Assembly (NCBI GenBank): GCA_038883795.1
Contig: JAVZLK010000031.1
Coordinates: 1 to 18,796 of the forward strand
Origin: Candidatus Bathyarchaeia archaeon
GTDB taxonomy: Archaea > Thermoproteota > Bathyarchaeia > Bathyarchaeales > Bathycorpusculaceae
Length of the DNA: 18,796 bases
Direction: 5' to 3'
A program made the position numbers and the translations under genes. Positions 1-18,796 of the stretch are shown piece by piece (the first letter of the stretch is position 1; each line of letters starts with the position of its first letter). The notes beneath the pieces are model-generated. The model saw only the letters and a list, made by a program, of their open reading frames with translations, did no database searches and was not told where the DNA came from.

Positions 1-1223
1 TTCCGCTTTTCTGCGACGGGCTGCTCCTCGGTTTGCTGCGGCTCCCAAAGCTCCCATCCCATTTTAACGGCGTTTTTGCGGAACTCTTCTGGGCGGACAA
101 GCCCCAATTCGGCGGCCTTCAACATTTGGTCCATGTTTATTTGGGGAAGGCCTGGTGCCCCCCAGTTTAGGCGTATCCCAGCCTTTTCGGGGTCGAAGCC
201 GGCCTGCTCCAATAAGGGCTTGAAGATTTCCCTTTCCACAGTCCGCTTGATGTAGCGTTGGATGGGCTTTACTATGGCGTCTCCAAAATCTTTGGCTATT
301 TTTGCGCTGGCTTCAGTGTAGCCTGTCCTTGTGAAAAGTTTTGGGAGAGGCGTCTCCAAGCCCATTATATATTGGTCTATGATGTGGTCGATGTAGTATT
401 CGAAGCGGGCTCTGGGGTCTATTTGGACGGGTTCCACTTTGGCGTTTTTGCCCGTGTAGAATAGCCAGGCTCCTTCAGGCGGCCTGCTTTTTATTGTCCG
501 CTTGAAGCTTGCTATGTCCTCGTCTGTTGCGTCTTCCACAAGCGCTAGAACGTCAGGTCCAGCGTATTTTTCGAATATGCGGGGTAGTATGGTTTCAATT
601 TTGGCTTTTGTTTCGGCTAGGCTTGGCCTTGTGGCTCCGTAAATCGTGAACCTTTCAAGGAGCACTTGGAGAAAGCCGACGCCGTAAACTCTGCCTGGAG
701 GCGTGTTTATGCGGAAATGCACAACAGCTTCGGGTGTGAGGGTTTGCCCTCCGTAGGTGTGGCTTAAAAGGTATCCTTTAACCTTGTAGGGCGCCTTAAT
801 TTCCTCTGAAAGCGGTTCAACATTGATTTTTGTGATGGCGTCTGGCGGTAAGCGGATTATCTCTTCAAACTTTTTTGGTGTGATTTTAAGCCAGAACTCG
901 TTTCCACAGGCGATGAGCATTTTGGCTCCGTCGAGTAGAAGTTGGTCTAGGCCTACTTTTTCGCAGAAGTTGTCAATGTGGTCTTTTGCTTTTTCTCCTC
1001 TGTAATAGTCTGGGTTGTAGGTTGTGTAGAAGCCTACGCCTACAGCTTGGCTTGCGAGGCTGTCAACGCACGCCTTACACATTGGGTCTTTATAGTAGAG
1101 CCTTAAAATGTCGTCTAAGCCTATTTCAGGCCATTCGATGAGGCTTGACTCTGGCGTGGCCGTGTCGGCTTTGGCTTTAGGCTTCTTGAAGGCTTCTAGG
1201 AATCGCCTAAACAGGCTGCTCAT
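1..1223 (-). CDS. Phage portal protein (3' end runs off the window; not in ORF track)
   Basis: Manual translation from ATG at 1223: MSSLFRRFLEAFKKP...LYYKDPMCKACVDSLASQAVGVGF...LIACGNEFW...VVHFRINTPPGRVYGVGFLQ...GYTEASAKIA...IVKPIQRYIKRTVEREIFKPLL...GWELWEPQQ; open to the edge (>407 codons). Motif pattern typical of HK97/SPP1-like portals. Confidence 0.85.
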   Translation of the reverse strand, partial: MSSLFRRFLEAFKKPKAKADTATPESSLIEWPEIGLDDILRLYYKDPMCKACVDSLASQAVGVGFYTTYNPDYYRGEKAKDHIDNFCEKVGLDQLLLDGAKMLIACGNEFWLKITPKKFEEIIRLPPDAITKINVEPLSEEIKAPYKVKGYLLSHTYGGQTLTPEAVVHFRINTPPGRVYGVGFLQVLLERFTIYGATRPSLAETKAKIETILPRIFEKYAGPDVLALVEDATDEDIASFKRTIKSRPPEGAWLFYTGKNAKVEPVQIDPRARFEYYIDHIIDQYIMGLETPLPKLFTRTGYTEASAKIAKDFGDAIVKPIQRYIKRTVEREIFKPLLEQAGFDPEKAGIRLNWGAPGLPQINMDQMLKAAELGLVRPEEFRKNAVKMGWELWEPQQTEEQPVAEKR

Positions 1224-1464
1224 TTTCCCAAGCCTCCAGGAACTTTAAGCCTTTGGCTGTTATGCGGTAGGGAGCCGTGTGCTCAACGCCGGCTTTTTCT
1301 ATAAACTCCTGCTGCTTGAGGTAGCGTAGGATGGAAATGAAGGTTGAATGTGTCCCGCACTGGATAAGCGTCCTTTTTTCAAGCTGTGTGAATGTTAGGG
1401 GTTTGCTCCGCAAAGCCTTCAAAACTAATATTGCCAGCCTTATTTTCTCCTCAAACCTTGTCAC
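1207..1464 (-). CDS. Small winged-helix DNA-binding protein
   Basis: 85 aa; ILVLKAL...TFTQL...ILRYLKQQEFIEK...YRITAKGLKFL is a wHTH pattern; overlaps both neighbours. Confidence 0.75.
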   Translation of the reverse strand: MTRFEEKIRLAILVLKALRSKPLTFTQLEKRTLIQCGTHSTFISILRYLKQQEFIEKAGVEHTAPYRITAKGLKFLEAWENEQPV

Positions 1465-1727
1465 TGTAAGGTCACCTCGACGGGTTTTTGGCTGCTGTAG
1501 TGGGGCGGAATGTGCCTGTCACAGTAAAACAGCGCCTTCAAGTCTCGAGCATCAGTTTTACCGTAGGTTGACGGTGTCAGGTCTGGTGTGTAGGGCTTCA
1601 TTTCAGCCTTGCACAGCGGGCAGATCCTGTAACATTCGCATGTAACCATGTCGGTTGGACGGCTGGCTATGTGGACTTTCCCGCAGGCTGGGCATCTTCC
1701 AACAGCATATCCGACTTTTACAGGCAA
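1461..1727 (-). CDS. Cys-rich zinc-finger protein
   Basis: 88 aa with CPAC, CEC, CPLC and CDRH motifs; TTG start preceded by AAGGAG. Confidence 0.7.
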   Translation of the reverse strand: MPVKVGYAVGRCPACGKVHIASRPTDMVTCECYRICPLCKAEMKPYTPDLTPSTYGKTDARDLKALFYCDRHIPPHYSSQKPVEVTLQ

Positions 1728-1807
1728 GATTGCATGCTCCTTGAGGTTTTAATGGACTATAAAAGGGGGGATGGAATGAAGGCTTTTCAGTTTAGGTTTT
1801 CACCCTT

Positions 1808-2755
1808 TTACACCGTTGTGGATATGCCTGTCATTTTGGCGACGCCTTTAGATTGTAGGACGCCTAAGCCTATTCGTTCGTGGGCTACTATGCCGTAAAC
1901 CCCGTTTTTGGGGTCCTCGTAGTCTTGGGTTTGTAGGTCTCTGCGGATCAGCATTACTGCTGCTACGTCTGTGTCTATGGCGTAGGCTGTTCCGTTTGTG
2001 CATTTTGTGCTGGTTACTATGCGCATGCCGAGGTATGTTTCGGCTAAGACTCCTTTGCGGATGTCTACGCCTTCTCCCCAGTATAGGCTGTTTATGAACT
2101 TGTCGTCTCGCCAGAGCTGGGTTACTTGGCGTGGGTGGAGCACCAGAACTTTTGGCGAGAAGTCCTCGTTTACAACGGCGTCCCATAGGGCTGTAACCTT
2201 GTTCCAGTCCATGGCTGTTCCCCCGCCGGCTAGAACGGCTCCGCCAGCTAGGTCTGAGGCTGCAATGCTGTTGTATAGGCTTAGGACAAGTTCCGTCTCT
2301 TTTTCGGCAACGTTTCTTCCGCATTCGGCTACCTGCCTGTCCATAACGTTCCATGTGGCGTCTTCGAGAAACTCTTGCGTCCATTCGGCAGCCGATTTTA
2401 TAATGACGTTTGTGGAAACGTCTATTTTGTCGTATTTTTCGCCGGCAACGTAGACTTTTCCGCCTTCGGCCATGACGTAGGCTTTGCCCTTCTTGGCTTT
2501 TGGGAAACGTTCAAGAGGCTCTTTTGTGGGCCGGACCCATATGATTTCTCTGCCTATAAGGTTTGGCTTTGCGGCTTCTATGACGGTGTCGTGCATGCGT
2601 CCTAAAGCTTGCGCTGCGTCGCTGAAAAGTCCCTCTTCGATTCCCTTTTTGATGTAGCGTTGGTAGAAGGGGTTTTGGCTTATGCGCACTAGCATTTCTT
2701 TAACTTCAGCGTTGAAGGCTGGGTCCTTCATCAACTGTTCAAAAAGTTTTGGCAC
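1808..2755 (-). CDS. Major capsid protein, HK97 fold
   Basis: 315 aa; AYVMAEGG, WTQEFLEDATWN, LVLHPRQVTQL, YLGMRIVTS, AHERIGLGVLQSKGV follow the HK97 MCP pattern; GAGAGGTGA RBS upstream of the GTG start; follows protease and decoration genes. Confidence 0.9.
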   Translation of the reverse strand: MPKLFEQLMKDPAFNAEVKEMLVRISQNPFYQRYIKKGIEEGLFSDAAQALGRMHDTVIEAAKPNLIGREIIWVRPTKEPLERFPKAKKGKAYVMAEGGKVYVAGEKYDKIDVSTNVIIKSAAEWTQEFLEDATWNVMDRQVAECGRNVAEKETELVLSLYNSIAASDLAGGAVLAGGGTAMDWNKVTALWDAVVNEDFSPKVLVLHPRQVTQLWRDDKFINSLYWGEGVDIRKGVLAETYLGMRIVTSTKCTNGTAYAIDTDVAAVMLIRRDLQTQDYEDPKNGVYGIVAHERIGLGVLQSKGVAKMTGISTTV

Positions 2756-2769
2756 AAGCCATCACCTCT

Positions 2770-3189
2770 CTACTTGCACACGTAGATTAGGCCTGTGTCG
2801 CCTGCCGCTGAGAAGCTTTGTAGGGCTAATCCAAGCTTCCGTGTCCAGCTGTGGGTTGCTGTTCCACCCTCGTTTATGTCGGCTAAAGCCAAGACACGCT
2901 TTGAAGAGTCTGCTCCGTAGACGGCTTTTCCTCTTGTTATGGCTCCGCCGGCGACGACTTTGACGACGCCTTTAACGCAGACTGGAACTTGTTCGCCTGC
3001 CTTTGCGGATTTTAGGGCTATTCCTATACAGTCTTGGGCTGATGTTGCTGGGCTAACGGTTAGGTCGGCTGTGAGGTAGACGGGGTCTCCTTTGGTTATG
3101 TCGGCTGCGGCTGTGAAGCTTAGTATTTCGGCTTCAGCCATGCTTGTTACGGCGTCGCCTACATCTACGTCTGGATACAAGTCCGCCAT
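2770..3189 (-). CDS. Capsid decoration/cement protein (DUF2190-like)
   Basis: 139 aa; FTAAADITKGDPVY...IGIALKSAKAGEQVPVCVKGVVKVVAGGAITRGKAVY...LGLALQ; lies between protease and MCP. Confidence 0.8.
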   Translation of the reverse strand: MADLYPDVDVGDAVTSMAEAEILSFTAAADITKGDPVYLTADLTVSPATSAQDCIGIALKSAKAGEQVPVCVKGVVKVVAGGAITRGKAVYGADSSKRVLALADINEGGTATHSWTRKLGLALQSFSAAGDTGLIYVCK

Positions 3190-3191
3190 GC

Positions 3192-5045
3192 TTAGTCACT
3201 CCTACCTTGTTTTTGGGTTTCAGCCAGTTCGTCCTGGCTTACTCCCTGTCCGTTTGAGGACTGTGAAAGCAGGTAGCGGATCTTGTAAACAAGCTGTCTT
3301 GGACCGTAACTCCATGAGCGGACAACCCTTTCAGGCGGTATAAGCTCCAAAATTTTCCTCTTGTCAATCAGGTTGGGGTCCTTTGCCTGCTGTTTCACGG
3401 TTAGCTGCTCGGTTATTGTTTCAGCTTTTCCGGTTTGGCTTCCAGTTTGAGGCTGTAGGGACTGTTCAAGCTTTTGGATTCGCCCCTCTAAAGCCTCTAT
3501 GGCGTCGTTGATTTGTTCAACCACGTCTTCTATGCTGGCTATAAGCTCGTCCATGGTTGGCTCGGGAGCCGCTTCAAACTCGACTTCTGAGGCTTGTGTT
3601 TGCTCCGCCAGTTTAGCCTCTTCAGCGGCCATGCCTATGCCCAACTTTTTCTTGTGGGCTGCAAGGTGCCTCATGGCCTGCTCCTTCTGTTCGGGTGTTA
3701 GGCTGCTTTGTGGAAGCCTTGCATTGGCGTTCCTCAAATGAGGAAGGTCTATGCTTCCATCTGGCCTGTGGTGTGGAAACTTTCTGAGGCTTCTGGGAGT
3801 TGTTTTGCCTTCCTCGTCTTTTTCTCCGCCTGGAAGGATTATGGCAAAGGCCGAGTCCGGCAGGTCGTTTATGTATTTGCGGGTCCAAACCCGCTCGGTT
3901 ATTAGCGGTCTAGGCTTGTTTTCAGAGGTTTCCATCACCTCTCCACGCCCTTTCGAAGCATCCGCCTCAGATGCTTTCGGGGCTGAAGGCTTCGCCTTTT
4001 CAACAATGTATTGAGGGTGGAGCCTAAGCCAGTCTTGGATTTTGGCTTCATCCCACTTTTCCCTGGCGAAAAGGATGGCTTGAACCCGGGTTTCTTCAGG
4101 CTTATCCTTCAGTCGGCCTTGGACGGCTAAAACGCCGTTTTCTCTGTCTAGCCACGTGGCTGTGAAGTGTTGGGGTAGGAAGGCGTTGGGGTCCCGATAA
4201 TATGCCAAATAGTATTCGCCTGCTTGTAGGGGTAAAACGTCGCTTTGCTCCGCTATGGATACGGGCTTAGCGTTGGCTGGGTTGAGCTTCTCGAGTATTT
4301 GGATGTTGGTTTCAGGTATGCCCGGCACGGCTACAAGGCTTAGCTCGGCGTTGTGTAGCCCGTGGGGCACCTTTCCGTCTAGGATGTCTATGGTCTCGTA
4401 GTCTGCTCCTACGCTTACATGCTGGATTAAGCCCTTCCGGATTTTCTCAGCGTATTCATCGTCGTAGATTTCAGCTTCATACCAGAGGTTTTCGCCGTCA
4501 AAATAGGCATTTGTTACTCGCCCAATAGCGTTTGGGACAGCCACATGCTCAATGTAAAGAGGAGCCCCAACCAGTTTAGAAGCGAAGGCCTCAAGCTCTT
4601 CAGGCGTGTAAATGTTACGGTTTCTGCTCATGCCAACCTTCATGGCTATTCCGCGGATACGCAAGGGCTTGTCAACAACTTTCTCCAAAACCTGGAAGGG
4701 GAAAACGGCCGTGAAATGCTCCCTGACCAGTGTTTCACGGTGCCCTTCAAACCAAGCCTTCGCCTTATCTAAAGTCCAACCCTTGCTTTTGTCGAAGAGG
4801 TAGCTTTGAACCTCCATCTTGTCGGAGCCTTTAGGCTTGCCGACAACAGCCTTAATGCCCTCATCCTCGCTGAGTGTTATGGTGCGAAAACTGTCCTGCT
4901 CAAAATCTTCTGGGCTGCGATGTCCGCTGCGAATATACTGGTCGGTTTCATCCCAAGGCAGAGCAGAAACCCGCCTTTCATGTGCTCTGCCCAATAAAAA
5001 TATATGTTTCAAAACATAAATTGAATTATACAATAGGATGGTCAA
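3192..5045 (-). CDS. Prohead protease fused to accessory domains and a C-terminal coiled-coil scaffold (true start probably downstream of 5045)
   Basis: IRGIA...SRNRNIYTPEEL...PLYIEH...IGRV...VSVGA...ELSLVAVPG match an HK97-type maturation protease with His/Ser/Glu; acidic coiled-coil C-terminus. The first ~28 codons overlap an AT-rich promoter-like region. Confidence 0.85.
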   Translation of the reverse strand: MTILLYNSIYVLKHIFLLGRAHERRVSALPWDETDQYIRSGHRSPEDFEQDSFRTITLSEDEGIKAVVGKPKGSDKMEVQSYLFDKSKGWTLDKAKAWFEGHRETLVREHFTAVFPFQVLEKVVDKPLRIRGIAMKVGMSRNRNIYTPEELEAFASKLVGAPLYIEHVAVPNAIGRVTNAYFDGENLWYEAEIYDDEYAEKIRKGLIQHVSVGADYETIDILDGKVPHGLHNAELSLVAVPGIPETNIQILEKLNPANAKPVSIAEQSDVLPLQAGEYYLAYYRDPNAFLPQHFTATWLDRENGVLAVQGRLKDKPEETRVQAILFAREKWDEAKIQDWLRLHPQYIVEKAKPSAPKASEADASKGRGEVMETSENKPRPLITERVWTRKYINDLPDSAFAIILPGGEKDEEGKTTPRSLRKFPHHRPDGSIDLPHLRNANARLPQSSLTPEQKEQAMRHLAAHKKKLGIGMAAEEAKLAEQTQASEVEFEAAPEPTMDELIASIEDVVEQINDAIEALEGRIQKLEQSLQPQTGSQTGKAETITEQLTVKQQAKDPNLIDKRKILELIPPERVVRSWSYGPRQLVYKIRYLLSQSSNGQGVSQDELAETQKQGRSD

Positions 5046-5048
5046 AAA

Positions 5049-5213
5049 GTGGCAAGAAAATACATCGTCCGGGTTGTTTTAAGCCCACAACACAAAGAAC
5101 TATTAGACAGAATATGCCAAAAGCTGGGACAAAGCGAAAGCGAAACACTACGTATAGCATTCTTGCAATACGCGGAAAAACTTAGTTTAGTAACGGAAAA
5201 AGTGCATAGCTAA
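5049..5213 (+). CDS. Ribbon-helix-helix protein, 54 aa (not in ORF track)
   Basis: GTG at 5049 to TAA at 5211-5213: MARKYIVRVVLSPQHKELLDRICQKLGQSESETLRIAFLQYAEKLSLVTEKVHS; beta strand plus two helices with a G-x-S-x-S-E turn. Confidence 0.8.
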   Translation: MARKYIVRVVLSPQHKELLDRICQKLGQSESETLRIAFLQYAEKLSLVTEKVHS

Positions 5214-5236
5214 GTTGTAATTTTCTAAACATCAGT

Positions 5237-6262
5237 TTAAAATTTGCAGTTGCACCTTACATTTTCCCAGTCAGGAGGATTTCCTGGCGGAAGAATTAAT
5301 TTTTTTTCAGCAAGCACTTCCCAAACATACGGAGTTTCCTTGCATAGTGCTAGTTGCCCATTGAATCCTGTTTTACGTATTTCTTCAAGAACTATGCTGT
5401 ATAGGGATGTCCGTAAATCCTTTTGAATTTTTAATCCCCATCCTGTCTTTTCTTTCTCGTCTAAATAGCTTATCCAACTTTTATCTTTGGCATAATACAT
5501 GGTTTTTTTCAAACCTCTCAGACTACCTATCGTTATTCTTTCGGGCTTCAATTTGAATTCATCAAATATTATCTTAATTAACTCCGAATAATGAGCTGCC
5601 CAATTTTCTACGGGAATCATCGGGTCAATTCTAATTCTCACATTATAACCTTCTTCTTGTAATATTCTCATTGCCTCGAGACGATCTTTTAGACGTGCTG
5701 TTCCTTTCTCAAATTTTTCAACTACCGCCTCAGGGTTCAAAGAAAAGCTTACAATAAGAAATTTTTTGAGTTCTTTATCATTAAGAAGAGGATAAATGTT
5801 ATCTTTTCCAGCTTTGCTGAGAAATAAGAGCTTGTTTCCTGGATATTTTTCCATTATCGGGATTGTTTTTTCCAAAAATATTTCAGTCCATTTTGGTATC
5901 GCCAAACAGTCGGCCAGTTCTCCTACGCAAAGAAGTAGGTTGATGCCAATTGAGTCCAACCAGGAAAGAAATTCTTTCAATGTTTTGGCCATCTTGTTCA
6001 TGTCTTTAAATCTTGGCTTTTTATTACCAAAAAAAGTCCCCTGTAGATAACAATAACTGCATCCATAGGGACACCCTATGAATGGTTTTAAAAGCCAAAA
6101 GTGTGGACATACTATACTTTTGGGTGTTTTATAGAAAAAGGCTATATAAGAATTCTTCAGCCATTTTCTTGGTATTAATATTGCTTTTCTTTGAGCAACA
6201 GAGTCAAAAAGCCTTTTTTGTATTAACTCTTCTTGTCGAGGGTAAAAGTAGTAGTCTTTCAT
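5237..6262 (-). CDS. Radical SAM enzyme, spore photoproduct lyase-like family
   Basis: 341 aa; GCPYGCSYCYLQ (CxxxCxxC), GELADCLA, VSFSLNP, RIRIDPMIP, ITIGSLRG, LCKE, terminal RCNC. Confidence 0.85.
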   Translation of the reverse strand: MKDYYFYPRQEELIQKRLFDSVAQRKAILIPRKWLKNSYIAFFYKTPKSIVCPHFWLLKPFIGCPYGCSYCYLQGTFFGNKKPRFKDMNKMAKTLKEFLSWLDSIGINLLLCVGELADCLAIPKWTEIFLEKTIPIMEKYPGNKLLFLSKAGKDNIYPLLNDKELKKFLIVSFSLNPEAVVEKFEKGTARLKDRLEAMRILQEEGYNVRIRIDPMIPVENWAAHYSELIKIIFDEFKLKPERITIGSLRGLKKTMYYAKDKSWISYLDEKEKTGWGLKIQKDLRTSLYSIVLEEIRKTGFNGQLALCKETPYVWEVLAEKKLILPPGNPPDWENVRCNCKF

Positions 6263-6284
6263 TCCATTATCCTAGTTTCTATCG

Positions 6285-6698
6285 CTACTTATATACTATA
6301 AGTTTTGATGTAGCGATTTGATACGAATTAATTTTGACACCGTATTTACCCTTTGTTTTCCATTCCTCACAGAATCTACCAAGACCTTCAATAAGTCTTC
6401 TAAAGTCTTCATCGTTCGCGTTTTTAATCTTGAAGATGGCTACTGCGCCCTCAGCAGGCCCTACTTTGCCCCGAACTTCCTTATGTTCCTTGGGTTTAAT
6501 GAGGGAGAATATATAAGGTTCCAAAAATTGGTCTAAGCCATTCTCCAATATCCAAGGATAATGCTTTGAACCAGTTGCTATAGGACCCATCAAAATTCTA
6601 CGGGCTTCGCTAGGAACGTTCCTTGTGACAGCTCGGTTAGAGGGAACATACGACCACTTTACAATGACTAAAACATAATCAGCTAACATTTTCGACAA
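6285..6698 (-). CDS. Hypothetical protein (137 aa) in cargo operon
   Basis: Overlaps the ATPase stop by 20 nt and ends 22 nt before the radical SAM start; no recognised motif. Confidence 0.65.
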   Translation of the reverse strand: MSKMLADYVLVIVKWSYVPSNRAVTRNVPSEARRILMGPIATGSKHYPWILENGLDQFLEPYIFSLIKPKEHKEVRGKVGPAEGAVAIFKIKNANDEDFRRLIEGLGRFCEEWKTKGKYGVKINSYQIATSKLIVYK

Positions 6699-8637
6699 CA
6701 GGCCCTTCTCCTTTTTTGTATTCTAAAAATTTTATGAACGCAGCTTGTGGATAAGTAGATTTAATGTAATTTGCAAATTCGCTATCCATGGTCGAAACTA
6801 TTATTTGCTTATCTTGCGAAGCTTTAGCTAATAACTCTGCTAACCTCCGTTTCCCATAGGAATCCAAAGATTGACTAGGGTCATCCATAATAACAAATTC
6901 TAATTTATGAGGCGCTTTTTTAGCCATGGCAAGAAGAATAAGAACAGCAGACTCATTAAGTTGACCCGTGCTGAATAACGTTTGAACATAAGTTTTCTCG
7001 CCCGTTTCACTAACACCCTGTAGCCAGTAACCGTGTTCGTTATATATGATGGATATTTTAGAAAAAGTTGGATGCGGTGCCAAAATCTTTGCATAATCAC
7101 TAATGATGGGATTCAGAGACTCAATTCTTTTCTGGATAAACAATGGAGATATTCTGCTAAAATGCTCGTTCAGGGTTTTTACAAATTCATGAAAGCGTGT
7201 TAACTTTTCAAGTTTCATCTCGTCATTTTTAATGTCATCTTCTGAAGGTAATTGCGGATAACGCTGAGCAAGTTCCTGTTCTTTTTTGAAAATGTTATAA
7301 AGCTCGACTAATATCGTTGCTTCAGTTTCAAGAGCCTCATACTCGCTCTTTGCACTTTCTAGTTTCTCATACTTTTCTTGATCAAAATTCTTTTCCAGTT
7401 CTTCTTTTTCTTGCCGCCAAGAGCGTAGGTTATCTAACTTCAGGCTCAGATTACGTTCTTCTTGTTTTAATTTCTTTATTTCTTCATACAAAGCTTCTAT
7501 TTCTTTTTTCTCTTTAAGCTCTTCGACTTTGATACTCACACGGTTAAGAGTTGTTGAAGCATCTATTCTGCTTTCACACAATGGGCACTCATTTGGCATA
7601 GCTAATTGAAGATACTCCTTTCCTGAAATCAAAACTTTAGAGTAAGAATCTTTAACTTCTAATGCCTTTTCTTTCAACTTTATTTTTTCTTGAAGCCCCT
7701 TAATTTTTTGGTTGATTACACTTTCATCAAATTCTTCGATTTTTCGCTCAAGTTCTTCAATTCTTCTTTTTCTTTCCTTATATTGACTAAGCTCACTTGA
7801 TATCTTTTGTTTCCATTCTAAATGCATGCTTGGGAGCTTATCTAAAAATGCACGAACCGTCATTAAATCTTCCTTAAAGATAACAGGCATTTTTAAATTT
7901 ATAATATCCCCAATTTTTTCAAGTTTTTCAAAAAGGTCTTTAGCTCTTGAAATGATAGATGAAACTTTAAGCTCATTTTCAAATTCCTTTTGCGTCAAAT
8001 TCATTTTTTCTTTCAACGATGTTTTTTGAGAACTTAAGGATTCGCACTCTTCCCAATACTTATTTAACTCTCCTCGTTTGCCGTCAATGTCGTCTTTTAA
8101 AGATTTCTTATCACCCTCTATCAACTTTTCGGCTTCTTTTACCCCATTTTCCAGAGCTACGATAAATTCAATTCCCAATAGAGAACTGAGAACAGGCCCT
8201 CTCTTCTCTGGTTTCGCTTGAATGAATTCTCGAAGTGCTTCTTGACGTAGGTAAACAGTCGCACGAAAAGTTTCAGGGGCTATTTCAATCTTATCTCCTT
8301 CCAATATTTTTAGCTTAGCAGAGCGTGTTGGCTTCCAAACTTTTGATGATGCTACACTTCTTACAATTTTGGTCTTAGATTTTCCCTTCCTAAAAGATAT
8401 AGCTACTCTGGCCTCTCGATTTAGACTGTCTCTATTTATTATTGTATCTTCTTGCTCCGCTTCAGCACTATCATACTGTGGTAATTTGCCCAACAACGCC
8501 CATTCGATGGCATCACATAAGCTTGTTTTACCTGTGCCATTAGGACCTAATATCACTGTAAGCTTCTCATTAAAAGTAAATTCATAAGGCTTATTAAAGG
8601 CTCTAAAACCTTCGACATTAATTTTTTCGATTTTCAT
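6679..8637 (-). CDS. Rad50/SbcC-like SMC-family ABC ATPase with zinc hook
   Basis: 652 aa; GFRAF, Walker A GPNGTGKT, Q-loop YLRQE, coiled coils with central CPLC, signature FSTGQ, Walker B/D-loop FVIMDDPSQSLD. Confidence 0.9.
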   Translation of the reverse strand: MKIEKINVEGFRAFNKPYEFTFNEKLTVILGPNGTGKTSLCDAIEWALLGKLPQYDSAEAEQEDTIINRDSLNREARVAISFRKGKSKTKIVRSVASSKVWKPTRSAKLKILEGDKIEIAPETFRATVYLRQEALREFIQAKPEKRGPVLSSLLGIEFIVALENGVKEAEKLIEGDKKSLKDDIDGKRGELNKYWEECESLSSQKTSLKEKMNLTQKEFENELKVSSIISRAKDLFEKLEKIGDIINLKMPVIFKEDLMTVRAFLDKLPSMHLEWKQKISSELSQYKERKRRIEELERKIEEFDESVINQKIKGLQEKIKLKEKALEVKDSYSKVLISGKEYLQLAMPNECPLCESRIDASTTLNRVSIKVEELKEKKEIEALYEEIKKLKQEERNLSLKLDNLRSWRQEKEELEKNFDQEKYEKLESAKSEYEALETEATILVELYNIFKKEQELAQRYPQLPSEDDIKNDEMKLEKLTRFHEFVKTLNEHFSRISPLFIQKRIESLNPIISDYAKILAPHPTFSKISIIYNEHGYWLQGVSETGEKTYVQTLFSTGQLNESAVLILLAMAKKAPHKLEFVIMDDPSQSLDSYGKRRLAELLAKASQDKQIIVSTMDSEFANYIKSTYPQAAFIKFLEYKKGEGPVVENVS

Positions 8638-8867
8638 GCCACTACCTCTTCTTTTTTCTTAACCAAGAAATCAACAACGGTCTTTTTTATTTCGTTAAAC
8701 GTTTTTCCTTTTTCTATTTCCCCGTTGACTATTTCCAGTAACTCGTCTAGGAGGCCTACAATTTGCTCAAAATCTTGTCCTTTAAACTTTCCCTCGTCTT
8801 TAATATTGTTAACCAGTAAATTTCGTAGTTCTTGTAAAGTTTCATTTTTCATAAATGATTTGGTCAT
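8634..8867 (-). CDS. Small helical hypothetical protein (77 aa) coupled to the ATPase
   Basis: ATGA stop/start overlap with the ATPase at 8634-8637; overlaps the upstream gene by 26 nt. Confidence 0.7.
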   Translation of the reverse strand: MTKSFMKNETLQELRNLLVNNIKDEGKFKGQDFEQIVGLLDELLEIVNGEIEKGKTFNEIKKTVVDFLVKKKEEVVA

Positions 8868-9651
8868 GGCGTTTTTCCGCCTCTAATTTATCATATAGAT
8901 GGTTTGCAAGGTTAAAATCTTTCGTGCAAAACAAAATTGGATACGGTAGTTCTTTAACAAAACAGTGTATTGAAAACCTGCCAAAATTTTGTTTTATTAC
9001 TTTTCTACAAAACTCAGCACTTTTTTGGAAAATACGCTTTTTGATGTTAAGCAGAAAGCCAGGCGGCATATGTCTATGCACCCCCGGAACGAAATATCTT
9101 CCGCTATGTCTTCCGATAGAACGTTGGACAAGTGGAGCAGGGTATGCGCCTATGAGATCGCAGAAATCCTCTTCTAATATCTTTTCAAGAGTTTTCCAAC
9201 TAATATCAGTTGGTCTAAATGGGTCAACGCAAACTAGACAATGTCCCTCTAGCATCTTAATGGCTGACCGCACATACACATTTGCATCTCCAAGCAGAAA
9301 GCGACAATTCTTTTCCCTTTCCGCGAAACGCGTTTTTACTCGCTTTTCAAGCGCATCATAAAAATTCTTTTCCCTTTCGATGAATATGAGATTAGTAAAT
9401 TTTGGCTCAGTTTTTAGTGCAATTACCGGGGAGGCAGCTACTTGATAGTTGTCTTTATATTCTCTGACTATGCTGTATCCTGGTCCAGCCGTTAAATCCA
9501 AGTAGCCAATCCATTCCGTCTTGGGCGCTATCCATTTTGTCCATTCAGCAAAAATTATTCGGTAAAGGATATATCTTTTTAATGTGTAGCTCGGTATGTC
9601 TAGACAAGGCAACCCGTCACGAAGCTCTACAATTAGGGACGGGTCATACAA
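8842..9651 (-). CDS. tcmP: TcmP-like (three-Cys-motif partner) SAM-dependent methyltransferase-fold protein
   Basis: 269 aa; YLDLTAGPG, ASPVIAL, LIFIERE, GDAN, CVDPF, ISWKTLEKI match the TcmP pattern as I recall it (YiDlfAGpG..GSPliAl..FiE..GDaN..flDPfg..w.tl). Confidence 0.75.
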   Translation of the reverse strand: MYDPSLIVELRDGLPCLDIPSYTLKRYILYRIIFAEWTKWIAPKTEWIGYLDLTAGPGYSIVREYKDNYQVAASPVIALKTEPKFTNLIFIEREKNFYDALEKRVKTRFAEREKNCRFLLGDANVYVRSAIKMLEGHCLVCVDPFRPTDISWKTLEKILEEDFCDLIGAYPAPLVQRSIGRHSGRYFVPGVHRHMPPGFLLNIKKRIFQKSAEFCRKVIKQNFGRFSIHCFVKELPYPILFCTKDFNLANHLYDKLEAEKRHDQIIYEK

Positions 9652-9652
9652 C

Positions 9653-10402
9653 TTATATATCCCTTAAATATACTTTCTTACCTGACTTAAAAAGTGCACT
9701 TCCTCTCGTTTTCAAACATTTCTCAACTTCAACGAATTCTTGAAAAAATTCTGGAAAATGAGCTTTTAAGGCTTTAAACTGATTCACGGTTTTAAATGCG
9801 GTGCACCAGCAGTCTGTTGCCCTTGGAAATATTTTATACAAAGGATTTTCTTTTAAGTGATTTAATCTAATGTATTTTAAAACGTCTTCTTTTTTCCAAT
9901 AAAAAATGGGATGACAATTAAGGGATTGAAAATGTCTATGCCATCCAATAATTTGATAGTTTTTCCTCTTTGAGGATTCATCCGCGCGCATGCCATCAAA
10001 AATTATTATTTCGGAACTTTTCATGTTCCTGAAAAAACGCTTGAGGGGTTCAATTTTAAGATGATAACAACACCACCTTCTCGTAACTGTCGGAAAGCCC
10101 CACTTCTTAACTAAAGAAAAGAAGTCCTCTTTAGGATGAACTACCTCTAATTTAACTTTCAAACTTTCACAAATCTCCTTAACATATGTCGTGTTACCCG
10201 GTGTTGAGTTGGTTGTATCCACAAAAACAGCTGAAACCTCTGACTCTTTCCTATCGCAAACTTTTTTAACCAAATGCAAAGTTACTAAACTATCCCTCCC
10301 ACCTGAAAAGAGAACATAGGGCTTATACTTTTTAATCAAATCGTCTATTAAATTCATACTGTAATTAAGTGTTCTTTGGAAATTATCCTGGATTCCAGGC
10401 AC
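9653..10402 (-). CDS. PAPS/APS reductase-family (PP-loop) protein with Fe-S-type cysteines
   Basis: 249 aa; FSGGRDSL PP-loop, FVDT, RWCCYHLKIEP, GMRADESSKR, HPIFYWKKEDV, NPLY, DCWC. Confidence 0.88.
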   Translation of the reverse strand: MPGIQDNFQRTLNYSMNLIDDLIKKYKPYVLFSGGRDSLVTLHLVKKVCDRKESEVSAVFVDTTNSTPGNTTYVKEICESLKVKLEVVHPKEDFFSLVKKWGFPTVTRRWCCYHLKIEPLKRFFRNMKSSEIIIFDGMRADESSKRKNYQIIGWHRHFQSLNCHPIFYWKKEDVLKYIRLNHLKENPLYKIFPRATDCWCTAFKTVNQFKALKAHFPEFFQEFVEVEKCLKTRGSALFKSGKKVYLRDI

Positions 10403-10426
10403 GATAGTAATTTCATTTTATAGATA

Positions 10427-10439
10427 TTTTAAAATTTCT
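10427..10439 (-). promoter_or_regulatory. Putative BRE/TATA promoter of the cargo operon (leaderless transcript)
   Basis: Minus strand AGAAA-TTTTAAAA with the TATA-like octamer 25-32 nt upstream of the GTG at 10402; no RBS before the start. Confidence 0.45.
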
Positions 10440-10612
10440 AATTTTAGAGCGGTTTGAAACCTTACCACGCCTCAATAATTTTAGAAATTCAAGCTAAGAT
10501 ACCAACTTTCATGGTCGGTGAAAGTCTACAATTACTAAAATGAGTCGAAAAGCAGCCTGTTTTTAATAGAATCTTCTTAGCCTTGACTTTTTCCACTTTT
10601 CTTTGCCTTCCT

Positions 10613-11260
10613 TTAGCCTACGTTCACGGTTTCTAAAACTTTCAGGAAGTTTATTTTAAGACCTATTTTCCAGTAGCCTTGTATGTCTGAGCGGTATAGG
10701 TAGATTATGTTGTCTTGTCTTAGGTTTTTTAGGGCTTCGAGAACTTCTGTTGGGTTTGCCTTTAGCTTTTCAGCAAGTTCAAAGTTATCTCTTATTAAGA
10801 TAAATTTTGAGCCTGTTTCGTTATAATGCTTTAGCAATACTTCTACTACTTCCTTTTCCACATTGTCTAAACCAGTATTTTGAAGCCACAAGCTAATTGG
10901 AATTTGTTTGGTATTTTTCGGCTGGTTAGTTTCTACTTTGTTTCTATTTTCTTTCGATTTTCTTTCTAATTTCTTTCGATAATCATCTATATTATTATTA
11001 TATACGACATTCAAATACTTAACAAATTCAGCTCCAGAATCTGTTAAAAACCAGAAATCGCCATTTTTTAAGGCTAAACCATACCTTTCCATGTTCTTCA
11101 AATATCTCCAAACATAATTCTGGCTTTTTCCGCTTCTTTCAGCCAAGTCGCAGCAGCGGCCGCCCCCATCAAACAGCATGTAAAGGAGCGTTATCGTAAA
11201 GCCTCTAACACGCCCAAGGGCGGTAGAAGTAGTAGATAATATAGCGTAGTTAATAGCCAA
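10613..11260 (-). CDS. Two-domain winged-helix protein, putative replication initiator
   Basis: 215 aa; N-terminal wHTH (CCDLAERSGKSQNYVWRYLKNMERYGLA...WFLTDSG), Lys/Glu linker encoded by tandem repeats, C-terminal HTH (FELAEKLKANPTEVLEALKNLRQDNIIY); AGGTGA RBS. Confidence 0.65.
   Translation of the reverse strand: MAINYAILSTTSTALGRVRGFTITLLYMLFDGGGRCCDLAERSGKSQNYVWRYLKNMERYGLALKNGDFWFLTDSGAEFVKYLNVVYNNNIDDYRKKLERKSKENRNKVETNQPKNTKQIPISLWLQNTGLDNVEKEVVEVLLKHYNETGSKFILIRDNFELAEKLKANPTEVLEALKNLRQDNIIYLYRSDIQGYWKIGLKINFLKVLETVNVG
10925..10979. repeat. Five imperfect tandem 11-bp repeats (iteron-like)
   Basis: gttagtttcta/ctttgtttcta/ttttctttcga/ttttctttcta/atttctttcga, followed by an AT-rich tract at 10980-11004. 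Confidence 0.8.
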
Positions 11261-11264
11261 AAAA

Positions 11265-11468
11265 TCACCTTTTAGGTTTGTAAAGTTCGCATTTTTCAGC
11301 GAAGTATGGTGGAAGCCTCTCTGGAAGGCTGATGTTTTTTGGGCATCTGTAACGCTTCACGATGCGGCCGGAGTTTATGTCCTCGCCGACGGTTTCCTCA
11401 AGTAGCGCGCAGCTCCAGCAACGTGTTTGGCTTATTGGGACAAATACAACTGTTTTGGTCCTACCCAT
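11265..11468 (-). CDS. Small Cys-containing (Zn-binding) hypothetical protein
   Basis: 67 aa; CWSC...YRCP...EKCELY; overlaps the upstream gene. Confidence 0.65.
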   Translation of the reverse strand: MGRTKTVVFVPISQTRCWSCALLEETVGEDINSGRIVKRYRCPKNISLPERLPPYFAEKCELYKPKR

Positions 11469-11697
11469 TTTTTATGCTCCTTAAAGGGTAAACATCAATT
11501 TTAATGGGCTTCTTTGCGAGCCTTCTTCCGCATTTTGGGCATTTATCGCCTATCTTGCGGGCTATGAAGGTTTCTATGGGCGAGACGCCCAACTCATTTT
11601 TTGACGCGTTTCTGCTCGTTTGATAGTGTAAAATCTCATCTCCACATTCGTAAAGCAGAAAACCGCATCCACTACAGTAAAATCTGAAGGGCATCAC
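11461..11697 (-). CDS. Zinc-ribbon protein
   Basis: 78 aa; FYCSGCG...KCPKCGRRL. Confidence 0.75.
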   Translation of the reverse strand: MMPFRFYCSGCGFLLYECGDEILHYQTSRNASKNELGVSPIETFIARKIGDKCPKCGRRLAKKPIKIDVYPLRSIKNG

Positions 11698-11957
11698 TCC
11701 ACCAGCATTTCAGGCTTTAGGGGTTTTTCTTTATGCTCGTAATCTTCCAAATGCTCGCTGACAACTTCATAAGCAGCTTCAAGGGCTACCCTCCTAACCA
11801 AGTCCAGGTCTTTCTCCCGCACACCAAGATACTCAATTATTGCCCTTCTGCAAATTTCAGACCAGTTAACCTCTGGAAACATCGCCATTTTCTCCGCAAC
11901 GTCGTTTGGAACATAAATCGTCAAATTTCTACCCAACGCCAAGCCCCCAAAATTCAA
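11694..11957 (-). CDS. RHH/antitoxin-like DNA-binding protein (start probably TTG at 11936)
   Basis: NLTIYVPNDVAEKMAMFPEVNWSEICRRAIIEYL is typical of archaeal VapB-like RHH proteins; G-rich RBS precedes the TTG at 11936. Confidence 0.75.
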   Translation of the reverse strand: MNFGGLALGRNLTIYVPNDVAEKMAMFPEVNWSEICRRAIIEYLGVREKDLDLVRRVALEAAYEVVSEHLEDYEHKEKPLKPEMLVE

Positions 11958-11961
11958 TAAG

Positions 11962-12285
11962 CTATGCGCCTCGCCTACTGCTCAATACCCCCTCAAGGTG
12001 AGGCTTCACCTGGTGCAGCGAGAAAGCGTATTCGATTAGCAGTCTCCACAACATTTTGCTTTTAGCCTCTAAACGCCTTGCCAATTTAGGCCCAAAAGTT
12101 GGACTTATGTCCAGCATTTTCTCAACAACCTCAATTATCTCGTCATCCCTTGGACACCAATCCGCCTCAAACATGTTGCGGATGCGGAAGTTGTCGTCTT
12201 TTGGCAGTTCAAACTCGATGCGTAATGTAGGATAGTTTGGATTAACACGATGCGAATCGACATCCTTAGTCACCCTCAGACGCAT
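11962..12285 (-). CDS. Hypothetical viral protein (107 aa)
   Basis: Co-oriented, tightly packed member of the early operon; no motif recognised. Confidence 0.6.
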   Translation of the reverse strand: MRLRVTKDVDSHRVNPNYPTLRIEFELPKDDNFRIRNMFEADWCPRDDEIIEVVEKMLDISPTFGPKLARRLEAKSKMLWRLLIEYAFSLHQVKPHLEGVLSSRRGA

Positions 12286-12294
12286 AAAAAATGT

Positions 12295-12501
12295 TCAGCC
12301 CTGCTGGACTATGCGGACAAAACCCTGAAACTCATCAACCTCTACAGAGTCAACCTTATGCCCCAAGGCTTTGACACACTTTGCTAAGGCCTCGTCAACC
12401 TTGCCAACAAACTCCACAACCCTTGAACCACTAAAATAAACAACCTTCGTAATGTTGCCTTCGCCATCAGCCTGATAAAAGACTGTTCCAAGCTCATGCA
12501 T
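12295..12501 (-). CDS. Hypothetical viral protein (68 aa)
   Basis: Co-oriented member of the early operon; start uncertain. Confidence 0.6.
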   Translation of the reverse strand: MHELGTVFYQADGEGNITKVVYFSGSRVVEFVGKVDEALAKCVKALGHKVDSVEVDEFQGFVRIVQQG

Positions 12502-12551
12502 ACTTTTACGCAGAAGCTCAGCATCCGTTATTTTGGCTAAAAGTTGAAGCT

Positions 12552-12743
12552 TTACTTCACTCGACCTCCAGCAACTGCTTTCTCAACAACACGAGATTCT
12601 ACATCTGCCAAAAAGCCGAGCTTCTCCTCAAGACGCTTAATACGGCGCTCATGATCAGCCAAAACATCAAGCGTATCCCTTAAAGCGTAGGCTAAATCTT
12701 CAGCAGACTTCGCAAGAACCTTCAAGTCGCCTTTCCCACCCAT
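12552..12743 (-). CDS. Small coiled-coil protein
   Basis: 63 aa; LADHERRIKRLEEKLG heptads; GGAGGT RBS; TGATG overlap with the upstream gene. Confidence 0.7.
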   Translation of the reverse strand: MGGKGDLKVLAKSAEDLAYALRDTLDVLADHERRIKRLEEKLGFLADVESRVVEKAVAGGRVK

Positions 12744-12934
12744 CAGCGAACCTCCTTTACATTTTCTTTTGCTTTCCTGCTCACGCGTGAAGTTGGATTG
12801 TCCATTTTACAGGCTTCAAGCCCAATCCTTAGAAGGTGCTCGACAAAGGTGCTTCGCTTCTCCCTCCCGCGTAGTATGTCGATTTCCTTCAGGATTTCTG
12901 GGTCTATGGTTACGTCCATCTTAACCCTTCGCAT
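12743..12934 (-). CDS. Ribbon-helix-helix regulator (first gene of the leftward early operon)
   Basis: 63 aa; VKMDVTIDPEILKEIDILRGREKRSTFVEHLLRIGL. Confidence 0.8.
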   Translation of the reverse strand: MRRVKMDVTIDPEILKEIDILRGREKRSTFVEHLLRIGLEACKMDNPTSRVSRKAKENVKEVR

Positions 12935-13030
12935 ACATCATGCATCTCGCATAAATTGTATACAATAAATAGATAATACAAAAAATTTAAAAGGTTTATC
13001 ATACAAATATCATTTATACCATAACAGGAG
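12935..13030. promoter_or_regulatory. Divergent promoter/operator region (putative genetic switch)
   Basis: AT-rich 96-bp gap between divergent RHH genes; perfect palindrome ATTGTATACAAT at 12955-12966 and several ATACA-like half sites. Confidence 0.6.
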
Positions 13031-13561
13031 ATGAGAAACGTGAAAACCCTAAGAATCTCGGACAGCGCCCATGAAAAGCTCACCCAACTCCTCGGAGACC
13101 TCACAGCCCAAACAAAAACCCTACAAACATACACGGACGCCATAGAAAGCCTCCTCTCAAACTCAGTCATTCTCCCACCAGAACTCTTGGCAGAGGTTGA
13201 AAACTTCATAAACAAAAACAAACAGAGAGGCTACACAACAAGAGAAGAGTTCATAAGAGAAGCCATCCGCTTCAAACTCGACTGGCTAAACGACGAATAT
13301 GAATACTTTGAAGTCCCCAAAGAAACAATAGAAAAAATGGACGCCATAATAGACTACATGGCGCCAGAAACCTTCGGAGCACCATCCAACGCAAAAGAAT
13401 ACATAAGCGAAGCAATAGACAACGCCATAGAAAGAGTATTTGAAGCCTACAGAGAAGGAAAGGAACATGGATGGGACAAACAAACAATAAAAGAGCTTGA
13501 ACAACGCCTAAAAGAAATAGAAGAATACTGGGAAAACATAAGAAAAAGGAGAAAAACATGA
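13031..13561 (+). CDS. Multi-RHH transcriptional regulator, putative repressor
   Basis: 176 aa; three strand-helix-helix units: KTLRISDSAHEKL...YTDAIESLL, SVILPPELLAEV...TREEFIREAIR, YFEVPKETIEKM...NAKEYISEAID. Confidence 0.7.
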   Translation: MRNVKTLRISDSAHEKLTQLLGDLTAQTKTLQTYTDAIESLLSNSVILPPELLAEVENFINKNKQRGYTTREEFIREAIRFKLDWLNDEYEYFEVPKETIEKMDAIIDYMAPETFGAPSNAKEYISEAIDNAIERVFEAYREGKEHGWDKQTIKELEQRLKEIEEYWENIRKRRKT

Positions 13562-13800
13562 GCAGAGCAGTATTAAACGCCATATTAAACGAAATGAAGG
13601 TTTGGCTAAATGAAATTGAGCGAGAACAACTATACTATGAGCTAACAACCTACTTCGGGCTCATAGGCGCAACAAACGAATGTCAAGCCCTCGAAAACGC
13701 TTGGAAGGACCCATACAACCGCAGTGAAATAGAAGAATTCATAAAAGCATGGCTAAAAAGAAAGCAGAAAAAGCTCGAGAGAATAGAAGGAGTAGTATAA
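13558..13800 (+). CDS. Hypothetical protein (80 aa), coupled to the regulator
   Basis: ATGA overlap at 13558-13561; no motif recognised. Confidence 0.7.
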   Translation: MSRAVLNAILNEMKVWLNEIEREQLYYELTTYFGLIGATNECQALENAWKDPYNRSEIEEFIKAWLKRKQKKLERIEGVV

Positions 13801-13931
13801 TGGTTAAGGTTTTTTGCTCCTCACTTTTACGTATATAAGGAAAAAGCATTAGTGAAGGCATTTAAGAATATATGGATAACCTTAAAACTAATGAAAGCGG
13901 GTTTCCTCTTGTAGCATATTGGTGGGTTTAG

Positions 13932-16877
13932 TTGTCTAGTAGGGTTACGGAGCGCACGCTTTATCCATTTATCGGCAAGGTTTTCGAGAGATTTGGTTGG
14001 CGTTATTTTCCAGAGACAGGCTTGGATGAGCGTTTTCCTGATCTGGTTCTTGAGGGTGATGGTGCTAAGGTTATTTCTGAAGTTAAGATAGACTCTGAGA
14101 TTCAGTTAACAAAGGCTATTATCGAGGCTGACCAAAAAGCTCGGAAACTTGGAACACGTAATGCAGTTGCTTTACTGTTTCCAAACTACGTGCGGGATAT
14201 TCCACTCAGCGAGTTGGAGCGTAACTATCCGCGAATGAAAGTTTCCGCTATTATATTAACGGATTGGCTTGCTGATAGAAAAGAGTTAACACTGGAAGAT
14301 TTGGCGGAAGCGTTCTCAACGTCTTTTAGGGATTGGCTCCAGACAAGGAAGACTAAAGTTAGTTATGATTTGGTTGTGGATGTCGCCCGCGATTCGATTA
14401 GGGAAATTGCTGGTTATCTGCGACAAAGTTTATCGCAGAAGCCAGTTTTTGATAGTGCTATGGCTGTTGTAGGGCGTTTTGACATTTATAAAAGCCTCCT
14501 TAAGGATTTTTCAGGAGTAAGCGATGAGGAAGCACGATTATATATTGCTGACATAACAGCCTATATTCTTGTAAATCAACTCCTGTTTTACCACATAATT
14601 TCTGAGAAACTTGGCTATGACAAACTACCTGACATTGACCCATTAAATCCACCTAAAGATTTCCTAGATATCCTCGAGCGGACTCTTAGTAAAGGACGAG
14701 AAGCCTATCCACATATTTTAGGTTTTGACTTGTTCCCCATTCTCCGCAGCGATTTTAGAATTGTTTATTCGATTGCTCGCATAGTTTCTAACCTGAAAGC
14801 GTTACGACCACAACATATTAAAGAAGACCTCTTCGGCAGACTTTACCATGAAACCATCCCGCCTGAGACACGCAAGAACTTAGGCGCATTCTATACTAAA
14901 CCGGAAGCAGCGAAGTTATTGACGACATTAGCTATTGACCGTTGGGATGCTAAAGTTTTGGACCCGGCATGCGGCTCCGGCACACTTCTAGTCGAGGCAT
15001 ATCAGCGTAAGGCAGCGTTAGCCCCACCGATGAGTAAAGAAGAACTTCATAAAAAACTCATCGATGACATTTGGGGCATAGACGTAATGCACTTTGCCTC
15101 ACACATGACTTCCATGAACCTCACGGCACAGAACATCGAAATTCCACTACAACCCCATGTCTTGAGCCAAGACGGCATAGAAACCATGATTGAATCTGCA
15201 TCGCGAAGCGAAAAAGTTGACCCACCTAAAGTCGCGGGAGAGCAGACATTAACCAAATGGATAGAGTTAATGAGGAAGGAGAAAATTCCTAGGGACTTTG
15301 ATGTTGTAATTATGAATCCACCATTCACAAGGAGAGAGCGAATACCAGCAAAAAAAGAAGAACTAGAAAAATTAGTGCCAGAAGTTAAAGGAAAAACAGG
15401 ATACTGGGCATACTTTGTAGTTGCTGCAGATAAATTGCTTAAAGAAAATGGAACACTTGCCATAGTTATACCCGAAGAATTCTTCGTTGGGGGATCTTCT
15501 CAAAGTGTTAGAGAATATCTTTTTAAAAAAGGATATGCTATAAGATATATTTTGAGAAGCGCTGCTGAAGTCGCGTTCAGTGAATCAGCACATTATCGTG
15601 ATTATTTAATTATATTGCAAAAAGATTCAAAAGATAAACCACTCGTTCTTTCAGTCTTTAAAAAGAAGTTAGATGACATACGTGAAAAAATCGATACATT
15701 AGGGCTTAAAATCAGAGAATTTGAAACTTCTACGGATAATAGATTAAATTTGGAAGAGATAGTTTCGCTTAAAATATCTAAAATAAACGATTTTGTTAGG
15801 CGGCATATTGGCAATTTAAAGCCCCTTGTGGCTTTTAATTCGGTGAAAGCATACGCTCTTATTTTAGAATTGTTAGACCAATTGAAAGAAAACCCTACAA
15901 TGAAGGATTTTGTAAAAAATAAAACAATCGAAATTAAAGTATACAATCCTGGTCAATTCACTACAAAGGGAGTAGAAAAGTTTGCCCGTAAGCTTTTCAT
16001 AAGCAGATATGGTGCCAGAAGCCCTAGCGCAGTTTTCGTGCTTGATAACGTAAGAAACGGAACTGTTTTCATAAGTATTAGAAAAACAAAAATTTCCTTT
16101 GGACTTCCAACAAGTTCCACGGTGTTTTCATTGAGAACTTATAGCAAAGTGAAACATATAGATATAACGGATGAAGAAGAGCGTGCAATAATTGATGCTG
16201 AATCAACCCCACAAGAAATGCTGAAACTAGTAGGTCTTCTCCCATTAAACAATACTATCATAGCAGCAAATGACATTTACTCCGCATATGAAAAAATTTC
16301 CGGTAACATATTGCTGGTGAGGAAAGCGAGGTTAACTTCGCCGGACTTGTTTTGGACTGCATTTTTGTCAAAAAATAAGGTGCTAGGAACAACCTCAGCA
16401 TTACTTAACATGAATGTAGTGGATGTGACGTTGGGTGCTCCATTGGCATTATACCTCAACAGCACAATCGCCTTTTTGCAATTAATCAGTCTAATGGCCG
16501 AAACGGAGGGCGCATGGGTTACGTTCCATGGAAAACAAGTCTGGAGCCATATTCACATGCCGATGCTTGAAAAACTACAGCAAATAAAAGGGAAAGCTCA
16601 AGAACTTTTAAAAAATATTCATAAAATTGATGTTAAACCTCTTTTTAAGCGTATTAAGGAGCATGACATCGTTCAGAGGGCTATTGATGATTTAGCCTTG
16701 GAGATGCTTGAGCTAGAAGATTGGAAATCTCGCTTAGACGAAATATACGATGCGCTAGCAAAAGAGCTGGAAACTATGCATAAAATCCTAGAAACTTCAA
16801 GAAAAACGTCCAAAAAATCAAAAGCAATTGCTAAGGAAGCGGATTTATCTGGAAAACTTGATATGTGGATTAAGTAG
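13932..16877 (+). CDS. Fused restriction-modification enzyme, Type IIG-like (PD-(D/E)XK nuclease + amino-MTase + TRD)
   Basis: 981 aa; N-terminal FPDLVLE...SEVK, GAFYTKP, motif I VLDPACGSGTLL, motif IV VIMNPPF (gamma order), long C-terminal specificity region. Confidence 0.88.
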   Translation: MSSRVTERTLYPFIGKVFERFGWRYFPETGLDERFPDLVLEGDGAKVISEVKIDSEIQLTKAIIEADQKARKLGTRNAVALLFPNYVRDIPLSELERNYPRMKVSAIILTDWLADRKELTLEDLAEAFSTSFRDWLQTRKTKVSYDLVVDVARDSIREIAGYLRQSLSQKPVFDSAMAVVGRFDIYKSLLKDFSGVSDEEARLYIADITAYILVNQLLFYHIISEKLGYDKLPDIDPLNPPKDFLDILERTLSKGREAYPHILGFDLFPILRSDFRIVYSIARIVSNLKALRPQHIKEDLFGRLYHETIPPETRKNLGAFYTKPEAAKLLTTLAIDRWDAKVLDPACGSGTLLVEAYQRKAALAPPMSKEELHKKLIDDIWGIDVMHFASHMTSMNLTAQNIEIPLQPHVLSQDGIETMIESASRSEKVDPPKVAGEQTLTKWIELMRKEKIPRDFDVVIMNPPFTRRERIPAKKEELEKLVPEVKGKTGYWAYFVVAADKLLKENGTLAIVIPEEFFVGGSSQSVREYLFKKGYAIRYILRSAAEVAFSESAHYRDYLIILQKDSKDKPLVLSVFKKKLDDIREKIDTLGLKIREFETSTDNRLNLEEIVSLKISKINDFVRRHIGNLKPLVAFNSVKAYALILELLDQLKENPTMKDFVKNKTIEIKVYNPGQFTTKGVEKFARKLFISRYGARSPSAVFVLDNVRNGTVFISIRKTKISFGLPTSSTVFSLRTYSKVKHIDITDEEERAIIDAESTPQEMLKLVGLLPLNNTIIAANDIYSAYEKISGNILLVRKARLTSPDLFWTAFLSKNKVLGTTSALLNMNVVDVTLGAPLALYLNSTIAFLQLISLMAETEGAWVTFHGKQVWSHIHMPMLEKLQQIKGKAQELLKNIHKIDVKPLFKRIKEHDIVQRAIDDLALEMLELEDWKSRLDEIYDALAKELETMHKILETSRKTSKKSKAIAKEADLSGKLDMWIK

Positions 16878-16897
16878 CAATTTAACGAGGTTTATTC

Positions 16898-17285
16898 ATG
16901 GACCCAGCAGAGGAAATTGTTAACCTATGGTTAAATCAGCAAGGTTTCTTCGTCATGTGTGGGGTTAAAGTTGGCTATCGTGGAAAGGAAATAGATTTCC
17001 TCGCAGTCGATATTAAAAATGAAAAGAGAATTCATGTAGAAGTCCATGCATCAGTTTCTCCTCTTGCTCCATTAAGACCCTGGGGATCAGCTAAATACGG
17101 TAAATTACCAATCGAGGATAGAGTGAGATACTGTTATTATGACAAGTTTGTAGGCGCAACGGAGGAAGGAACAAAGTAAGCTTCTTAATCGGCGTGTAGA
17201 AGAAACAGTCTTAGAAAAATTTGATGGTAAAACTATGAAAAGTAGCTCGTTCTTGCGCAACTGCATCCTAAAGATAATTCATAGG
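16898..17285 (+). pseudogene. Decayed PD-(D/E)XK endonuclease
   Basis: AEEIVNLWLNQQGF...KEIDFLAVD...IHVEVH to a stop at 17179; protein-like sequence continues in shifted frames (SKLLNRRVEETVLEKFDGK, then YEK*LVLAQLHPKD). End coordinate approximate. Confidence 0.55.
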
Positions 17286-17329
17286 AGATCTCTTGCTTAA
17301 ACCTTTATCTAAAAATAAAAGGGAAGTTT

Positions 17330-18340
17330 TTAGGCTGTTATTATTCCAGCCTTCCGCCTCAGCTCCGTTATGTATTGTGAGTATCTTGGGTAGTATTCAT
17401 CTGCTTTCCGCTTAAGCTTCATGTAATGCTTAGCTCCAATGCTTCTTGGAACCCTCCCCTGAATAAAGTCTGCAACGCTTTCTGGAATGTTTAACTTCTC
17501 GCTTGTCATCATGTCATTAGCAAACTTCCTGAGATACTTTGCCCTCGTATATCCGTGAAGTTGATGCAGCCTTTTCAGCCTAATTTCTGAAACTTTTTCA
17601 TTCAGCTTCTTTATTAACTGATAGGTGTATTCTGTCATGTAGCAATAATACGCTTGTTTTGACCCTCTGAAAAACCCAACAGGGCAGCAGTAAAACCCTT
17701 CCAAATGTTCAGCCTCTGGAAAATTGTTCAAAAGCCTGACAACTTCCACAAGCCTCAAACCAGAATCCAAAAGCAAGTTATACTCTGCTTGCAAAGGCAA
17801 AGGCTCAGAAACTATTCGCTTCAAGTCTGAGATTATCTGTTCTTCTTCTGGCACTTTAATGTCTATGCCCACCTCATCCTTGGGAATAGCTTTCCTCAAG
17901 CTGTCAAGAAACTCTTTAAACCGTCCATTAGGCTTGTTAATTTCTAAGCATTTAAACCAAGCCCGCATAGCACGGTTCAAGTGGTGCCTCTGACCAGCGG
18001 TTAAAGGCGAAAACAGTCGCATAACATCCAAAGGCTCTTTAATAGGCGTCTTAACAAACCTATCTAAATAGCCAATCATATTCCTTGCATTGGCAGGCTC
18101 ATAACGCTTAAACTCAACATACTGCAGAAACAACTCCCTGGTTTCAGGCCAGCTTAAAACAAAGCCTTCAAAGGAAACGCCACCAGCAGCTAAACTGCTT
18201 AAGGCTTCGCAAGGCTTCTCCACACGCCTCACCAGCTCTCCAAGCCTATCCTCGCCTTCAAGGCTTGAAGCTAAAGAACCCAAAGCCCTAGCTTGCTCCT
18301 CAACCCGCCTTTTTAATTGTTTTATTCTGTCTCCGGCCAT
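17330..18340 (-). CDS. int: Archaeal SSV1/pTN3-like tyrosine integrase (possibly the int(C) fragment)
   Basis: LLLDSGLRLVE (R), RGSKQAY (K), AKYLRKF (KxxR), ADFIQGR, IGAKHY (Y): the R-K-KxxR-R-Y pattern of SSV-type integrases; adjacent to a tRNA. Confidence 0.92.
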   Translation of the reverse strand: MAGDRIKQLKRRVEEQARALGSLASSLEGEDRLGELVRRVEKPCEALSSLAAGGVSFEGFVLSWPETRELFLQYVEFKRYEPANARNMIGYLDRFVKTPIKEPLDVMRLFSPLTAGQRHHLNRAMRAWFKCLEINKPNGRFKEFLDSLRKAIPKDEVGIDIKVPEEEQIISDLKRIVSEPLPLQAEYNLLLDSGLRLVEVVRLLNNFPEAEHLEGFYCCPVGFFRGSKQAYYCYMTEYTYQLIKKLNEKVSEIRLKRLHQLHGYTRAKYLRKFANDMMTSEKLNIPESVADFIQGRVPRSIGAKHYMKLKRKADEYYPRYSQYITELRRKAGIITA

Positions 18341-18341
18341 A

Positions 18342-18388
18342 GGACGGCCCTCGCAATGTATTTGGGACGGTCCCAGGACGGTCCCAAA
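18342..18388. repeat. Direct and inverted repeat cluster between tRNA and integrase ATG
   Basis: Tandem GGACGGTCCCA at 18365-18375 and 18376-18386; variant GGACGGCCC at 18342-18350; inverted pair TTTGGGAC (18361-18368)/GTCCCAAA (18381-18388). Confidence 0.7.
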
Positions 18389-18448
18389 GGCCAGGGACCA
18401 AAGAAGCCCATTTCTGGCTTCTTTTTGCTGAAGCAGGCAGTTTTGGAG

Positions 18449-18523
18449 TGCTCCGGGCGGGATTTGAACCCGCGTCTCCGGCTCGAAAGGCCGGAATACT
18501 TGACCGGGCTATACTACCGGAGC
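18449..18523 (-). tRNA. tRNA-Glu (TTC), intron-less, no encoded CCA; probable integration site
   Basis: Reverse complement GCTCCGG TAGTATAGCCCGGTCAAGTATT CCGGC CTTTCGA GCCGG AGAC GCGGG TTCAAAT CCCGC CCGGAGC A: acceptor, anticodon and T stems all pair. Confidence 0.97.
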
Positions 18524-18583
18524 CCTATGAGCCCTTATTTTGGGTTTGGCATCATGCAAATATTTTCGGGTTTCGTTTAAACC

Positions 18584-18796
18584 TTATTCTTTTAGGGCTG
18601 TTTTTAAGCATTCTTTTAGCGGTGCTAGGATGGTTTCTGCCTTGTTTAGGGTTGGCGCATAATGAGCTGTTTTTGCAGAGTTTGTCATTATTGTTCTTAT
18701 TCCGAGCTTTTCTGTCCATGTAACTACGGCGCATGTGTCTGTTAGGATTTGGGCGCCGCTTGCCTTGATTTTATTCATATAAGCTTTAGCCCTTTC
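18584..18796 (-). CDS. C-terminus of host aconitase X catalytic subunit (DUF521; phosphomevalonate dehydratase large subunit family), 5' part outside window
   Basis: Frame open to the right edge (ERAKAYMNKI...); GAQILTDTCAVV...IMTNSAKTAHYAP matches the AcnX DTC..TNSxKxxxY tail. Confidence 0.8.
   Translation of the reverse strand, partial: ERAKAYMNKIKASGAQILTDTCAVVTWTEKLGIRTIMTNSAKTAHYAPTLNKAETILAPLKECLKTALKE

What the first reader, a model, noticed from the sequence alone, without database searches (positions are those of the whole stretch)
5237..10402. Six-gene cargo operon: PAPS-reductase-like + TcmP methyltransferase + small protein + Rad50-like ATPase + unknown + SPL-like radical SAM; candidate undescribed DNA-modification/defence system
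Seen: six co-oriented genes with gaps/overlaps of +1, -26, -4, -20 and +22 nt, visibly more AT-rich than the head module, with their own TATA-like promoter, inserted between the replication and head modules. Known: a PAPS-reductase-family enzyme plus an SMC-like ATPase is the DndC/DndD core of DNA phosphorothioation; TcmP proteins usually sit beside a three-Cys DUF5131 protein; SPL-family radical SAM enzymes act on DNA bases. Inference: three base/backbone-chemistry enzymes plus a DNA-scanning ATPase may install or sense a complex (sulfur/methyl) DNA modification, giving superinfection defence or anti-restriction. I know no named system with this composition.
Basis: partly seen in the sequence, partly recalled or inferred. 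Interest (0 to 1): 0.9.

Follow-up and report, generated by a model that had tools for sequence, protein, structure and literature searches.

The report
Viral six-gene radical-SAM DNA-marking cassette
A temperate archaeal virus carries a conserved, mobile block of six genes (three iron-sulfur or SAM-type enzymes, a Rad50-like clamp and two small proteins) that most likely acts chemically on DNA in a way not yet described.

Summary
Six tightly packed minus-strand genes (5237-10402) encode a PAPS-reductase-like PP-loop enzyme, TcmP, a 77-aa protein, a Rad50/LmuB-like zinc-hook ATPase, a 137-aa orphan and an SPL-like radical SAM enzyme. GC is 0.36, against 0.50 and 0.41 in the flanks. The set is not a chance mosaic. 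After de-duplication, 18 loci carry the ATPase family, and wherever enough sequence exists the same neighbours appear in the same order. Six contigs hold all six genes. In two of them the SPL-like enzyme is replaced by DUF5131, TcmP's canonical partner. TcmP models as an RlmJ-like N6-adenine methyltransferase with intact motifs. Longer relatives of the radical SAM enzyme are fused to TcmP, ParB_N, HsdS specificity domains or whole type IIG-like methyltransferases, which points to sequence-directed action on DNA. The core pair is already PADLOC's untested candidate PDC-M41/M30, and this scan has noted that pair many times on other DNA. I found the six-gene form in no library or paper. It fails the Dnd, Ssp, BREX and Lamassu membership tests. 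Best reading (about 0.5): a mobile DNA-modification or R-M-like system carried as viral cargo. The chemistry and the phenotype are untested.

The parts
9653..10402 (-). PAPS-reductase-like PP-loop ATP pyrophosphatase (249 aa) with a probable Fe-S Cys motif
   Evidence: PF01507 2.7e-30. PADLOC BrxP 2.4e-28, SspD 1.4e-17, DndC 1.5e-12. phrog_424 2.8e-45. Invariant SGGxDS, C111-C112 and C198 in 7 of 7 aligned orthologues.
8842..9651 (-). TcmP, an RlmJ-like class I methyltransferase-fold protein (269 aa)
   Evidence: TIGR04474 67.2 bits, cut-off 53. PADLOC PDC-M41A 2.1e-14. AF2 model pLDDT 87.8, with best PDB matches to E. coli RlmJ (E 1.5e-7, TM 0.56-0.58). Invariant D52, G56, G58, E92, D122, N124 and D143-P144 in 15 of 15 sequences.
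8634..8867 (-). 77-aa protein of no known family, translationally coupled to the ATPase (4-nt overlap)
   Evidence: No family hit apart from one marginal PHROG match at 0.0092. phmmer finds homologues in the same position in L019, L020, L021, L022, L023 and L026. 73-aa ORFs in the same position in L011 and L024 align at 24-25% identity.
6679..8637 (-). Rad50/LmuB-like ABC ATPase with a short coiled coil and a CPxC zinc hook (652 aa)
   Evidence: PADLOC LmuB 6.2e-48 over residues 1-629. The profile's best PDB hits are Rad50 heads, 1.7e-18. In 17 of 17 family members: Walker A, Q-loop, CP[LVI]C hook, signature FST[GA]Q, a Walker B ending DD rather than DE, and Met where the switch His would be.
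6285..6698 (-). 137-aa system-specific protein with a ferredoxin-like beta-alpha-beta-beta-alpha-beta fold
   Evidence: No family hit. 65% mean column identity over 12 orthologues. AF2 pLDDT 81.8, with no PDB match at E <= 0.001. Only 9 hits at E <= 1e-3, and 3 at <= 1e-30, among 1.84 billion representatives. Found in 1 of 401 genomes of the class, the window's own.
5237..6262 (-). SPL-family radical SAM enzyme (341 aa), the three-Cys partner of TcmP
   Evidence: PF20903 1e-15 and Radical_SAM 8e-7. Invariant C64x3C68x2C71 plus four further invariant Cys (C52, C307, C337, C339) in 8 of 8 sequences. Paralogues lie directly beside TcmP on contigs C38 and C1. Replaced by DUF5131 in L020 and L021.
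10403..10612 (-). Intergenic region upstream of the first gene, with an A/T-rich TATA-like stretch at about 10416-10433
   Evidence: Sequence read. Promoter function is not tested. In L011, L024, L027 and L034 the PP-loop gene is divergent from the other genes, so a second start upstream of TcmP must exist there.

Best explanation
The six genes form one horizontally mobile system that acts on DNA. It is carried as accessory cargo by temperate head-tail viruses of archaea, probably Bathyarchaeia from hot springs. The core is the TcmP plus radical SAM pair. TcmP is an RlmJ-like, N6-adenine-methyltransferase-type protein with intact SAM-binding and DPF motifs, so it probably flips out and holds or methylates a target base. 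The SPL-like radical SAM enzyme has the canonical cluster plus four further conserved cysteines, and probably performs radical chemistry on the same site. The Rad50/LmuB-like zinc-hook ATPase and its two small coupled subunits would load or clamp the enzymes on DNA. Its Walker B ends in DD and a Met replaces the switch His, so it looks like a slow ATP-gated clamp and not a motor. The Fe-S PP-loop enzyme would add an adenylation-dependent step. That step could be sulfur insertion, as in DndC, SspD and the tRNA thiolases. The net result would be a covalent mark or lesion used to tell self DNA from foreign DNA. It could be a protective mark on viral DNA, or the writer half (or more) of an R-M-like exclusion system expressed from the provirus. 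Shown here: gene content, conservation of the set, partner swapping, folds, motifs and domain fusions. Inferred: DNA as the substrate, assembly into a complex, the order of steps, the chemistry and the phenotype.
For: (1) The genes are conserved as a unit. After de-duplication, 18 loci carry the ATPase family. TcmP lies directly upstream in 13 of 13 loci with enough upstream sequence. The 137-aa gene lies directly downstream in 12 of 12. A radical SAM partner follows in 9 of 9 (7 SPL-like, 2 DUF5131). The PP-loop gene flanks TcmP in 10 of 11. Six contigs hold all six genes. Identity to the window falls in the same order, L019 > L020 > L021 > L024 ~ L011, for each gene present. The one exception is the PP-loop gene of L021, a different and longer type at 35%. 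(2) The cassette is mobile. Its GC is 0.35-0.42 and lies below both flanks in 5 of 6 long loci. It sits on different sides of the head module in the window and in L024. A sibling element in the same genome (C38) carries ParB_N, radical SAM and TcmP genes in the same slot after the same wHTH gene. (3) The core pair is obligate. Of 19 TcmP loci in other genomes of the class, 17 have an adjacent DUF5131 or SPL-like gene. RadicalSAM.org places DUF5131 and SPL in one megacluster (PMC9477430, passage read). (4) DNA is the likely target. Of the 120 listed longer relatives of the radical SAM enzyme (390 found), 20 carry ParB_N, 4 carry an HsdS specificity domain, 3 carry N6_Mtase, MmeI_Mtase, HSDR_N and HsdS domains together, and 48 carry PF22560. 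P0082 is a TcmP::radical SAM fusion. P0090 holds a type IIG-like methyltransferase ahead of the radical SAM domain. (5) Catalytic motifs are invariant in all three enzymes. (6) PADLOC lists TcmP and DUF5131 as candidate defence proteins PDC-M41A/B and PDC-M30A/B.
Against: No modification, binding or phenotype has been measured. TcmP's nearest solved relative, RlmJ, methylates rRNA, and most Fe-S PP-loop enzymes act on tRNA, so RNA is not excluded (the second point is recalled knowledge). The neighbours of the cassette in L011 and L021 match no PADLOC model (0 of 10 proteins), so there is no defence-island context. The PP-loop gene is linked more loosely than the others. It is divergently oriented in 4 loci, is a different and longer Fer4-bearing type in L021, and is absent from L023. 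No nuclease or other obvious restriction partner is conserved beside the cassette. SPL itself is a repair enzyme, and SplB-like genes are tied to the bacterial SOS response (PMC3765255, passages read).
Confidence: 0.5

Rival explanations
1. A Lamassu-like (ABC-3C) abortive defence system. The Rad50/LmuB-like ATPase and a small middle component sense foreign DNA ends or replication intermediates. They then release TcmP, the radical SAM enzyme and the PP-loop enzyme as toxic effectors.
For: The best PADLOC match of the ATPase is LmuB, over its full length (6.2e-48 for the window protein, 1.9e-44 for L011). The family has an invariant CPxC zinc hook and a length of about 650 aa, as described for LmuB (bioRxiv 10.1101/2025.03.14.643221, passages read). 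The gene order TcmP, 77-aa protein, ATPase mirrors effector, middle component, LmuB. The setting is a provirus with an integrase.
Against: None of the other five proteins matches any LmuA or LmuC model at E <= 0.01. The TcmP model shows one RlmJ-like fold with no separate C-terminal docking domain. The TcmP plus radical SAM pair also occurs alone, without the ATPase, in 17 of 19 loci, so it is an autonomous module and not an LmuA-type effector. Three separate enzymes as effectors, plus a further conserved 137-aa subunit downstream, are not part of the Lamassu plan. No chain named Lamassu or LmuB is among the 31 PDB hits of the ATPase profile at E <= 1e-5.
Confidence: 0.2
2. A virus-borne DNA-repair cassette. 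The SPL-like enzyme reverses a base lesion, TcmP recognises the lesion, and the Rad50-like ATPase recognises damaged DNA. Such a function could be useful in hot springs.
For: The solved relatives are spore photoproduct lyases, at 30 bits and E 2.8e-6, and Rad50. SplB-like radical SAM genes are linked to SOS and repair operons (PMC3765255). Earlier notes of this scan report LexA boxes upstream of TcmP-DUF5131 pairs. Those notes are unchecked by me. The host chromosome has its own pair beside the aIF5B and Top6A genes.
Against: The distribution is patchy: TcmP occurs in 20 of 401 genomes of the class and the 137-aa protein in 1 of 401. The cassette has foreign GC and its slot is exchanged between sibling viruses. 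Fusions to HsdS specificity domains and type IIG-like methyltransferases fit sequence-specific R-M logic better than lesion repair. The match to the SPL equivalog model is 63 bits against a cut-off of 400.
Confidence: 0.13
3. A mosaic of two or three independent modules (PP-loop enzyme; TcmP plus radical SAM; ATPase trio) that merely share a cargo slot, with no joint function.
For: The PP-loop gene varies in orientation and type and is absent from L023. The TcmP plus radical SAM pair works without the others elsewhere. Viral cargo slots tend to collect unrelated genes.
Against: The ATPase trio splits the TcmP and radical SAM pair in every locus that can be judged, and was never seen without TcmP (13 of 13). 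The order holds down to 36% ATPase identity. Overlapping stop and start codons link four of the five junctions. The 137-aa protein is essentially confined to this system.
Confidence: 0.07
4. An RNA-modification system that retargets host tRNA or rRNA during infection.
For: TcmP's nearest structures are the 23S rRNA m6A methyltransferase RlmJ and Trm1. The PP-loop enzyme gives weak matches to TilS, TtcA and TtuA models.
Against: The ATPase is Rad50/LmuB-like. Relatives of the radical SAM enzyme are fused to ParB_N, HsdS and DNA methyltransferase domains. The solved SPL enzymes are DNA-repair enzymes (their DNA substrate is recalled knowledge).
Confidence: 0.05

Closest known systems
TcmP / three-Cys-motif pair (NCBIfam TIGR04474 with Pfam PF07505 DUF5131), PADLOC candidates PDC-M41 and PDC-M30
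   Same: TcmP scores above the curated cut-off. A radical SAM partner is always present. In L020 and L021 that partner is DUF5131 and matches PDC-M41B and PDC-M30B. The element is mobile and patchily distributed.
   Different: In the window the partner is an SPL-family enzyme, not DUF5131, and three extra genes separate the pair. A PP-loop enzyme is added. The C-terminal half of this TcmP has diverged, since the model matches only residues 37-168. The pair has no published function that I could find.
Lamassu / ABC-3C (LmuA-LmuC-LmuB, DdmABC)
   Same: An ATPase of about 650 aa related to Rad50, with a zinc hook and a full-length LmuB profile match. A small gene lies directly upstream of it, and an enzyme gene upstream of that.
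   Different: There is no LmuA or LmuC match. An extra conserved 137-aa subunit is present. Three enzymes stand where Lamassu has one effector with a docking domain. The catalytic Glu and the switch His are replaced.
Dnd and Ssp DNA phosphorothioation (DndACDE, SspABCD)
   Same: A PAPS-reductase-fold PP-loop enzyme with a Cys motif, encoded with an SMC-like ATPase and small proteins.
   Different: DndC scores 34.7 bits against a cut-off of 290.4. The DndD match covers residues 1-90 only. None of the scanned cassette proteins matched a cysteine desulfurase, DndE, SspA or SspB model. A radical SAM enzyme and TcmP have no counterpart in Dnd or Ssp.
Spore photoproduct lyase (SplB, TIGR04070)
   Same: The Pfam SPL family, a CX3CX2C motif, and alignment over about 170 residues to Geobacillus SPL structures.
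   Different: 63.3 bits against an equivalog cut-off of 400. There are four extra invariant Cys. The enzyme is obligately paired or fused with TcmP, ParB_N or R-M modules.
BREX type 4 BrxP and phage PAPS-reductase homologues (phrog_424)
   Same: These are the best profile matches of the PP-loop enzyme: BrxP 2.4e-28 and phrog_424 2.8e-45. Both are accessory genes of mobile elements with presumed roles in DNA modification (PMC11437467, passage read).
   Different: Only the PAPS-reductase domain matches (profile positions 133-342 of 779). No other BREX model matched the cassette proteins.
Unnamed fusions of the same radical SAM clade with type IIG-like R-M enzymes, HsdS domains or ParB_N (proteins P0047-P0166)
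   Same: 38-45% identity to the window enzyme over about 89% of its length. The pairing is again with an amino-methyltransferase-type module.
   Different: Those are single polypeptides, with no Rad50-like ATPase, PP-loop enzyme or small subunits. Their function is also uncharacterised as far as I could find.

Membership tests
TcmP / three-Cys pair (TIGR04474 + PF07505; PADLOC PDC-M41/M30) | TcmP protein above the NCBIfam cut-off | tested here: met
   67.2 bits against 53. PDC-M41A 2.1e-14.
TcmP / three-Cys pair (TIGR04474 + PF07505; PADLOC PDC-M41/M30) | A DUF5131 (PF07505) gene directly adjacent to TcmP | tested here: not met
   The window has no DUF5131. Its partner is an SPL-family enzyme three genes away. 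DUF5131 does fill this role in the orthologous cassettes L020 and L021 (8.5e-20).
Lamassu (LmuACB) | LmuB: Rad50-like ATPase of about 600 aa with a zinc hook | tested here: met
   PADLOC LmuB 6.2e-48 over residues 1-629 (the model has no curated cut-off). CP[LVI]C is invariant in 17 of 17.
Lamassu (LmuACB) | LmuA effector with a C-terminal docking or oligomerisation domain | tested here: not met
   No LmuA model matched any cassette protein at E <= 0.01. TcmP models as a single RlmJ-like fold.
Lamassu (LmuACB) | LmuC middle component | tested here: inconclusive
   A 77-aa gene sits in the expected position, but no LmuC model matched it. The types of LmuC are very diverse.
Dnd phosphorothioation | DndC equivalog (TIGR03183) | tested here: not met
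   34.7 bits against a cut-off of 290.4.
Dnd phosphorothioation | DndD ATPase | tested here: not met
   The PADLOC DndD match is 6e-12 but covers only residues 1-90, the P-loop region.
Dnd phosphorothioation | Cysteine desulfurase (DndA/IscS) and DndE in the cluster | tested here: not met
   None of the six proteins matched such a family in Pfam, NCBIfam or PADLOC. A host IscS acting in trans was not examined.
Ssp phosphorothioation | SspD with SspA, SspB and SspC | tested here: inconclusive
   SspD matches at 1.4e-17 over profile positions 6-206 of 277 (no curated cut-off). No SspA or SspB model matched any cassette protein. No SspC model is among the 25 shown of the ATPase's 68 matches.
Spore photoproduct lyase | Equivalog-level match (TIGR04070) | tested here: not met
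   63.3 bits against a cut-off of 400. The broader Pfam family PF20903 is met (57.9 bits against 27).
Radical SAM superfamily | CX3CX2C cluster motif | tested here: met
   C64, C68 and C71 are invariant in 8 of 8.
BREX type 4 | BrxP together with the other BREX genes | tested here: not met
   Only the PAPS-reductase domain of BrxP matches. No other BREX model matched the seven proteins scanned.
Rad50-Mre11 / SbcCD | Rad50 equivalog with a neighbouring Mre11 or SbcD nuclease | tested here: not met
   The Rad50 models score 36-59 bits against cut-offs of 700-1087. None of the cassette proteins matched a nuclease family.

The most novel reading that the evidence does not exclude
This is a new class of R-M-like immunity. 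A radical SAM enzyme, aimed by an adenine-methyltransferase-fold partner and loaded by a Rad50-like ATP-gated clamp, writes an undescribed DNA hypermodification. That mark may contain sulfur, given the Fe-S PP-loop enzyme and the extra cysteine cluster. Alternatively the enzyme inflicts radical damage on unmarked DNA. The widespread TcmP-DUF5131 and TcmP-SPL pairs, and the R-M::radical SAM fusions, would then be simpler forms of the same principle.
Probability: 0.3. Interest if true: 0.85.

Novelty: new variant of a known kind. Interest (0 to 1): 0.68.

Why it matters
TcmP plus a three-Cys radical SAM enzyme is a widespread mobile gene pair. It is catalogued as a defence candidate, but I could find no known chemistry for it. 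This cassette is its most elaborate form. It links the pair to a Rad50/Lamassu-type clamp and to a Dnd/Ssp/BREX-type PP-loop enzyme, and the fusions found here tie the radical SAM clade to sequence-specific R-M modules. This gives a concrete, testable case for radical SAM chemistry on DNA in virus-host conflict. It may also reveal a new DNA modification in archaeal viruses, where very few such systems have been studied.

Tried and rejected
I first read the cassette as a mosaic of a viral modification pair plus a separate Lamassu-like module (stated). The conserved order seen lowered that reading to about 0.07.

Single-protein scans of viral contigs with the ATPase and the radical SAM enzyme found nothing. 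Alignment scans of viral contigs with A1 and A2 also found nothing. These scans are pattern-based, so this is not proof of absence.

Complex prediction with the ATPase (A1) and the 137-aa protein (A2) gave no verdict (scores 0.00, 0.38, 0.00). This is no evidence either way.

The fold search of the 137-aa model gave only generic ferredoxin-like matches, with TMq at most 0.47 and none at E <= 0.001. Its profile search of the PDB gave one chance-level hit. The ESM Atlas gave no usable hit.

The look-up of sequencing runs listed no RNA holder, so nothing can be said about expression. Read laying used contigs only, so I make no claim from depth.

No direct or inverted repeats bound the cassette.

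PADLOC and PHROG scans of the neighbours in L011 and L021 were nearly blank. One L021 neighbour matched phrog_37995 (1.4e-55, function unknown), and one L011 neighbour matched phrog_9660 weakly.

A search of cultured phages with the C38-type TcmP found only two Synechococcus phages, with hypothetical annotations.

The main text of the Payne et al. preprint (10.1101/2024.01.29.577857) does not contain PDC-M30, PDC-M41, TcmP or 'radical SAM'. Supplements are closed, so the origin and status of those PADLOC candidates rest on the PADLOC models alone.

The Krishnan et al. ABC ATPase paper was not held. Its classification is cited only through the Lamassu preprint.

DefenseFinder was not available.

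As a result PF22560 was not looked up, and the domain order of the fusions rests on BLASTP alignments.

Full report
OBSERVATION. The window is one whole 18,796-nt contig (C31) of a 2.18-Mb, 81-contig archaeal genome bin. Cassette GC is 0.362, against 0.501 on the head-module side and 0.411 on the other side. An A/T-rich TATA-like stretch precedes the first gene.

The surroundings are a temperate head-tail virus. On one side lie portal, capsid, cement and scaffold genes. On the other side lie a wHTH regulator, small ORFs, a 981-aa type IIG-like N6-methyltransferase, an archaeal integrase and a tRNA-Glu gene. I recognised no replication gene, so that detail of the finding is not supported.

WHAT THE PROTEINS ARE.

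(1) The 249-aa protein is a PAPS-reductase-fold PP-loop enzyme (PF01507, 2.7e-30). Its best profile matches are phage phrog_424 (2.8e-45), BrxP (2.4e-28), SspD (1.4e-17) and DndC (1.5e-12). SGGxDS, a Cys-Cys pair and a further Cys are invariant in 7 of 7 orthologues. This resembles the CC...CxxC Fe-S motif of APS reductases, a comparison I make from memory.

(2) The 269-aa protein is TcmP (TIGR04474, 67.2 bits against 53). Its AlphaFold model (pLDDT 87.8) is closest to the 23S rRNA m6A methyltransferase RlmJ (E 1.5e-7, TM 0.56-0.58). The SAM-binding residues and the D-P(-F) motif are invariant in 15 of 15 sequences.

(3) The 77-aa protein matches no family and looks helical to me from its sequence and alignment.

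(4) The 652-aa ATPase matches PADLOC LmuB over its full length (6.2e-48). Its profile matches Rad50 heads in the PDB (1.7e-18). All 17 family members keep the Walker A motif, the Q-loop and a mid-coiled-coil CP[LVI]C zinc hook. All 17 also end the Walker B motif in DD rather than DE and have Met where the switch His would be. This suggests slow or no ATP hydrolysis. Another first-reader note on this same stretch (e1-6367172) said much the same, and I checked it here.

(5) The 137-aa protein is highly conserved, with 65% mean column identity. It folds as a ferredoxin-like beta-alpha-beta-beta-alpha-beta unit (pLDDT 81.8) with no informative structural match. It is almost confined to this system: 3 representatives at E <= 1e-30 among 1.84 billion proteins, and 1 of 401 genomes of the class.

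(6) The 341-aa protein is an SPL-family radical SAM enzyme (PF20903, 1e-15). It has an invariant CX3CX2C motif and four more invariant cysteines. It is far below the SPL equivalog cut-off (63 bits against 400).

IS THE SET REAL? Yes. An alignment of 17 ATPase homologues retrieved one genome locus, a Bathyarchaeia MAG (L011). It also retrieved 43 metagenome loci, of which L019-L037 are true family members.

L030 and L036 duplicate L011, and L027 overlaps L032. After removing these duplicates, 18 distinct loci remain. A local phmmer search with the window's proteins and Pfam scans gave these counts:
- TcmP lies directly upstream of the ATPase in 13 of 13 loci with enough upstream sequence.
- The 137-aa gene lies directly downstream in 12 of 12.
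- A radical SAM partner follows in 9 of 9.
- The PP-loop gene flanks TcmP in 10 of 11.

The exception for the PP-loop gene is L023. There a C38-type radical SAM plus TcmP pair and a 318-aa orphan take its place.

Phmmer detects the small gene between TcmP and the ATPase in six further loci. It also appears as a 73-aa ORF in the same position in L011 and L024. Six contigs hold all six genes: the window, L011, L019, L020, L021 and L024.

Identity to the window falls in the same order across loci for every gene. The one exception is L021's PP-loop gene, a different and longer type. So apart from that replacement, the genes travel together.

A Logan contig of a run from a different study covers 5079-10401 with 334 differences.

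THE KEY CORRECTION. The SPL-like enzyme is TcmP's own partner. The same genome holds two more radical SAM to TcmP adjacent pairs. One is on the sibling viral contig C38, in the same slot after the same wHTH gene, and is preceded by a ParB_N protein. The other is on the chromosome beside the aIF5B and Top6A genes.

In L020 and L021 the SPL-like gene is absent. A DUF5131 gene (8.5e-20; PADLOC PDC-M41B and PDC-M30B) sits right after the 137-aa gene.

TcmP occurs in 20 of the 401 genomes of the class that I searched. Of the 19 TcmP loci in genomes other than the window's own, 17 have an adjacent partner. In 10 it is DUF5131, in 6 it is SPL-like, and L080 has both. I saw no partner in L075 or L078.

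RadicalSAM.org puts DUF5131 and SPL in the same megacluster (PMC9477430, passage read).

The cassette is therefore the known TcmP / three-Cys pair, split open by a Rad50-like ATPase trio and joined by a PP-loop enzyme.

WHAT IT ACTS ON. I searched for longer relatives of the radical SAM enzyme (38-45% identity). The search found 390, of which 120 are listed:
- 20 are fused to ParB_N.
- 48 carry PF22560. NCBI names two of these TcmP.
- 4 carry an HsdS-type specificity domain.
- 3 are proteins of about 1,400 aa that also carry N6_Mtase, Eco57I, MmeI_Mtase, HSDR_N and HsdS domains.
- 45 carry only SPL or Radical_SAM domains.

P0082 is a TcmP::radical SAM fusion. P0090 holds a type IIG-like methyltransferase ahead of a C-terminal radical SAM domain. 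This wiring to sequence-specific DNA recognition is the best evidence that the substrate is DNA and that the logic is R-M-like.

HOW IT PROBABLY WORKS (inference). TcmP flips out and holds or methylates a target base. The radical SAM enzyme does radical chemistry at that site. The zinc-hook ATPase and its two small subunits act as an ATP-gated DNA clamp or loader. The Fe-S PP-loop enzyme adds an adenylation-dependent step, possibly sulfur insertion. The outcome is a mark, or a lesion on unmarked DNA, that separates self from foreign DNA.

The viral setting fits a conflict function better than housekeeping. The evidence is the integrase, the foreign GC, and the slot exchanged between sibling viruses. 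The distribution is also patchy. I put this reading at about 0.5.

The rivals are a Lamassu-like abortive system (0.2), a repair cassette (0.13), a mosaic (0.07) and an RNA target (0.05). The evidence for and against each is given in its own section.

COMPARISON WITH KNOWN SYSTEMS. The cassette fails membership of five known systems:
- Dnd: DndC scores 34.7 bits against 290.4, and DndD matches the P-loop region only.
- Ssp: only an SspD-domain match.
- BREX type 4: only the BrxP domain matches.
- Rad50-Mre11: the scores fall far below the cut-offs.
- Lamassu: there is no LmuA or LmuC match.

It contains the TcmP / three-Cys pair, which is PADLOC's untested candidate PDC-M41/M30. My searches for TcmP, DUF5131, PF07505, TIGR04474, COG4422, PDC-M30/M41 and related terms found no paper on the function of the pair or on a six-gene form. 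Papers outside the held library, and supplements, could not be seen.

This scan has noted the two-gene pair many times on other DNA: 435 notes hold those words. In the listings I saw, none described the six-gene form.

VERDICT. This is a new, conserved variant of a known but uncharacterised kind. Interest is 0.68.

Noticed in passing
window 13932-16877 (+): A 981-aa protein with N6_Mtase, Eco57I and MmeI_Mtase domains, which is type IIG-like. It is a second modification or restriction gene in the same provirus. Its methyltransferase part aligns (E 2e-11) to P0090, a 1,403-aa protein that ends in a radical SAM domain of the same clade as the cassette's enzyme.
   Followed up: partly
window 17330-18340 (-) and 18448-18523 (-): An archaeal phage-type integrase (PF16795, 3.5e-28) lies next to a tRNA-Glu(TTC) gene at the contig end. 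This is probably the attachment site of an integrated provirus.
   Followed up: partly
L009 (G000 contig C38) 5871-9670: A sibling viral contig in the same genome bin carries a three-gene variant in the same slot after a homologous wHTH gene: a ParB_N protein (310 aa), an SPL-like radical SAM enzyme (308 aa) and a full-length TcmP (327 aa, 133 bits). An XPB/Rad25-like helicase lies upstream.
   Followed up: partly
L010 (G000 contig C1) 7076-9000: A chromosomal radical SAM to TcmP pair lies directly downstream of the aIF5B and Top6A genes. The host therefore has its own copy of the core pair.
   Followed up: partly
L023 1-5445: One metagenome contig holds two TcmP genes. A C38-type radical SAM plus TcmP pair comes first, then a 318-aa orphan where the PP-loop gene usually sits, and then the window-type TcmP, the small gene, the ATPase and the start of the 137-aa gene.
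   Followed up: partly
L021 7473-8891: On a 2.46-Mb contig the PP-loop enzyme of the cassette is a different and longer type: 472 aa, with a 4Fe-4S ferredoxin domain and a BrxP match of 1.6e-50. It is only 35% identical to the window's enzyme.
   Followed up: no
L038 10001-10210: A 111-kb metagenome contig holds only a 70-residue stretch that is 57% identical to residues 497-566 of the ATPase. It may be a gene remnant.
   Followed up: no
L027 729-1543: In this locus TcmP is split into two overlapping ORFs (729-1181 and 1148-1543). This is either a frameshift or an assembly error, and is the only broken gene seen among the cassettes.
   Followed up: no
window 10930-10973: Three tandem 11-nt-spaced T-rich repeats lie inside the wHTH regulator gene that borders the cassette.
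   Followed up: no
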